From: Actinomycetota bacterium
GTDB taxonomy: Bacteria; Actinomycetota; UBA4738; JBBDHU01
Length of the DNA: 64,000 bases
Assembly (NCBI GenBank): GCA_040880465.1
Contig: JBBDIK010000011.1
Coordinates: forward strand, 177,229 to 241,228
Reading direction: 5' to 3'
The notes under the pieces were generated by a model, which worked only from the letters and a program-made list of their open reading frames with translations, searched no databases and had not been told where the DNA came from. This document shows, one piece after another, positions 1 through 64,000 of the stretch (its first letter is position 1; the number at the start of each line of letters is the position of its first letter). The position numbers were made by a program, and so were the translations under genes.

Positions 1-403
1 GGAGCCGTCCGAGGGAGCGCAGATTCGAGGCGACAGCCTCGACGCCGCGGTTCGGGATCCCCATGGCGTTCGTCAGTGTGGCGGCGCGCCGGTCGCGCGC
101 GATCCGCGGCCGGGGGTTCCCCTCGCGTGGCAGACGAGACACCGTCCCTCCCACGAGATATCCGAACCCCAGCGCTGCAAGCCCACGGAGTTCCGCGCAA
201 TTCTTGTCGAACCCGGCGGCCAGACCGACGGGGTTCCGCAAGGCGATCCCCGTGAGGTCGACTGGAAGGTCGGGGATCGCGGAGGAACCGGAGATGGCAC
301 GCCACGGAAGCGGCAGTCGGAAGGCCGTCTCGGCGAGGTGATGGGAAGTCTCCGGCGGGAGGGTGAAGAGCGCAGGGCGCACCAACGACCGGTAGAGACC
401 CAT
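1..403 (-). CDS. pyrD: Quinone-type dihydroorotate dehydrogenase, 5' part (runs off window; absent from ORF track)
   Basis: Manual translation from ATG 403: MGLYRSLVRPALFTLPPETSHHLA...NPVGLAAGFDKN...GFGYLVGGTVS...GNPRPRI...NAMGIPNRG, the class 2 DHODH motifs; divergent from pyrE. Confidence 0.9.
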   Translation of the reverse strand, partial: MGLYRSLVRPALFTLPPETSHHLAETAFRLPLPWRAISGSSAIPDLPVDLTGIALRNPVGLAAGFDKNCAELRGLAALGFGYLVGGTVSRLPREGNPRPRIARDRRAATLTNAMGIPNRGVEAVASNLRSLGRL

Positions 404-412
404 CGAAGCCCT

Positions 413-931
413 ATGCTACCGGACGTGACCGAGGACCTGGCCCGCCGCTTGATCGACCGTTCCGAGATCCACGGCAAGTTCGTCCTCTCGTCGGGTCGGA
501 CGTCGAACGTCTATTTCGACAAGTTCCGGTTCCTGACGGACCCGCCGCTGCTCGACGAACTCGCCGGCATGGTAAGCGGGATGCTGCCGCACGGCCTGAC
601 GCACGTTGCGTCACCCGAAGGCGCCGCGACGCTCCTGCTCGCGCCGGTCGGGATCCGGGCGGGTCTGCCGATGGCCGTGGTCCGCAAGGAGCCCAAGGAG
701 TACGGGACGAGAGAGCGGGTCGAAGGTGAGATCGGAGCGGATGCTCGTGTCGGACTCATCGAAGACGTCAGCACGACCGGCCACCAGACGTTGGCCGCCG
801 CCAAAGCGTTGGAAGCGCATGGTGCGACGATCGACATCATCATCCTGACGATCGACCGAGGTGGCGCGGACGCGTTGCGCAGCGCGGGGTACCGCGTCGA
901 GTCGGTGGTGTCGCTTCGGCCGGAGGGATGA
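413..931 (+). CDS. pyrE: Orotate phosphoribosyltransferase
   Basis: GKFVLSSGRTSNVYFDK, RKEPKEYG loop, PRPP motif LIEDVSTTG; start is ATG 413 or leaderless GTG 425. Confidence 0.9.
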   Translation: MLPDVTEDLARRLIDRSEIHGKFVLSSGRTSNVYFDKFRFLTDPPLLDELAGMVSGMLPHGLTHVASPEGAATLLLAPVGIRAGLPMAVVRKEPKEYGTRERVEGEIGADARVGLIEDVSTTGHQTLAAAKALEAHGATIDIIILTIDRGGADALRSAGYRVESVVSLRPEG

Positions 932-934
932 CGC

Positions 935-1663
935 CTAGGTCTGAACGTCGCCGCGGATGACGCGCCAGATACGCAATTGCCACAGCGCCCGGCTGCCGCG
1001 CTCCTGCAGGCTGACGATCCCCTGCTGAACCAGCTTCTTCACGGCCTGGGACTTCGCCACCAGGTCGGGCAGCGGAAGGTTCCGCTCGAGGATCGCCTCC
1101 ATGTTCGCCGCGCCGAAGATCCTGCGCGTGACCTCGAGGATCTTGCTCTCGTTCTGGATCGTGCCGGTCGGCAGGTACATCCGCCCACCCGGTGCCAGGC
1201 AGTCCCCGACCTCCTCCACCATCTGAACGGGGAGTTCGGCTCCTGTGGGGCCACCTGCGTGTCCGTCCGGGAACCAGCCGGTGAGCCGTCCGATCTCATC
1301 GGGGATACCGGACACGTCACCGATGATGACGTCGGCGTGGACGTCGCGGACGGGATCGAAGAGGCTGCCCGCGCGGAACTCGGTGCGGCCGGCCAGCCCG
1401 AGGGCCTTCGCGTTCTCGCGCGCCATCTCAACAGATGCTTCACTGAGATCGACGCCGACGACGCGAGCAGCTCCGAGGCGAGCCGCCACGAACGACAGGA
1501 CCCCGCTGCCGCACCCGACATCGATCACGGTGTCTCCGGGCTTGATCTCAAGAGCATCTGCGAGGGTCTTGCTCGTCGTCGTCGGGCTGAACACGCCAGG
1601 TCCGACCTTGAACTCGAAGGGGCCCGTCCGGCCCTTCCACTCGAGGGTTGCGGATTCACTCAT
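935..1663 (-). CDS. Class I SAM-dependent methyltransferase (HemK/PrmA-like)
   Basis: GVFSP motif, VIDVGCGSG motif I, GVDLS, GSLFDP. Confidence 0.8.
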   Translation of the reverse strand: MSESATLEWKGRTGPFEFKVGPGVFSPTTTSKTLADALEIKPGDTVIDVGCGSGVLSFVAARLGAARVVGVDLSEASVEMARENAKALGLAGRTEFRAGSLFDPVRDVHADVIIGDVSGIPDEIGRLTGWFPDGHAGGPTGAELPVQMVEEVGDCLAPGGRMYLPTGTIQNESKILEVTRRIFGAANMEAILERNLPLPDLVAKSQAVKKLVQQGIVSLQERGSRALWQLRIWRVIRGDVQT

Positions 1664-1723
1664 CCGACCACGATACCGGATTCTTCATCTCTTTCCTACC
1701 CGGCGGTAGCTTGTAGGCACGGA

Positions 1724-2224
1724 TCAGACCTTCGGAAGGTCCTGCACGCCGGCCAGGGCCCCTTCGCCAGGCACCAGCAGCCCCGCCTGGACGGCGGCGG
1801 CGTCCGCTTCGCAACGATCCGCAACGACCTGCGTATCCACCCCTCGCTGCCCGTTCGGATACGGAGCGATCCGCGATGCAGCTCGCGTGAGCAGCTTGTG
1901 GGCTCCGTGGGCGTTCCCGCGCAACAGGTGCACGTAGCCCGCACCCATCTGAGAAAGGCCCTTGAAGAACTCGGCGTCATCGGTGTCCCGCGACTGCTTC
2001 CAGGCCGTCTCCCACGCCTCATGCGCGGGGAAGTAGCGACCGGCGTTGAAGTGCTCGACCGCGAGCCGGTGGTTCTCGTCGCGCGAAAGGCTGTCGAAGT
2101 CCTCGAGGTGAAGCGCATTCTCGGCGTCCCAGGGCTGCGGCCGACCGAGTGCATCCCGAGGCCGTTCGGGCTTGTTGCGCTGTTCGCTGGGGAGGCCGGT
2201 CTTGCCGGTCGCTTCCTGCCTCAT
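1724..2224 (-). CDS. DUF309 family protein
   Basis: FNAGRYFPAHEAWETAW...FFKGLSQ...H...GN motif. Confidence 0.8.
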   Translation of the reverse strand: MRQEATGKTGLPSEQRNKPERPRDALGRPQPWDAENALHLEDFDSLSRDENHRLAVEHFNAGRYFPAHEAWETAWKQSRDTDDAEFFKGLSQMGAGYVHLLRGNAHGAHKLLTRAASRIAPYPNGQRGVDTQVVADRCEADAAAVQAGLLVPGEGALAGVQDLPKV

Positions 2225-2259
2225 CCCCTCCAGCCTACCGGCAGTCCGAGGGCCGACGC

Positions 2260-2628
2260 TCAGCGATGCCGCTCGCCCTGGAACTCCAGTGCGTATGACC
2301 ACGAGGTTCCCTCGTCGTTCACCTCGAACCGCAGCAGCCGCCCCGCTTCACCCCCGGGAAGGAACACCGGCAGGCCGAAGTGCTCGTCAGCAGGCCAGAC
2401 CTCGGTCCGCGTCCCCGTGTCCAGATCCAACAAGGCCATGCAGCAGTCGCCGTCGCGTTCCAAGGGCCCCACCCACTCGTCGACAGGGCCATCCGCCGAC
2501 CGGAACCGCAGGTACGTGGATGCCCCGTGGACCAAGAGCCGTTCGTTCGGATGCGTCCAGGCCTTGCCCATCGACCGCCACTTCTCGCCGTCCCGCGAGG
2601 ACTCGATCATCCATGCCACGTCACCCAT
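2260..2628 (-). CDS. Hypothetical protein
   Basis: Protein-like C-terminal part of ORF 2260..3045 from ATG 2628; fills the gap between DUF309 and PAC2 genes. Confidence 0.55.
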   Translation of the reverse strand: MGDVAWMIESSRDGEKWRSMGKAWTHPNERLLVHGASTYLRFRSADGPVDEWVGPLERDGDCCMALLDLDTGTRTEVWPADEHFGLPVFLPGGEAGRLLRFEVNDEGTSWSYALEFQGERHR

Positions 2629-2698
2629 GGCTCCGATCCTTCCAGGGCGGCCGATCGATCGCAAGCGCTCCCCAGGTGCTGGAGTAAGCTGGCGCGCG

Positions 2699-3556
2699 AT
2701 GAGCACGATCGTCTTCGAGGAACAGCCGGACCTGCAGCACCCCACTATCGTCATGGCCTTCTCGGGCTGGAACGACGGCGGGGAGGCGGCCAGTGCCGCC
2801 GCCGAACACCTGCGGATCCAGTGGAACGCGAAACGGTTCGCACACCTCGATCCGGAGGAGTTCTTCGACTTCCAGGTGAACCGTCCGACCGTGACCCTGG
2901 TCGACGGAACCACCCGCAACATCAGGTGGCCATCGATCGCCTTCCATGCTGCCCGGGCCGGCGACCGCGATGTCGTCCTCTTCACGGGCGCCGAACCGAA
3001 CCTCCGCTGGAAGACCTTCGCCGGTGCGGTCGTCGACGTCGCCAAGCACCTCGGAGCTGAGCGGCTGGTGACGCTCGGGGCATTCCTCGCCGACGTGGCT
3101 CACACGCGGTCGGTGCCGATCGTCGGATCCGCGAGCGACCGGGCCGAGGCCGAGCGGTTGCACCTGGCGCCGTCGAACTACGAAGGCCCGACCGGCATCA
3201 TCGGCGTCACGCACGACGTCGCGAACCGGGCCGGACTGGAGTCCGTCTCGTTCTGGGCCGCGGTTCCCCACTACATCCCGGTCGGTGAGAACCCGAAGGC
3301 GGCGCTGGCACTCGTACGGCGGCTGGCGGGATATCTGGCGATCGAGGTCGACACCGCCAGGCTCGAGCGGACCGCCGAGGTCTGGGAGGAGAACGTCACG
3401 GAGCAGATCCGTGACAACGAGGCTCTCTCCCATTACCTCGACCGGCTCGAGGAGCCGGATGCCACCGAGTTCGCCCCCGAGGGCGGAAGTGGCGACGAGA
3501 TCGCGCAGGAGATCGAGCGCTTCCTGCAGGAGCGAAGCCCGGGAGACGACCAGTGA
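2699..3556 (+). CDS. PAC2 family proteasome assembly chaperone-like protein
   Basis: AFSGWNDGGEAAS, DPEEFFDFQVNRP, EPNLRW, YEGPTGI, WAAVPHY; true start inside ORF 977..3556. Confidence 0.9.
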   Translation: MSTIVFEEQPDLQHPTIVMAFSGWNDGGEAASAAAEHLRIQWNAKRFAHLDPEEFFDFQVNRPTVTLVDGTTRNIRWPSIAFHAARAGDRDVVLFTGAEPNLRWKTFAGAVVDVAKHLGAERLVTLGAFLADVAHTRSVPIVGSASDRAEAERLHLAPSNYEGPTGIIGVTHDVANRAGLESVSFWAAVPHYIPVGENPKAALALVRRLAGYLAIEVDTARLERTAEVWEENVTEQIRDNEALSHYLDRLEEPDATEFAPEGGSGDEIAQEIERFLQERSPGDDQ

Positions 3557-4320
3557 GGCTCGGAAAGAGCAAGCCCTCGAAACCGAAGATCATGCCGATC
3601 CGGGCGCACGAGGCTGGGCACCCCGAGCAGCGCGGGGCCACGACCGGCAAGAGCGGGGCACTGCGCGCTGCGATCTTCGGGGTCAACGATGGGCTCGTGT
3701 CCAACCTCTCGCTGATCATGGGCGTTGCCGGCGCGACCGGGACCGACCCGCAGATCGTGCTGCTGGCCGGTGTCGCGGGACTGCTGGCGGGCGCGTTCTC
3801 GATGGGCGCCGGAGAGTACATCTCGATGCGGGTACAGCGGGACGTGTTCGAGCAGCTGCTGGCGCTTGAGCGCTGGGAACTCGAGAACATGCCTGAGGAG
3901 GAGTTGCACGAGCTGACCAAGATCTACGAGGACAAGGGGATGCCGAAGGAGCTGGCCACCGAAGTTGCGGTCGCGCTCTCGAAGGACGTCGATGTGGCGC
4001 TCGAAACCCACGCACGCGAGGAACTCGGCCTTGACCCCCACGAACTCGGCTCTCCCACGGGTGCGGCGATCTCGTCGTTCATCGCGTTCTCGCTGGGAGC
4101 TCTGGTCCCACTGTTCCCGTTCTTCTTCGTGTCGGGGATGACCGGCATCGTTCTCTCGGCGACCCTGTCGGGCATCACGCTCTTCGCCGTCGGCAGCGCG
4201 ATGACGATCTTCACCGGCAAGCACTTCTGGCTCTCGGGCCTGCGGATGCTGGCGGTCGGCGGCGGTGCGGCAACGATCACCTATCTCGTCGGCAGCATGT
4301 TCCACGTCAACTCACTCTAG
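3553..4320 (+). CDS. VIT1/CCC1 family Fe/Mn transporter
   Basis: LRAAIFGVNDGLVSN, AGAFSMGAGEYIS, HAREELG. Confidence 0.9.
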   Translation: MRLGKSKPSKPKIMPIRAHEAGHPEQRGATTGKSGALRAAIFGVNDGLVSNLSLIMGVAGATGTDPQIVLLAGVAGLLAGAFSMGAGEYISMRVQRDVFEQLLALERWELENMPEEELHELTKIYEDKGMPKELATEVAVALSKDVDVALETHAREELGLDPHELGSPTGAAISSFIAFSLGALVPLFPFFFVSGMTGIVLSATLSGITLFAVGSAMTIFTGKHFWLSGLRMLAVGGGAATITYLVGSMFHVNSL

Positions 4321-4943
4321 GCTGCGTCCACCGCCTCCGGATCGGCCAGCACGACCACCCGTTCCGCACGAACGCCCGCCGCCGGGATCCCGGACGCCGA
4401 AAGCATCTCCAGGAGCGTCTGCTGCTTGGCTGCCCCCGACACGAGGAACACGGCGAGGTGGGCGGCGTTCAGGACCGGATAGGTCAGCGTCATGCGCCGA
4501 TGGTCAGGCCGCTCGACCAGCACCACGTTGCGATCGGTGACTTCGAGCGCCGGGTCGCCGGGGAACAGCGAGGCCGTGTGGCCGTCCTCGCCGAGCCCGA
4601 GGAAGATGAGGTCGAACGCTGGCACGCCGGGCCCGAACACCGATGCCAACTCAGTCTCGTAGCTCTCGGGATCGCAACCGGTCATCGGGTGGGCGCGCGC
4701 GGGAACGTGCGAGAGCAACGTCTCGTCGGCCATCCGGAAGTTGGACGCCGGGTCGTCCGGCGGAACGCATCGCTCGTCGCCGAAGAAGACCTCGACCCGC
4801 TCCCAGGCTGCCGGGTGCTTCGCCAGCTCCTCGTAGGTCGCACGCGGAGTGCTTCCGCCCGAGAGCGCGACGGTCCGCGGCGCCGTCTCCAAGAACAGGC
4901 GTGTCGCCTCGCCCGGCAGGTCGGTGGCGACCCTAAGCTCCAT
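4317..4943 (-). CDS. pgl: 6-phosphogluconolactonase
   Basis: ALSGGSTP, FFGDERCVP, GLGEDGHTASLFP, RMTLT. Confidence 0.92.
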   Translation of the reverse strand: MELRVATDLPGEATRLFLETAPRTVALSGGSTPRATYEELAKHPAAWERVEVFFGDERCVPPDDPASNFRMADETLLSHVPARAHPMTGCDPESYETELASVFGPGVPAFDLIFLGLGEDGHTASLFPGDPALEVTDRNVVLVERPDHRRMTLTYPVLNAAHLAVFLVSGAAKQQTLLEMLSASGIPAAGVRAERVVVLADPEAVDAA

Positions 4944-5382
4944 CGGCCTCCTCCTCGTCCTCCTCGATGCCGATGATGAACTCCAGGCCGCGGCGCATGG
5001 TGGCGAAGTTGCGATAGCCGAACTCGCGCCGGTACCGCCCCTCGATGCCGGCGACGATCCGGCGTGCGTCGGCCACGTACCGCCGCCCCCGGGCGGTCAG
5101 ACGCACGATCTTCGCGCGCGAGTCGTCCGGGTCAGGCACCCGTCGGATGTACCCGCGGGCCTCCAGATCGTCGACGATCAGCATCATCCCTTGCTTGGTG
5201 ATGCGCGCGCGCTTGGCCAGCTCGCCGAGCCGCGTTCCCGATCGGCGGTCGATGCTCATGAACACGGCGGCGTGACTCGGGCGAACGTCCTCCCAGCCCC
5301 ACTCGTTCAGGGTGTCGAGGAGTTCCGACGCGAGCGTGCGGTGGGCGCCGAGGCAGAGCCGAGCCAGGTCGGTGTCCGGCAT
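4933..5382 (-). CDS. MarR family transcriptional regulator
   Basis: ELAKRARITKQGM...LEARGYIRRVPDPDDSRAKIVRLT. Confidence 0.88.
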   Translation of the reverse strand: MPDTDLARLCLGAHRTLASELLDTLNEWGWEDVRPSHAAVFMSIDRRSGTRLGELAKRARITKQGMMLIVDDLEARGYIRRVPDPDDSRAKIVRLTARGRRYVADARRIVAGIEGRYRREFGYRNFATMRRGLEFIIGIEEDEEEADGA

Positions 5383-5457
5383 GGGTGGCTATCCTCGCGC
5401 GCCGGGACGCCTTCGTCAATCACCTTGACGAAGGGTGGGTTCGGTAGGGTTCGGGAC

Positions 5458-5964
5458 ATGGCGATCGAGATCCGCCGCGTGCGGCCGGAGGAATACGAGG
5501 AAGCGGGCGAGGTGACGGCACTCGCCTACCGCGAGTTCGGCCCGGACGGAGACGAGGACTGGGAGTCCTACTTCCGTCGGGTCGCCGACGTGGCCGGCCG
5601 CGACGCCGTCGCGGCCGTGTTCGTTGCCCTCGATGATGGGGAGATCATCGGGTCCGTGACCTTGGAGCTGGACGAACGCGTCGGAAGCCGCCTTCCCGCC
5701 GCGAACGAACGTCTGGGCCCGGACCAGGCGCACATCCGGATGCTCGGCGTGCGCCCGGCTGCCCGCCGGGGAGGAACCGGGAAGGCCCTCATGCGATATG
5801 CGATCGAGGAGGCACGGGCGGCGGGCAAGAGCCGGCTCACGCTCCATACATCGACGCGGATGGAGGCTGCCCAGGGGATGTACGAAGGGATGGGTTTCGA
5901 CCTGGTCGGCGAGGAGACCTTCGACGACGGCTTCTGCCTGTTGGCCTACGAACTCGCCCTCTGA
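5458..5964 (+). CDS. GNAT family acetyltransferase
   Basis: MLGVRPAARRGGTGKAL acetyl-CoA motif, AQGMYEGMGF. Confidence 0.85.
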   Translation: MAIEIRRVRPEEYEEAGEVTALAYREFGPDGDEDWESYFRRVADVAGRDAVAAVFVALDDGEIIGSVTLELDERVGSRLPAANERLGPDQAHIRMLGVRPAARRGGTGKALMRYAIEEARAAGKSRLTLHTSTRMEAAQGMYEGMGFDLVGEETFDDGFCLLAYELAL

Positions 5965-5977
5965 CCCGCGAGATATC

Positions 5978-8125
5978 TCACTTGGTTGGGCGGATCTCGC
6001 CCGTGTCGCCTTCGGCTTCGATGTCGAAATGGGTCCCGAACGCGTGTAGGCCGTGGACGAAGATCCGGCCGAGTTCCTTCGGTACGTGCGGATGCAGCAC
6101 GAGCTTGCCGCCCTCGACCCGGACCCCCAGCATCGTTGCCAGCAGGACGAACGGCGCCGCCGTCGCCCAGGCTTGCGGGCTGCACGCCGTCGGGTACGGG
6201 ACCGGGAAACTGCCCGCGCTCTTGTCGAAGCCGGCGAACGCCTCCGGCAACCGGAACTCGCTGAACGACGCCGCCTCCAGCATCGCCAGCGCGATTCGAT
6301 TCGCCTCGTCGCGGAACCCGTAGCGCGACAGTCCCGCCGCGATGATCGCGTTGTCGTGTGGCCAGATGGTCCCGGTGTGGTAGCCGACCGGGTTGAACCC
6401 CTCGTCGTCCTCGGACAGCGTGCGGACCCCCCAGCCGGAAAACATCGCGTCGCCCATCAGGTTGGCGGCAACCCTGGCCGCCCGGTCGTCCGGAACGATG
6501 CCCGACCAGAGCAGGTGGCCTTGGTTCGACGTCATCGAGTCGATCGGTGCCTTGTCGCCGTCCAGTCCGATCGCGTAGTACCCGCCGCGCGCCTCGATCC
6601 AGAACTGGTCGTTGAATCGGTCGCGAAGCTCGACGGCCTCTTTCCGCAGGCGGGCAGCGAGATCCGCGTCGTCCATCAGATCCTCGGCGATCTGCGCGAT
6701 GCGCAGCTTCGCGTCGTAGACGTAGCCCTGCGCCTCGGCGATCGCGATCGGCAGGTAGGGGATGTGACCATCGGCGAATTGCACGCCGTCCCACGAGTCG
6801 CGCCAGCACTGGTTGCCGAGTCCCTGCGTCGAACGCGTCTGGTAGTCGATGAACCCGTCGCCGTCGAGGTCCCCGTAGCGGTCGATCCACTCCAGTGCGG
6901 CGAGCACGTTCGGCCAATGTTGCGTGACGAAGTCGCCGTCCTGCGTCCAGTGCCAGTAGGCGGACAGCACGATGAGGAACAGTGGGGTCGAGTCCACCGC
7001 CCCGTAGTAGGGGTTGTGCGGCTTGAGTCCGAGCTGCGTGAGCTCGCCGGCCCGGAACTCGTGCAGGATCTTGCCCGGTTCCTCATCGTGGAAGTCATCG
7101 ACCTTCTTCCCCTGCCCGAGCGCCAGCGTGAACAGGGCCCCGCGCGCGAGCTGGGGTCCGACCCCGATCGTCATGAACGAGGTGAACAGCGTGTCCCGTC
7201 CGAACAGCGTCATGAACCACGGGAGCCCGGCCGCCGGGAGCGTGAACTCCATGCCGCCGACATCCGCCGTGATACGCAGGGCCGTCAGGTCATCGATCGA
7301 CTTCTGCAGGACGTTGCCGAACAGCTCCGAGTGCATCCGGAACCGGGGCAACTCATCGAGCCAGCGCGACAACGGGTCGTCGCCCTTCTTCGGCTTATCG
7401 CCGAAGTCCTCGTGGCTCGGTTTCAGGAGCAGCCCGCTGACGTGGACGTGCGCGGTCAGGGTGGTCTTCCATTTCCCCCGGGGGAGCAGCTCGAGGTCCC
7501 AGACCAGCGTCGTGCCGTCGATCTGACTCGGCGCCGTCTCGGTTTCGACCAGGGTTCGAGCGTTGAACCCCTCGTTCTCATAGGCGAACGTGACCTCGGA
7601 GCCCGAGCCGCCCGCGGTGATCTGCGCGCTGCGGTCGCGCACGTCGGCTTTGATCTCGAACAGGTCCGCGAAGTCGGTCCCGACGGCTAGCCGGAGCTGG
7701 GCCTTCACCGGGTGATCGGCGTAGCTGTGCACCGAGATCTCCTCGCGCATCCCATCGCCCACGAAGCGGCGTCGCCGGATAGACAGCGTGTTCTCGCGTA
7801 CGTCGTCGAGCGTCGGGTTCGTCAGGAAGAACGCCGCCGAGTAGTAGTCGACCGTGTGCGAACGCAGGAGCTTCGGCCGTTTGCCGCCGATGGTGAGTTC
7901 CCAGCGGTCGAGGAACCGCGTGTCCGCGTAGACCAGCCCGCCGATCGATCCGCGGGGCACGTCACCCAGGGAGTCCGAGTACATGAACGCTCGGCCCTCC
8001 AGGACCGCGATCGCGTCGATCCCGAGCTCCGGCGGAGTGCGTTCGCGACGCGCGCTGGGAACCGTCGGATCGACCGGGGTTCCGGGGAGCGGGTCGGCGG
8101 GGGTCGGACGCGCGGCCTCGGTCAT
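5978..8125 (-). CDS. Amylo-alpha-1,6-glucosidase / glycogen debranching family protein
   Basis: AGLPWFMTLFGRD, EEPGKILHE, YYGAVDSTPLF, NQCWRDS, GYHTGTIWPHDN, CSPQAW. Confidence 0.9.
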   Translation of the reverse strand: MTEAARPTPADPLPGTPVDPTVPSARRERTPPELGIDAIAVLEGRAFMYSDSLGDVPRGSIGGLVYADTRFLDRWELTIGGKRPKLLRSHTVDYYSAAFFLTNPTLDDVRENTLSIRRRRFVGDGMREEISVHSYADHPVKAQLRLAVGTDFADLFEIKADVRDRSAQITAGGSGSEVTFAYENEGFNARTLVETETAPSQIDGTTLVWDLELLPRGKWKTTLTAHVHVSGLLLKPSHEDFGDKPKKGDDPLSRWLDELPRFRMHSELFGNVLQKSIDDLTALRITADVGGMEFTLPAAGLPWFMTLFGRDTLFTSFMTIGVGPQLARGALFTLALGQGKKVDDFHDEEPGKILHEFRAGELTQLGLKPHNPYYGAVDSTPLFLIVLSAYWHWTQDGDFVTQHWPNVLAALEWIDRYGDLDGDGFIDYQTRSTQGLGNQCWRDSWDGVQFADGHIPYLPIAIAEAQGYVYDAKLRIAQIAEDLMDDADLAARLRKEAVELRDRFNDQFWIEARGGYYAIGLDGDKAPIDSMTSNQGHLLWSGIVPDDRAARVAANLMGDAMFSGWGVRTLSEDDEGFNPVGYHTGTIWPHDNAIIAAGLSRYGFRDEANRIALAMLEAASFSEFRLPEAFAGFDKSAGSFPVPYPTACSPQAWATAAPFVLLATMLGVRVEGGKLVLHPHVPKELGRIFVHGLHAFGTHFDIEAEGDTGEIRPTK

Positions 8126-8153
8126 GGAGGCGATGATAGTCCGGCCGTGCGCC

Positions 8154-10133
8154 TCAGCGTTCGTCCGAGGCGGTCAGGACCTCGCCCGTGGTGAGCAGGA
8201 GTCCGTCCTCGGTCACCGCCTCCACCGTGCCGCCGCGGAACTGCTCCTCGTAGAGCTGCGCGTAGAGCCCGCCGCGAGCCAGGAGTTCCTTGTGGGTCCC
8301 TCGCTCGGAGATCCGGCCGCGCTCGACCACGAAGATCACGTCGGCCGACAGGATGGTCGAGAGGCGATGTGCGATGGCGATCGTGGTGCGTCCGTGCATC
8401 AGCGGCCGAAGTGCTTCCTGGACCAGGCGCTCCGATGTCGTGTCGAGGCTGGACGTCGCCTCGTCCAGGATCAGGATGCGCGGGTCCTTCAGGATCACGC
8501 GCGCGATGGCCAGGCGCTGCTTCTCGCCGCCCGAGAGCTTGTACCCACGCTCCCCGACCACGGTGTCATACCCCAGGGGCAGCTCCATGATCCGGTCGTG
8601 GATGAACGCAGCCCTCGCGGCAGCCTCGAGTTGCTCGTCGGTCGCGCCGGGGCGTCCGTATTCGAGGTTCTCGCGAACCGTCGTGTGGAACAGGTACGTC
8701 TCCTGGGTGACGACCCCGATCATGTCGCCGATCGAGTCGAGCGCGATGTCCCGGACGTCGCTGCCGTCGATACTGATCGATCCCCGCTGCACGTCATAGA
8801 AGCGCGGCACCAGGTAGGTCATGGTCGTCTTCCCGGCACCGCTGGGGCCGACCAGGGCGGCGAGCTGTCCGGATTCGATGTCGAGGTTGACGCCTTCGAG
8901 GGTCCACGGACGCGAGCCGCTGGTCCGCGGCTCAACCTCCGGTGACGTCGGAGCGGAGTCATCCTCCCCGGGCGGTGTCTCGTACCGGAACCACACATCG
9001 TGGAACGCCACGCGGCCCTGCACATCCGACGCGGGGATGGCCACGGCATCGGGCCGGTCGGCGATCTCGTGATCCATGTCCAGGTACTCGAAGATCCGAT
9101 CGAACAGCGCGAACGAGGTCTGCACGTCGACCGAAACCTGCAGCATCTGCCCGATGGGGAAGAACAGACGGCTCTGAAGGGTGGTGAACGCCACGATGGT
9201 CCCGGCCGTGATACCGGTGATCACGGTGGTATTCCCGTTGAGGACCCAACCGGCGACGAGGTAGACGAGCGCGGGGGTGATCGAGAAGAAGATCTGAACG
9301 ACCGCGAAGAACGAGCGCCCGATCATCTGCTGGCGGAGCTGCAGGGCCGTGAGACGTTCGTTCTCGGTCTGGAACTGTCCGATGTGGTGGTGCTGACGAC
9401 CGAACGCCTTCGACAGCAGGATGCCGGACACGGACAGCGTTTCCTCGGTGATCGCGGACATGTCGGCCATCGTCTTCTGGGTCGTCGCTGCGACGGACTG
9501 CCGCGCCTTCCCGACCTTGTAGGTGAGCCACAGGAAGAACGGCAGCATGAAGAGCGACAGCACGGTCAGCTGCCAGGAGAGCCAGAGCATGGCGATAAGC
9601 GTGGACAGCAGGACGACCGCGTTGTTCAGGATGCTCGAGGCCGTATCGGTCACGACGTCCTGGACGCCGCCGATATCATTCGCGAGCCGGGACTGGATCT
9701 CGCCAGTGCGCGTCGTCGTGAAGAAGCGAAGGGGCATGAACTGCAGGTGCCGATAGAGCGCGTTCCGCAGGTCCTGCATCACCCGCAGCCCGACCACGTT
9801 GGCGAGATAGGTCTGACCGATCCCGATCAGCCCGGCGACGATCGGGATGACCACCATCAGCGCGACCCCGAGATAGAGGGTCGACATGTTGGGGCACGAC
9901 GTTCCCGCGCAGTCACCCGGCGGGTTCCCGAAGAGGCCGTTATCGAAGATGTACTTGATCAGGAGCGGATTCGCGATGCCGATCGTCGCCGTGATGAAGA
10001 TGAGCGCGGCGACGACGGAGACCTTGCCGCGGTAGGGCTTGAACGTGGAAACGACCCGCCGGACCGTCTTCTTGTTGATCGGGCGCGCGTCCTCGTCCGG
10101 AACACGCACGGAGTAGAAGTGACCCTTCGACAT
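8154..10133 (-). CDS. ABC transporter fused permease/ATP-binding protein
   Basis: N-terminal TM domain, GPSGAGKT, LSGGEKQR, ILDEATS, AHRLST. Confidence 0.93.
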   Translation of the reverse strand: MSKGHFYSVRVPDEDARPINKKTVRRVVSTFKPYRGKVSVVAALIFITATIGIANPLLIKYIFDNGLFGNPPGDCAGTSCPNMSTLYLGVALMVVIPIVAGLIGIGQTYLANVVGLRVMQDLRNALYRHLQFMPLRFFTTTRTGEIQSRLANDIGGVQDVVTDTASSILNNAVVLLSTLIAMLWLSWQLTVLSLFMLPFFLWLTYKVGKARQSVAATTQKTMADMSAITEETLSVSGILLSKAFGRQHHHIGQFQTENERLTALQLRQQMIGRSFFAVVQIFFSITPALVYLVAGWVLNGNTTVITGITAGTIVAFTTLQSRLFFPIGQMLQVSVDVQTSFALFDRIFEYLDMDHEIADRPDAVAIPASDVQGRVAFHDVWFRYETPPGEDDSAPTSPEVEPRTSGSRPWTLEGVNLDIESGQLAALVGPSGAGKTTMTYLVPRFYDVQRGSISIDGSDVRDIALDSIGDMIGVVTQETYLFHTTVRENLEYGRPGATDEQLEAAARAAFIHDRIMELPLGYDTVVGERGYKLSGGEKQRLAIARVILKDPRILILDEATSSLDTTSERLVQEALRPLMHGRTTIAIAHRLSTILSADVIFVVERGRISERGTHKELLARGGLYAQLYEEQFRGGTVEAVTEDGLLLTTGEVLTASDER

Positions 10134-10197
10134 GCAGCCAGCTTACCGCCGGCCTGCGAAAGCATCCCCGACCGGGGCGCGGGAGCGAGACCCTGGT

Positions 10198-10725
10198 TCA
10201 GACGCGTCCGCACCCGTCGAGCAGCTCGACATCGGCATCGGGGAGCAGGTCGTTCGGATCAGCATACCCGTGGTCGGTTCCCGGCCCACCGAAGAGGGTG
10301 TCGTTGCCTTCGACGCCGTCCCCGACGAAGACGCACTCGTCGTCGCCCGGTCCGCCGGACACCGTATCGTCTCCGATGAAGCCCTCGACGTAGTCGATGC
10401 CGGCGTCGCCGTTGACGCTGTCGTTGCCTGCGTCGCCGTTCATGGTGTCGCGGCCGCCGTCCCCGTACAAGAGGTCGTTCCCGTCGCCGCCCGACACGCG
10501 GTCGTTCCCACGACCGGCGAGGACCACATCGTTGCCCCCCCTCGCCCTGATCACGTCGCCACCGCCGAGTCCGCAGATGGTGTCCGGCCCGGCCGTCCCC
10601 TTCAGGACGTCGCCACGTGGGGTTCCGGTGATCGTGCACGTGAACGAGCCCGCTCTGACGGTGCCGGCGGGGGCTCCCAAAGCCAGCACGGCGAGCCCGG
10701 CGATGATCATGGCCCGAGCCTTCAT
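10198..10725 (-). CDS. Small secreted RTX/hemolysin-type calcium-binding repeat protein
   Basis: Signal peptide MKARAMIIAGLAVLAL, CTITGT...DTICG, tandem GGxGxD nonapeptides. Confidence 0.8.
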   Translation of the reverse strand: MKARAMIIAGLAVLALGAPAGTVRAGSFTCTITGTPRGDVLKGTAGPDTICGLGGGDVIRARGGNDVVLAGRGNDRVSGGDGNDLLYGDGGRDTMNGDAGNDSVNGDAGIDYVEGFIGDDTVSGGPGDDECVFVGDGVEGNDTLFGGPGTDHGYADPNDLLPDADVELLDGCGRV

Positions 10726-10737
10726 CCGTCCCTCCTG

Positions 10738-10783
10738 TGGGGCGCGCCGTCCGATACCGTTGGGGCGCGCCGTCCGATACCGT
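10738..10783. repeat. Perfect 23-bp tandem duplication upstream of RTX gene 1
   Basis: TGGGGCGCGCCGTCCGATACCGT at 10738-10760 and 10761-10783. Confidence 0.9.
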
Positions 10784-10956
10784 TCCACTCGACGGGCAAG
10801 TTCTGCCGTCCGTCCGGCTCAGGTCAAGGCTCGGTCAAGGAACGTACGCGCCCGAAGGAAAGCGGAAACCCCGCCCGGTTGCCCGGACGGGGCCCTCATC
10901 TCCGCTCCCTCAGGATCCTCGTTCTCGCTCCTGGGGATACCCCTCTCCCGCTGCTC

Positions 10957-11472
10957 CTACTCGCCGCCGCAGGGGAACTCGCTCTCCGTGGTGACATCGA
11001 TCACGTCGCCCGGGTCGGCCATCGCCTCGTCCACGCCGCCGTCGCCGATGTTCGTGTCGTTGCCACCTACGCCGTCCGCCGAGATCAGGCAGTCGTTGCC
11101 GGTTCCGCCGTAGAGCGTGTCGGATCCGCCGTCGCCGATGACGTAGTCCGGGCCTCCGTCGCCGTACACCGCGTCGAACGAGTCGCCGCCGGAGACGTAG
11201 TCGAAGCCGGCGCCGCCGTAGGCGAGATCCATGCCGCCGCCGCCGAGGAGCGTGTCGTTGCCGTCTGCACCGATCAGGGTGTCGTCGCCGCCGCGGCCCT
11301 TGACCAGGTCATGACCGCCCTTGGCACAGATGACGTCAGGTCCGGGGGTGCCGACGAGGGTGTCCGAGCCGCCCGTTCCGAAGATGGTGCAGTGGCTCGC
11401 GCTCGCCGGTGCCACAACCAGGCCGACCGACAAGGCCGCCGCCACCACCATGAGGCCGATGATCTTCCGCAT
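10957..11472 (-). CDS. Small secreted RTX/hemolysin-type calcium-binding repeat protein
   Basis: Signal peptide MRKIIGLMVVAAALSVG, HCTIFGT...DVICA, GGxGxD repeats; AAAGGAGG RBS. Confidence 0.82.
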   Translation of the reverse strand: MRKIIGLMVVAAALSVGLVVAPASASHCTIFGTGGSDTLVGTPGPDVICAKGGHDLVKGRGGDDTLIGADGNDTLLGGGGMDLAYGGAGFDYVSGGDSFDAVYGDGGPDYVIGDGGSDTLYGGTGNDCLISADGVGGNDTNIGDGGVDEAMADPGDVIDVTTESEFPCGGE

Positions 11473-11686
11473 CGTGCGCCTCCTTTCGTCGTGTTCCACG
11501 CGCTGCTTGATGGAAGTATCGACGGATGGCTCGCTCCCTCCTGTCGGCCGGGAGACACGACCGGTGACCGATACTCGACACCCCGGAAGCGCTCGACGGG
11601 ATCGGGCCCTCGACCCGCGATCCGAGCGCGGAACGGGGGGCGAACGTGCCCCGGGGACGTCCCGAGGGACGGCGGATCGCAGACCC

Positions 11687-12367
11687 TCAGGTCAGGGATC
11701 GGGCCCGTTGGAGGATCGCGTCCAGCATGTCGGGTGTCAGCTTGCCGGTGAACGTGTTCTGCTGGCTGGGGTGGAAACACCCGAGGATCGTGTAGACACC
11801 GACCTCCGACTCCGCGGCATGGCCGAACTTCGGTTTCGGCATCGGCCGGGGGTGACCGTTCGCCGCCAGGGCCCGGAGCACGCCGTCCCACGCGAAGGAA
11901 CCTAGCGCGACGATGACTCGCAGTTCCCCCAGCAGGGCGATCTCGCGTTCGAGGAACGGCAGACAGGCGTCACGCTCGGCCGGCGTCGGCTTGTTGCCGG
12001 GCGGCGCACACCGGTTCACCGCCGTCACCCAGAGCCCGGCGAGCCGCATCCCATCCTCGCGTGAGATCGACTCGGCCTGCGAGGCGAAGCCGGTCCGATG
12101 CAGGCCCGCGTAGAGGAAGTCGCCGCTGCGGTCCCCGGTGAAGACGCGGCCCGTTCGGTTCCCGCCGTGGGCGGCAGGTGCAAGTCCAACGACCATGACG
12201 CGTGCAGTCGGGTCGCCGAAGCCGGGGATGGGCCGGCCCCAGTACTCATCGTCGACGAACCGGGCGACCTTCTCGCGGGCCACGCGCTCCCGCCACTCCA
12301 CGAGCCGAGGACAGGCGCGACAGGCGATGACATCCCGTTCGAGCCCGGCGAGCGTCCGGGCGGACAC
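11687..12367 (-). CDS. udgB: Family 5 uracil-DNA glycosylase (UdgB-type)
   Basis: CRACPRL Fe-S motif, GLAPAAHGGNRTGRVFTGDRSG, HPSQQN. Confidence 0.9.
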   Translation of the reverse strand: MSARTLAGLERDVIACRACPRLVEWRERVAREKVARFVDDEYWGRPIPGFGDPTARVMVVGLAPAAHGGNRTGRVFTGDRSGDFLYAGLHRTGFASQAESISREDGMRLAGLWVTAVNRCAPPGNKPTPAERDACLPFLEREIALLGELRVIVALGSFAWDGVLRALAANGHPRPMPKPKFGHAAESEVGVYTILGCFHPSQQNTFTGKLTPDMLDAILQRARSLT

Positions 12368-12876
12368 TACTCCGCGGTCTTGGGAGTGGGCCGGTCGGGC
12401 TGCTCGTCGGCGGTCCCGCGCTTGGGGACCATGACCTTGCGACGGAAGTACAAGACCTCGTCGCCGTGCTGGTTGTAGCCTCGCGTCTCCACGGAGACGA
12501 CACCGCGGTCGGGCTTCGATGAAGATTCCTTCTTGTCGAGCACGGTGGTCTCGGCGTAGAGCGTGTCCCCGTGGAACATCGGCGACTTGTGCTGCAAGGT
12601 CTCTACTTCCAGGTTGGCGATCGCGCGCCCGCTCACGTCGGGCACGCTCATCCCGAGCGCCAGGGAGTACACGAGGTTCCCGACGACGACGTTCTTGCCG
12701 AACTGCGTCGACGTTTCCGCGTAGTGCGCGTTCGTGTGGAGTGGGTGATGGTTCATCGTGATCATGCAGAACAGGTGGTCGTCGTATTCCGTGATCGTCT
12801 TCCCCGGCCAGTGCTTGTAGACGTCGCCGATCTCGAAATCGTCGAAGTATCGCCCGAACGGCCGCGCCTCACCCAT
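12367..12876 (-). CDS. mch: MaoC-family dehydratase, probable mesaconyl-CoA hydratase
   Basis: GRYFDDFEIGDVYKHWPGKTITEYDDHLFC...MNHHPLH; clustered with mcl-like and acyl-CoA dehydrogenase genes as in Streptomyces ethylmalonyl-CoA clusters. Confidence 0.75.
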   Translation of the reverse strand: MGEARPFGRYFDDFEIGDVYKHWPGKTITEYDDHLFCMITMNHHPLHTNAHYAETSTQFGKNVVVGNLVYSLALGMSVPDVSGRAIANLEVETLQHKSPMFHGDTLYAETTVLDKKESSSKPDRGVVSVETRGYNQHGDEVLYFRRKVMVPKRGTADEQPDRPTPKTAE

Positions 12877-12905
12877 CGGTTCGTAGTCCTTTCCTTTTCA
12901 CCTGA

Positions 12906-13397
12906 TCACGCCGGGCCACAGGAGGCGACCCGTCGTTCTACGCCGCGCACGATATCGTGCTCGTCCCACACGCCCCGGTCCCGGTCTTGGCGGCCGCGGA
13001 GTTCGTCCCGATCGTCGTCCTTCGCGTCGAGGCAGTCATTGCCATCGTCTCCGACCAACACATCCCGCCCCTCCGTGTCGACCAGCTCGTCCGGGCCCGA
13101 TCCGCCGAACAATCGATCGTCGTCGGCCAGGCCGGAGAGATAGTCGCCGCTCGCTCCGCCGGACAGGACGTCGTCTCCCCCCCAGCCATACATGACGTCA
13201 GGGCCTCCGTATCCGAGGAGGTGGTCGTTGCCCTCGTACCCGCACATGAAGTCCTGACCGCTAGTACCGATGACCTCGTCGTTGCCCGCCCCACCCGAGA
13301 CCTCGGGTGTACAGACCCCAGCTGACGCAGGGCCAGACGAAAGAACAGCGAGGATAAGCAGAAGGGGGGCGGTCCCGACCTTCGACCACGTCAACAT
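12906..13397 (-). CDS. Small secreted RTX-type calcium-binding repeat protein (third paralog)
   Basis: Signal peptide, VCTPEVSGGAGNDEVIGTSGQDFMCG, GGxGxD repeats, NDCLD; GGAAAGGAG RBS. Confidence 0.75.
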   Translation of the reverse strand: MLTWSKVGTAPLLLILAVLSSGPASAGVCTPEVSGGAGNDEVIGTSGQDFMCGYEGNDHLLGYGGPDVMYGWGGDDVLSGGASGDYLSGLADDDRLFGGSGPDELVDTEGRDVLVGDDGNDCLDAKDDDRDELRGRQDRDRGVWDEHDIVRGVERRVASCGPA

Positions 13398-13429
13398 GGC
13401 ACGACTCCTTTCCATCTTCCGAAACCGAC

Positions 13430-14626
13430 TCAGTTCTGAACCTTGTATCGCTCCAGAAGCTCGCGACCGATAACCAGCTTCTGGATCTCGGAGGTGCCCT
13501 CGCCGATCAACAGGAACGGCGCATCGCGGTACAGCCGTTCGATCGTGTACTCCTTCGAGTAGCCGTAGCCGCCGTGCACGCGGAGCGAATCGGTCACGAT
13601 CTGATGGCACGCCTCCGCGCAGAACAGCTTGCTCATCCCCGCTTCCAGGTCCGCGCGCTTGCCCTCTACTTTCGCCTTCGCGGCGGCCAGCAGCATCAGC
13701 CGGGCCGCCTGCAACTTCGTCCCCATGTCGGCGAGCATGAACTGGATGGCCTGGTGCTTGCTGATGGTCTTCCCGAAGGCCTCGCGGACCTGTGCGTACG
13801 CGATGGCCTCCTCGAACGCGCGGGTGGCGACGCCGACCGCACGGGCGCTGACGTTCACGCGGCCAACCTCGATCCCGTCGAGCACCTGCTGGAACCCTTG
13901 ACCCTCCTCGCCGCCGAGCAGATCCGTCGCCGCGACGCGATGCCCCTCGAAGACGAGTTCGGTCGTCTCGACGCCCTTGTAGCCCATCTTCTCGAGCGGC
14001 GGGGGGACCGTGATACCGCCGCTCCTCTCGGCGCCCGGCTCCTTCTCGGCCAGGAACAGTGACATGCCCGTGTAGGGCGGGTCCGCCTCCGGGTCGGTCT
14101 TCGCCAAGAGCACGACCAGACCGCTGCGCAGGCCGTTGGTCACCCACATCTTGGTGCCGTCGATGACGTAGTCGTCTCCATCTCGGATCGCCTTGCACAG
14201 GATCGCCTGGACGTCGGAGCCGGCGCCGTGTTCGGACATCGACAGCGACGCGCGGATCTCACCCGTCGCCAGCCGCGGCAGGAACCGCTGCTTCTGATCG
14301 TCCGTGCCGAACTTGTCGATGAGGTAGCAGGCCATGAAGTGGGTGTTCAGGACCCCCGAGAGCGACATCCACCCGCGGGCGAGCTCGACCACGGTCAGGG
14401 CGTAGGTCATGAGGTCGAGCCCGGCGCCCCCGTACTCCTCCTTGACCGTGAGTCCGAACAGCCCCATCTCCTTGAGCTGCTCGACGAGCTTGTCCGGGAA
14501 CTCGTCCCGGTGCTCCATCTCATCGGCGACCGGATAGACCTCGTTCTCGACGAACTCCCGGACGGCCTCGGCGATCGCCAGCTGGTCCTCGGTGAGGTCG
14601 ACCAGCTCCGATGCCCAGTACGCCAC
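13430..14626 (-). CDS. Acyl-CoA dehydrogenase, probable methylsuccinyl-CoA dehydrogenase
   Basis: MSEHGAGSD, GTKMWVTNG, VHGGYGYSKEY..ERLYRDA..IGEGTSEIQ; substrate inferred from context. Confidence 0.85.
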   Translation of the reverse strand: MAYWASELVDLTEDQLAIAEAVREFVENEVYPVADEMEHRDEFPDKLVEQLKEMGLFGLTVKEEYGGAGLDLMTYALTVVELARGWMSLSGVLNTHFMACYLIDKFGTDDQKQRFLPRLATGEIRASLSMSEHGAGSDVQAILCKAIRDGDDYVIDGTKMWVTNGLRSGLVVLLAKTDPEADPPYTGMSLFLAEKEPGAERSGGITVPPPLEKMGYKGVETTELVFEGHRVAATDLLGGEEGQGFQQVLDGIEVGRVNVSARAVGVATRAFEEAIAYAQVREAFGKTISKHQAIQFMLADMGTKLQAARLMLLAAAKAKVEGKRADLEAGMSKLFCAEACHQIVTDSLRVHGGYGYSKEYTIERLYRDAPFLLIGEGTSEIQKLVIGRELLERYKVQN

Positions 14627-15609
14627 TACTTACCCGCCTTGTCCTTCATCATCTGGTCGTACTCGTCCAGGTACTCCTGGAGCTGCTTGGTGCGCTCGAG
14701 GCCCGAGGCCCGTCCGCGACCCGTGACGACCTGCGCCTGCTTGAGGACCGCCTCATCGAGCATGTCCTTCATGAACATGACCGCGCCGAGCCCTTCGGCC
14801 TTCGCCTGCTCGTAGCGCTCGATGATGGCCTCCGCCCGGTTGAACTCCTCCTGGGTCGGGGTGAATACCTCGTGGAGCACCTCGATCTGGCCGGGGTGCA
14901 GCGCCCACTTGCCTTCGTAGCCGAGGCCCTTGGACTTGATCGCCCGCTCCCGGAGCCCGTCGATGTCTTGGATCGCGACGAACGGCCCGTCGATCGCCTG
15001 CAAACCGAAGGTTCGGGCCGCCACGATGACCTGGAACAGTCCGGCGTGCAGATGGTCGCCCGGGTAGCCCGGCATCGGCGAGCCGGCGGGGATCGCCGGC
15101 AGGCCGAGCGAGGCGCTCATGTCGGCGTACCCGAAGATCAGGGTCTCGATGCGGTCCGACGCGGTCGCGATCTCGTCGATGTAGGTGAGCGCCGCCGCGG
15201 ACTCGATGATCAGCTCGAAGCCGATGGGCGTGGAGATGCCGTTGTCGTTCTCGACCATGCGGACGAGGTCCTCGACGAACTGCACCTGGTGCGCGCTCTC
15301 TGGCTTCGGGATCATGATGCAGTCGAGCTTGTCGCCCGCACCCGAAACCAGCTCGACGATGTCCTTGTAGCACCAGTCGGTCTGCACGCCGTTGATCCGC
15401 ACGACCATGGTCTTGCCCGTCCAGTCGCCCTTGTTCAGCCACTCGATGGCATTGGCCCGGGCTTCGTCCTTGGCTGAGGGCGCGACCGCATCCTCCAGGT
15501 CGAAGAAGATCTCGTCGACCTGCAGACCTTGGGCCTTCTCGAGCATGCGGGGGTTCGACGCCGGTACGGCGAGGCACGAACGGCGGGTACGTGTGATGCG
15601 CTCAGGCAT
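14626..15609 (-). CDS. mcl: HpcH/HpaI/CitE family CoA-ester lyase, probable malyl-/beta-methylmalyl-CoA lyase
   Basis: RRSCLAVP.SNP, DLEDAV, VRIN, IESA, AIDGP, GKWALHPGQ. Confidence 0.8.
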   Translation of the reverse strand: MPERITRTRRSCLAVPASNPRMLEKAQGLQVDEIFFDLEDAVAPSAKDEARANAIEWLNKGDWTGKTMVVRINGVQTDWCYKDIVELVSGAGDKLDCIMIPKPESAHQVQFVEDLVRMVENDNGISTPIGFELIIESAAALTYIDEIATASDRIETLIFGYADMSASLGLPAIPAGSPMPGYPGDHLHAGLFQVIVAARTFGLQAIDGPFVAIQDIDGLRERAIKSKGLGYEGKWALHPGQIEVLHEVFTPTQEEFNRAEAIIERYEQAKAEGLGAVMFMKDMLDEAVLKQAQVVTGRGRASGLERTKQLQEYLDEYDQMMKDKAGK

Positions 15610-15752
15610 GGGCAGGGCTCCTCTCGGTGGTAGGCGCACATGCTACTGACACGCGTGGTCCTGCGGCAAAGGACGTCCGGCCCCGCCTTCGAGGGACCCG
15701 GCTTCAGTTCCCCGCCCAACCCGACCGATGACGGTAGGGTGGAAGGACCGAC

Positions 15753-17282
15753 ATGCGCAGACCTCTCTTCACGACGTCCCTGACCCTGGCCGTTTCGCTC
15801 GGGCTGTCCGGCCTGAGCTGGGTGCAGCCTGCAGCGGGCCAGACCTTCCCTGAGACGGAGTTCGAAACCGCGCCCGTCGAGATCGGCGCCTTCCGCCCCC
15901 ACGGCGGCGGCGCCGTCCGGACACCGACCGCTCACGGGGTCCTGCGGACCACCGAGCCCGGATCGACCGGGCCCGTCGAGGTCTGCTCGCCGATCTGGTT
16001 CACCTCGATCGGCGTCACCTGGGATCAGCCCGTCAACGGGCCGGTCGCGGCCCGCGTAGCGCTCAGCGACGACGGGACCAACTTCGACGCCCCGGACGAA
16101 GTGCACGCGGTCCAGACCGAGACCCCGGACCCAGGATCCGCCGACGACCGGTCGGCCGACCTGGCCGGAGGCTCCGCCGACAACGGCGTCTGGCTCTGGA
16201 CCGACGGTGCCCGATGCATGAACCTCGGGTTCGAGGTCGGGCCCGGCATCGAGATGTCCGATGTTCGCGTGATGTTCATCAACACGTCGGGTTCCTCGGC
16301 AGGACCCGGCACGGAGCCCGAGCAACCGGACGGGAGCTTCGGCCTGCCGTCGGCCGAGGCGTGGACCGAGCAGCCGACGATCCACCTGCGCAACGAGTGG
16401 AACGCGCGGCCGCGTTCGAACAGCAATCAGTGCCAGCCGATCGACTACGCGCCGGCTGTCAAAGCTGCGTTCGTTCACCACACGGATACCCCGAACGCCT
16501 ACACGAAGGACGAGGTCGACGACATCCTTCGCGGGATCCAGGCGTACCACATGAACGGCCGCGGCTGGTGCGACATCGCCTACAACTTCCTCATCGACAA
16601 GTTCGGTCGCGTCTGGGAAGGGCGTGATGGCGGTATCACCAAGCCGGTCGTGTCGGGCGCGACCCAAGGCGTGAACACCGGGAGCGTGTCGGTCTCGTTG
16701 ATCGGCTCACACCAACGGGCGAGACCCAAGGCTGCCGCGATGACGGCCCTGAAACGCTTCCTTGCCTGGCGGCTGGACATCGCCCACGTCCGCCCGAACA
16801 CGAAGACCACCCTGGTCTCGTCGGGCGGCGACAACACGAAGTACGACCCCGGCGACGTCGTCCACCTCAAGACGATCTCCGGCCACCGCGACACGGGGTA
16901 CACCGATTGCCCCGGCAACCAGGTCTACAAGCAGCTCGACAACATCCGGCGGGCGGTCTCGAACCTGGGCAAGCCGAAGATGTTCGGACCGAAAGCGACC
17001 CCGGACGCGATCGAGCAGGGTTCGGGCGACACCATCCGGTTCAAAGCAGACGCGACCGGGGTCCTGCAGTGGACGCTCGAGTTCACGAAGGTCAGTGACG
17101 GATCGCTGGTGCGCACGATCACCGCCGGCGGCAACCCCCTCAGCGTTGCCTGGCACGGGAACGATGACGCGAGCAACCCGGCGCCGACCGGTGCCTACGA
17201 CGTCAAGATCACCGCCGAACGCGCGAGCGACGGAGCCAACGCTCGGCCGGCGACGCTGCGGGTCCGCGTCACGCCCCCGTAG
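15753..17282 (+). CDS. Secreted N-acetylmuramoyl-L-alanine amidase (PGRP-like) with C-terminal FlgD-like Ig domain
   Basis: Signal peptide; FVHHT, GWCDIAYNFLIDKFGRVWEGR, ISGHRD..TDCPG; W.GND....PTGAY C-terminus. Confidence 0.88.
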   Translation: MRRPLFTTSLTLAVSLGLSGLSWVQPAAGQTFPETEFETAPVEIGAFRPHGGGAVRTPTAHGVLRTTEPGSTGPVEVCSPIWFTSIGVTWDQPVNGPVAARVALSDDGTNFDAPDEVHAVQTETPDPGSADDRSADLAGGSADNGVWLWTDGARCMNLGFEVGPGIEMSDVRVMFINTSGSSAGPGTEPEQPDGSFGLPSAEAWTEQPTIHLRNEWNARPRSNSNQCQPIDYAPAVKAAFVHHTDTPNAYTKDEVDDILRGIQAYHMNGRGWCDIAYNFLIDKFGRVWEGRDGGITKPVVSGATQGVNTGSVSVSLIGSHQRARPKAAAMTALKRFLAWRLDIAHVRPNTKTTLVSSGGDNTKYDPGDVVHLKTISGHRDTGYTDCPGNQVYKQLDNIRRAVSNLGKPKMFGPKATPDAIEQGSGDTIRFKADATGVLQWTLEFTKVSDGSLVRTITAGGNPLSVAWHGNDDASNPAPTGAYDVKITAERASDGANARPATLRVRVTPP

Positions 17283-17344
17283 CCGCCCGACGGGCCGATC
17301 GAGCTACTCGCCGTAGCCGCCCGAAGGGCGGATCGAGCTACTCG
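17277..17344. repeat. 34-bp tandem duplication between convergent stop codons
   Basis: CCGTAGCCGCCCGACGGGCCGATCGAGCTACTCG then CCGTAGCCGCCCGAAGGGCGGATCGAGCTACTCG (2 mismatches). Confidence 0.85.
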
Positions 17345-18693
17345 CCGTCGCCGGCCTCGGTCGGAGCCGAATGACCCCGAGCCGCCAGCGCCGACTCGGC
17401 CAGCACGTCGAGACCCTCATCGAGTTCCTCGTCGGTGATCACGAGCGGGATCAAGTGCCTGAGCACGTTGTGGTACACCCCGCAGCCGACCGTCACCAGG
17501 CCGCGTCGTTGCGTCTCCCGCATGATGGCACCGAGGTAGCCCTCGGCCGGCTCCTTCGTGTCGGGATCGAGCACCAGCTCCACGCCGATCATCGAGCCCA
17601 CGCCGCGGATCTCGCCGACCTCCGGAACGTCTCGCGCGATCTCCTCCCATCGCGAACGGACCGCCTTCCCGACGACCTCGGCCCGGGCAAGCAGGTCCTC
17701 CTCTTCGACCACCTGCAGGACCGCGTTCGCCGCCACGCAGGCGACCGGATTGCCGACGTACGTCCCGCCGATCGCGGAGTCCCCAGGCGCGTCCATCACC
17801 TCGCGAGGCCCGACCACCGCAGAGATCGGGTAGCCGGCGCCCAGTGCCTTCGCCAGCACGACGATGTCCGGTCGGAAGCCGAATGTCTCCGCAGCCAGGA
17901 AGGTTCCCGCCCGGCCAGACCCGGACTGGATCTCATCGGCAACCACCAGGATGCCGTTGCGTCGGCAGATGTCTTCCACGCCCCGAAGGAACTCGGCCGA
18001 CGGGACCACGTAGCCGCCCTCACCCTGGATCGGTTCGATGACCGCGCACGCGACCGACGCGGCATCCACCTGCGTCTTGAAGGCCCGCTCCAGAGCGTCC
18101 AACGCGTTCCGAGCCGAGCGCGCGGGGTCCGCCGCACGGTAGGGGTAGTCGAACGGCACCCGGTAGATCTCGGGAGCGAACGGTCCGAACCCGGCCTTGT
18201 ACGGGTGCGGGCGGCTGGTGAGCGACATCGTCAGCAAGGTTCGCCCGTGGAACCCCCCCTCGAAGCAGAGGACCGCGGGCCGGCCCGTGGCTGCGCGGGC
18301 GAACTTGACCGCGTTCTCGATGGCCTCGGCACCCGAGTTGAAGAACGCCACCCGCCGGTCCCCACCCCCGGTGAGGGTGATGAGCCGTTCCGCGAGTTCG
18401 ACGTACGGCTCGTACGGGATGACGGAGAAGTCGGTGTGGGAGAACCTCGCGGCCTGCGCCTGCACGGCCTCGACGATCTTGGGATGGGAGTACCCGACCA
18501 TGTGGCACCCGAGGCCCGCCGAGAAGTCGAGCATGGTGTTGCCGTCGACGTCGGTGAAGGCGGCACCCGAGGCATGATCGATGAACGCCGGGACGTGGAT
18601 CGAGAGCGGCTCGCAGATCACCCGCTCCTTGCGCTCGATGAGCGCTCGCGAGGCGGGGCCGGGGATCTCGGTCACCAGGTCGATCGTGGGCAC
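17338..18693 (-). CDS. gabT: 4-aminobutyrate aminotransferase (class III PLP)
   Basis: FNSGAEAIENAVK, FHGRT, EPIQGEGG, ADEIQSG, AKALG, GGTYVGNP; GTG after GGAGG. Confidence 0.88.
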   Translation of the reverse strand: MPTIDLVTEIPGPASRALIERKERVICEPLSIHVPAFIDHASGAAFTDVDGNTMLDFSAGLGCHMVGYSHPKIVEAVQAQAARFSHTDFSVIPYEPYVELAERLITLTGGGDRRVAFFNSGAEAIENAVKFARAATGRPAVLCFEGGFHGRTLLTMSLTSRPHPYKAGFGPFAPEIYRVPFDYPYRAADPARSARNALDALERAFKTQVDAASVACAVIEPIQGEGGYVVPSAEFLRGVEDICRRNGILVVADEIQSGSGRAGTFLAAETFGFRPDIVVLAKALGAGYPISAVVGPREVMDAPGDSAIGGTYVGNPVACVAANAVLQVVEEEDLLARAEVVGKAVRSRWEEIARDVPEVGEIRGVGSMIGVELVLDPDTKEPAEGYLGAIMRETQRRGLVTVGCGVYHNVLRHLIPLVITDEELDEGLDVLAESALAARGHSAPTEAGDGE

Positions 18694-18768
18694 GGCGTCT
18701 CCTCCATCGGGATACGGGCAGGCTACCAAGGGTGCTCGGCGACAGGGGTAGTGCGCCTCCCTCGGCAG

Positions 18769-19245
18769 CTACCAGCCGCCGGTGCACTCCTTCGGCGTCT
18801 TCGCGTCGACCTTGCCCTTGGAGACCTCGTCGTCGCCGTTGACGTCGGCGATGCAGTAAACGGTTCCCGTCGCCGCGTCCTTGGTCACCAGTACGATGCG
18901 CGGCCCCCCGTCCGGCCGGATGGTGACCTTGCCGGCGGCCACCGGACCGCCCTTCACCCACGTCAAGGAGGGATCGATCCCCTCGGCTTGTGGTACGCCG
19001 AACGCCGTGTAGGAATTCGGGCGCTGCTTCGTCAGGTACTTCTTGGCGGCCGCCAGCGCATCCGTGAGGTCTTGGGGCGCGGTGGCGACGACCGGCGACG
19101 GTGCCGGGGGACCGGCGCCGCCGCCGAGGAGGGAAAGCCCGGCGATGACGACGCCGATGACGATCAGGGCACCCGACGCGATGGGGGTGATCTTGCTCCC
19201 TGCAGGGGTCGCCACCCAATCCCGTATCCGTTCGCCTACTTGCAT
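18769..19245 (-). CDS. Membrane-anchored protein with type IV pilin-like globular domain
   Basis: TM helix then QDLTDALAAAK..SY..IDPSLT..G.V.I..IVLV..G.VYCIAD..G.VDA..ECTGGW; aligns by eye with element gene 28190..28747. Confidence 0.65.
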   Translation of the reverse strand: MQVGERIRDWVATPAGSKITPIASGALIVIGVVIAGLSLLGGGAGPPAPSPVVATAPQDLTDALAAAKKYLTKQRPNSYTAFGVPQAEGIDPSLTWVKGGPVAAGKVTIRPDGGPRIVLVTKDAATGTVYCIADVNGDDEVSKGKVDAKTPKECTGGW

Positions 19246-19345
19246 CCCACCTCCTGGATCCCGCCGCGCAAGTGTATGCGGGCGACGGGCCGCTGCCACG
19301 GAAGGCCCCGGGATATCTCCGGGGCCGCCGGAGCCTCGCGCTCCG

Positions 19346-19747
19346 TCACTCGCGGAGCGACCGGAATCGTTCTTCAGCGAGCTCGAAAGGCTCGAGCGGA
19401 TCCAGCAGCTCCTGCACGGTTTCGAGGAGGGACTCGAACCCCAGCTCCGACGGCTGCTCACGGAGCCGATCCCCGACGCGACGCGCCTCCACGATCCCTG
19501 CGTCGCACCCTTCCCAGATCCCGGCCAGCCGCTCATCGAACCACGGCGCCATCCTCGTATCCGCTTCAGCGAGGAACCGATCGTAGGATCCCAACGCGTC
19601 GCCGAGAGGGACCCCCGGGTAGCGGGCAGACGGGACGGCCGCGACGACCGCGGCCTTGGCCTTCTCCACGGACTCGATCGCCGAAAGGAAGGCGGCGTAG
19701 GTCGCTTCCAGATCGGAAGGGAGTCGCCGCCTGCGGAACGGCCACAT
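19346..19747 (-). CDS. Hypothetical protein
   Basis: Helical protein-like ORF starting immediately after the stop of the phosphodiesterase gene. Confidence 0.65.
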   Translation of the reverse strand: MWPFRRRRLPSDLEATYAAFLSAIESVEKAKAAVVAAVPSARYPGVPLGDALGSYDRFLAEADTRMAPWFDERLAGIWEGCDAGIVEARRVGDRLREQPSELGFESLLETVQELLDPLEPFELAEERFRSLRE

Positions 19748-20530
19748 CTACCCCTGCCCTCCGGGCCGGAGGGCGACGGCCATCGCCGGGTCGTCGGTCG
19801 CGACGGCATCGACGCCCCACGAGAAGAGCGTCCGGACGGCGTTCTCCTCATCGACCACCCACGTTCCGACACGTACGCCGGCCTCGTGGGCCGACCCGAC
19901 GAACGCCGGTCCCTCGGCGACCAGGTCGGACACATGAGGGAGGACGAACGCGTGTCCGCCTTCGCCGGCTCGCTCCAGGGCAAGGCCGGGATCGGCAACC
20001 CCGGAGACGGAGAGCAGACCGGTCGGCATCCCCGGGGCCAGGACACGCGCCCGGTCCACCGAGGCCCAGTTGAACGAGGCCAACAGCACCGGACCCGAGA
20101 AACCGGCATCGTCGAGTTCGCGGATGACCGCTTCCACCTGGCCGTGGTCGGGATCGAACCCGGGCTGCTGGGGCCAGTTCTTGATCTCGATGACCGCGGC
20201 CGCGCGGCCAGACAGAGCCGCCAGCACCTCGGACAGGGAGGGCACTTCCGCGGGCCCGTGCAGGCCTCGGGAGACATCCAGCGCGCGGACCTGCTGGAAC
20301 GTCATCTCGGCCACCAACCCCTCCCCTTCGGAGACTCGGGAAACGTCGGGGTCGTGGATGACCACGGGCACTCCATCGGCGGTCAGCCGGACGTCCAATT
20401 CGACGGCCTGGGCCCCCGCCGCAACCGCCGCCTCCAGGGCACTCAGGGTGTTCTCGGCGTGGGTGGAGGACGCCCCGCGATGGGCCACCACGATGGGGAA
20501 AAACTCGGTGGAAAACGCCCGCTCAACCAT
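19748..20530 (-). CDS. Glycerophosphodiester phosphodiesterase
   Basis: VAHRGAS...ENTL, VELDV.LTADG.PVVIHD, IEIK, GVDAVATD. Confidence 0.9.
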   Translation of the reverse strand: MVERAFSTEFFPIVVAHRGASSTHAENTLSALEAAVAAGAQAVELDVRLTADGVPVVIHDPDVSRVSEGEGLVAEMTFQQVRALDVSRGLHGPAEVPSLSEVLAALSGRAAAVIEIKNWPQQPGFDPDHGQVEAVIRELDDAGFSGPVLLASFNWASVDRARVLAPGMPTGLLSVSGVADPGLALERAGEGGHAFVLPHVSDLVAEGPAFVGSAHEAGVRVGTWVVDEENAVRTLFSWGVDAVATDDPAMAVALRPGGQG

Positions 20531-20559
20531 TGACTCGACGCCGCGACCCCGCGTATCGT
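20530..20559 (+). promoter_or_regulatory. Putative housekeeping-sigma promoter of whiB1
   Basis: TTGACT-18bp-TATCGT upstream of whiB1. Confidence 0.5.
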
Positions 20560-20627
20560 CGGCCCACCACGAGGAGCGGGATGGCGGCCCCCACGCGTGA
20601 TTCCGGGGGCCCGCCGGGGGGCAACAC

Positions 20628-20888
20628 ATGGACTGGGTCAATAAGGCGAAGTGCCGCGAGGAGGACCCTGAGCTGTTCTTCCCGATCGGAAGCACCGGCC
20701 CCGCCGCCATCCAGGTCGAAGCCGCGAAGTCGGTGTGCATGGTCTGTGACGTCCGTGCCGCCTGCCTGGAATGGGCTCTGACCACTGGCCAGGACGCGGG
20801 GGTCTGGGGGGGTCTCTCCGAAGACGAGCGACGGGCCCTCCGCCGTGCCCGCCGCCGAGAGGCCCGTATGGCCGCGATGGCCGGCTAG
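20628..20888 (+). CDS. whiB1: WhiB family Fe-S transcription factor (WhiB1-like)
   Basis: MDW..AKCREEDPELFFPIG.TGPA..Q..AK.VC..C.V...CL.WAL..GQDAGVWGGLSEDERRAL. Confidence 0.93.
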   Translation: MDWVNKAKCREEDPELFFPIGSTGPAAIQVEAAKSVCMVCDVRAACLEWALTTGQDAGVWGGLSEDERRALRRARRREARMAAMAG

Positions 20889-20908
20889 AACATCGCCCAG
20901 CAGGTCGC

Positions 20909-21562
20909 TCACGGCACCTCGCTCGCCGGACAGAGCCCGCTCACGACGCAATCCTCACAGGCCGGCTTCCTCGCCTTGCAGATAGACCTCCCGTGCTCGA
21001 TGAGGACGTACGTGAAGTCGAACCATCGCTGTCTCGGGATCAGGTCCATCAGGTCCTGCTCGATCTTGACCGGGTTCTTGCTGGCCGAGAAACCCAGGCG
21101 CTGGGCGAGCCGCCCGACATGGGTGTCCACCGCGATCCCGTCAACGACCCCGAAGGAGTTCCCCAGGACCACGTTCGCCGTCTTGCGGGCGACGCCGGGC
21201 AGGGCAACCAGGTCCTCCATCGTCCCGGGGACCTCCCCATCGAACTCCTCCACGAGTCGGGCGCAGGCCCCTCGGATCGAGCGGGTCTTCTGGTTGAAGA
21301 AGCCGGTCGAACGGATGTCTTCGGCGAGTTCGGCCTCGGGGACCCGCAGATAGTCCCGCGGCGTCCGGTACTTCACGAACAGGGTTCGGGTCACCTCGTT
21401 GACCCGCTCGTCCGTGCACTGGGCGGAGAGGATGGTCGCGACGAGCATCTCGAGAGCGTCCGAGGCGCGGAGGGCCACCCGAGCATCGGGATAGGCCTTG
21501 GTCAGTCGCTTGATGATCCCCGGTGCGCGCTGGCGAGCAGGGCTCTTCCTGGTGGGCGGCAT
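20909..21562 (-). CDS. nth: Endonuclease III
   Basis: LVATILSAQCTD, HhH LPGVARKTANVV, VDTHV, C-x6-C-x2-C-x5-C. Confidence 0.95.
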   Translation of the reverse strand: MPPTRKSPARQRAPGIIKRLTKAYPDARVALRASDALEMLVATILSAQCTDERVNEVTRTLFVKYRTPRDYLRVPEAELAEDIRSTGFFNQKTRSIRGACARLVEEFDGEVPGTMEDLVALPGVARKTANVVLGNSFGVVDGIAVDTHVGRLAQRLGFSASKNPVKIEQDLMDLIPRQRWFDFTYVLIEHGRSICKARKPACEDCVVSGLCPASEVP

Positions 21563-21629
21563 CCCGGGAGTATGCACGGCGGAGGCCAGGACCGGCATCG
21601 GCTCAGGCGCGGATCGCGTACGGCGCAGG

Positions 21630-21662
21630 AAAAGGCGGAGGGGGCCTCTCGGCCCCCTCCGC
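21630..21662 (-). terminator. Intrinsic terminator
   Basis: Minus strand GCGGAGGGGGCC-GAGA-GGCCCCCTCCGC followed by CTTTT. Confidence 0.75.
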
Positions 21663-21848
21663 TGGAACTTTCCCCGAGCCCCCATCCGGACGGTCTTTTC
21701 GCCGGCGGGGCTTCGAGGTGGAGCTAGGGTGCTTCCATGCCCCTAGTATCGGCCACTTGCCCGATTTCCTGAAGGCCTGGGGCGGACTATTTCCGAGATG
21801 ATCCGGGATAACTAGTCAGGCATGCGCCACGCGTGCATGGATCCGACG

Positions 21849-22034
21849 CTAGGGGGCCGGTCGGAGACGCTTCCCGCGGTGGGTCGGGAACCGGACCTCA
21901 TCGTGCTGCCAGCACCGCTCCCGCTCGTTGTAGATGGAGAGCGCGGTGGCACATCCGGGCTCGTTGCAGGTCCGCCCTCCGTCAGACGGGCTGGACGAAG
22001 GTGGGAGCTTCCCGGGCCTCGTTCCTCTCATCAT
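21849..22034 (-). CDS. Small putative zinc-binding protein
   Basis: MMRGTRP...RTCNEPGCATALSIYNERERCWQH..; C-x4-C...C-x2-H; GGGAGG RBS; C-terminal part of ORF 21849..22559. Confidence 0.6.
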   Translation of the reverse strand: MMRGTRPGKLPPSSSPSDGGRTCNEPGCATALSIYNERERCWQHDEVRFPTHRGKRLRPAP

Positions 22035-22096
22035 CACGCGATCCTCCCTCCCCCCACGTTCGGCGCCGGAGGGAAGGAGGTTCGGCTGGGACGCCG

Positions 22097-22702
22097 CTAG
22101 CCCCTGAGCCGGGTCGCCTTGATGTGGATGACCCCCGCCCCGATGGGCCCGAGCCTGCGGAACGCTTTCTTGGACAGGTCCAAGATCCGGCTCCCTCCCG
22201 TGAAGGGGCCCCGGTCGAGGATCGTCACGAAGACGTACCTGCCTCCCGAACGGACCGAAACCGTGGTTCCGCATGGCAGGGTTCTGCTCGCGGCGTAGAA
22301 GCCCTTCAAGCGCTTCCCGCAGGCTCCGTGCCTGTCCGAATACCAGCTCGCCGTTCCCGCCTGCGTCGAGATGGCGTCGTGGAAGTGCAGATCCAGGTGC
22401 CGCTCCTCGAGTTGCTTCCTGAAGTCGCGCTCGGCCGACGCCCGGACTCCCTCGTCGCTTCCTCGCTCCTGGTCCTTCACCCAGCGCTTGTAGGCACGCC
22501 GCAGGCTCGCGTGCGCTTTCCAGGAGTGCCCCCACACGTCGGGGTCGTATTGCCACCACTTGCGCTCATGGGGATGCAAGATCGCCGGATCCTCAGTCGT
22601 CGTCGGGTTCGCTGGCGTCGAGACCGCCGGCGTCGAGGCCGCCGGAACGAGCAGGGCCGCGAGGAGCGCTCCGAGGATCGTTACGCGTCCGAGATATCGC
22701 AT
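22097..22702 (-). CDS. RlpA-like double-psi beta-barrel (septal lytic transglycosylase family) secreted protein
   Basis: Signal peptide; GTASWY, AASRTLPCGT.V, V.ILDRGPF..RILDLSKKAF. Confidence 0.85.
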   Translation of the reverse strand: MRYLGRVTILGALLAALLVPAASTPAVSTPANPTTTEDPAILHPHERKWWQYDPDVWGHSWKAHASLRRAYKRWVKDQERGSDEGVRASAERDFRKQLEERHLDLHFHDAISTQAGTASWYSDRHGACGKRLKGFYAASRTLPCGTTVSVRSGGRYVFVTILDRGPFTGGSRILDLSKKAFRRLGPIGAGVIHIKATRLRG

Positions 22703-22911
22703 GTCGATTCCACCTCTTCCTGTCGTCGGGATCACCGCACTCGGGACGAGGTCTACCCTCGGGCGCGCGCCATCGAGCGCGCGGGAGCCCGCGAGGGTGT
22801 GCTGGGATCATCCGGACGAACGTCCGAGTGGGTCTATGGACCCTACCCGGCGGATCGCCGGAATGACAACCGTGTGATTCCCGGCCGCCCGGTGGGCAGG
22901 TCGGCGGGCCT

Positions 22912-23178
22912 CTAGGCGCCCGGCGGCGGGGCGGCGTTCCCGGGCTCGTCCAACACCGCGAAGACCCGAGACATCAAGCCCTCGGGGACGTCCTCGCAGC
23001 GGCACTTCTTGGAGATCAGCACCTTCAGGCTGCGGCGGAACTCAGCCCGATCCGTGCACGGACCGCACAGCTCGAGGTGCTCTTGGATCTCGACGCAGCG
23101 AACCTCCTCGAGCTCGTGGTCGAGGTAGAGCTCGATCTGCGCGAGGATCTCCTGACAGTCAGTCTCGGACAAGGCCAC
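22912..23178 (-). CDS. rshA: Zinc-binding anti-sigma factor (RshA/RsrA type)
   Basis: [18 protein letters not shown] (HxxxCxxC); downstream of sigH. Confidence 0.88.
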
Positions 23179-23746
23179 GCTCCCGCACCGTTTCCCATAA
23201 CGCTTTCTCGAGGGCTCTTCTTCCGCGATGGAGCCGGGACATCACGGTGCCGATGGGGATGTCCAGGATCTCGGCGATCTCCTTGTAGGAGAACCCATCG
23301 ACGTCGGCCAGCCAGACGGCCATCCGGAACTGCTCCGGGAGGGAGTCCAGCGCTGCCTGCACATCCTCGTCGGGCACCTTCTCGAGCGCCGAGGCCTCTG
23401 CGGAGGGCTCAGCGCCGTCGGCGCCGCCCATCCGGTCGTAGAGGAACCACTCGTCGGCGTCGTCTCCAGAGATCGTCTGAGGTTCTCGCTGCTTCTTGCG
23501 ATACGAGTTGATGAACGTGTTCGTCAGGATCCGGTACATCCAGGCCTTCAGGTTCGTCCCCTCTTGGAAACCGCCGAAGCCGCGGTACGCACGCAGGTAG
23601 GTCTCCTGTACGAGGTCCTCGGCGTCCGCCGGGTTCCGTGTCAGCCGGAGGGCGGCGGCGTATAGGCTCGGCATGAGCGGCGGCGCGTCCCGCTCGAACC
23701 GCGCCCGCAGCTCATCCACGTCCCCGATCGACCTCGCTGTCGCCAC
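23159..23746 (-). CDS. sigH: ECF sigma factor SigH/SigR
   Basis: [57 protein letters not shown]. Confidence 0.92.
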
Positions 23747-23804
23747 GGCGGCCAGTATCCCACCCACATGTCACACGGGGCCCAAGGTGGCAAGATTGGG
23801 GGCC

Positions 23805-25832
23805 ATGCCCGACGACAACCAGAAGAAGGGCCGCTTCCCCGGTTTCGATCTGGGCGGCGGGGACGGTGAAAACGGCCCTCGCCGCCGGACGCCCCTCATC
23901 GTGGTCGTCGGCGGCGGGCTCCTCGCGATCTTCCTCCTGTTCTCGATGATGCAGGTCACCCAGGGCGCGAAGATGCCGTACTCGGAGTTCCTCGATCGGG
24001 TAGACCAGGGCCAGGTGACAGAGGTCACGATCGCGGACACCACCGTGCAGGGCACGTACCAGCAGGACGGCCAGGATCTGCCCTTCCGCTCGGATCTGCC
24101 ACCCAACCTGGACTCGTCGAGCCTCACCGAGCTGTTGACCGAGCAAGGGGTCGAGTTCACGGGCGCGCAGCCCAACGCGATCGTCTCCCTCGTGCTGTCG
24201 TTCCTCCCCCTGATCCTGGTGTTCGGCATCCTGTACTACTTCATGTTCCGGCGGATGGGTGGCGGCGCGGGCGGGGGGCTGCCGCTCGGGGGCCGCAGCA
24301 AGGTCAAGGTCGTCGATCGCAAGGAGATGAAGACGACGTTCGGCGACGTGGCGGGGCTCGATGAGGCCGTCGACGAACTGCATGAGATCGTCGACTTCCT
24401 GATGAACCCGAAGAAGTACCAGCGTCTCGGCGGCCGGATCCCGAAGGGAGTCTTGCTCCTCGGCCCACCGGGCTGCGGCAAGACCCTCCTGGCCCGAGCC
24501 GTGGCCGGCGAGGCGAACGTGCCCTTCTTCTTCATGTCGGGTTCGGAGTTCGTCGAGATGTTCGTCGGCCTCGGCGCCGCCCGGGTCCGCGAGCTCTTCC
24601 AGCAAGCCAAGGAGAAGGCACCGGCGTTGGTGTTCCTGGATGAGATCGACACCATCGGCAAGGGCCGCGCCGGCGCGATGGGCTCGAGCTTCGGGGGCCA
24701 CGACGAGCGCGAGCAGACCCTGAACCAGCTGCTCGTGGAGATGGACGGATTCGATGCCTCGAAGGGTGTGATCATCATGGCGGCCACGAACCGGCCCGAC
24801 GTGCTGGACCCCGCCCTCGTCCGCCCCGGGCGGTTCGACCGGCAGGTCGTCGTCGACCGGCCGGACCTCCGCGGCCGAGAGCGGATCCTGCAGGTCCACG
24901 CGCGTGGCGTGGCGATCGACCCGTCGGTCGATCTGAAGGTCCTGGCCACGCGAACGGCGGGGTTCACCGGCGCGGACCTGGCCAACGTGGTCAACGAGGC
25001 CGCGCTCCTGGCCGCCCGGCGCGAGAAGAACTCCGTCCCGATGGTGGAACTGGAAGAGGCGATCGACCGCGTCGTCGCCGGCCTCGAGCGCAAGAGCCGC
25101 GTGATGTCAGACAAGGAACGCGAGATCGTGGCTAAACACGAGATGGGCCACGCCCTGGTCGCGCTCTCGGTCGAGAACGCCGACCCGGTCCACCGCGTAT
25201 CGATCATCCCGCGCGGCGCTGCGGCACTCGGGATGACCATGCAGCGCCCCCTCGAGGACCGCTACCTCATGACCGAACCCGAGCTGCGCGACCGACTCGC
25301 GATCCTGCTCGGCGGCCGGACCGCCGAGGAGATCTGCTTCGGTGAGATCTCGACCGGCGCCCAGAACGACCTGGAGAAGGCGACCGAGATCGCCAGGGCG
25401 ATGGTCGTCGAGTACGGGATGAGCCCGAAGGTCGGGCCGCTCTCGTTCGGCACCGACGGGTTCCGCAGCCCCGAGGGCCGGGCCCTGTTCCCCGGTCAGG
25501 GGAAGGAGATGTCCGAGGCGACGGCCGAGGTCGTCGACCAAGAGGTCGCACGGCTGGTGAACGATGCCCACGAGCGGGCCCGGAGCGCCCTCCTGCAGCG
25601 CCGCGACCTGATGGAGCGGCTGTCGGAACTCCTGATGGTCAATGAAGTCATCGAGGGACGCGAACTCGTCGAATACGTCCAGGGCGTCCGGCCGGTTCCG
25701 ACCCGCGAGGAAGCCATCGCCGCCATCAAGGACAACGGGAAGCCACCGCTCGCACCCGACCTTGCTCCCGCAACGGACGTCCCGCGCCCGCCCGCACCGC
25801 CGCTCCCGGCGAAACGCAAGCTCCAGAACTAG
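23805..25832 (+). CDS. ftsH: ATP-dependent zinc metalloprotease FtsH
   Basis: Two N-terminal TMs, [39 protein letters not shown]. Confidence 0.95.
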
Positions 25833-26749
25833 GCGGGCGCCTTCCCTTTCCCCGCCTCCGTCAGATCGGTCCGGCCCCGCCACCGATCCAGGAACCGGTA
25901 GAAGTTGCGCTTGGACAGTGCATCGCGCCGGTCGGCGGGAGTCGCCGCCCACAGCCGATGTTCGTGCCTGGTCACCGGAAGCGGTACGACGCAGGTCCGC
26001 AAGCCTTGGTCCTTCAGTCGGAACGAGAACTCGATGTCCGCGGTCCGATAGAACTTGAACTTCTCGTCGAAGCCCCCCGTCGCCGCGATGGCCTCACGAC
26101 GGAAGGCCATCAGGTACCCCTCGATCGCATCGACGTCCGGGCCGTCCGACGGCCGGAACTCACGAAGGTCATCGGTGACGATCCCGAACGGGCCCACGAG
26201 ACCGACGGAGGGATCCTCCAGCGCGTGCTCGATCGGACCGAGGACGTCGCCGGTCGGTTCGACGGAACCGTCGATCACGACGACCGTCCCGCCGGCCGCC
26301 CGGCGAAGACCGACGTTCCTGGCCAACCCCCATCCGGGATCTTCGTCGAGCATGATCACGTCGACGCCCTCCGGCCAGACGTCCGGGTCCGTATCCGCCG
26401 CATCCACGACGACGTACTGCACCGTGCGCGCGCCCGCTGCCCCGCGGACCGCCTCGATCCCGCGAACGGCGTCCTCGGGCCATCCCTGCACGACCCATTG
26501 CACCGACACGTCGAACGTCGCGTCCTCGACCGGCAGTGGCGCCACGTCCGCGGGACGGACCCGCCGGGCCGCCGGTTCAGTCTCGGAGGCAAGCCGTTGC
26601 ATCACAGGGCCCTCCGGCCCGTCGACGACGTCGAACCCGAGTTCGCGGATCCGTTCTCGCAGGGCATCCGCCCGCTCGAACTCCTTGCGCTGCCTGGCTT
26701 CCTGGCGCTCCTGGGCCAGCCGCTCCACCTCATCGGGGACGTCCGTCAT
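25829..26749 (-). CDS. GT2 glycosyltransferase with N-terminal CysRS C-terminal (anticodon-binding)-like domain
   Basis: N-term ERQEARQRKEFERADALRERIRELGFDVVDGPEG; then VVVDAA, GWGLARNVG, GGFDEKF, DIEFSFRLKDQG. Confidence 0.75.
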   Translation of the reverse strand: MTDVPDEVERLAQERQEARQRKEFERADALRERIRELGFDVVDGPEGPVMQRLASETEPAARRVRPADVAPLPVEDATFDVSVQWVVQGWPEDAVRGIEAVRGAAGARTVQYVVVDAADTDPDVWPEGVDVIMLDEDPGWGLARNVGLRRAAGGTVVVIDGSVEPTGDVLGPIEHALEDPSVGLVGPFGIVTDDLREFRPSDGPDVDAIEGYLMAFRREAIAATGGFDEKFKFYRTADIEFSFRLKDQGLRTCVVPLPVTRHEHRLWAATPADRRDALSKRNFYRFLDRWRGRTDLTEAGKGKAPA

Positions 26750-27510
26750 CCCGGGTGCCTCCGGACGAAGTCGAGCACAGCCGCGTCGGCGGCCGCCGGC
26801 TGCTCCCAGTGATAGACATGACCGGCACCCTCGAGGAGCACGAGCTCAGCGCCCGGGATGCGATCGGCCAGTAGCAGCGCGTTCTCGACGCCGATCACCC
26901 GGTCCACGGTCCCATGCAACACCAGCGTCGGCGCAGCGATCGCGCCGAGACGTTCGGAAGCATCGAACGTCTGCATCGCTTCCCACTGCCGTCGGGCGGC
27001 GTGCGGCTGTTGCGGGATCCCCTGCGAGAACAGCGCGCGGACGCCGGCGGGGTCGGTGGCCGCGTAGGACTCGGAGAAGATCGCGAGATCTGCGGCGCCC
27101 TTGGGGACCCGCTCTCGCACCCGAACCACCGAGTCCCCGCCCGCATGGGTGGACGCGGCGATCAACGTCGTGGCCCGCGACGGCGCGACCATGGCCAACT
27201 CAAGGGCGACCATCCCTCCGAACGACTGCCCGTACACATGGGCTCGTTCGAGGCCCAGATGATCGAGGAGTCCGAGGGCATCGTCGACGAACGTCGCCAT
27301 GGTCTGCGGCTCATCCGGAGCATCGGACCGGCCGTTCCCGCGCTGGTCGTAGGCGATGACGAAGCACTCCGCGGACAGGGCGGGGATGTTCCGACTCCAA
27401 CCGGGAAGGTCACCGCCTGCGCCCTCGACCAGCAGAAGGGGGTCGGAGTCCGGCGTTCCGTGGGTCTCGTAGGCCAGTCGGCAACCGTCGGGTCGCACCA
27501 ACTCGGGCAC
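26746..27510 (-). CDS. Alpha/beta fold hydrolase
   Basis: AYDQRGNGRS, GQSFGG nucleophile elbow, HGTVD, GAGH; GTG after GGAGGAG. Confidence 0.88.
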   Translation of the reverse strand: MPELVRPDGCRLAYETHGTPDSDPLLLVEGAGGDLPGWSRNIPALSAECFVIAYDQRGNGRSDAPDEPQTMATFVDDALGLLDHLGLERAHVYGQSFGGMVALELAMVAPSRATTLIAASTHAGGDSVVRVRERVPKGAADLAIFSESYAATDPAGVRALFSQGIPQQPHAARRQWEAMQTFDASERLGAIAAPTLVLHGTVDRVIGVENALLLADRIPGAELVLLEGAGHVYHWEQPAAADAAVLDFVRRHPG

Positions 27511-27534
27511 GGCAGGCTCCTCCTGGATACGGAA

Positions 27535-27558
27535 GGGGCGGGCGTCGCCGCCCGCCCC
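27535..27558 (-). terminator. GC-rich hairpin downstream of the displaced tRNA 3' end (original tRNA terminator)
   Basis: GGGGCGGGCG-GCGA-CGCCCGCCCC then TT on the minus strand. Confidence 0.6.
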
Positions 27559-27565
27559 CCTCATC

Positions 27566-27614
27566 GTCGCGGGGGTAGGATTTGAACCTACGACCTCTGG
27601 GTTATGAGCCCAGC
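27566..27614 (-). repeat. att site: 49-bp duplicate of the tRNA-fMet 3' portion
   Basis: GTCGCGGGGGTAGGATTTGAACCTACGACCTCTGGGTTATGAGCCCAGC identical to 38188-38236; lacks the tRNA 5' part. Confidence 0.95.
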
Positions 27615-27722
27615 AACCTATCAGGCAGGCAAGGGCATCAGGCGGCGTCCAGGGCCCTGACCTGCGGCTTCTCTCCAACCAAGTGTCCCAGGTTCCCTCA
27701 AGAGTCGTCGGCTCGCCCCCGG

Positions 27723-27744
27723 CGCGGGAGAAAGTTGGGAGAAA
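27723..27744. repeat. Putative integrase arm-type sites (left end)
   Basis: CGCGGGAGAAAGTTGGGAGAAA; near-identical copy at 38091-38112. Confidence 0.65.
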
Positions 27745-27814
27745 CTTGGAGAGAGAGCGAGAATGATCCGCAAGGGGTAATGCCTGATGATCGACCACAG
27801 TTGTGAGGCCGCCC

Positions 27815-28180
27815 TCAGGAAATGAGGGAGGCGTAGATCACGAAGAATGCCAGTACGTCCAGCAACCCAATCACGACGCCGGCGGTCGCAGTGCCTTTAC
27901 CGCCCTGCTGGCCGCCGGATGCTGCAATCTGTGACTGGGCGACAATCCCCAAGATGATTGCGATAGGTCCGAGGACGATCCCGAAAACTAGGAGGCCGAC
28001 GATCGCGCAGGCGAGCGACGCGGTAGCCAGTCCGTTCGAGGTTGGTGCTGCTACCGGGGGTGGCGGAGGTGGCGCTACCACGCCAGGCGGGGCGGGGTCG
28101 GTGGCGAGGCTGCTGCCACAGTGCTTGCACTTGATCGCCTCATCCTGGACCTCTTCGGCACAGTACGGGCATTTCTTCAA
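27815..28180 (-). CDS. Zinc-ribbon + DUF4190 membrane protein
   Basis: [21 protein letters not shown], Pro linker, [10 protein letters not shown]...[24 protein letters not shown]; TTG start. Confidence 0.8.
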
Positions 28181-28189
28181 GAGCTCGTC

Positions 28190-28747
28190 CTACCATCCAT
28201 CGCTGCATTCGGCGGCAGACTGAGCATCGACCGAGCCGTAGGTGGTACCGGCCCCCGTAGCGCTGTCAGCGACGCAGAAGACATCCCCCTTCAGGCTCTG
28301 CGTAACGAGCAGGATCGAGCCAGCTTGAACGTCCCTGATGCTCACGGCGCCCTGGGATGCCGTGCTGGCGGTATCGTAGGTTAGCGACGGCTCGACGGCG
28401 GCCATCTCCTCAGGAGTGACATAAGAATATGAATCCGAGTCCGTGAAGATGGTCTTGGCTGCCACCAGGGCGTTGCGAAGTTCCGATTGAGCCAACCTTG
28501 CGGCCGCTCGGTCACGTGATCCCCGGTTCGCGAACCAAGCGCCTCCGAACACGACAGCGACAACCACGACCACTGCGACGACGGCGATCCACGCCGACTG
28601 GCTCGCGGAGCCCTTCGCCGGTCGCGGGGGTGCTTCCCCAGCGGGCACGGGGGCCGGTGCAGTGGGTTGGCGCAGATCGCTCCCACAGTGCTTGCACTTG
28701 ATCGCATCGTCCTGAATCTCCTCAGCGCAGTACGGGCACCGCTTCAA
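28190..28747 (-). CDS. Zinc-ribbon + TM + type IV pilin-like domain protein
   Basis: [21 protein letters not shown], Val-rich [40 protein letters not shown]; TTG after GGAGG. Confidence 0.75.
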
Positions 28748-28828
28748 CTTCCGCCTCCCTTGCTCTCACCCGTGGCGTGGCGAGCCGCCGGAAGGATCGC
28801 GCTGCGCCTGTGCTGACGGTCGAGGGAA

Positions 28829-30199
28829 TCAGACATCCGTCGGCGCCCCAGACTCCTCGGGTGCGGGACGAGCGATGTCCGGGGGAGGAAGCCGGTTGGC
28901 AGCCTCATCGGCGGGAACCTGGGACTCTTCCTCCGGCGAAGGCTTCTTCATCTTGGGAGGGGGCGGCTTCCAGGCACGCAGCGCCTGCAGAACGTCGGCG
29001 TAGAAGGTCTTGGTCGTGTCCAAGACGCTGTCGATGAACGAGCCGCGTCCTGCCGACCGCTTCAGCCCCATCGGCGTGGTCATCGCAATCAGGAAGCTGC
29101 GGATCTCCTTGTCGGACTCGGGGTAGAGCGCCCCCGGCTCAGCATGCGCCTCGCCAAGCGTCGTCGCGAGGGTTGACTGTGTGCGCGCCACCCGCGCCTC
29201 GATGCGCAGTCCTTCGGGTGCATCACCGAGCTGACGAAGGAGCCAGGAAACGCGACCCTTGGACCGTCCGTCTCGTGGCGCCTCAACGGCAGTCGACACG
29301 CTCACCTGTCGAGCGAACAGATCAGCGGCGATACTCAGCGCGCCCGCGGCGTCGGGAACCGACAACTCCGCGTAGAGCACGCCCGTCGATTCGAGCGATT
29401 CGCAGAGCGCGCTGCGGCGAGCGGCTGGCTGAGCCTCCCTCTTCGGCAACAGCTGCTTGACGTTGCGACCGAGATCCTTGGTTAGCTCGAGCGCGAGGAA
29501 TCGGATCAAGTCATCCCATCGCGCCGCGACCGCATCCACCTCCGGCTCGCTCCTTCGTATCGTCCGCGCCCGCGCCCCGTCGCGCACCTTGGTCCAGGCC
29601 GGGCCCATCGAGTCGAACGCCACCGCACCGGACCGAGGGTCGGACAAGTACCGGATCAACTCGCCGAGCACATACGCCTGCTCGGGATCGCTGACACCGC
29701 GGTGCTCGCGCACGACGACCGCTTCGGTGAGCACGTTGACCCAAGACCAGTGGGCGAGACTGACCTTGCGAAGCTTCCTTCGGTCGACCTCGATCGGATA
29801 GCCGCTGGCCGCCGTCACGAAATGATTGGAAAGAGACAACACCGCGTCTGCACCAATCTCGCGTGCGAGGTCGAGGTAGGCGTTCATCTGGTCGGGCTCC
29901 AGGGCGTTCGGTCCCGTCTTGGCCTCAACGATGGCGCCCCAGGTCTTGCCGGCGCGGGTCACCGCGATGATTCCGTCCGGACGGATCGATCGCTCACCGA
30001 CCGTGAAAGGGACCTCGATGAACGTCTCGACTTTCCCCGATGGGGCGCCGAGGGGCTTGAGGAGCGTCCGGCTGAAATCGGGAACCACCGTCATTACCGC
30101 AAGAAGGGCCGAGGCTGCGCGGCGTTCCTGCGCCTCGACGCCGGAGGCGGAGGAGATGGGGATCAGTCTGGCAATCGGCCAGGTAGGTTGAACGTCCAG
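28829..30199 (-). CDS. PD-(D/E)xK-type nuclease-like protein (family often labelled stress-response / TerD-associated)
   Basis: ARLIP...QERRAASALLAVM, ETFIEV, RPDGII, IVEAKTG, QMNAY; probable CTG start. Confidence 0.65.
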   Translation of the reverse strand: MDVQPTWPIARLIPISSASGVEAQERRAASALLAVMTVVPDFSRTLLKPLGAPSGKVETFIEVPFTVGERSIRPDGIIAVTRAGKTWGAIVEAKTGPNALEPDQMNAYLDLAREIGADAVLSLSNHFVTAASGYPIEVDRRKLRKVSLAHWSWVNVLTEAVVVREHRGVSDPEQAYVLGELIRYLSDPRSGAVAFDSMGPAWTKVRDGARARTIRRSEPEVDAVAARWDDLIRFLALELTKDLGRNVKQLLPKREAQPAARRSALCESLESTGVLYAELSVPDAAGALSIAADLFARQVSVSTAVEAPRDGRSKGRVSWLLRQLGDAPEGLRIEARVARTQSTLATTLGEAHAEPGALYPESDKEIRSFLIAMTTPMGLKRSAGRGSFIDSVLDTTKTFYADVLQALRAWKPPPPKMKKPSPEEESQVPADEAANRLPPPDIARPAPEESGAPTDV

Positions 30200-30204
30200 G
30201 GCCT

Positions 30205-30849
30205 CTATTCCTCCTCTGACTCGGAGCCCTCCACCGGGATCTGAACGAATGTCTCTTGCGAGGAAGTTGCACCTCCGGCGGACGTCGCGCGTGCTCGAAC
30301 TCGGCAGCGAAGATCGTCGGTCCAGGTCACGACCTTGAGGGACGGAGTGGTGTTCGCGCGATCGTCCCAAACGTCGCCCCAGGTCTCGTAGACGTCAAGA
30401 GGGTCGTAGATGTTCCTGTCCGCAAAGTCGGGCTGGAACATCCGAGTGGCCTTCTTCACGTCCGACTTCAGCGGCGGCGCCACCAGGCGAAAGCGCGCGT
30501 TGCGCTTCTGCTGGAGGAAGTCGTAGCTCTCGTCATCGTTCCCATCGACCCATTCGAAGTCGCCGTCCAGGAAGATTCCCGGATCGGTCCTGCAGGACAG
30601 TCGGAGAGTTCCGAGTGTCGTCTTGCTTCGAACCTCGACACGTATCCTCATCCCGGTTCGGTAGTCCGGATCGAACTTCTTGGCGAGGGACGCCTTCGTG
30701 GACTCACCAACCCGTGTCGCCTGGGCGGTCAGGCATAGATAGCGATTGCACTTGGCCTCGGCGCGCGACGGCGTTGCGTTCGCGATGCCCACGGACAGAA
30801 GCGTGAGCAACAGTACCCGGAGGGCAGCCTGTCTTCCGGACATCGTCAT
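30205..30849 (-). CDS. Secreted hypothetical protein
   Basis: Signal peptide MTMSGRQAALRVLLLTLLSVGIANA, four Cys; ATGA overlap with upstream gene. Confidence 0.65.
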   Translation of the reverse strand: MTMSGRQAALRVLLLTLLSVGIANATPSRAEAKCNRYLCLTAQATRVGESTKASLAKKFDPDYRTGMRIRVEVRSKTTLGTLRLSCRTDPGIFLDGDFEWVDGNDDESYDFLQQKRNARFRLVAPPLKSDVKKATRMFQPDFADRNIYDPLDVYETWGDVWDDRANTTPSLKVVTWTDDLRCRVRARATSAGGATSSQETFVQIPVEGSESEEE

Positions 30850-31244
30850 GTGTCGAATCGCGATCGCTCTCGTCCGGCAAGGAGGATTGCAAGGAGGATG
30901 CTCACTAGTAGAACGACCACCGCCGCTAGCAGACCATTCCGGATCCCGGACTGGCGTACCTGTTCGATGCTTGCGTCCCGGATGCCCCACGAGGCGGCCA
31001 CCTCCTGCTGAGGGGCAGACTCGGTCATCGCATCGTTTGCCGCGGCGGTCTTGGCAAGTGACTTCGCCCGGGACTCCGCCCCGGCGGAGACCATCACATA
31101 GGCGATTCCCCCGAGGACCAGGAGTGCAGCAATCAGGGCAACCGTCGCGCGCCCCCTACGACCGCCAGCCCGTCTCACTTGGGTGAGCGCCGCGTCCAAC
31201 TCTCGGTCGCTGAGCGTCGCAGGATCCTGCCCGATATCTGGCAC
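30846..31244 (-). CDS. Two-TM hypothetical membrane protein
   Basis: Two hydrophobic segments; GTG after GGAGGGG. Confidence 0.6.
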   Translation of the reverse strand: MPDIGQDPATLSDRELDAALTQVRRAGGRRGRATVALIAALLVLGGIAYVMVSAGAESRAKSLAKTAAANDAMTESAPQQEVAASWGIRDASIEQVRQSGIRNGLLAAVVVLLVSILLAILLAGRERSRFDT

Positions 31245-31352
31245 CTGACCCCCTCCCCGCTAGGTTCACCGAGTCAGGCCCCGATACTGCCCCATCGGTA
31301 AGCACCGGTGCAAACCAGCGCTGCGTCCGCCTGGGTGACGGCGTTGGCCCCC

Positions 31353-31853
31353 TTAGATGCCCACGAGCCGCCGGGCGCGATCGTGGGCATCGTCCCCGGT
31401 TTTGTCCGGCGGGATTGGGGACCGGATCGAGAGTTCCTCTCGGGCCTGAGGCGACAACCCGAAATCGCGGCCTAAGCGCTGAACCGCCCCGGCGCTATCA
31501 CGGACCGCTTGGAGGCATTGATTCTTCACGCGCCCCCGAGCTCCGTCGACCAGGATCGCTCGACCCGATGCGTGCCATTCATCCATCGCCGCCCTCCAGA
31601 CCGACACCGCCAAGCAATAACACCCGAAGAGGTCTGCGTCCCACAGTCCGGAGAGACCGACCCTGGTTGCAAGCTCGGGCGCGAGGCGCTCCCACGTCTC
31701 GGTTGCAACCGGATCATCGAGGAGGTGCGCAGGAACGGGCGGCGGTCCGTCTTCGGGAGCGGGAACCGGCTGATCCCTCGAGATCCTCGATGAGCGGACG
31801 CCGTCGCGCTCCTTGACCTGCTTCGACTTCGGCCTCGGTCCTCGCTTACCCAG
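31353..31853 (-). CDS. terS: Phage terminase small subunit, P27 family
   Basis: Extending ORF 31353..31613 in frame to CTG 31853 (GGAGG 8 nt upstream) gives MGKRGPRPKS...PPPVPAHL...TWERLAPEL...DADLFGCYC...RVKNQ...DFGLSPQAREEL. Confidence 0.8.
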   Translation of the reverse strand: MGKRGPRPKSKQVKERDGVRSSRISRDQPVPAPEDGPPPVPAHLLDDPVATETWERLAPELATRVGLSGLWDADLFGCYCLAVSVWRAAMDEWHASGRAILVDGARGRVKNQCLQAVRDSAGAVQRLGRDFGLSPQAREELSIRSPIPPDKTGDDAHDRARRLVGI

Positions 31854-31953
31854 GGTTCAGCCCTCCATGGACGAGTTGGCGAAACTCGGCTCGCCCGACG
31901 CGGGACGACCTCGGCGGTATAGGTGGGGCGTGCCACCGGTCATACCCCACCCA

Positions 31954-32589
31954 CTACACCGGCTCGACGAGGGCGGGGGTGGCTCCCACGAGCGCAGACA
32001 CCATCTCGACGAGGCCCTCCGCTTCGAACGATCCGTCGCCGCTTGCAGTACGAAGTCGAACGGGCGAAACCGACAGCCCAACGTTCGGGAAGCCTTCGGC
32101 CCACGCGAGAGCGGACCTCGCTACCTCGAACTCGCGGAGTGCCGCTGCCAAATGGACAGCGGCCTCAAGCGCAGCTTCTCGCCGCTGCTCGAATACCTCG
32201 AGGCCGAGCGCCATCATCTCCTCTCGCTGGCTACGTCCCTCGGCTATCAATGCAGTCTGAGCATCGCGCCGTGCCCCCGCAAGGACGGGCACACGCGCTG
32301 ACGCCTCGGCGATCTCCGCTTCGATCTTCGCGAGCGCAGCCCCGTCCTTGGCGGTAGGGTTCCGACCCGCTCGAAGGGCCCGGCGTTTTGCCTGCTCGTA
32401 TTCCGCGGCCACCTTTCTACGTTCCTTCCGCACTCGCGCAAGCCGCGCCTTCAGCAATCGCTCCTCTTCGGCGAGCTTCGAGACCTCGGCGACCAAGTCA
32501 CGCACCTCGCCCTCGGGAAGCAGGCCCGCTGGCGGGAAGCTGCTGCTCGTGACGCCGACCGGGCGCCGGATAATCGTGTTGGTTCCCAT
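31954..32589 (-). CDS. Hypothetical coiled-coil protein
   Basis: Long heptad-like helical stretch; starts 3 bp after upstream stop. Confidence 0.65.
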   Translation of the reverse strand: MGTNTIIRRPVGVTSSSFPPAGLLPEGEVRDLVAEVSKLAEEERLLKARLARVRKERRKVAAEYEQAKRRALRAGRNPTAKDGAALAKIEAEIAEASARVPVLAGARRDAQTALIAEGRSQREEMMALGLEVFEQRREAALEAAVHLAAALREFEVARSALAWAEGFPNVGLSVSPVRLRTASGDGSFEAEGLVEMVSALVGATPALVEPV

Positions 32590-32592
32590 TGG

Positions 32593-33012
32593 TCAGGCCT
32601 CCTTCGTTCGACGGACTCCACGGTCGCCGCCGTATTCGTCGCCAGCGAACTCACCATCCCGAACGCGTGCGTGATGGACTTGAACCTTAAGCGCGATCGA
32701 ACCCCTTGTGTCGCCGTCAAGCTGCATCTCCGTCGCGATCTCGTTCACGCGAGAGAGTCGGGCGAGTCGAACGGCCTCGCCGACGTCGCCGTCGAGTGTC
32801 TCGTCTGCCGCCGCTCGGCTCGCTCTCTCGATCTCGGCGAGCGCACCTGGAACCGACCACGGTCGTCCCGTTGGCAGCGTGGACGGAGGCAGAGGCGCGA
32901 CAGGTGGGAAGGCAGCCTGGCGTTTGGCGCGAACGCTCTCTTCGGCTTGGTGTCGCGTCATCGGTGGTTCGTCGCCGGGATCGGCGAGCGGATCAATTCT
33001 CGTCGTAGCCAT
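32593..33012 (-). CDS. Hypothetical protein
   Basis: AGGAGG RBS, co-oriented in the element's leftward operon. Confidence 0.6.
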   Translation of the reverse strand: MATTRIDPLADPGDEPPMTRHQAEESVRAKRQAAFPPVAPLPPSTLPTGRPWSVPGALAEIERASRAAADETLDGDVGEAVRLARLSRVNEIATEMQLDGDTRGSIALKVQVHHARVRDGEFAGDEYGGDRGVRRTKEA

Positions 33013-33333
33013 CTCGTCCTCCTGTCGTCGTTCGGTGGGACGCTGAACAAGAGCGACCCCTCAGCGTGCAGTGGAACGGACGCATCCTCTGCGTCCGGAG
33101 ATCACGGAGGGGACCCCAGGCGCGCCAGATGCGGCGCAGCTCGAATGTCCCGCCCCGTGACAATCATGGCCTGACGCCTCCCTCCGATCGCTCAGCGAGG
33201 AGCACCGCGACAACGTGTAACGCGGCATCGATGAGCTTGTCGGCAACACAGAACCGGCCGTCGGATACCGCGTTTGCAAATGCGGCGGCGATCTCATCGA
33301 GCACACGCAGCGCGGTCGCCGGGTCAATATCCC

Positions 33334-33427
33334 GAGTTCCCGAGAGTTCCCGGGACCTCCCGAGTCGGGAACCGGAAGTTCCCATCCCGAGAGTCCCCGG
33401 CCACTGGGGCCGGGACTCCGGGAACTC
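33334..33427. repeat. Iteron-like cluster, putative replication origin
   Basis: About 8 copies of GAGTTCCC/GAGTCCC-like words in both orientations directly after the helicase stop. Confidence 0.6.
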
Positions 33428-33434
33428 CCCTGCG

Positions 33435-34526
33435 CTACTCACAACGCCACCAGAGGCTCGGGCGGCCACGGCCACCACCCGTGCTGTCGACGAGCTCCTT
33501 CTGGAGGAGGCGCCGGAGGCCGTCGTCGATCGTCTTCGCCTTGAGCGGGCCGAACGAGTCGCCGTCCTGCGCGACCTTGTCCCCGATCTGTCTCTGCGAG
33601 AGCGCGTTGGTCTCGACCGAAGAGAGCACGGCGAGAACCCGCCGCGCAGCGGGGTTGAGCTCGTCGGACAGGATCCGCTCCGCCGGAGGAAATAGCCCGG
33701 CTTCTACGGTTCCATCCCCGTGTGGGACGAGCCGAAAGTCGGCGGCATATTTCCGATCCTTCGCGAAGGCACGCACCCACCCAGGTCGATCCTTCGCGAT
33801 TGTCACCCTCGACACGCCTGGATGCGTCCGGCTGAACGGCGATATGGACTCGATCAGATAGGCCGCGCCGTCTAAGGCGCCGAGTTTGTGCTGACTCCCG
33901 AATGCGTACCGCCCGCGTGACTCCTTCGACTTCACGACATGGTCAAGGGCGAGAATCGCGGCGCCCGATGATCGGAACGGCGTGAGGATACGGCGACGCC
34001 AGCTCTCCGTGCCCGCCGTGTCCTGAGGGTCATAGCCCTGAAGGACGATCGAGGCGTTGACTCCGTCGACCACTACAAGCGCTGGCCGAACATCAAGCAC
34101 CCAGTCCAGTTCGTGGGGCCGGGCGGACTCCTCCGGCGAGACGAAAAGGAACCTCTCGGAGATCGCGTGATCGGGAACTCGCAGTGCCCTTAGACGCTCT
34201 ATCGCCGCACCCACCGAGTCCTCGAAGTCGCAATACACGACCGCACTTCCCTTCCTGATCTCGTCGGCGCAGGCGGCCAGAGCGACCCAGCTCTTGCCGC
34301 TCTCAGGCTCCCCCGCGAGCGAGTGAGTTCGGCCGGGATAGAGCAGTGCTTCGCCATCCGACCTCGCGAGTAGGGTCGGCCGGATTTCCGGAACATCCCC
34401 TCGGATCGCTGGACCTACGTCGAGTGGCTCCCAGGACGTCTCACGGTGGGCAGCCGCAACTGCATGGTGAACGTCGGGGTCGTCAAGACCGAGTGTGACC
34501 AGCTCCTCGTCGGTTACCCCGCTCAC
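33435..34526 (-). CDS. RecA-fold (AAA_25/RepA-like) helicase with C-terminal winged helix
   Basis: Walker A GEPESGKS, YCDFED, Walker B LVVVDG, ALDHVVK, KDRPG. Confidence 0.82.
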   Translation of the reverse strand: MSGVTDEELVTLGLDDPDVHHAVAAAHRETSWEPLDVGPAIRGDVPEIRPTLLARSDGEALLYPGRTHSLAGEPESGKSWVALAACADEIRKGSAVVYCDFEDSVGAAIERLRALRVPDHAISERFLFVSPEESARPHELDWVLDVRPALVVVDGVNASIVLQGYDPQDTAGTESWRRRILTPFRSSGAAILALDHVVKSKESRGRYAFGSQHKLGALDGAAYLIESISPFSRTHPGVSRVTIAKDRPGWVRAFAKDRKYAADFRLVPHGDGTVEAGLFPPAERILSDELNPAARRVLAVLSSVETNALSQRQIGDKVAQDGDSFGPLKAKTIDDGLRRLLQKELVDSTGGGRGRPSLWWRCE

Positions 34527-34759
34527 TCCGCGCCTCCGAGAAGATCGGCGACTCTATGGACGGAAGCCCACACCGCCCGGTTGTTCAACCTGAGCGCGAT
34601 CGCCGCATCCGGCCCGACGCCAAAGGCATGCGCCGTGCCGAACCGGGCGCACTCCCTGATCCGCGGGTCCCGGTACTTGCGAACTATCGGCCCGCCGCAG
34701 GAACGGCAGAACCAGTGCTCCGTCGTCCGGCACTCACCCGCGAAGGGATCGCGAGTCAT
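34523..34759 (-). CDS. Small Cys-containing hypothetical protein
   Basis: CRSCGG motif; start/stop overlaps with both neighbours. Confidence 0.55.
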   Translation of the reverse strand: MTRDPFAGECRTTEHWFCRSCGGPIVRKYRDPRIRECARFGTAHAFGVGPDAAIALRLNNRAVWASVHRVADLLGGAE

Positions 34760-34950
34760 GTTCGTCCTCCGGGGTTCGCGAGGAACTCGGCGAGGGCCGC
34801 TCCCGGAAGGACAATCCGCCGCCCGATGCGTATCGCGGGGACCTCGCCCCGGCGAATCGCGTTTCGAAGGGTCTTCTCGCCGACGCGGAGGAGGGCCGCC
34901 GCCTCATCGACGCGATACACGCGGGCGGGATCGAGCGCGTCAGCGGTCAT
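34756..34950 (-). CDS. xis: Excisionase-type helix-turn-helix protein
   Basis: YRVDEAAALLRVGEKTLRNAIRRGEVPAIRIGRRIVLP. Confidence 0.85.
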   Translation of the reverse strand: MTADALDPARVYRVDEAAALLRVGEKTLRNAIRRGEVPAIRIGRRIVLPGAALAEFLANPGGRT

Positions 34951-35213
34951 TCGACAACCCCCCGCGCGGGATCGGCGTCTACCCCTGCCAGCTGGTCGAG
35001 GACCCCCAGATACGCGACCGCGGCCTCACCGTGCGGCGCGTGAGTGCCACCCTCCCATCGGAGAACCGTCGTATCCGACACGCCGACCCCGGCCGCCACC
35101 TCCCGAAGGGAAAGCCCGGAGCGAAGCCGCGTCGCCTTCGCTTCCCCGGAAGCGGCGAGCTGTCGGACGCGCGCCAGGCAGATCGGGTCCACGGTATCCA
35201 CGCCCGAAAGCAT
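34947..35213 (-). CDS. XRE/Cro-like HTH regulator
   Basis: RLRSGLSLREVAAGVGVSDTTVLRWEGG..P. Confidence 0.85.
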   Translation of the reverse strand: MLSGVDTVDPICLARVRQLAASGEAKATRLRSGLSLREVAAGVGVSDTTVLRWEGGTHAPHGEAAVAYLGVLDQLAGVDADPARGVVE

Positions 35214-35237
35214 CCCCCGGCGTGCGCGGCGATGGCT

Positions 35238-35319
35238 GCGATTCCGCTACATCCGCGCGACCTCGGAAATGCGAACTCTCTAGCGTCAGATTGCGTTTCC
35301 GCCCCGGAATCGCTACGCT
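35238..35319. promoter_or_regulatory. Divergent switch region with operator-like inverted repeats and a rightward promoter
   Basis: GCGATTCCG, CGGAAATGC, GCGTTTCCG, CGGAATCGC half-sites; TTGCGT-17bp-TACGCT at 35291-35319. Confidence 0.6.
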
Positions 35320-35331
35320 GGGCCGACCATC

Positions 35332-36075
35332 ATGAGCCAAGAGGCGAACGCCGAGATCCGCCGCCTGCGGGCACGCGTACTCCGCCTTGAGGCTCGCCTT
35401 CGAGACCTCACGCAGGAAGACCACATCGACCCCGAGCTTGTTCGTGGCAACCTCGCTCGGCAGCGGGCCGACGGCGGCGTCGAGGAGTTCCCGGCGATCG
35501 TCGATGTCTTGGACCACTTTTGGCGGACCAGCCCCACACGACAGGAGGCGCTCCGGCGACACCGGAAACACGCGGCGCTCTCAGCCCGGACGCAGTGGGA
35601 GGGGTACGTTCTCTCGTCAACCGCGCTGCCGCGGCCAGGCAGCCGCTGGATCATTCGCCACCCGCTCCTGCCCGAAAACGTCATCGTCCGTCTTGGGCCG
35701 GGAGCGGATGGATTCCTCAGCGTCCTTTGGGAGGCGGAGGAGGGCCGACAACTCGGCGGGGGCGTGGAAGTGAACCTCTCCGACCTGATGGCGGTCGTCA
35801 AGGTCGAACTCGCCAGGCGCGACCTCTCGGACGATCCCGAGTCCTTCCTCCTCGGCCTCACCCGACCGCATCGCGGCAGGGACCTCGGCGAGCTGTTCTA
35901 CCGGACGCTCGGGGCCGCCTGGAGGAAGCTCGAGGCCGACCCAGACATCAACTCGCCCCGAGCCGAACTCGCTCGCTTGCTCGGCGTCGATCCGAAGACG
36001 ATCAGCGTTTGGAAGAACCGAGCCATCCAGTACGGGATGTGGCCCACTGGTACGACGGAAGGAGAAGGAAGATGA
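35332..36075 (+). CDS. Hypothetical protein with C-terminal HTH (candidate repressor)
   Basis: PRAELARLLGVDPKTISVWKNRA; ATGA-coupled to integrase. Confidence 0.65.
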   Translation: MSQEANAEIRRLRARVLRLEARLRDLTQEDHIDPELVRGNLARQRADGGVEEFPAIVDVLDHFWRTSPTRQEALRRHRKHAALSARTQWEGYVLSSTALPRPGSRWIIRHPLLPENVIVRLGPGADGFLSVLWEAEEGRQLGGGVEVNLSDLMAVVKVELARRDLSDDPESFLLGLTRPHRGRDLGELFYRTLGAAWRKLEADPDINSPRAELARLLGVDPKTISVWKNRAIQYGMWPTGTTEGEGR

Positions 36076-37265
36076 CAAGGCAACGACCCCGCGCAAAGAT
36101 TCGCAAGAAGGCGGCGGCGGGTGGACGGGTTCGCTGGTATCTCGCGATCGTCGACTCGTCAGGCGAGGAGTTGCACCATGGCGGCTTCGCCACGCAGCGT
36201 GAGGCGAAAGCGCGTGCCGTCGAGATCCTCCGAGACAACCCCGACGGGCGCCGCCACGCCTATCGCGACCTGACCGTCGAACGATTCCTGGTCGACGAGT
36301 GGCTCCCCGCGCGCGAGGCGTCTGGAAAGATCGCGCCCTCGACCCTCGAGGGGTACGGCTGGATCGTTCGCTCCTGGATTGCACCCCGAATCGGCGGCCT
36401 CCCGCTCACCGAACTCGGCGCTGCCGACCTCGAGCGGATGTACGCGGACCTTCGGAAGTCGGGGGCGCGCGGCAGCAAGCCTCTCTCGGAAAAGAGCGTT
36501 CGTAACGCGCACCTCCTCATGAGCAAGGCCCTCGCGGACGCCGCGCGGCGCGGTCTCGTGACGATGAACGTCGCGACGATCGCTGAGAAGCCTCCCGCTA
36601 CCCGGGCGGAACGCGAAGCCTGGAGCGTCTCCGAAGTCCGTGCGTTCCTCGCCGCCGCCGACGCCGATCGTCTCGGCCCGATCTGGCGGCTCATGCTCAC
36701 CACCGGCCTCCGCCGGGGCGAGGCGCTCGGCCTCCAGTGGTCCGACGTCGACCTCGATGCGAGGTCCATCCGGATTGAACGGCAGGTGCTTCTCCGCAGT
36801 CGCGCTCAAGGTGCTCGCCTGTACCTCCGGGACACCACCAAAGGACGTCGGGCTCGGACCGTCAGGCTTGACCCCGGGACGGCCGAGTCTCTCCGGGTGT
36901 GGAAGAAGGGGCAATCGGAGGACCGGCTCGCGTTCGGGGCCGCCTGGCAGACCGACGGGGGCCTCGACACCGAGTCAGCGTGGATCGTCACCGAGCCCGA
37001 CGGCCGGGTCATCCACCCGGACACCCTCCACGACCGCTTCGTTCGGGTCGCGAAGGCCGCTGGGGTCAAGCCTCTCCCCCTCCACGGCGCGCGCCACACC
37101 TTCGCGACGATCGCCCTCGAGTCGGGGGTCCGGCCGGATCTCGTTAGCCGGGCGCTCGGCCACGCTACGGTCGGCTTCACGCTCGACGTATACGTGCATC
37201 CGTCGGCAGACGAGGAACTCGCTGCCGCCGACGCTCTCGGCGCCGCGCTCGAGGCGACGCAATGA
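36072..37265 (+). CDS. int: Tyrosine integrase
   Basis: Arm-binding N-term (GGFATQREAK), GLRRGE, TTKG, HGARH, LGH, VY; catalytic residues intact. Confidence 0.95.
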   Translation: MTRQRPRAKIRKKAAAGGRVRWYLAIVDSSGEELHHGGFATQREAKARAVEILRDNPDGRRHAYRDLTVERFLVDEWLPAREASGKIAPSTLEGYGWIVRSWIAPRIGGLPLTELGAADLERMYADLRKSGARGSKPLSEKSVRNAHLLMSKALADAARRGLVTMNVATIAEKPPATRAEREAWSVSEVRAFLAAADADRLGPIWRLMLTTGLRRGEALGLQWSDVDLDARSIRIERQVLLRSRAQGARLYLRDTTKGRRARTVRLDPGTAESLRVWKKGQSEDRLAFGAAWQTDGGLDTESAWIVTEPDGRVIHPDTLHDRFVRVAKAAGVKPLPLHGARHTFATIALESGVRPDLVSRALGHATVGFTLDVYVHPSADEELAAADALGAALEATQ

Positions 37266-37296
37266 TAGTCCGCACCCTCGCGCAGAGGAACTCCTC

Positions 37297-37998
37297 CTAG
37301 CAGAGTCCAGTCTGCTTGGCTCCATAGACCGCCTGCGAGTGCGTGAAGCCTTCGCCGTACTTGGACTCCAACTGGTCGATAAGCCCCTGGCAACTGAAAG
37401 AACTGGTGTCCAAGTAGCTCTCCGCCGATTTGGCTGCCTGCTCGTTCCAGTTCACGTTGATGTGTCTTACCGCAAACACGGCGTCAGCCTTGGGAAAGCC
37501 CTCGCCATACTTGCTGGACAACTGGTCAATGAGTCCCGTCTCAGAGAACGCACCCGTTTCAAGATAGCTCTCGGCCGACTCGATGGCGTTCTCCTGGCTA
37601 ACAGTGAACTCATCCTCAAGAGCCGTGGGAGGCTCAGGAGCTTCGGTGGCAGTTACCGACGGAACAAGGTCAGGGGCCGCCACCTGATCGGCTGGCAAGT
37701 CTCCCGTAACCACCTCGGTGGACTTCTTGTCGTTCTGTCCGAGCGCGCCTGCAACACCTATCAAAACGACCGCGGCGATCACCCAGACCCACCACTGCTT
37801 CCATAGCGGACGTGAAGGTGAGGGCGTGCCGCCCCCCGATGATGTCGAGCCAAATGAAAACGCTTCCCCTGCGGGCGCAGCGGTCGGCGGAGGAGGAGCA
37901 GTCTGCGGAGATTCGGTCGATGGCAGGTCCCTACTGCAGTGCCGGCAAACAATCGCCTCGTCTTGGATCTCCTCGGCGCAGAACGGACACTTCTTCAT
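37297..37998 (-). CDS. Zinc-ribbon + TM + two Ltp repeats (superinfection-exclusion-like)
   Basis: [20 protein letters not shown]; [17 protein letters not shown]; two repeats A..SAESYL...FS..GLIDQL.SKYGEGF...AV. Confidence 0.8.
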
Positions 37999-38090
37999 AG
38001 CAGCCCCCTCCGGTTCCGGGTCCGGGTCGCATGGTTTCACGCGACCGAACCCGGGCGCAAAGCGTGGAGGTGGATTCCTTGGAAGGGTCG

Positions 38091-38112
38091 CGCGGGAGAA
38101 ACGTGGGAGAAA
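38091..38112. repeat. Putative integrase arm-type sites (right end)
   Basis: CGCGGGAGAAACGTGGGAGAAA, 20/22 identical to 27723-27744. Confidence 0.65.
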
Positions 38113-38122
38113 GCGGGGACGG

Positions 38123-38180
38123 AAGAGGCCCCGGCCTGCGGCTCGCGCTTCGCGCGTTCCTGCTGGTCACGGGGCCTTTT
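38123..38180 (-). terminator. Element-supplied stem-loop downstream of the intact tRNA
   Basis: AAGAGGCCCCG (38123-38133) / CGGGGCCTTTT (38170-38180) inverted repeat. Confidence 0.5.
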
Positions 38181-38188
38181 CGCGTGAG

Positions 38189-38262
38189 TCGCGGGGGTAG
38201 GATTTGAACCTACGACCTCTGGGTTATGAGCCCAGCGAGCTACCGGACTGCTCCACCCCGCA
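38189..38262 (-). tRNA. Initiator tRNA-Met (CAT), CCA not encoded
   Basis: TGCGGGGTGGAGCAGTCCGGTAGCTCGCTGGGCTCATAACCCAGAGGTCGTAGGTTCAAATCCTACCCCCGCGA; three consecutive G:C pairs in the anticodon stem. Confidence 0.95.
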
Positions 38263-38312
38263 GAGCGATACTAGCGGGGCCTCACGCCCACCGCCAAGCC
38301 TGCCGCCAAGGC

Positions 38313-39131
38313 TCAGGCGCTCTTGACGGTCTTGGTCTTCTCGACCTGGTCGCCGGAACTATCGGTCACCACGATCGTGTACGAGTGCTCGGAGTCTGCG
38401 CAGCGGTACTCGAGGTCGGCATCCCCGGAGGGAACCTCGAATCCCTGGTTCCCCCTCAACGGCTGTCCGTCGATCTCGAACTCCACCGTTTCGGCGTTCT
38501 GCGTGTCGTAGCTGATCCGGACCTCGACCTTCTTCACAGTGTCCACGCAGCCCGTGGCTTCCTTCGGGGCCTTGTACTTGGTGATCGCCGGCTCGCCGGG
38601 CGCAACAGGCGAGATGGGCGACTCGTTGCAGTCGGTGTCGTCGGTCGTGCCATCCGGCCGGACGGTTTCGCACTTCAGTGACTTGTTCATCTGCGACTGG
38701 CTGAGGGTCGCATCCTCGAAGTTCGTCTTCGTGAGGTTCGCATCGACGAGATTCGCGCCGGTGAGGTCGGCACCGCGGAGGTCGGCGTCGGTCAGGTCGG
38801 TGTTCTTGAGGTTGGCGTCGGTAAGATCGGCATCCCGCAGGTCCGCGCGGCGCAGGTCCGCGCCGTAGAGATCGGCTTCCCGGAGGTCGGCACGCCGAAG
38901 ATCAGCTCTGGCGAGCGGCGCTTCCTTCAGGTCTGCTTCTCGGCAGTTAGTGTCCGGGAGGATCGCGCACTCACCGATCACCTGTGTGCCGGCTGGGACG
39001 TCCGGACCGGGGGACCCGGGTGAGGTCGAGACGATGGACGGACTCGTCCCGGGCGGTGGAGGTGGCGCGCTGCTCGGACAGGCGGTCAGCAGAGCGACAC
39101 TTGCCGCCAACATGATGGTGAGTCTGCGCAT
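38313..39131 (-). CDS. Pentapeptide-repeat lipoprotein
   Basis: Lipobox LLTAC; A(D/N)Lxx repeats. Confidence 0.85.
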
Positions 39132-39245
39132 CGGAACCCTTCAGAGATGCTTCGGCGCGAGCATACCCGGCCCCTGGACCGGGGGCGAGCACCTGCGCTA
39201 CATCCGACGCTCGAACCCGCTGGAGCGATCGCTTCCTCGTCCGGC

Positions 39246-42218
39246 TCAGGCAGCCGGCGACGCCGCCGGGCTCGGCTCGGGCGACGCTGTCACGTCGGTC
39301 GCCGTGCCGCCGGTTCCAGTCCCGGTCCCCCCTGCAGCCGACCCGGTCCCCTCGGTGCCCGCGCCGGTCGTCGGCTTCCCGACCGATGCCGCTCCCGCCT
39401 GGCGGACGAGTTGCTTCGCCTTCTCGATCTCCGCCTGGTAGGTCGCGAGGTCGCCCTTCGTGAGCGCTTCGTCCGCCTTCTCGAAATGGACGAGCGCTCG
39501 CTGCAAGAGCGCCTTCGTGTCCGACGTCGCTCCCTCGGCCCCTGCCACCTCCTCGCCCGGCTCGGCGACGGCGCCGGTACCGAGCCCCGAATCGGCCAGT
39601 GCCTCAGCGAGCGTGCTCCCGAGGCCGACACTGCCGCCGTGGACGACGATGACCCGCTTGAGTTCCGGGAAGGAGTCGGTCTGCGACGTCTGCACGAACA
39701 CCGGCTGCACGTACAGGAACGAATCCTCGAGCGGGATCACGAGCAGATTCCCGAACAGCACCACCGACCCCTGCTGACCCAGGAGGGTGCGCTCCGAAGA
39801 GAACCGTGGGAAGGTGTTGATCAGGTTGAAGACCTGGACCGGGCCGCCTACGTTCCGACCCGACGGGAACTCGAAGCTCACGACCTCGCCGTAGTGCTCC
39901 GGATCCGATCGCGCAGCGATCCAGGCGACCATGTTCTGGCGGCCCTCGGGCACGAACGGCAGGATCAGGGAGAACTCCTCATCATCCTCGCCGGGCAGCT
40001 TGGTGAGGACGTAGTACGGCCGCATCGGTGGAGCGTCCTCCGACCCGAGATTGGACTGCTCTGCCGGATCGCCGGGGATCGCCCAGAAGTTCTGCTTCTG
40101 GTAGAAGACCGCCGGGTCGGTGACATGGTAGTTCGCGTACTGCGTGGCCTGCACCTGGAACAGGTTCTCCGGGTACCGGAAGTGCGCGCGGAGGTCCTCT
40201 GGAGCCTCATCGAAACTCGTGAACAGATCCGGGTAGGTCCGTGACCACACCTGGATCAGGGGATCCTCTGGATCCGCGACATAGAGGGTCACTGTCCCGT
40301 CGTAGGCATCCACGACGGCCTTCACGGAGTTCCGCATGTAGTTCACGGTGCCGTCGAGTTGCCCGCTCGTCGCCTCGGCGAGGTCCAGGCGTTGGGAATA
40401 GGGATACAGATCGGTGCTCGTGTAGGCATCCCAGATCCATACGATCCGCCCGTCCACGATCGCCGCGTACGGGTCACCGTCGTACTTCAGGAATGGCGCC
40501 GCCTTGGGCACGCGATCCTGGATGCTGCGGTAGATCATCACGCGGCTGTCCGGCTCGATCAGATCGGAGATCATCAGGTTGACGTCCTGGAACCGCATCG
40601 AGAACAACAGCTTGCGGAAGAACCCCCCGACCGGGATGCCGCCGGACCCCTCGTAGCGGCTCGTGACCTGCTCCTGATCGTTGGTCGGCGTGCCCTGGTA
40701 GTCCAGCTCCTCCGCACCCGTTCTGGCGACGACGTAGGCGACGTCGTCTCTGACGCCGAAGTACACGCGAGGCTCGCCGGCGTTCAGCTCGTCCGCCAGT
40801 TCCGGCGGGTCCCCGATGGGCGGGATGTTGCGCAGGATGAACAGCGGACCGCCCTGTTCGCCGGCGCCGTTCACGAGGCTCGCGGCGGCACCGTAGCCGT
40901 GGGTATAGACCAGATGCTTGTTCTGCCACGTCGCGCCGGCCGTCGGGATCCCGTCCTGGCTGACCTCGCGTGGCGAGAGCATGACGACCCGCTTCTGGCC
41001 GTCGAGCACGTACCGGTCGACGGCAATGCCACTCAGGTTCGCCGGGGAGTTGCCGAACTCGTAGTAGGGCTTGATGCGCTGGAGTTGCTCGTAGTTCTCC
41101 TTCAGCAGGAAGGGGTCCCAGAGCCGGATGTTCGCGATCGTGTCGACGTTCGTCCCGGCGGCGTCGGGCGGCAGGTCCTCTGAGACCTCCGCCGATACCT
41201 GGTCCACCTCATCCAGCCCGAACGCCTCCCGGGTGAACTCGATGTTGTCCTCGATGTACGGCTGCTCGCGCTGCAGCTCCTGGGGCTCGACGCTGAACTT
41301 CTGCACGAACGCCGGGATCAGGACCCCGACCACGACGGAGACCAGGACCAGGAGTCCCACGCCGATCACCGGCAGTGCCCAACCGCGGAAGCGGATGTTG
41401 ATCAGGAACAGGATGGCGCACAGCACCGCGACGACGGCAAGGATGTTGAGGGCGGGGAGCTGGGCCTTCACATCGGTGTACGACGCGCCGGTCACCACCC
41501 CCCGCTCCGAGGTGAGCAGTTCGTAGCGGTCCAGGAAGAATCCCCAAGCCTGCACGAGCACGATGAGCCCCAGAAGGACCGAGAGATGCGCCTTGACCTG
41601 CGGGGTCACCTTCTCCACCGGCGACTGGGGGCGGATGCCCCCGAACATGTAGTGGGCCCCCGTGACGATCACGGTGGTCCCGAGGAGCGCCGAGAACAGC
41701 CACCCTTGGAGGAACTCGAGGAACGGCAGCTTGAAGATGTAGAACGCGGGATCGAGGTGGAAGAGCGGGTCGGAGACACCGAACGTGACCTCCGAGGAAT
41801 TCCGCCACGCGAGGAACGTCGACCAGTTCCTGGCAGCGCCGATCCCAACCACCAGCGCGACGAGGACGCACCCAGCAGGGATGAGCCACTTCAGATAGGG
41901 CTCGAACGCGCGCCGGTATCGCTCCACGATCTCCTGCTGTGGGGTTAGCACCCGGTACTTCGGCGCCAGTCGGCGCACGATGAGCAGGTTGACGTACAGG
42001 AGCGCGAAGAAGAGCAGTCCGAGGACGGTGCCGAGAGCGATCTGAGCCCACAGCGTCGTCCAGAACACCGACGGGAACCCCAGCTCTTGGAACCACAGCA
42101 GGTCGATGTAGAAGACCGACAGGAGTGAGAGCGTGAGGAACGTCAGGGCGAGGAGGATGACGACCACAAGCGGCCATCGCCGCCGCGGCCGCGCCACGGT
42201 TCGTGCCACGCTGCTCAT
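39246..42218 (-). CDS. UPF0182 family membrane protein
   Basis: DLLWF..GF..VF, GASYTDV, NIRLWD, HLVYTHGYG, NYMRNSVKAVVDAYDG, HFRYP, GNLL, YVQP. Confidence 0.93.
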   Translation of the reverse strand: MSSVARTVARPRRRWPLVVVILLALTFLTLSLLSVFYIDLLWFQELGFPSVFWTTLWAQIALGTVLGLLFFALLYVNLLIVRRLAPKYRVLTPQQEIVERYRRAFEPYLKWLIPAGCVLVALVVGIGAARNWSTFLAWRNSSEVTFGVSDPLFHLDPAFYIFKLPFLEFLQGWLFSALLGTTVIVTGAHYMFGGIRPQSPVEKVTPQVKAHLSVLLGLIVLVQAWGFFLDRYELLTSERGVVTGASYTDVKAQLPALNILAVVAVLCAILFLINIRFRGWALPVIGVGLLVLVSVVVGVLIPAFVQKFSVEPQELQREQPYIEDNIEFTREAFGLDEVDQVSAEVSEDLPPDAAGTNVDTIANIRLWDPFLLKENYEQLQRIKPYYEFGNSPANLSGIAVDRYVLDGQKRVVMLSPREVSQDGIPTAGATWQNKHLVYTHGYGAAASLVNGAGEQGGPLFILRNIPPIGDPPELADELNAGEPRVYFGVRDDVAYVVARTGAEELDYQGTPTNDQEQVTSRYEGSGGIPVGGFFRKLLFSMRFQDVNLMISDLIEPDSRVMIYRSIQDRVPKAAPFLKYDGDPYAAIVDGRIVWIWDAYTSTDLYPYSQRLDLAEATSGQLDGTVNYMRNSVKAVVDAYDGTVTLYVADPEDPLIQVWSRTYPDLFTSFDEAPEDLRAHFRYPENLFQVQATQYANYHVTDPAVFYQKQNFWAIPGDPAEQSNLGSEDAPPMRPYYVLTKLPGEDDEEFSLILPFVPEGRQNMVAWIAARSDPEHYGEVVSFEFPSGRNVGGPVQVFNLINTFPRFSSERTLLGQQGSVVLFGNLLVIPLEDSFLYVQPVFVQTSQTDSFPELKRVIVVHGGSVGLGSTLAEALADSGLGTGAVAEPGEEVAGAEGATSDTKALLQRALVHFEKADEALTKGDLATYQAEIEKAKQLVRQAGAASVGKPTTGAGTEGTGSAAGGTGTGTGGTATDVTASPEPSPAASPAA

Positions 42219-43219
42219 CCCTCCGGGCTCGGCGAGACGCCAAGCCTATCAACCTCGAGCTCCCCGACCGCATCCTCGAAGCTGTCTACCACCAGGAGCG
42301 GGACCTGGGGGTGCTCAGCTCGCGCCTCGGCCAGGTTCGCTCGGGGAACGATGAACAGGTCGGCATCCGCATGCTCCGCAGCCAGGATCTTCTTGCCGAT
42401 GCCCCCGATCGGCTCGACCGTCCCGTCCGTCGCGATCACCCCTGTACCGGCGATGGTTCGCCCGCCGGTGAGGTCGCCGGGGGTCAGCTCGTCGTACAGG
42501 CCGAGCGCCCACATGAGCCCGGCCGAAGGCCCACCGATCCCGTCGTCGTCGATCTTGACCTCGTACGGGAAGTTCGGCGCAAGTACGAAGCCGATCAGCG
42601 GCTCCTTCGAGTCGAGGCACGGCCCGCGGCGCAACTGGATGGACGGGTCGTTCTCCCCGGCCCCCTCCAGCTCGAACCGGATCTCGCCCGATGGCTCGAC
42701 CGCGTCGATCAGTTCCGAGGCGTCCTCCGGCCCGGCGACCGGCCGGCCCTGGACGCGAACGATGACGTCGCCGGGCCGGAGCTTGCCCTCGGCCGGACAG
42801 CCGATGCCGACCGCCGTCACCAGCGCTCCGGTTCCATGGCTCGCCGGGTAGTCGCTGACGCGATCAAGCACCACGGCCGTCGCGTTCACCTGGCTCTCCG
42901 CCATCTGATCGAGGGCACGGAGCACCTCCTCCTCCGGAGTTTCCCCGGGGGTCACGACCAGGTCCTCGGGGACCACACTAGACGAGGGGTCGAGCCATGT
43001 CGCGAGGAGCTCCACGGCCGAGAGTGGACGCGCCGACTGCGACACGGTCGTGAGCAGGAAGCGGCCTTGGGAGGGGTGCACCTCGTGACCGGACACGGTG
43101 ATGAGCTGTTCCACGTCCGCGGTGGGCCCCGGCCCCTCTGAGTAATAGGGAAGCCGGATGAACAGCGCCGGCCCGAGGATGAGCACGGGCAGGATGACGA
43201 CCACGAGCCAGCGTTTCAC
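42215..43219 (-). CDS. PDZ-domain Lon-like (YlbL) protease
   Basis: IGGPSAGLM, IAGTG, IGGIGKK; typical neighbour of UPF0182. Confidence 0.88.
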   Translation of the reverse strand: MKRWLVVVILPVLILGPALFIRLPYYSEGPGPTADVEQLITVSGHEVHPSQGRFLLTTVSQSARPLSAVELLATWLDPSSSVVPEDLVVTPGETPEEEVLRALDQMAESQVNATAVVLDRVSDYPASHGTGALVTAVGIGCPAEGKLRPGDVIVRVQGRPVAGPEDASELIDAVEPSGEIRFELEGAGENDPSIQLRRGPCLDSKEPLIGFVLAPNFPYEVKIDDDGIGGPSAGLMWALGLYDELTPGDLTGGRTIAGTGVIATDGTVEPIGGIGKKILAAEHADADLFIVPRANLAEARAEHPQVPLLVVDSFEDAVGELEVDRLGVSPSPEG

Positions 43220-43279
43220 TCGGCCATCGTACGGGTGATGCGGCGGAAGCGCGCCCGAACCGTCTAGAGTGACCGGACC

Positions 43280-43630
43280 ATGGAGGTCACCGGGTTCCTT
43301 TTCGGCACGGTACTGGTCGCGCTCGGGGCGACCGGCTGGGTCGTGACATCGCGGATCAACGGGAATCCGCTGGGCGGGGCCGTTCGGCGAACCGGCGCCC
43401 CGGACGTGGCCGGCGGCTTCGACGCCGAGACGGCCGCCACCGCGACGACCGAGGCATCCGTCCCGTTCACGTACGAGGGGAAGATCGATCACGCCACCGG
43501 CGCGAAGCGGCGCCTGCTGGCGATCGTCTGGCTGATCCTGCTGATCGGCGCCGTCGGCGTGGCGATCGCCGGCAGTATCTGGCTGCTGATCAAGGTCATC
43601 GTCGCGCAGCTGATCGAATTCGGGGGATGA
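43280..43630 (+). CDS. Hypothetical membrane protein
   Basis: Two hydrophobic segments, fills intergenic gap. Confidence 0.6.
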   Translation: MEVTGFLFGTVLVALGATGWVVTSRINGNPLGGAVRRTGAPDVAGGFDAETAATATTEASVPFTYEGKIDHATGAKRRLLAIVWLILLIGAVGVAIAGSIWLLIKVIVAQLIEFGG

Positions 43631-43649
43631 GGCGAGTCCTTCCCGCCCT

Positions 43650-44657
43650 TCAGCGGTTGCTGCGCTGCAGTTGCAACGTGGACCGGTAGGAGGGCAGATC
43701 CTCCAAGAGGATCCCCGCGCCCATCACCACCGTATCGAGCGGACGCTCCGTCAGGTGGACGGGAACCTCGCATTCGCGGGACAGCAACATCGCCATCCCT
43801 CGCAGCATGCCGCCACCGCCGGTCAGGAACATCCCCGTCTCGAGGACGTCGTGGGTGAGCTCGGGCGGCGCCTCGGCCAGCGTCTCGCGAGCGGCACCCA
43901 CGATCTCGCGCACCGGCCCCGACATGGCCTCGCGGACCTCTTCCTCGGTGAGTTCGAGGTCCCGGGGACCACCGGAATCCGCCTCGCGTCCACGGACACG
44001 GACCGCGCGCGTTCCGCCGGCGGTCGGATACGCCGAACCGATGGCCATCTTGATCCGCTCCGCCGTCTTGTCGCCGATGACGACGCCCGACACATGTCGC
44101 ACATGCTCCTGGATCGCGGCATCGAGGTCGAAGCCGCCGACCTGGATCGCACGCCCGTCGACCACGCCACCCATCGAGACCACGGCCATCTCCGACATCC
44201 CGCCGCCGATATCGACGATCAGGTTCCCGATGGGCTCGTGCACCGGGAGCCGGGCTCCGATCGCCGCCGCGAGCGGTTCCTCAACCAGGACCACCCGACG
44301 CGCGCCGGCGCGCTTGCCGGCCTCCTCGAGTGCCCGCCGTTCCACCTGCGTGCTCGTCGAGGGTGAGCAGATCAGGACGTTCGGTTTCGGGAACCGGGTG
44401 ACGCCAACCCGCTGGAAGATCACGCGCAGCATCTGCTGTGTGACCTCGAAGTCGTGGACCGTCCCGGTTCGCAGTGGTCGCGAGGCCTGGACGTTGCCCG
44501 GCGACCGGTCGATCGCGCCCCACGCCGCGTTCCCGATCTCGATGACCTGCCCGGAGCGCATCGCCACCACCGAAGGTTCGTTGTACACGATGCCCTCGCC
44601 GAGGCGATACACGAGCGTGTTCGCCGAACCCAGGTCGATCGCGAGGTCTCGGGCCAC
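43650..44657 (-). CDS. mreB: MreB/Mbl-family actin-like protein
   Basis: AIDLGSANT, EPSVVA, EEPLAAAIGA, VDIGGG, LTGGG. Confidence 0.9.
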   Translation of the reverse strand: MARDLAIDLGSANTLVYRLGEGIVYNEPSVVAMRSGQVIEIGNAAWGAIDRSPGNVQASRPLRTGTVHDFEVTQQMLRVIFQRVGVTRFPKPNVLICSPSTSTQVERRALEEAGKRAGARRVVLVEEPLAAAIGARLPVHEPIGNLIVDIGGGMSEMAVVSMGGVVDGRAIQVGGFDLDAAIQEHVRHVSGVVIGDKTAERIKMAIGSAYPTAGGTRAVRVRGREADSGGPRDLELTEEEVREAMSGPVREIVGAARETLAEAPPELTHDVLETGMFLTGGGGMLRGMAMLLSRECEVPVHLTERPLDTVVMGAGILLEDLPSYRSTLQLQRSNR

Positions 44658-45095
44658 CTAGCTCCCCATCACCCAGTGAGCGGGGCCGGTTTCCAACTGC
44701 TCCTGCTTCCAGATCGGCACGTCCTGCTTCAGTCGTTCGATCCCGTGGCGGCAGGCCTCGAACGCATCGGCGCGATGGGGCGCCGAGCACGCGACCGCCA
44801 CGGAGACCTCCCCGAGCCCGAGGTCCCCGTACCGGTGGAGCAGGGCAACGCGGCACAGCAGCCAGCCCTCGAACATCTCGCCGGCGATCTCACGGAGCCG
44901 CCGCTCCGCCAGTTCGGCCCAGGCCTCGTACCGCAAGCCGGTCACCGCTCCCCGTTCCGAGTGGTCCCGCACCGTCCCGCAGAACAGGCATGTGGCCCCG
45001 GCGGCGGGGTCGGCGACAGCGGCAAGAGCAGCCGCGGGGTCGACCACGTCCTTGGACACGCTGATCGAGATGCACCCTTCGTTCACGCGCGTCAT
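44658..45095 (-). CDS. moaE: Molybdopterin synthase catalytic subunit
   Basis: GA..FCGTVRD, LHRYGDL, SAPHR..AF, LKQDVPIWK. Confidence 0.92.
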   Translation of the reverse strand: MTRVNEGCISISVSKDVVDPAAALAAVADPAAGATCLFCGTVRDHSERGAVTGLRYEAWAELAERRLREIAGEMFEGWLLCRVALLHRYGDLGLGEVSVAVACSAPHRADAFEACRHGIERLKQDVPIWKQEQLETGPAHWVMGS

Positions 45096-45154
45096 CGTAG
45101 ACGACGGTGTCCGGCCCCCGTGTCGAACGGGCGGGTCCGACCTACGATGAGGAC

Positions 45155-46318
45155 ATGAGCGATCAGCCGGCTGGCGGCGACCCCTTCGCGAACGTCCCCC
45201 TATTCCGCGAGATCCAGCGCCTGTTGACCTCCTCCAGCGGACCCGTGAACTGGGAACTCGCTCGGCAGGTCGGCGTTGCCACGGCCGTGAGTGTAGCTCC
45301 GGACCTGCCCCTCACCGACGAGGATCGGACGGGCTTCGTCGAGGCTTCGCGGATCGCGGAACTGCAGATCGCATCCGCAACGGGACTCTCGGTCCCCGCC
45401 GAGATCGCGGCCGTGGACGTCGTCGGACGGGCGCAGTGGGTCGAGTCGTCGATCACCGACCTGCGGGATCTGGTCGAACCCGCCTCCGCACGGGTCTCCG
45501 ACGGCTTCCTGCAGATGCAGCCGGAAGTTCCCGAGGGCACTGAAGCTGGTCCACTCGCCGCCGGGTTCGACCAGGTGATCCCGCTCCTGCTCGGGATGCA
45601 GGCGGGCGCCGTCTTCGGCACCATGGCGCAGCAGGTGTTCGGCCGCTACGACATCGCGATGCCCCGTCCCGGACCGAGCCGGCTGCAGTTCGTCGTCCCG
45701 AACATCGCGGCGTTCGAACACGACTGGAGCCTCCCGCCGGCCGAGTTCCGTCAGTGGATCGCCCTGCACGAGGTGGCGCATCGGTTCGAGTTCGCGCAGC
45801 CGTGGGTTCGCGAGCACCTCTTGGGGCTCGTCCGCGATTTCATGTCGACATTGGAGGTGGACGTCTCGGGACTCCAACAGCAGCTCGAGCAGCTCGATCC
45901 GATGGGGAACCCCGAGTCCCTCCAGGGATTCCTGCAGGGGGGCGACGGACTGTTCGGCGCGATCCTCGACGACGAACAGCGACTGAAGCTGCACCGCATC
46001 CAGTCCTTCATGGCGGCGGCGGAGGGGTACGGTGACCACGTCATGCACGCGGTGGGACGAACGATGCTGTCGGTCTCGTCGCAGATCGAGGAAGCCATGC
46101 GCCGGTACCGCGAGGACGAGCACGGGGACCCGGTGTTCGAGCGACTCCTCGGGATCGAGATGAGACGGGAGCACTACGCGCTGGGGCGAGACTTCTGCGA
46201 CGTTGTCGCCGAGACCGCCAGCGAGACGGTCCTCGCCACGATGTGGAACTCCCCCGACGCCCTCCCCTCGATGCCTGAACTCCAAGAACCCCTGCTCTGG
46301 ATGGCTCGCACTGCCTAG
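45155..46318 (+). CDS. Zinc-dependent metalloprotease (actinobacterial zincin family)
   Basis: GPVNWELARQ, ALHEVAH..F, EGYGDHV, LP...EL..P..W. Confidence 0.85.
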   Translation: MSDQPAGGDPFANVPLFREIQRLLTSSSGPVNWELARQVGVATAVSVAPDLPLTDEDRTGFVEASRIAELQIASATGLSVPAEIAAVDVVGRAQWVESSITDLRDLVEPASARVSDGFLQMQPEVPEGTEAGPLAAGFDQVIPLLLGMQAGAVFGTMAQQVFGRYDIAMPRPGPSRLQFVVPNIAAFEHDWSLPPAEFRQWIALHEVAHRFEFAQPWVREHLLGLVRDFMSTLEVDVSGLQQQLEQLDPMGNPESLQGFLQGGDGLFGAILDDEQRLKLHRIQSFMAAAEGYGDHVMHAVGRTMLSVSSQIEEAMRRYREDEHGDPVFERLLGIEMRREHYALGRDFCDVVAETASETVLATMWNSPDALPSMPELQEPLLWMARTA

Positions 46319-46355
46319 GCCCGGCAGGCCCGCCCAAGCTGTATCCTTCGCACCG

Positions 46356-47150
46356 ATGCAGATCGGCGACCTCATCTACGCGAACGTCCTGGACCAGCGC
46401 GTCTTCGACACCCAGGGCGAGGACGGATCGCCCGGGATCTACTCGACCGCTATCCCTGGCCGACCCATGCCCTTCGTGCTGTTCCGTTCGTACAAGGTCC
46501 CGGCCGGCGTCGTCGCCGAGGAGATCCGGTTCACCGGCCCGTCCGGGCGCCTGGTCTGGCGCCGCGGCCCGGTCGCCACGCGCATGGGCGGGCAGATGGA
46601 GCAGACCCGGCTCCTGGACGTCGTCTCCGATGCCCTCCTCGATGAGCAGGGGACCTACCTCGCCTCGTTCATCATCGACGGCGAGATCCTGGGCGAGATC
46701 GAGGTCCCGGTGATCCTGGCAGCCGCCGAGACCTCGCTTCCCAAGGAGATCGAGGAGGGTCTGAAGAAGTCGGACATCATCTGGATCGGGAGCGACCAGC
46801 GCCCGGCGGGCGTGCACGAGTGGGAGGACAACCGCGTCGTCCCGGTCTGGTTCGCCTACCGCAACGGCAAGATCTACGTGCTCTCGCAGAAGCAGCAGGG
46901 ACCGGAGGAGCAGTCGATCCCCGGCATCGAGGGCATGCAACAGCTCCGGGTCGTCACGCGCCGCAAGGGACGCGACACGTCGCTCGACCGGTTCCACGCG
47001 AACGTACGGCTGCTCGACGGCGGCCCCGAGTTCGACGAGGCCGCCAAGGTCCTGGTCGACCGGCGGCGCAGCCGCAACGGCCCGCCCGCCGAGTCACTCG
47101 GCCGGTGGAAGACCTCCTGCGTGATCGCGGAGCTGACGCCGGTCCTCTAG
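46356..47150 (+). CDS. Hypothetical protein with C-terminal split-barrel (PNPOx-like) domain
   Basis: IIWIG...VPVWFAYRNGKIYVL..GPEEQ. Confidence 0.6.
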   Translation: MQIGDLIYANVLDQRVFDTQGEDGSPGIYSTAIPGRPMPFVLFRSYKVPAGVVAEEIRFTGPSGRLVWRRGPVATRMGGQMEQTRLLDVVSDALLDEQGTYLASFIIDGEILGEIEVPVILAAAETSLPKEIEEGLKKSDIIWIGSDQRPAGVHEWEDNRVVPVWFAYRNGKIYVLSQKQQGPEEQSIPGIEGMQQLRVVTRRKGRDTSLDRFHANVRLLDGGPEFDEAAKVLVDRRRSRNGPPAESLGRWKTSCVIAELTPVL

Positions 47151-48172
47151 ACCGTGTTCATCGGACGGCCCATCGCGGTCGCCAGGGCCGCGAGCTCCGC
47201 CCCGAGCCGCGTCAGCTCGTCGGGAACGAGTGCCTGCGGTCCATCGCAGAGCGCCTCGCTCGGGTTGTCGTGGACGTCGATCATCACCCCATCCGCTCCC
47301 GCGGCCAGCGCCGCCCGCGCCATCGGTTCCACCAGGTCCCGCCTTCCCGTCGCATGAGACGGATCGACGATGACCGGCAGGTGGCTTTCCTTCTGCGCGA
47401 CGAGCATGCCGCCGAGATCGAGCGTGTTCCGCGTCGATGGCTCGAACGTCCGGATGCCGCGCTCGCACAGGATGATGTCCTGGTTGCCCTCCCGAGCGAT
47501 GTACTCAGCAGCCATCAGCCATTCCTCAACGGTCGAGGAGAACCCACGCTTGAGCATCACCGGCTTCCCCGCCTTCCCGGCCTCCGTCAGGAGCGAGAAG
47601 TTCTGCATGTTGCGGGTCCCGATCTGCAGGGCATCGGCGACCGCCGCAACGTGCTCGACATCCCGTGCCTCAACGACCTCGGTCATGACCGGAAGTCCCG
47701 TGGTCTCGCGGCACTCGGCGAGGATCTCGAGTCCGGGCTTCCCCAGGCCCTGGAACGCGTACGGCGACGTCCTCGGCTTGTACGCACCCCCGCGCAGCAC
47801 GGTGGCACCCGCGTCCTTGGCCGCCTTCGCAGCAGCGAGGGCCTGAGCAGGGGTCTCGACGGCGCAGGGTCCCGCGATGTAGGTGAACGACTCACGCCCG
47901 ATCGAGGCCGGGCCGACCTTGACCGTCGTCGGAGCCTGGTGCAGCTCCCGGGCGACGAGCTTGTACGGTTTGCCGATCCGCTGGATCGTCTCGACGCCGG
48001 GCAGGGTGGACAGCGGGAGATCCATGAACCGTTCGGTATCGCCGATCAGCGCAACGATCGAACGGAGCTCGCCGTTCACGACGTGCGTCTCGCCGCCCAC
48101 CTTGTGGACCATGTCCGTGACACGATCGATGTCCTGCTCCGATGCACCTACCTTCATCACAACCACCATCAC
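47147..48172 (-). CDS. aroF: DAHP synthase (type I-beta, N-terminal ACT-like domain)
   Basis: [53 protein letters not shown]. Confidence 0.95.
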
Positions 48173-48206
48173 GTCCTCCTGTTCGGCCGGGCGGCCCCGA
48201 GCAATG

Positions 48207-48233
48207 AAAAACCCCGGGGTTCTCGCCCGGGGT
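48207..48233 (-). terminator. Attenuator terminator upstream of aroF
   Basis: ACCCCGGG-CGAGAAC-CCCGGGGT followed by TTTT. Confidence 0.85.
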
Positions 48234-48262
48234 CTCCTGCGGTGCTTCTCTTCGGCAGCAGG

Positions 48263-48319
48263 CTACGCCGGGCAACGCCCGAAGTAGAACCAACCGAAGG
48301 AAAAGTACCGCTCGCTCAT
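48263..48319 (-). CDS. Aromatic-amino-acid leader peptide MSERYFSFGWFYFGRCPA
   Basis: 7 of 9 consecutive codons are Tyr/Phe/Trp; lies between the promoter and the terminator upstream of aroF (alternative in-frame ATG 48328). Confidence 0.85.
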   Translation of the reverse strand: MSERYFSFGWFYFGRCPA

Positions 48320-48326
48320 CGGCTTC

Positions 48327-48355
48327 ATTCTCGGGGCTGGCATGGATTTTGGCAA
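48327..48355 (-). promoter_or_regulatory. Putative promoter of the aro leader (leaderless start)
   Basis: TTGCCA-17bp-GAGAAT, 7 nt before ATG 48319. Confidence 0.6.
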
Positions 48356-48358
48356 CCC

Positions 48359-48559
48359 TCAGTCGTCAGCGGCGAGATCTTGGAGCCGCGTCCGTGCCTG
48401 ATCGGCGAGTCCATCGTTCCCGATCGCCTCGGCCGCCCGGAGGGCCTCGTCGAGGAGGGCGCGAGCCTGGTCGACGCGGATACCGGCGCGCTCATCGGTC
48501 GCGTACTTGACCTTCTCGTCCGCCTTGACGATGAGGTCCCAGATCTCGCCCGGCTCCAT
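48359..48559 (-). CDS. Small hypothetical protein
   Basis: MEPGEIWDLIVKADEKVKYA...; helical 66-aa ORF. Confidence 0.6.
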   Translation of the reverse strand: MEPGEIWDLIVKADEKVKYATDERAGIRVDQARALLDEALRAAEAIGNDGLADQARTRLQDLAADD

Positions 48560-48598
48560 GACGCTACAGTGAACACCATCTCTCGGAGGTTGACGAAC

Positions 48599-49039
48599 GT
48601 GGACGCGACGCGGGAACCCGATGCGGCGACGCTGGCCGCCATCCAGGAACGCATCGATACCTCGCCGTTCCACACCTGGGCGGGGATCAGGCTCACATCA
48701 CTCGGTGACGGCACGGCCGAGTGCACGATGGACGTGCAACCGCACCACCTGAACCCGTACGAGATCGCCCATGGCGGTGCCATCGCTTCCGTGGCCGACG
48801 CGGCGATCGGGATCGCCGTCCGAACACGTTTGCGCCCCGGCTACACCCATGTCACCGCGCAACTCGACGTTCACTACCTCGGGATGGTGCGCGTCGGCGA
48901 CCGGCTGATCGGCCGCGGGCGCTCGCTGCACCTCGGCCAGCGGATGGGCTACGGCGAGGCCGACCTCGTCGACGGCGACGAGCAGCTGGTCGCCCGAGCC
49001 AGCGCGACGTTCATCGTGCTACCCCCGCGCGACGGGTGA
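48599..49039 (+). CDS. PaaI family hot-dog thioesterase
   Basis: HLNPYEIAHGGAIASVAD, TAQLDVHYL. Confidence 0.88.
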   Translation: MDATREPDAATLAAIQERIDTSPFHTWAGIRLTSLGDGTAECTMDVQPHHLNPYEIAHGGAIASVADAAIGIAVRTRLRPGYTHVTAQLDVHYLGMVRVGDRLIGRGRSLHLGQRMGYGEADLVDGDEQLVARASATFIVLPPRDG

Positions 49040-49417
49040 TCAGTACTCGCACTCGACAGCACGGACGATCGGCGCCAGCGCGGTCAGCGGTGTCTGCAGC
49101 GACATGGCCTTCATGATGTTGGAGATCTGAACCTTCCCGCCCATGTACGCCGCAACCCCCGACAGCTCACCCTTCGCCAGTGCGACGGCGGTGTCGTAGT
49201 CCTCGCTGATCGTGAGCGCGGCGTCGGCGATCTCACCCACACCCACGTCGATCACACCGGCCTCGACGGTGATCCAGTAGTGGATGTCCCCACCCGGAGC
49301 ATCGGTCACGACCTGCTGGATCTTCGTGCTCGTCTTCGCCGCAACGCGCTTGAACTCCTCGCTCGCGTTCGCGAGATCCTTCAGGGTGTTCGCCCACTCT
49401 TCGCTGAGGAACTTCAT
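49040..49417 (-). CDS. SCP2 sterol-binding domain protein
   Basis: MKFLSEEW, AAYMGGKVQI. Confidence 0.82.
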   Translation of the reverse strand: MKFLSEEWANTLKDLANASEEFKRVAAKTSTKIQQVVTDAPGGDIHYWITVEAGVIDVGVGEIADAALTISEDYDTAVALAKGELSGVAAYMGGKVQISNIMKAMSLQTPLTALAPIVRAVECEY

Positions 49418-49460
49418 CCATGCCTCCTTCGGAAGCGCGAGTATATCCCCGGCGGACCGG

Positions 49461-50111
49461 TCACTGGCTCCGACCGTGGTCGGTCGCGAAGTCGTAGGCG
49501 CGCTGCCGCGCAACGCCTCGCCGGTAGGCGGCTCTGGCTCGGGGGTCGGCCACGTCCCGGAGCCGCTCGCAGTTCGGGAAGGCCCCGAGGTTCGCGAGGG
49601 CATGACGGATCTTCCGCGACGTGTGCTCCGCGACGGCTCGATGCCCGTCCTCGTGCCGGTGGAGCTCGGCCAGGGTTCGCCGCCACCACGCATGCGTCGC
49701 CGCCGAGGTACCTGCCGGAGCCCGCCAGCGGGGGAACAGGAACGTCAGGTTCAAAGTGACGACCACTGCGTCCGTCCGGCATGAGGAGCCGATCTCGGCG
49801 GCGTCGTAGTCCCATCCGATGCTCCACACGGTCTGCGCCCAGAACCTCCCGGGACCCCGATGGCGGATCGACGAAACGATCTGGCTCGGCGTTGCACCGC
49901 GGACCACATAGGTGTCTGTCGAAACTTCACGCCGGAGCCGGGGTGGCGTGTGTGCGGGAGGCTCGGGACGAGGCGACGATGGAGAGGTGGCCGAGGGCAA
50001 CGACGGTGCCGGCGTTCGCGGGGGTGCACGCCCGCTGCCCGGGCACGCGACGAGGAGCCAGGAAACCGCGAGCATCAACACGAACCGAGGCAGGTCCGCC
50101 GGCCGACTCAC
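49461..50111 (-). CDS. DUF922 family putative Zn-dependent protease lipoprotein
   Basis: Lipobox LLVAC, YVVRGAT, PRW, HEDGH, YDFATDHGRSQ. Confidence 0.75.
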   Translation of the reverse strand: MSRPADLPRFVLMLAVSWLLVACPGSGRAPPRTPAPSLPSATSPSSPRPEPPAHTPPRLRREVSTDTYVVRGATPSQIVSSIRHRGPGRFWAQTVWSIGWDYDAAEIGSSCRTDAVVVTLNLTFLFPRWRAPAGTSAATHAWWRRTLAELHRHEDGHRAVAEHTSRKIRHALANLGAFPNCERLRDVADPRARAAYRRGVARQRAYDFATDHGRSQ

Positions 50112-50755
50112 GTGCCCGAGGCGCCGAACAGCCCGGGACTCGTGAGGTGGCGAACGTCGTTCAGGAACTTGACGGTGCGTTCGTGGCCGTCGATCACGAC
50201 CGTATTGAACGACGTGTTCTCCGGCAGGTAGAGCATGTCGTGCGGGAACTTCAAGAGCCCCGTCACGTACGCGTTGATGACCCCGCCGTGGGACACGACG
50301 ACGAGGTCGCCGTCCGGATGGGTGTCGATGATCCGCTCGACCGCCGGACGCACCCGCGCACGGAGCTGCTGGCCGCTCTCCCCTCCGGACAGGGAGAAGA
50401 GCACCTCGGCCTCGCGGAACTTCTGGGCAAGCTCTTCGTCATCCGCGGCGATCTCCTCGAAGGACCTCCCTTCCCAGTCGGCGACGAAGACTTCGCCGAG
50501 ATCCTCGTCGAGCACCGGCTCGATGCCCACCTTCTCCGCGAACGGCGCGATCGTCTCGAGACACCGTCGGAACGGCGAGACGTAGACGGCAGCCAGGGTG
50601 TCGAGTGAATGAAGGCGCGTCGCGAGCAGGCGGGCCTGCTGCGCACCCTCCTCCCCGAGCGGGGGGTCCCACTGCCGACCGCGCGGGCTGTCCCGGAAGT
50701 TCTGCGCCGAGAATTCGACGCGGCCGTGGCGGATCAGGATCAAGCGACGGCTCAC
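50108..50755 (-). CDS. Histidine phosphatase family protein
   Basis: LIRHG, SPFRRC.ET, GES, VSHGG, LNDVRHL. Confidence 0.9.
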   Translation of the reverse strand: MSRRLILIRHGRVEFSAQNFRDSPRGRQWDPPLGEEGAQQARLLATRLHSLDTLAAVYVSPFRRCLETIAPFAEKVGIEPVLDEDLGEVFVADWEGRSFEEIAADDEELAQKFREAEVLFSLSGGESGQQLRARVRPAVERIIDTHPDGDLVVVSHGGVINAYVTGLLKFPHDMLYLPENTSFNTVVIDGHERTVKFLNDVRHLTSPGLFGASGT

Positions 50756-51108
50756 CGGCGCCCTTTCCGGCGCCCGTGCCACAGGCGGGCGTAGGCCTCG
50801 ATGTCGGCAGCTCGCCAGACACGGCCAGAGGCAAGTGTCGCGATCGGCGCCGGGAACGTTCCCCGGTCCAGGTACGTCACCACGCGGCGCTTGTCCCAGC
50901 CCATGATCTTGGCGGCCTCGGCCACACCGGCCAAGCGCGGGAGCACCTCGACGGTCAGGGTCGCGTCACGGCCCGCGGCCCGCCGGAGCGAAGCGAAACA
51001 GGCATCACGCGTCGCGGCCGAGTAGGTCTTGCGGGATGGGCCATCGATCGTGGCCTGCCAGCGACCGTCCTCCTCCCACATCCGTGCGCGCACCGTCTCT
51101 CGAGGCAT
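50752..51108 (-). CDS. Small DNA-binding protein (HicB-like N-terminus + AlpA/MerR-like HTH)
   Basis: WEEDGRWQATI; LAGVAEAAKIMGWDKRRV..RGTFPAPIATLASGRVW. Confidence 0.6.
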   Translation of the reverse strand: MPRETVRARMWEEDGRWQATIDGPSRKTYSAATRDACFASLRRAAGRDATLTVEVLPRLAGVAEAAKIMGWDKRRVVTYLDRGTFPAPIATLASGRVWRAADIEAYARLWHGRRKGRR

Positions 51109-51171
51109 GGTCGCGATGATAGCTGTGGGGCCCGACATCCTGGCGAGTCGCGGAGGTCAGCGGTGCCGCAG

Positions 51172-51318
51172 CTACCAGCCGCAACAGGGAAGGATGTAGC
51201 CGCACTCAGGGCACTTGTGGTGAGCGTGCTCCGGCTCCATCGGCGCGCCGCACGAATCGCACGGCGGCCGACTCGTCTCCCCCGGGATGATGCACTCGGC
51301 GCGGGTCGCGGCATCCAC
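51172..51318 (-). CDS. Small Cys/His-rich zinc-finger protein (below ORF-track cutoff)
   Basis: VDAATRAECIIPGETSRPPCDSCGAPMEPEHAHHKCPECGYILPCCGW; TACGAT 7 nt before GTG. Confidence 0.65.
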   Translation of the reverse strand: MDAATRAECIIPGETSRPPCDSCGAPMEPEHAHHKCPECGYILPCCGW

Positions 51319-51363
51319 GTTCCGCATCGTAGACCCCGGAACACAAGCCGTCCCGAGTTCAGC

Positions 51364-51636
51364 TCAGGAGATGCCGAGGCGGCGGAGTTCCGAGCGCCAA
51401 CACTCGGTGTGCCAGTGACGGCGTTCCTCGGCGTCGGCACCAGGGACGACGACCAGATGCTGAACGCCGGTCCGCACCTCGTGGTCACAGCCCGGGCAGC
51501 GGTACGTCTTCTGCCCGCTCACCTGCCGGACGTCGAAGCCGAGCGCCTGCGCCCACTCGGGCGCGTCCGACGAGAGCCCATCGCCCCTGCCGGCCGGCCC
51601 CTCCCGCTCGCGGGCGCGTTCGTTCTTGCGGCCCAT
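51364..51636 (-). CDS. Conserved small actinobacterial Cys/His protein
   Basis: KTYRCPGCDHEVR.GVQHLVV...RRHWHTECW. Confidence 0.75.
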   Translation of the reverse strand: MGRKNERAREREGPAGRGDGLSSDAPEWAQALGFDVRQVSGQKTYRCPGCDHEVRTGVQHLVVVPGADAEERRHWHTECWRSELRRLGIS

Positions 51637-52313
51637 CAGCGGTGAGCCCGCATGAAATCGGCGGCGACCGGAGCCAGCTCCGCGCCGATCTCGCGGTCGT
51701 CTCGCTTCTGTCCCTTCACGCGGAACGAGTGGTCACCGCCGGGGATCTCGTGCAGGACCGCGCGATCCCCGAGCTTCGCGAGGATCCCCTCAAGTTGGTC
51801 CAGTGGCGTCACGAACGGGTCACGGGTTCCCTCGATGAACAGCATCGGCGCCTCGATGCCGTACAGATGTGCGTCCCGGACCTTCTCGGGACGACCGGGC
51901 GCGTGCAACGGGTACCCGAGGAAAACGAGACCCGCTGCCGCCATCCCGTCCGCTGCGCACATCGACGCATGGCGGCCTCCCATCGACTTCCCGCCCGCGA
52001 AGACCGGCACGCCGGCACCGGCTCGTTCGGCCGCTGCATCGAACGCCGCCAGCCAGGTCGCTCGCAAAGTCGCTTCAGGGTCGGGGGCCTTCCGACCACT
52101 CTCCTTGTACGGGAAGTTGAACCGCATCGTCGCGATCCCCGCGTCGTTCAGTGCCCGCGTGAACCCGACGAGGAAGGGCGCGTCCAGGTCACTGCCCGCG
52201 CCGGGGGCGACGACCAGAGCGGCGGCCGCCCGCCCGGGGTCGGCCCACGCACCCGTCACGGGCCCGCGAGCCGTCCCCGACTCGAACGTGAACCGCTCTT
52301 CAGGCGTTGCCAT
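51636..52313 (-). CDS. Alpha/beta hydrolase (dienelactone hydrolase-like)
   Basis: GGKSMGGR, LGYPLH, GTRDPF, GGDHSF. Confidence 0.85.
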   Translation of the reverse strand: MATPEERFTFESGTARGPVTGAWADPGRAAAALVVAPGAGSDLDAPFLVGFTRALNDAGIATMRFNFPYKESGRKAPDPEATLRATWLAAFDAAAERAGAGVPVFAGGKSMGGRHASMCAADGMAAAGLVFLGYPLHAPGRPEKVRDAHLYGIEAPMLFIEGTRDPFVTPLDQLEGILAKLGDRAVLHEIPGGDHSFRVKGQKRDDREIGAELAPVAADFMRAHR

Positions 52314-52324
52314 AGGATGCCCCC

Positions 52325-53035
52325 ATGCAGGGAACCCTATACCTGGGTACGAGCGGATTCGCCTACGACGAGTGGAAGGGCGGCGTCTTCTATCCCGAGG
52401 GCGTCAAGGTGAAGGAACGCCTGTCCTACTTCGCGTCCCGATTCCCGAGCGTCGAGATCAACTACACGTTCCGAAGGTTCCCGTCGGAGAGGACCCTGAC
52501 GAACTGGGCCGCGCAGACGCCGGAGACGTTCCGGTTCACGCTGAAGGCCAACCAGCGCATCACGCACGTCAAGCGCCTGTCCGACACCGACGACGACGTG
52601 CGCGACTTCCTTGCACTCGCACGCCTGCTCGGCCCGCGCCTCGGGTGCGTCCTGTACCAGTGCCCGCCGTCACTGCACTACGACCGCTCCCTGATCGAGC
52701 GCTTCGTCGGATACCTGCCGCCGGACGTCCGGTCAGCGATGGAGTTCCGCCACCCCTCGTGGCTCGAGGCACGCGACCTTCTGCTGGAGCAGGGCGTCGC
52801 CTGGTGTGTCGCCGAGACCGACGAGAAGGACCCAGGCCCGGACGATCTGTCGTGGGAACCGTTCGGGTTCCTGCGACTGCGGAAGACCGACTACACCGAC
52901 GCGGAATTGACGGGGTGGGCCGAACGCCTCCGTCCGGCACTCGACGCCGGCTCCGACGTCTTCTGCTATTTCAAGCATGAGGACGAAGGCGCCAGCCCGA
53001 AGATGGCCAACCGGCTCCGCGCCCTACTCGGCTAG
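52325..53035 (+). CDS. DUF72 family protein
   Basis: GTSGF.Y.EW...FYP, VEINYTF, F.FTLKA..ITH, QCPP, EFRHPSW. Confidence 0.9.
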   Translation: MQGTLYLGTSGFAYDEWKGGVFYPEGVKVKERLSYFASRFPSVEINYTFRRFPSERTLTNWAAQTPETFRFTLKANQRITHVKRLSDTDDDVRDFLALARLLGPRLGCVLYQCPPSLHYDRSLIERFVGYLPPDVRSAMEFRHPSWLEARDLLLEQGVAWCVAETDEKDPGPDDLSWEPFGFLRLRKTDYTDAELTGWAERLRPALDAGSDVFCYFKHEDEGASPKMANRLRALLG

Positions 53036-55495
53036 ACGCGCCGCGATGGCGCGGCGGATCTCGTCCACGTGCTCGTCGTCCTCGATCTTGCGGCCGACGA
53101 CATCGCGGACGTAGAACGCGTCGACGACGCGGCCACCGTAGGTCGCGATCTTTGCGAGATGCACGTCTACCTCGAGTTCACCGAGCGTCCGCGTGAGGTC
53201 GAAGAGCAGCCCGACCCGGTCGGCACAGCCGATCTCGATCACGGTATAGAAGTCCGAAGCATCGTTCTCGATCGTCACCTCGACCGGGATCGCCGTTCGG
53301 TGCGCCGGGTAGTACTGGCGCTTCTCCTTGACCCGATAGTCCAAGGACAGGCGACCATCGAGCGCCTTCCGCAGCGTGCCGCGGAAGTCCCGCCAGCGTT
53401 CCTCTCCCACCTCGTCGCCTTCGAAGGTACTGGCGACGTCGAACACGTCGACGGCCACACCCGACTCCGTCGTGAACACCTGCGCCGACAGGATCGAGAA
53501 CCCCGATAGCGAGAGCGCGCCGGCGATCTTCGCGAGCAGACCCGGCCGGTCCGTGCATACGACCGAGAGCCGGACCGTGTCCTGTTCGACACCGGTCACC
53601 GACTCAGCGGTCCGAACCTCAAGTCCGTCCAGCTCAGCACGCAGCAGCGAGAAATGGATCGCCGCTTCCTCCGGCGGCACCGTCACGACGTAGGAGTGCG
53701 GAAGATCGGCGAGGAACCGGGCCACCTCATCGGCATCTTCCCCGACGAGGACCTCTGCGAGCGCCTCGGTTCGCTCCGCCAGCGTGTCGGCCGTATCGGC
53801 GCCGACGTCCCCGCGCTCGAACACGTGCTGGATCTTCGCGACCAACTCGCGCAGCAACGTCTGACGCCAGGGTGTCGAGGCATGCGGTCCGGTCGCCGCG
53901 GCGTCGGCGATGGAGACGAGGTACAAGGCGGCCAGGCGCTCGGGGTCGCCGATCCGGGCCGCCACCGACAGGATCAGGTTCTCATCGGTGAGATCACGAC
54001 GGGTGGCGGTGTCCGACAGCAGGAGGTGCTCTCCGACGAGGAACCGTACGAGCTCGCGCGTCTGCTCCTCGATCCCCATCCGCTCCAGCGCCCTCCGCGC
54101 GGTGGACTCGCCGATCACGACATGGTTCCCCGTTCCGTCCTTGCCGATGTCGTGGAGCAGGGCACCCAGCAGCACGGCATCGCGGTCACCGACGAGGCCG
54201 ACCGCCTCCCGAGCCATCGGATCGTCGCCGGGCATCGCCAGGAGCCCTTCCATCCCGCCCAGGGCGCGCAACAGGTGCACGTCGACCGTGTACCGATGGA
54301 ACGGGTCTCGCTGCGGCCGGTAGCGGACCGGTGCCCAGTCCGGGAGGTAGCGCACGAGCACCCCCGCTCGGTCCATCTCTTCGATCGCCGCCGCAGCGCG
54401 GCCGGAGCGAAGCATCCGCAGGAACGCGTCCCGGACCTCGTCGCTCCACACCACTCCCTCGGGCAGATCGATCGCGTCGACGGCCTCGAGGGAGGCGAGC
54501 GGGAGCGCGCGGCCCGACTCGGCCGCGTCGGCGAATGCCGCCATCACCGCCTCGGGGGTTGCTGCGATCGCCGTCCCCGTATCGGCACTCGGCTCCAGCA
54601 ACCGCTCGAAGACCACATCGACGACCCAGCGCGCCTCCCGGCCACGTTCGAAGGTCGCGCGCATCAGCGCGTCGGCGGCCGACATATCGGTGTCATCCTC
54701 GAACCCGAGCATCTCGGCGATGGCCGGTTGGTGATCGAGGACGAGTCGGTCGAGGCGCCCACCCGTCACGAGGTGAAGCGTGCTCCGGAGCCGGATCAGG
54801 AACTCCTCGGCCTCGTCGATCGCATCGGCCTCGCGTGCACCCAGCAGCTGTGAGTCCGTGAGCGCTTCCAGGTCTTCCCCGTCGAGTGCGATCGCCAGCC
54901 ACCCGAGCGCGTTCAGGTCCCGCAACCCGCCCGCGCCCTCTTTGAGATCCGGCTCCAGGTCCGAGGCCACCGAGCCGAACCGCTCGTGACGATCGGCCGC
55001 GTCCTCCCGGAGGCGGAGCGCGAAGTCCTTCGGCGAACGCCGGACGACCGACCGGATCGAGGTGACCATGGCCTCGCACATCGCCTCGTCGCCGGCAACC
55101 GCACGCGCGTCCAGCATCGCCGACGCGACGTCGATCCGGGCCTCCGCTTCCGCGATGCACTCCTTGACCGTGCGGACGTTGTGTCCGAGCTTCAGACCCG
55201 AGTCCCACAAGGGATAGAAGAGCCGCTCGGCAACCCGATCGATGTCCTTGACCCGGTCGTGCAGGATCAGCAGATCGATGTCGGAGCCGGGGAGCAGCAT
55301 CCCCCGGCCGTACCCGCCGAGCGCCACCAGGGCGACGCCGTCGGGAACCCCCGCCACCCCATAGAGATCGCGAAGTTCCTCGTCGACGATAGCGGCGCGC
55401 GCTCGCGCGACCGCTCGCCCTTGCCGGACGGGCGCGTTCGCGCGATCCAGCTCACGTAGGTGCGCGAGGAGCTCTTCCGCCGGACGCCCGGTCAT
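53024..55495 (-). CDS. glnD: PII uridylyl/adenylyltransferase
   Basis: ALGGYGR..SDIDL, EPDLKEGAGGLRD, FHRYTVDVH, LHDIGK, two ACT domains. Confidence 0.93.
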   Translation of the reverse strand: MTGRPAEELLAHLRELDRANAPVRQGRAVARARAAIVDEELRDLYGVAGVPDGVALVALGGYGRGMLLPGSDIDLLILHDRVKDIDRVAERLFYPLWDSGLKLGHNVRTVKECIAEAEARIDVASAMLDARAVAGDEAMCEAMVTSIRSVVRRSPKDFALRLREDAADRHERFGSVASDLEPDLKEGAGGLRDLNALGWLAIALDGEDLEALTDSQLLGAREADAIDEAEEFLIRLRSTLHLVTGGRLDRLVLDHQPAIAEMLGFEDDTDMSAADALMRATFERGREARWVVDVVFERLLEPSADTGTAIAATPEAVMAAFADAAESGRALPLASLEAVDAIDLPEGVVWSDEVRDAFLRMLRSGRAAAAIEEMDRAGVLVRYLPDWAPVRYRPQRDPFHRYTVDVHLLRALGGMEGLLAMPGDDPMAREAVGLVGDRDAVLLGALLHDIGKDGTGNHVVIGESTARRALERMGIEEQTRELVRFLVGEHLLLSDTATRRDLTDENLILSVAARIGDPERLAALYLVSIADAAATGPHASTPWRQTLLRELVAKIQHVFERGDVGADTADTLAERTEALAEVLVGEDADEVARFLADLPHSYVVTVPPEEAAIHFSLLRAELDGLEVRTAESVTGVEQDTVRLSVVCTDRPGLLAKIAGALSLSGFSILSAQVFTTESGVAVDVFDVASTFEGDEVGEERWRDFRGTLRKALDGRLSLDYRVKEKRQYYPAHRTAIPVEVTIENDASDFYTVIEIGCADRVGLLFDLTRTLGELEVDVHLAKIATYGGRVVDAFYVRDVVGRKIEDDEHVDEIRRAIAARLAE

Positions 55496-55504
55496 GGGAA
55501 GAGC

Positions 55505-57123
<1,619 letters not shown>

Positions 57124-57171
57124 CGCCCTCCCCCTTCGTCGTCGCGATGAGGCGATTGTGCACCCGAGTCG

Positions 57172-57209
57172 GTTTCGGACAGGTGTGCGTCGTGTTTCGG
57201 CTGCGTTAA
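57172..57209 (-). promoter_or_regulatory. GlnR-type binding site upstream of amtB
   Basis: TTAAC-n6-GAAAC-n6-CACAC-n6-GAAAC, matching the actinobacterial gTnAc-n6-GaAAc repeat. Confidence 0.7.
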
Positions 57210-57243
57210 TTCGGCCGAAAACCGGGCGGCAGGGCCTGCGCGG

Positions 57244-57537
57244 TCAGGCCGCTTCCCGCTTCCGGCCGGGGCGCCAGCCGCGGGTCGACCCGGTGATGAA
57301 CCCCAGGTCGAACAACACCCCCAGGACCAGGACGATGACCCCGCCCCCGGTGCCGACCCCGCCGAGGGCGTTCTGGGCGATCGCGTAGGCGATCGTCGTC
57401 GTGGGCAGGAAGATGAATCCGAGCAGAGGCACCCAGAAGCTGCCGTAGGCGCGCTCCAGATAGGTCGTGAACAGGAACAAGATAACCATCACGAACCGCG
57501 GGGTGAGGATCGAAAGCAGCGGCAGTAGGCAACCCAT
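57244..57537 (-). CDS. Small membrane protein
   Basis: PRF...LLGFIFLP.TT.AY hydrophobic ORF. Confidence 0.7.
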   Translation of the reverse strand: MGCLLPLLSILTPRFVMVILFLFTTYLERAYGSFWVPLLGFIFLPTTTIAYAIAQNALGGVGTGGGVIVLVLGVLFDLGFITGSTRGWRPGRKREAA

Positions 57538-57549
57538 CCCGGACCTCTT

Positions 57550-58215
57550 TCAGTTCAGCTCGGATACGCCCTTGGCCGTGAGGTAGACACCGAAGACCAG
57601 CAGGATCACCGTCATGATGACACTGGTGTGCTTCGCCGTGAAGGCATTCACGGTACCGAGGATCTTCGACGCCGGCCCGGGGATCAGGACCCGGATCAGC
57701 AGCGGAACCAACACGGGAAGCAGGATGATGACCTGGCAGACCAGCAGGACCGCGAGTTGCACCCCGCCCGTGATGGGAGCCCTGGCGATGCCCTTCAGGA
57801 CGGGAAGGTATAGGACCAGCGTCGTGAAATTCGTGATCATCAGCGCGAGTCCGAGGACGACGTAGTCACGCAGGCCGGCGTTCGCCAACTTGCCCGCCTT
57901 GGATCCCTGCTTCTCGTGAGGTGTCGGCTTCCTCGCCAGACGCCGGGCCCCGAGCGCGAGGAGCGTGATACCCGACGCGAGATCCACCCAGCGCATCCAC
58001 GGAGCCGGCGTCCTGGTGGCGGACGCGTCCGCGAACAGGGATATGGCGGGCAGCCCGATGACCAACAGCACGATCCAGCAGCCGACCGCGTAGGCGACCG
58101 TCCTGGCTACGGGTCGTTCCTTCGATGAGAGCACCAGAACCGCAACCGTCAGCACCGTCGGGCTGATCGCCGCGGCGAAGGTGAGGGGAAGGATCTGGGA
58201 CAGCAGGTCGCCCAT
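57550..58215 (-). CDS. GAP (glycolipid-addressing / Sap-like) family membrane protein
   Basis: LPLTFAAAISP...LVLSS..P, multi-TM. Confidence 0.75.
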   Translation of the reverse strand: MGDLLSQILPLTFAAAISPTVLTVAVLVLSSKERPVARTVAYAVGCWIVLLVIGLPAISLFADASATRTPAPWMRWVDLASGITLLALGARRLARKPTPHEKQGSKAGKLANAGLRDYVVLGLALMITNFTTLVLYLPVLKGIARAPITGGVQLAVLLVCQVIILLPVLVPLLIRVLIPGPASKILGTVNAFTAKHTSVIMTVILLVFGVYLTAKGVSELN

Positions 58216-59864
58216 CAGCCCTCCCGGAGCGACCGGTACTTCCGGATCAAGGCGTTCGTGGAGCTGTCGTGCGCGAGTCCGGCATCGTCGTCGCCCTGCA
58301 ACTCGGGGATGATCCGCTTCGCCAGCACCTTGCCCAACTCGACCCCCCACTGATCGAACGAGTCGATCCCCCAGATCGCGCCCTGGGTGAACACGCTGTG
58401 CTCGTAGAGGGCGACGAGCACCCCGAGGGTGCGCGGCGTCAGTTCCTCCGCGAGGATCACGTTAGTCGGACGGTTCCCGAGGCAGACGCGGTACGGGATC
58501 GTCTCCTCCGGCGCGCCCTCGGACCGCAATTCCTCTTCGCTCTTGCCGAACGCTAGCGCCTCGGCCTGCGCGAACACGTTAGCCATCAGGTAGTCGTGAT
58601 GCGGTCCGAGCGGATTGCGGCTCTTGCCGAACCCGATCAGATCGAGCGGGATGAGCTGCGTCCCTTGGTGGATCAGTTGGTAGAAGCTGTGCTGCCCGTT
58701 CGTCCCCGGCTCGCCCCAGTAGATGGCGCCGGTCTGCGTCCCCTCGATCGACGACCCGTCCAGCCGCACATGTTTGCCGTTGGACTCCATCGTGAGCTGC
58801 TGCAGGTAGGCGGGGAAACGCTTCAGGTACTGCTCGTACGGCATCACGCCGACGGTCTGGGCGCCGAAGAAGTCCCGGTACCAGACCGACAGCAGGCCCA
58901 TCAGAACGGGGACGTTCCGCTCGAACGGCGTCGTGCGGAAGTGCTCGTCCATCTCGTGGAACCCGGCCAGCATCTCGCGGAAATGCTCGGGCCCGACCGC
59001 GAGCATCGTCGAGAGCCCGATCGCCGAGTCCATCGAGTACCGGCCCCCGACCCAGTCCCAGAACCCGAACATGTTGTCGGTATCGATCCCGAAGTCTCGG
59101 ACGCCGGCCGCGTTCGTCGACACCGCCACGAAGTGCTTCGCGACGGCCGAGTCGTCCCCGCCGACGCCCGCCAGCGTCCAGTCCCGCGCCGTCCGCGCGT
59201 TGGTCATGGTTTCCAGGGTCGTGAAGGTCTTCGACGAGATGATGAACAGCGTCTCGGCCGGATCCAGGTCGCGCGTGGCTTCGGCGAAGTCGGTTCCGTC
59301 GATGTTCGACACGAACCGGAAGGTCATCTCGCGCCGGCTGTACCAGCGCAGGGCCTCGTAGGCCATCACCGGACCCAGGTCCGACCCGCCGATCCCGATG
59401 TTGATGACGTTGCGGATCGGCATGCCGGTGTGCCCGGTCCACGCGCCGCTGCGGATCCGTTCGGAGAACTCCGCCATCCGGTCCAGGACCTGGTGCACAT
59501 CGGCGACCACGTCGGCGCCGTCGACCTCGAGCGTTGCGGAACGCGGTAGGCGGAGCGCGACGTGCAGGACCGCCCGATCCTCCGAGACGTTGATGTGGTC
59601 CCCGCGGAACATCGCGTCGATGCGCCCGTGCAGTCCGGCCTCCTGCGCCAGCTGGAGCAGCAGGGCCATGGTCTCGTCGGTGACCCGATTTTTCGAGTAG
59701 TCGAGGTACAGACCGGCTCCCTCGGCCGTGAGGCGTTCGCCGCGCTGCGGGTCGGCCGCGAACGCGTCCCTCAGGGTCGCGGAGGCCATCGTCGGCTGGT
59801 GGCTTCGGAGAGCGGCCCAAGACGGGAACGTCGTCGGATCAGGCGTGCTCTCCGTCGTTTCCAC
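58215..59864 (-). CDS. pgi: Glucose-6-phosphate isomerase
   Basis: [51 protein letters not shown]. Confidence 0.96.
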
Positions 59865-59866
59865 CC

Positions 59867-61252
59867 TCAGATCGGCTCGTGCCAGCCGCCGGTGGCCTTG
59901 ACCAGCTCGTTCGCGGCCTCGGGGCCCCAGCTCTTCTTCGCGTAGCGCTGCACCGGAGGCGGCGCATCGAGCAGGGGCTGGACCAGGGACCACGTAGCCT
60001 CGATGAACGCGTCGGTCGCGAAGGCTCCCTTCGTCCCGGCGAGCGCGCCGCCAAGCAGCACCTCGTACGGTTCGGGCGCCTCCCCGAGTTCGTGTTCGAA
60101 CGACAGGTCGAGCCTGACTTCGCGGGTCGCGATCTCGTCCGGCGCCTTCGCCTGAACCCGCAGGACCACCCCCGGGTCGTGGTCGATCTTCAGGATCAGC
60201 TCGTTCGGGCGCGTCGCCGTGACCACGGGGCCTGCGAACGCCAGGTCTGGTGGCCGGTGGAAACGGATCAACACCTGGGTCGCCGTCTCCCGCAGGGCCT
60301 TGCCGGTCCGGATGAAGAAGGGAACGCCGGACCAACGCCAGTTGTCGATCTCGAGCTGCAGCGCGATGTAGGTCTCGGTCTTCGAACCGGGGGCCACGCC
60401 CTTCACGTCCAGGTAGCCCTCGTACTGGCCGCGTACGCATGCCGCCGGATCCACCGGTGGCATCGACCGCAGCACGTCCAGCTTGTGGTCCGCAACCGCC
60501 CGTGGCCCCGCCGCGGCCGGCGGTTCCATCGCCACCAGGGAAAGGACCTGCAGCAGGTGGTTCTGCACGACGTCGCGCATCGCACCGACCGGATCATAGA
60601 AGTGCCCGCGATCCTCGACGCCGAAGGCCTCCAAGAGGTTCACCTGCACGCTGGCGACGTACTTGCGGTTCCACACGGGTTCGAACAGCGTGTTCGCGAA
60701 CCGGAAGAACAGGATGTCCTGGACCGGGTTCTTGCCCAGGAAGTGGTCCATCCGCATGATCTGCGATTCGTCCAGCAGCTCGTGCAGCTCGCGATTGAGT
60801 TCCTCGGCGGACGCGAGGTCGTGCCCGAACGGCTTCTCGATGACGACGTGGGCATCGGCGGTCAGACCGGCCGCATACAGGCCCTTGATCACGGTCACGA
60901 ACAGGGATGGCGGCGTCTCCAGGTAGAACAGCGGTTGCCGTGCATCCCCGATCGCTGCTTTGACTCGGTCGTAGGTCCCGGCGTCAGCGTAGTCACCCTG
61001 GATGTACGAAAGGCGTTTCGATAAGCGCTCGGCCACCGCATCGTCGACCGTGACCCCGGCCGCCTCCACGTCGGCCCGCCAGCGGTTGCGGAGGTCCGCG
61101 TCGCTCCAGGCGTCGATCGCAACGCCGATGATCGGACAGGTCAACGCGCCGCGGGACTCGAGACGATACAGCGCTTCGAACGTCATCTTCTTGGCCAGGT
61201 CGCCGGTGATTCCGAAGATCACGAAGACGTCCGCCGGCCGGTCGGCGCTCAC
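59867..61252 (-). CDS. zwf: Glucose-6-phosphate 1-dehydrogenase
   Basis: [43 protein letters not shown]. Confidence 0.93.
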
Positions 61253-61635
61253 CGCCTGCGGGCCTTCTTGTCCTTCCGGCCCGGCTTGTGGGGACGGCGG
61301 GTGTCGTGATGGCTCCCACTGCCCGGGTGGGGGGTTCCCTCGTGGTGGTGCTCTTGCTCGAACGGGCGCTTGCCGCGGATCGCCTGCCAGATCCACAACA
61401 CGGCGATCGATCCCAGCACCCCCCCGATGATGACCCCTATCGAGATGCCGAAGATCTTGTCGAACGTGAAACGGGCGACGAGTCCACCCACGAACGAGCC
61501 GATGACGCCGACCACGAACGCCTCGCTCCAGTTCCGCCGGCGCCCGGGCTCGAGGATCCGTTGTGCCAGCCAGCCCATCGCCATGCCGAAGGCGACGAGG
61601 TAGAGCAGGAAGAAGAAGAGACCGTCCACCATCAT
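61249..61635 (-). CDS. GlsB/YeaQ/YmgE family membrane protein
   Basis: G...GWLA..I.PG, VGVIGSFVGG, GGVLGSI. Confidence 0.75.
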   Translation of the reverse strand: MMVDGLFFFLLYLVAFGMAMGWLAQRILEPGRRRNWSEAFVVGVIGSFVGGLVARFTFDKIFGISIGVIIGGVLGSIAVLWIWQAIRGKRPFEQEHHHEGTPHPGSGSHHDTRRPHKPGRKDKKARRR

Positions 61636-61648
61636 GTCGCGGCCTAGC

Positions 61649-62158
61649 CTACCCGGCTCCGCCTTCGAGCGCCTGCCGCATCGCGGCTGCCTGTTCGTCG
61701 GTCAGCGGCTCGCGGAACTCGTCCTTCGTGACGGCGCCGGCGCTCTGGATCTGGCCCATGAGCTGTCCGACGGTCTCGGCCTGCCCGATGAGCAGGACGG
61801 CGGATGTCCCCGGCGGGAGGCTTTCCCGCAATCGCGCGATGAACGCGTCGCTGACCTCGAGTTCGTGCGGATCACGTGCCGTCATCGATGCGCCGACCGC
61901 CGCGCCACCGAACAGTCCGGCGACGAGTCCGAAGGGGCCGAGGAGCAGGCCGAACATGGTTCCCACGAGTGCACCGACCGCGGCGTGCTGGCCTCGGGTT
62001 CCTCCAGGAGCGTAGCCGTGGACGGAGAAGCCGCCGTTCGCGTGATGCTCGATGATGCCGACCTCGTCGATCAGCGCTCCGGCCTGGCGCTCGGCGAGCG
62101 ACTTCACCAGATGCTGCGCGGCCTCGCTCCCCTCGAACGTGATAACGCCGACTTCCAT
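61649..62158 (-). CDS. DUF1269 family protein
   Basis: Glycine-zipper GALVG..GLLLGP.G..GAAVGA, LPPGTSAV. Confidence 0.75.
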   Translation of the reverse strand: MEVGVITFEGSEAAQHLVKSLAERQAGALIDEVGIIEHHANGGFSVHGYAPGGTRGQHAAVGALVGTMFGLLLGPFGLVAGLFGGAAVGASMTARDPHELEVSDAFIARLRESLPPGTSAVLLIGQAETVGQLMGQIQSAGAVTKDEFREPLTDEQAAAMRQALEGGAG

Positions 62159-62169
62159 GCCTCCTTCCA

Positions 62170-62877
62170 TCAGTGCCCCTCCCTCGTGTGGTCATGTCCG
62201 CACTCGCGGCGGTAGCAGTTCACGATCGTCCGCACGGCCGCTTCCGGGTCGTCGGTGACCTCGAACAACTCAAGGTCCTCGGGCGAGATGTGACCGTTCG
62301 GGATCATGGTGTCCTGGAGCCATCGGACCATCGGTTCCCAGTGTTCGCTGCCGAAGAGCACGACCGGGAAGTGCTCGATCTTGGCCGTCTGGATCAACAG
62401 GAGCGCCTCGAACAGCTCGTCGTTGGTACCGAACCCGCCCGGGAACGTGACGAACCCCTCGGCCGCCTTCACGAAACAGACCTTCCGCGCGTAGAAGTGC
62501 TTGAAGGTGTACGCCAGGTCGCAGTAGTCATTGATACCTTGCTCCTGCGGGAGCACGATGCCGAGCCCGACGGACAGACCGCCCGCCTCTTGGCACCCGC
62601 GGTTCGCCGCTTCCATGATGCCGGGACCACCGCCCGTGATGACGGCGAAGTGCTCGCGCCCGAACCCCGACGCAACGTCGTACGCGTCCCGGTACCAGCG
62701 GTGCGTCTCGGGCAGTCGGGCCGATCCGAAGATCGAGACCCCCGGCCGGTCGATCTTCTCGACCAGCTCGAACCCTGCCTTGAACTCCTGGTAGATGAAG
62801 TCGAGATCGCGCTGGATCTCGGTGTCCTCGCGGTACCAGAGCGAGCGCTCGATCGCGAGGGGGCCGGTCGGGCTCAT
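62170..62877 (-). CDS. LOG family Rossmann-fold protein (TIGR00730-like)
   Basis: SIFGSAR, TGGGPGIMEAANRG, F.ARK, PGGFGT.DE. Confidence 0.9.
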   Translation of the reverse strand: MSPTGPLAIERSLWYREDTEIQRDLDFIYQEFKAGFELVEKIDRPGVSIFGSARLPETHRWYRDAYDVASGFGREHFAVITGGGPGIMEAANRGCQEAGGLSVGLGIVLPQEQGINDYCDLAYTFKHFYARKVCFVKAAEGFVTFPGGFGTNDELFEALLLIQTAKIEHFPVVLFGSEHWEPMVRWLQDTMIPNGHISPEDLELFEVTDDPEAAVRTIVNCYRRECGHDHTREGH

Positions 62878-62937
62878 CGCCGGATCACGCGCCGGGAACC
62901 GGCGAAGCGTCGCGCGAGGGGGGGCGGCGGCGCCCGG

Positions 62938-63828
62938 CTATCCCGCGGCCGCCTTCTTCTTCGGCGCCGCCGCTCTCTTCGGACTCTTCTTCTTCGCCGC
63001 GGACGTCGCCGGCTTGTTCGGCTTGGTCGGTTTGGTCGGTTTGGCCGGCTTCGCGTCCTTCTTTACCGCCTCGACGCTGGCCTTGAGCGCTTCCATCAGA
63101 TCCAGGACCTTGGACGGCGCCTCCTGTTCGACCAGTTCTATCTCCTTGCCTTCGACCTTCGCCTCGACGATCTTCATCAGGGCTTCGCGGTAGGCATCGG
63201 TGAACGCTTCCGGGTTCCACGCCTCGGTGAGGTTCTCGATGAGCGACTGCGCCATCTGCACCTCTTGCGGGCGGATGGTCACCTTCTTGTCGAACTCCTC
63301 GAAGTCGTCGGCGCGGATCTCGTCCGGCCAGTACATCGTCTCGAGGACGAATGTCTTGTCCCGGAAGCGGAGCGCCGCCAGATGCTCCTTGTCGCGGAAG
63401 CTGACCTTCGCGATTCCGACCTTGTTCTCTTCCGTCAGTGCCTTGCGGAGCAGGTTGTAGGCCTTGATCCCCATCTCGTCGGGAACGAGGTAGTACGACT
63501 TCTTGAAATAGATGGGATCGATCTCGTCCAGATCGATGAACTGCACGATGTCGATGTTGCGGCTGGACTCCACGGGGACGGCGTCGAAGTCATCGTCGGA
63601 GAGCGTGACGTACGTGTCCTTCTCGATCTCGTAGCCCTTCACGATGTGGTCGAAGGGCACCTCCTCGCCACACGCGGAGCACGTGCGCTTCATCTTGATG
63701 CGGCCGCCGTCGGCGTCGTGGAGCTGGTTGAACTTCAGGGACTTCTCCTCGGTGGACGGGAACACGCGCACCGGGATGGATACGAGGCCGAAACTGATGG
63801 CCCCTTTCCACATGGTCCTGGGAGGCAT
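62938..63828 (-). CDS. ku: Non-homologous end joining protein Ku
   Basis: WKGAISFGLVSIPV, IVKGYE, YYLVP, W.DEIR, DLMEALKAS, basic Lys/Pro tail. Confidence 0.95.
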   Translation of the reverse strand: MPPRTMWKGAISFGLVSIPVRVFPSTEEKSLKFNQLHDADGGRIKMKRTCSACGEEVPFDHIVKGYEIEKDTYVTLSDDDFDAVPVESSRNIDIVQFIDLDEIDPIYFKKSYYLVPDEMGIKAYNLLRKALTEENKVGIAKVSFRDKEHLAALRFRDKTFVLETMYWPDEIRADDFEEFDKKVTIRPQEVQMAQSLIENLTEAWNPEAFTDAYREALMKIVEAKVEGKEIELVEQEAPSKVLDLMEALKASVEAVKKDAKPAKPTKPTKPNKPATSAAKKKSPKRAAAPKKKAAAG

Positions 63829-63883
63829 CGGCTCTCTCTCCTGGGGAAGGGCTACCGCCTGATTCTAGTCCGCTTCCGCGAAC

Positions 63884-64000
63884 CTACCCGGCCAGCTCCG
63901 AGGACACGGCCGTCGCCGCTTCAAGCGCGCTGGCGGCGTCGCCGGATCCATCCAGATCCATGACCATCCCGAAATACCCGTCGTGCCCCCAGTAGCACAT
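63884..64000 (-). CDS. 3' end of an unidentified gene entering from the right edge
   Basis: Open frame MCYWGHDGYFGMVM...ELAG to TAG at 63884. Confidence 0.35.
   Translation of the reverse strand: MCYWGHDGYFGMVMDLDGSGDAASALEAATAVSSELAG

Follow-up and report, generated by a model that had tools for sequence, protein, structure and literature searches.

Upstream of the one DAHP synthase gene that was detected in this genome lies an element which is very probably a leader-peptide attenuator of transcription, mediated by the ribosome. It is found on the minus strand of the window (the whole stretch of DNA that was analysed, 64,000 nucleotides long). Its anatomy, its conservation in relatives and the covariation of its leader hairpin carry this conclusion, and the switch between its two states is predicted by folding models. 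A genuine, conserved and so far unannotated element, it most likely acts like a classical leader-peptide attenuator. Its features are the following.

48350 to 48355, minus strand: -35-like hexamer TTGCCA; all 29 aligned relatives share its TTG
48327 to 48332, minus strand: -10-like hexamer GAGAAT, with a 17-nt spacer to TTGCCA; the leader ATG follows 7 nt on
48263 to 48319, minus strand: leader ORF MSERYFSFGWFYFGRCPA, 18 codons plus TAG (ATG at 48319, TAG at 48265-48263)
48281 to 48307, minus strand: codons 5-13 of the leader ORF, the putative regulatory block, encoding Y F S F G W F Y F
48239 to 48311, minus strand: leader hairpin (anti-antiterminator, 1:2), -39.4 kcal/mol, with covariation
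48269 to 48281, minus strand: apical hairpin CGGGC-GUU-GCCCG (48281-48269), -7.0 kcal/mol
48223 to 48275, minus strand: antiterminator (2:3) predicted by folding, UUGCCCGG at 48275-48268 with CCGGGCGA at 48230-48223
48207 to 48232, minus strand: terminator (3:4), CCCCGGG at 48232-48226, a 7-nt loop, CCCGGGG at 48218-48212 and TTTTT at 48211-48207, -19.5 kcal/mol
48185 to 48200, minus strand: G+C-rich boxes tcggggcc and gcccggcc after the terminator, conserved in the alignment, of unexplained role
47147 to 48180, minus strand: Shine-Dalgarno AGGAGG (48180-48175) and DAHP synthase gene (PF00793, PF18152, NF006421)

The helices are numbered according to the model of trpL and pheL attenuation, in which a leader RNA forms either the 1:2 and 3:4 hairpins or the 2:3 hairpin. 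An earlier note on this DNA had recognised the trpL/pheL type of architecture in it, and its parts were all found and are conserved: the promoter, an apparently leaderless aromatic ORF and the 1:2, 2:3 and 3:4 helices.

DAHP synthase is the entry enzyme of the common aromatic amino-acid pathway. The product of the gene matches PF00793 and PF18152 (an N-terminal ferredoxin-like regulatory domain) and scores 469 bits against NCBIfam NF006421, where the cut-off is 335; because of these three matches, the enzyme is assigned to type I-beta. The name aroF, given to the gene in the earlier note, is right as regards DAHP synthase, but an enzyme of the E. coli AroF type is not implied by a type I-beta protein with a ferredoxin-like domain. 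In the assembly, which is 86.5% complete, PF00793 has one match only, and searches for a type II DAHP synthase (PF01474) and for a prephenate dehydratase (PF00800) gave nothing. The genome's chorismate mutase gene lies directly behind another gene and has no leader. Translation of the DAHP synthase probably begins at ATG 48169 and not at GTG 48172, the start listed previously, because the spacing from AGGAGG (48180-48175) and the M-V-V-V start of the relatives favour the ATG. Downstream of the gene lies a convergent ORF, and the gene therefore looks monocistronic.

The promoter-like TTGCCA-17-GAGAAT is present as described earlier, at 48355-48327, and is the sole sigma-70-like site within 47000-49200, where 0.1 would be expected from shuffles. 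Its spacing is kept in the relatives, which have TTGnnn, 17 or 18 nt and nAnnnT in 29 of 29 loci, followed by 7-11 nt to the start codon. The leader ATG at 48319 has no Shine-Dalgarno, and the sequence suggests an mRNA that is leaderless or nearly so, starting at or just before this ATG. The ORF itself, of 18 codons on the minus strand, agrees with the first reading: codons 5-13 comprise 4 Phe, 2 Tyr and 1 Trp, so that seven of nine consecutive codons are aromatic. Such a composition is beyond chance. Indeed, in a census of small ORFs (8-35 aa, ATG or GTG starts) over the whole 1.74 Mb assembly, at least six F/Y/W in nine residues were found among 22,480 ORFs only in the leader ORF, with its three nested starts. 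At least five in nine were found in 13 small ORFs, and a T run follows downstream only at the leader ORF. On its upstream side the element adjoins an ORF at 48359-48673 (minus strand), whose end lies 3 nt before the -35 box. This ORF gave no match in a Pfam search; its probable start is an internal ATG, for a product of about 66 aa.

Outside the window, at about 4650-4845 on the minus strand of contig C2, the same genome carries a second leaderless leader, MREAKQGWRWSWGSRSPAPSRA, with three Trp codons. Its promoter is TTGACG / GACAAT, its CCCCGGGG-type hairpin is followed by a short U-rich tail (CTTTC), and a trpE-like anthranilate synthase gene lies directly downstream. From this second leader it would seem that the organism uses the leader-peptide device generally.

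In RNA folds of the window, the aromatic codons are paired in the leader hairpin with the spacer 3′ of the stop codon; this spacer, of 30 nt, separates the leader TAG from the terminator hairpin. The same arrangement recurs when the 29 sequences are folded free of ribosomes, nearly all of which form the long leader hairpin and then the terminator. In the long hairpin the purine-rich spacer stands opposite the aromatic codons, with a GGGC/GCCC hairpin at the apex. The small hairpin CGGGC-GTT-GCCCG at the end of the ORF, which had been noticed earlier, is present at 48281-48269 with -7.0 kcal/mol. It does belong to the anti-antiterminator, but the latter consists mainly of the long hairpin between the aromatic codons and the post-stop spacer. 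Likewise, the alternative pairing proposed earlier exists, as TTGCCCGG (48275-48268) and CCGGGCGA (48230-48223) form 8 pairs in the window, but the antiterminator is longer than these 8 pairs and its helix encloses an inner CCUGC/GCAGG stem.

The antiterminator shares bases with the 5′ arm of the terminator, since CCGGGCGA consists of this arm and the start of the loop. The terminator was correctly placed about 35 nt before the gene: it is a 7-bp stem with U5 (-19.5 kcal/mol) whose end lies 35-38 nt from the DAHP synthase gene, and in RNA folds of the window the stem extends into the U run. A simple terminator scan did not list the CCCCGGG/CCCGGGG hairpin. Its 7-bp stem of G and C is identical in 29 of 29 relatives. 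Folding of the alternative structures, which had been suggested as a check, recovered the terminator and antiterminator states as mutually exclusive.

Support for the terminator state comes from an alignment of 102 model hits, 94 of them distinct; weak antisense hits make up two of its rows. Since the sequences are kin and were aligned by fitting them to the model, the covariation is to be read as support and not as proof. The terminator state can pair in 90.7% of cells, versus 35-56% with slid partners. Compensatory cells number 61 in the 94 distinct sequences, versus 22.3 +/- 3.7 after shuffling, and none of 500 shuffles reached as high a value. Compensatory changes thereby support the leader hairpin. 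For the antiterminator (GCCCGG with CCGGGC, plus the inner stem), pairing is possible in 88% of cells versus 23-59% with slid partners, and for its outer helix in 99.8% of cells of the 94 sequences. The covariation of the antiterminator did not exceed the shuffle level (6 cells versus 4.6, with 148 of 500 shuffles as high), and it is conserved complementarity that points to this helix. RNAalifold on plain MAFFT alignments returned the apical hairpin and the terminator, and no more.

The effect of a translating ribosome was modelled in the 29 sequences by masking the A site plus 12 nt. The median probability of finding the terminator 5′ arm already paired with upstream sequence when the 3′ arm has yet to be made was 0.52 with no ribosome, 0.95 with the ribosome at an aromatic codon and 0.44 with the ribosome at the stop codon. 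In the window, the unmasked RNA favours the terminator state (-59.3 versus -48.0 kcal/mol for the forced antiterminator), whereas masking of nt 1-44 favours the antiterminator (-31.6 versus -27.2 kcal/mol for the terminator). For every modelled stall from Y5 through Y12, the antiterminator forms before the 3′ arm is made. With a stall at F13, the last Phe codon, it is weakened (-20.1 kcal/mol before the 3′ arm) and the terminator is favoured at equilibrium; with the ribosome at the stop codon the antiterminator is impossible. In the model, therefore, a ribosome masking the aromatic codons flips the fold to the antiterminator.

Among sequencing runs on record, the stretch was listed for DNA contigs only and for no RNA run. 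The steps from transcription start through leader translation to termination, as well as the responses to the individual amino acids, we infer as follows. Transcription would start at or just before the leader ATG at 48319, and the 18-codon ORF would be translated without a Shine-Dalgarno. When charged aromatic tRNAs are abundant, the ribosome would reach the TAG and cover the GCCCGG segment, and the CCCCGGG/CCCGGGG hairpin with U5 would then end transcription about 35 nt upstream of the gene. A leader that is not translated would likewise terminate, the long leader hairpin sequestering the GCCCGG segment. When Phe-tRNA is short (and probably also Tyr-tRNA or Trp-tRNA), the ribosome would stall within codons 5-12 and occupy the 5′ strand of the leader hairpin. 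UUGCCCGG would be freed to pair with CCGGGCGA, the terminator would be blocked and the DAHP synthase gene would be transcribed.

Conservation was assessed by searching the enzyme, as a protein anchor, in 61 genomes (G000 and 60 relatives), which gave 30 loci. An F/Y/W-rich ORF of 16-20 codons lies before the DAHP synthase in 29 of these, ending 62-103 nt from the gene, so that the conserved leaders which the earlier note proposed to look for are indeed there. Two of the 29 loci, L007 and L028, belong to unpublished genomes, and the count is 27 of 28 without them. The leader starts with ATG in 28 of the 29 and with GTG in one; an SD-like word precedes the start in just five. The stop codon varies among TAG, TAA and TGA yet remains a stop, gap lengths within the ORF are divisible by three, and F, Y and W interchange at equivalent positions. 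At locus L023 (genome G020), the promoter-like site and the CCCCGGG hairpin are kept and the leader ORF is absent; the covariance model R1 has no match in this genome.

A wider search was made with an exact RNA motif composed of the leader end, the spacer and the terminator arms, in one genome per species over 185,579 species. It returned 98 loci, with a DAHP synthase downstream on the same strand in 94 and an aromatic ORF in 95; three matches are due to chance (L094, L105 and L119). Among the 80 motif-locus titles listed, all are metagenome-assembled genomes except the chance matches L094 (Sphaerimonospora) and L105 (Streptomyces). Nearly all of these 80 are named Actinomycetota or Actinomycetes bacterium, and a few Alphaproteobacteria, Planctomycetaceae or simply bacterium. 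Within the class, R1 matched 123 of 151 genomes (121 of the 123 with an E of 6e-8 or better) and 28 had no match; every listed genome of this sample is labelled with the same order. By family, the matches are 2/2 plus the window in f1, 2/2 in f2, 108/116 in f4, 1/1 in f5, 6/6 in f6, 3/13 in f8 and 0/10 in f7. The R1 counts include the unpublished G007, G015, G039, G069, G115 and G122.

In families f7 and f8 (loci L146-L157), the enzyme is about 50% identical and is encoded behind an AroH-type chorismate mutase (PF07736, TIGR01796). Of the 12 loci, 10 have a longer aromatic-rich ORF and a different terminator before this two-gene operon; one more has the terminator with a weaker ORF, and L153 has neither. 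One member of the set, L147, is from an unpublished genome. On direct reading of the sequence, the terminator at these loci has a 5′ arm complementary to the 3′ portion of the leader that precedes it. Over the rest of the phylum R1 gave weak matches only, and five of the eight examined lie before the same enzyme type and have aromatic ORFs. A phylum sample of 60 upstream regions was drawn from the 105 of 151 genomes with the enzyme. In 18 of these regions there is an ORF with at least four aromatic residues in nine, ending 75-135 nt before the gene. All 18 belong to f11 (1/1), f15 (7/8), f16 (5/6), f18 (4/4) and f40 (1/1), that is, 18 of the 20 loci sampled there. The other sampled families of the phylum had no clear aromatic leader, and several of them have a chorismate mutase directly upstream, the operon start lying outside the sample. 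The leaders of other families were judged by peptide composition, position and direct sequence reading.

The composition of the leader peptides bears on which amino acids are sensed. Among 91 distinct peptides, Phe is present in 91, Tyr in 90 and Trp in 72, and all three occur together in 72. Counted from the C-terminus, aromatic residues make up a fraction of 0.43-0.90 at positions 14, 13 and 11-7, and of 0.25 at position 12, where G is found in 53 of the 91. W occupies position 10 in 48 of 91; at position 9 there are 58 F and 21 W, and at position 7 there are 71 Y and 11 F. By this pattern it is the aromatic class that is selected, and not particular residues. The last five residues are nearly fixed (G in 90, P in 88 and A in 86 of 91 at positions 5, 2 and 1) because this tail is encoded by the invariant RNA segment GCCCGGCG.

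From the codons present, the earlier note had drawn the idea that one peptide integrates three tRNA charging signals. In its full form, the leader would be an OR gate: shortage of Phe-, Tyr- or Trp-tRNA would each stall the ribosome in one strand and open the sole DAHP synthase, and this trivalent device would have persisted, under several unrelated RNA designs, in many families of uncultured Actinomycetota. Trivalent sensing is favoured because Trp codons recur in 72 of 91 peptides and in leaders that are differently built, and we hold it as a serious, though still tentative, candidate.

A narrower reading of the same attenuator, possible but distinctly less well placed, is that it is effectively a sensor of Phe, or of Phe plus Tyr, the Trp and Tyr codons being kept mainly for hairpin pairing. 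Both kinds of codon do sit in paired columns of the hairpin, where UGG and UAC find partners (UAC with the GUA of the stop region). Moreover, Phe outnumbers every other residue, averaging about 3 per peptide; the mean for Trp is 0.84-0.93, 19 of 91 peptides lack it, and the genome has a separate Trp-rich leader before trpE. Caution on trivalent sensing is also advised by the one relative of the idea that has been put to experiment, the aroR leader of Corynebacterium glutamicum, which responds to Phe limitation and not to Tyr, according to the available portion of a review (PMC11802643). Against the narrower reading, Trp is found in 8 of the 11 type-B (f7/f8) peptides listed and in most of those of f11, f15, f16, f18 and f40, and a single pairing constraint is inadequate because Trp recurs in leaders of quite different RNA sequence. 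In addition, F and W alternate at one position (F 58, W 21 of 91), where two bases change and an aromatic residue is kept.

Another account moves control mainly to translation: the leader ORF or the post-terminator boxes would set the access to the Shine-Dalgarno of the DAHP synthase, or re-initiation, and termination would be minor. It may draw on the conserved G+C-rich boxes between terminator and Shine-Dalgarno, on the U tracts, which are imperfect in many relatives, and on folds of this stretch in isolation, where most of the 27 relatives having a Shine-Dalgarno show it in part paired. The modelled access, however, has medians of 0.39 for the free and 0.39 for the stalled state (up in 11 and down in 4 of the 27), the leader stop lies about 90 nt upstream of the gene, too distant for coupling, and the terminator stem does not vary in any of the 29 relatives; the account is unlikely. 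The boxes are also present in L002-L030, where one is like the terminator arms and the other like the GCCCGG segment of the leader, and folding assigns them no consistent effect on access to the Shine-Dalgarno. A dual transcription/translation switch acting through these boxes was considered and rejected, as the access did not change consistently.

It is still less probable that the leader is a translation-independent RNA element (a riboswitch, or a protein- or tRNA-binding leader) in which the small ORF is an accident of G+C richness. Open frames are common at 67% G+C, and the RNA segments are conserved more than the peptide. Nevertheless, for all the base changes, the leader keeps its start codon, its frame, its stop function and its aromatic class, and the enriched amino acids are exactly the products of the pathway. 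Nor did any Rfam family match: a scan to E 10 gave four unrelated hits (E 0.85-6.3), all below the gathering score, and no Trp_leader, Phe_leader, T-box or riboswitch. The least credible proposal, a functional small hydrophobic peptide whose hairpin merely ends its own small transcript, could explain the nearly invariant C-terminal G-x-x-P-A, but this C-terminus is encoded by GCCCGGCG, which pairs with the terminator arm, the aromatic positions are free to vary in identity, and the leaders of other families share only aromatic richness and their place before DAHP synthase.

As a leader-peptide attenuator, the element provides a regulatory annotation for a conserved 150-nt stretch left blank by gene callers and by Rfam, and it is found in well over 100 uncultured actinobacterial species genomes. 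In these organisms, tRNA charging, besides the allosteric domain of the enzyme, probably sets the entry into the aromatic pathway. A leader of mixed codons is also a natural test bed for the weighing of several amino acids, and the model R1 together with the motif could seed an RNA family.

Among known systems, the ilvL and thrL leaders of enterobacteria are multivalent attenuators, and the present leader is like them in having a single peptide with codons for several end products. With trpL and pheL it shares regulatory codons in segment 1, mutually exclusive hairpins and an intrinsic terminator before a biosynthetic gene. These two sense one amino acid each and control operons of terminal branches, whereas the window leader has three kinds of codon, precedes the entry enzyme of the common pathway and lacks a Shine-Dalgarno. 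The trpL and pheL attenuators of E. coli are described in the available portion of PMC11802643.

The leader of the window, with an SD-like word in just five of 29 relatives, fits the leader peptides of Streptomyces lividans, for which leaderless transcription is described in the part of PMC8079986 at hand; the eight leaders listed in that part include none for the aromatic common pathway. In the accessible text of Seliverstov et al. 2005 (PMC1262725), no conserved RNA structure was found before Phe or Tyr operons of the actinobacteria then available, and the corresponding portions of PMC2965389 and PMC4833913 add nothing on aromatic leaders. A literature search whose scope excluded Neshat et al. 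2014 and the supplements of papers turned up no account of F/Y/W leaders preceding a type I-beta DAHP synthase.

The nearest published parallel is aroR-aroF of C. glutamicum, and attenuation of this type is itself already known. The enzyme of the window differs, being of type I-beta with a ferredoxin-like domain, and its lineage is an uncultured class-level group; the aroF product of C. glutamicum we take to be a type I-alpha enzyme. The leader of C. glutamicum aroF was found by RNA-seq and contains Phe-Tyr-Phe, according to the part of Mentz et al. 2013 available (PMC4046766). It was later named aroR, and in the available portions of later accounts Phe limitation is described as causing stalling and more transcription (PMC11802643; also PMC7356990), the availability of Tyr being without effect according to the review (PMC11802643). 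The two systems are thus alike, as far as these excerpts go, in having a short leader of aromatic codons before a DAHP synthase gene in an actinobacterium, with stalling said to raise transcription. Compared with aroR (F-Y-F), as given in the available published description, the window peptide has seven aromatic codons, including one for Trp.
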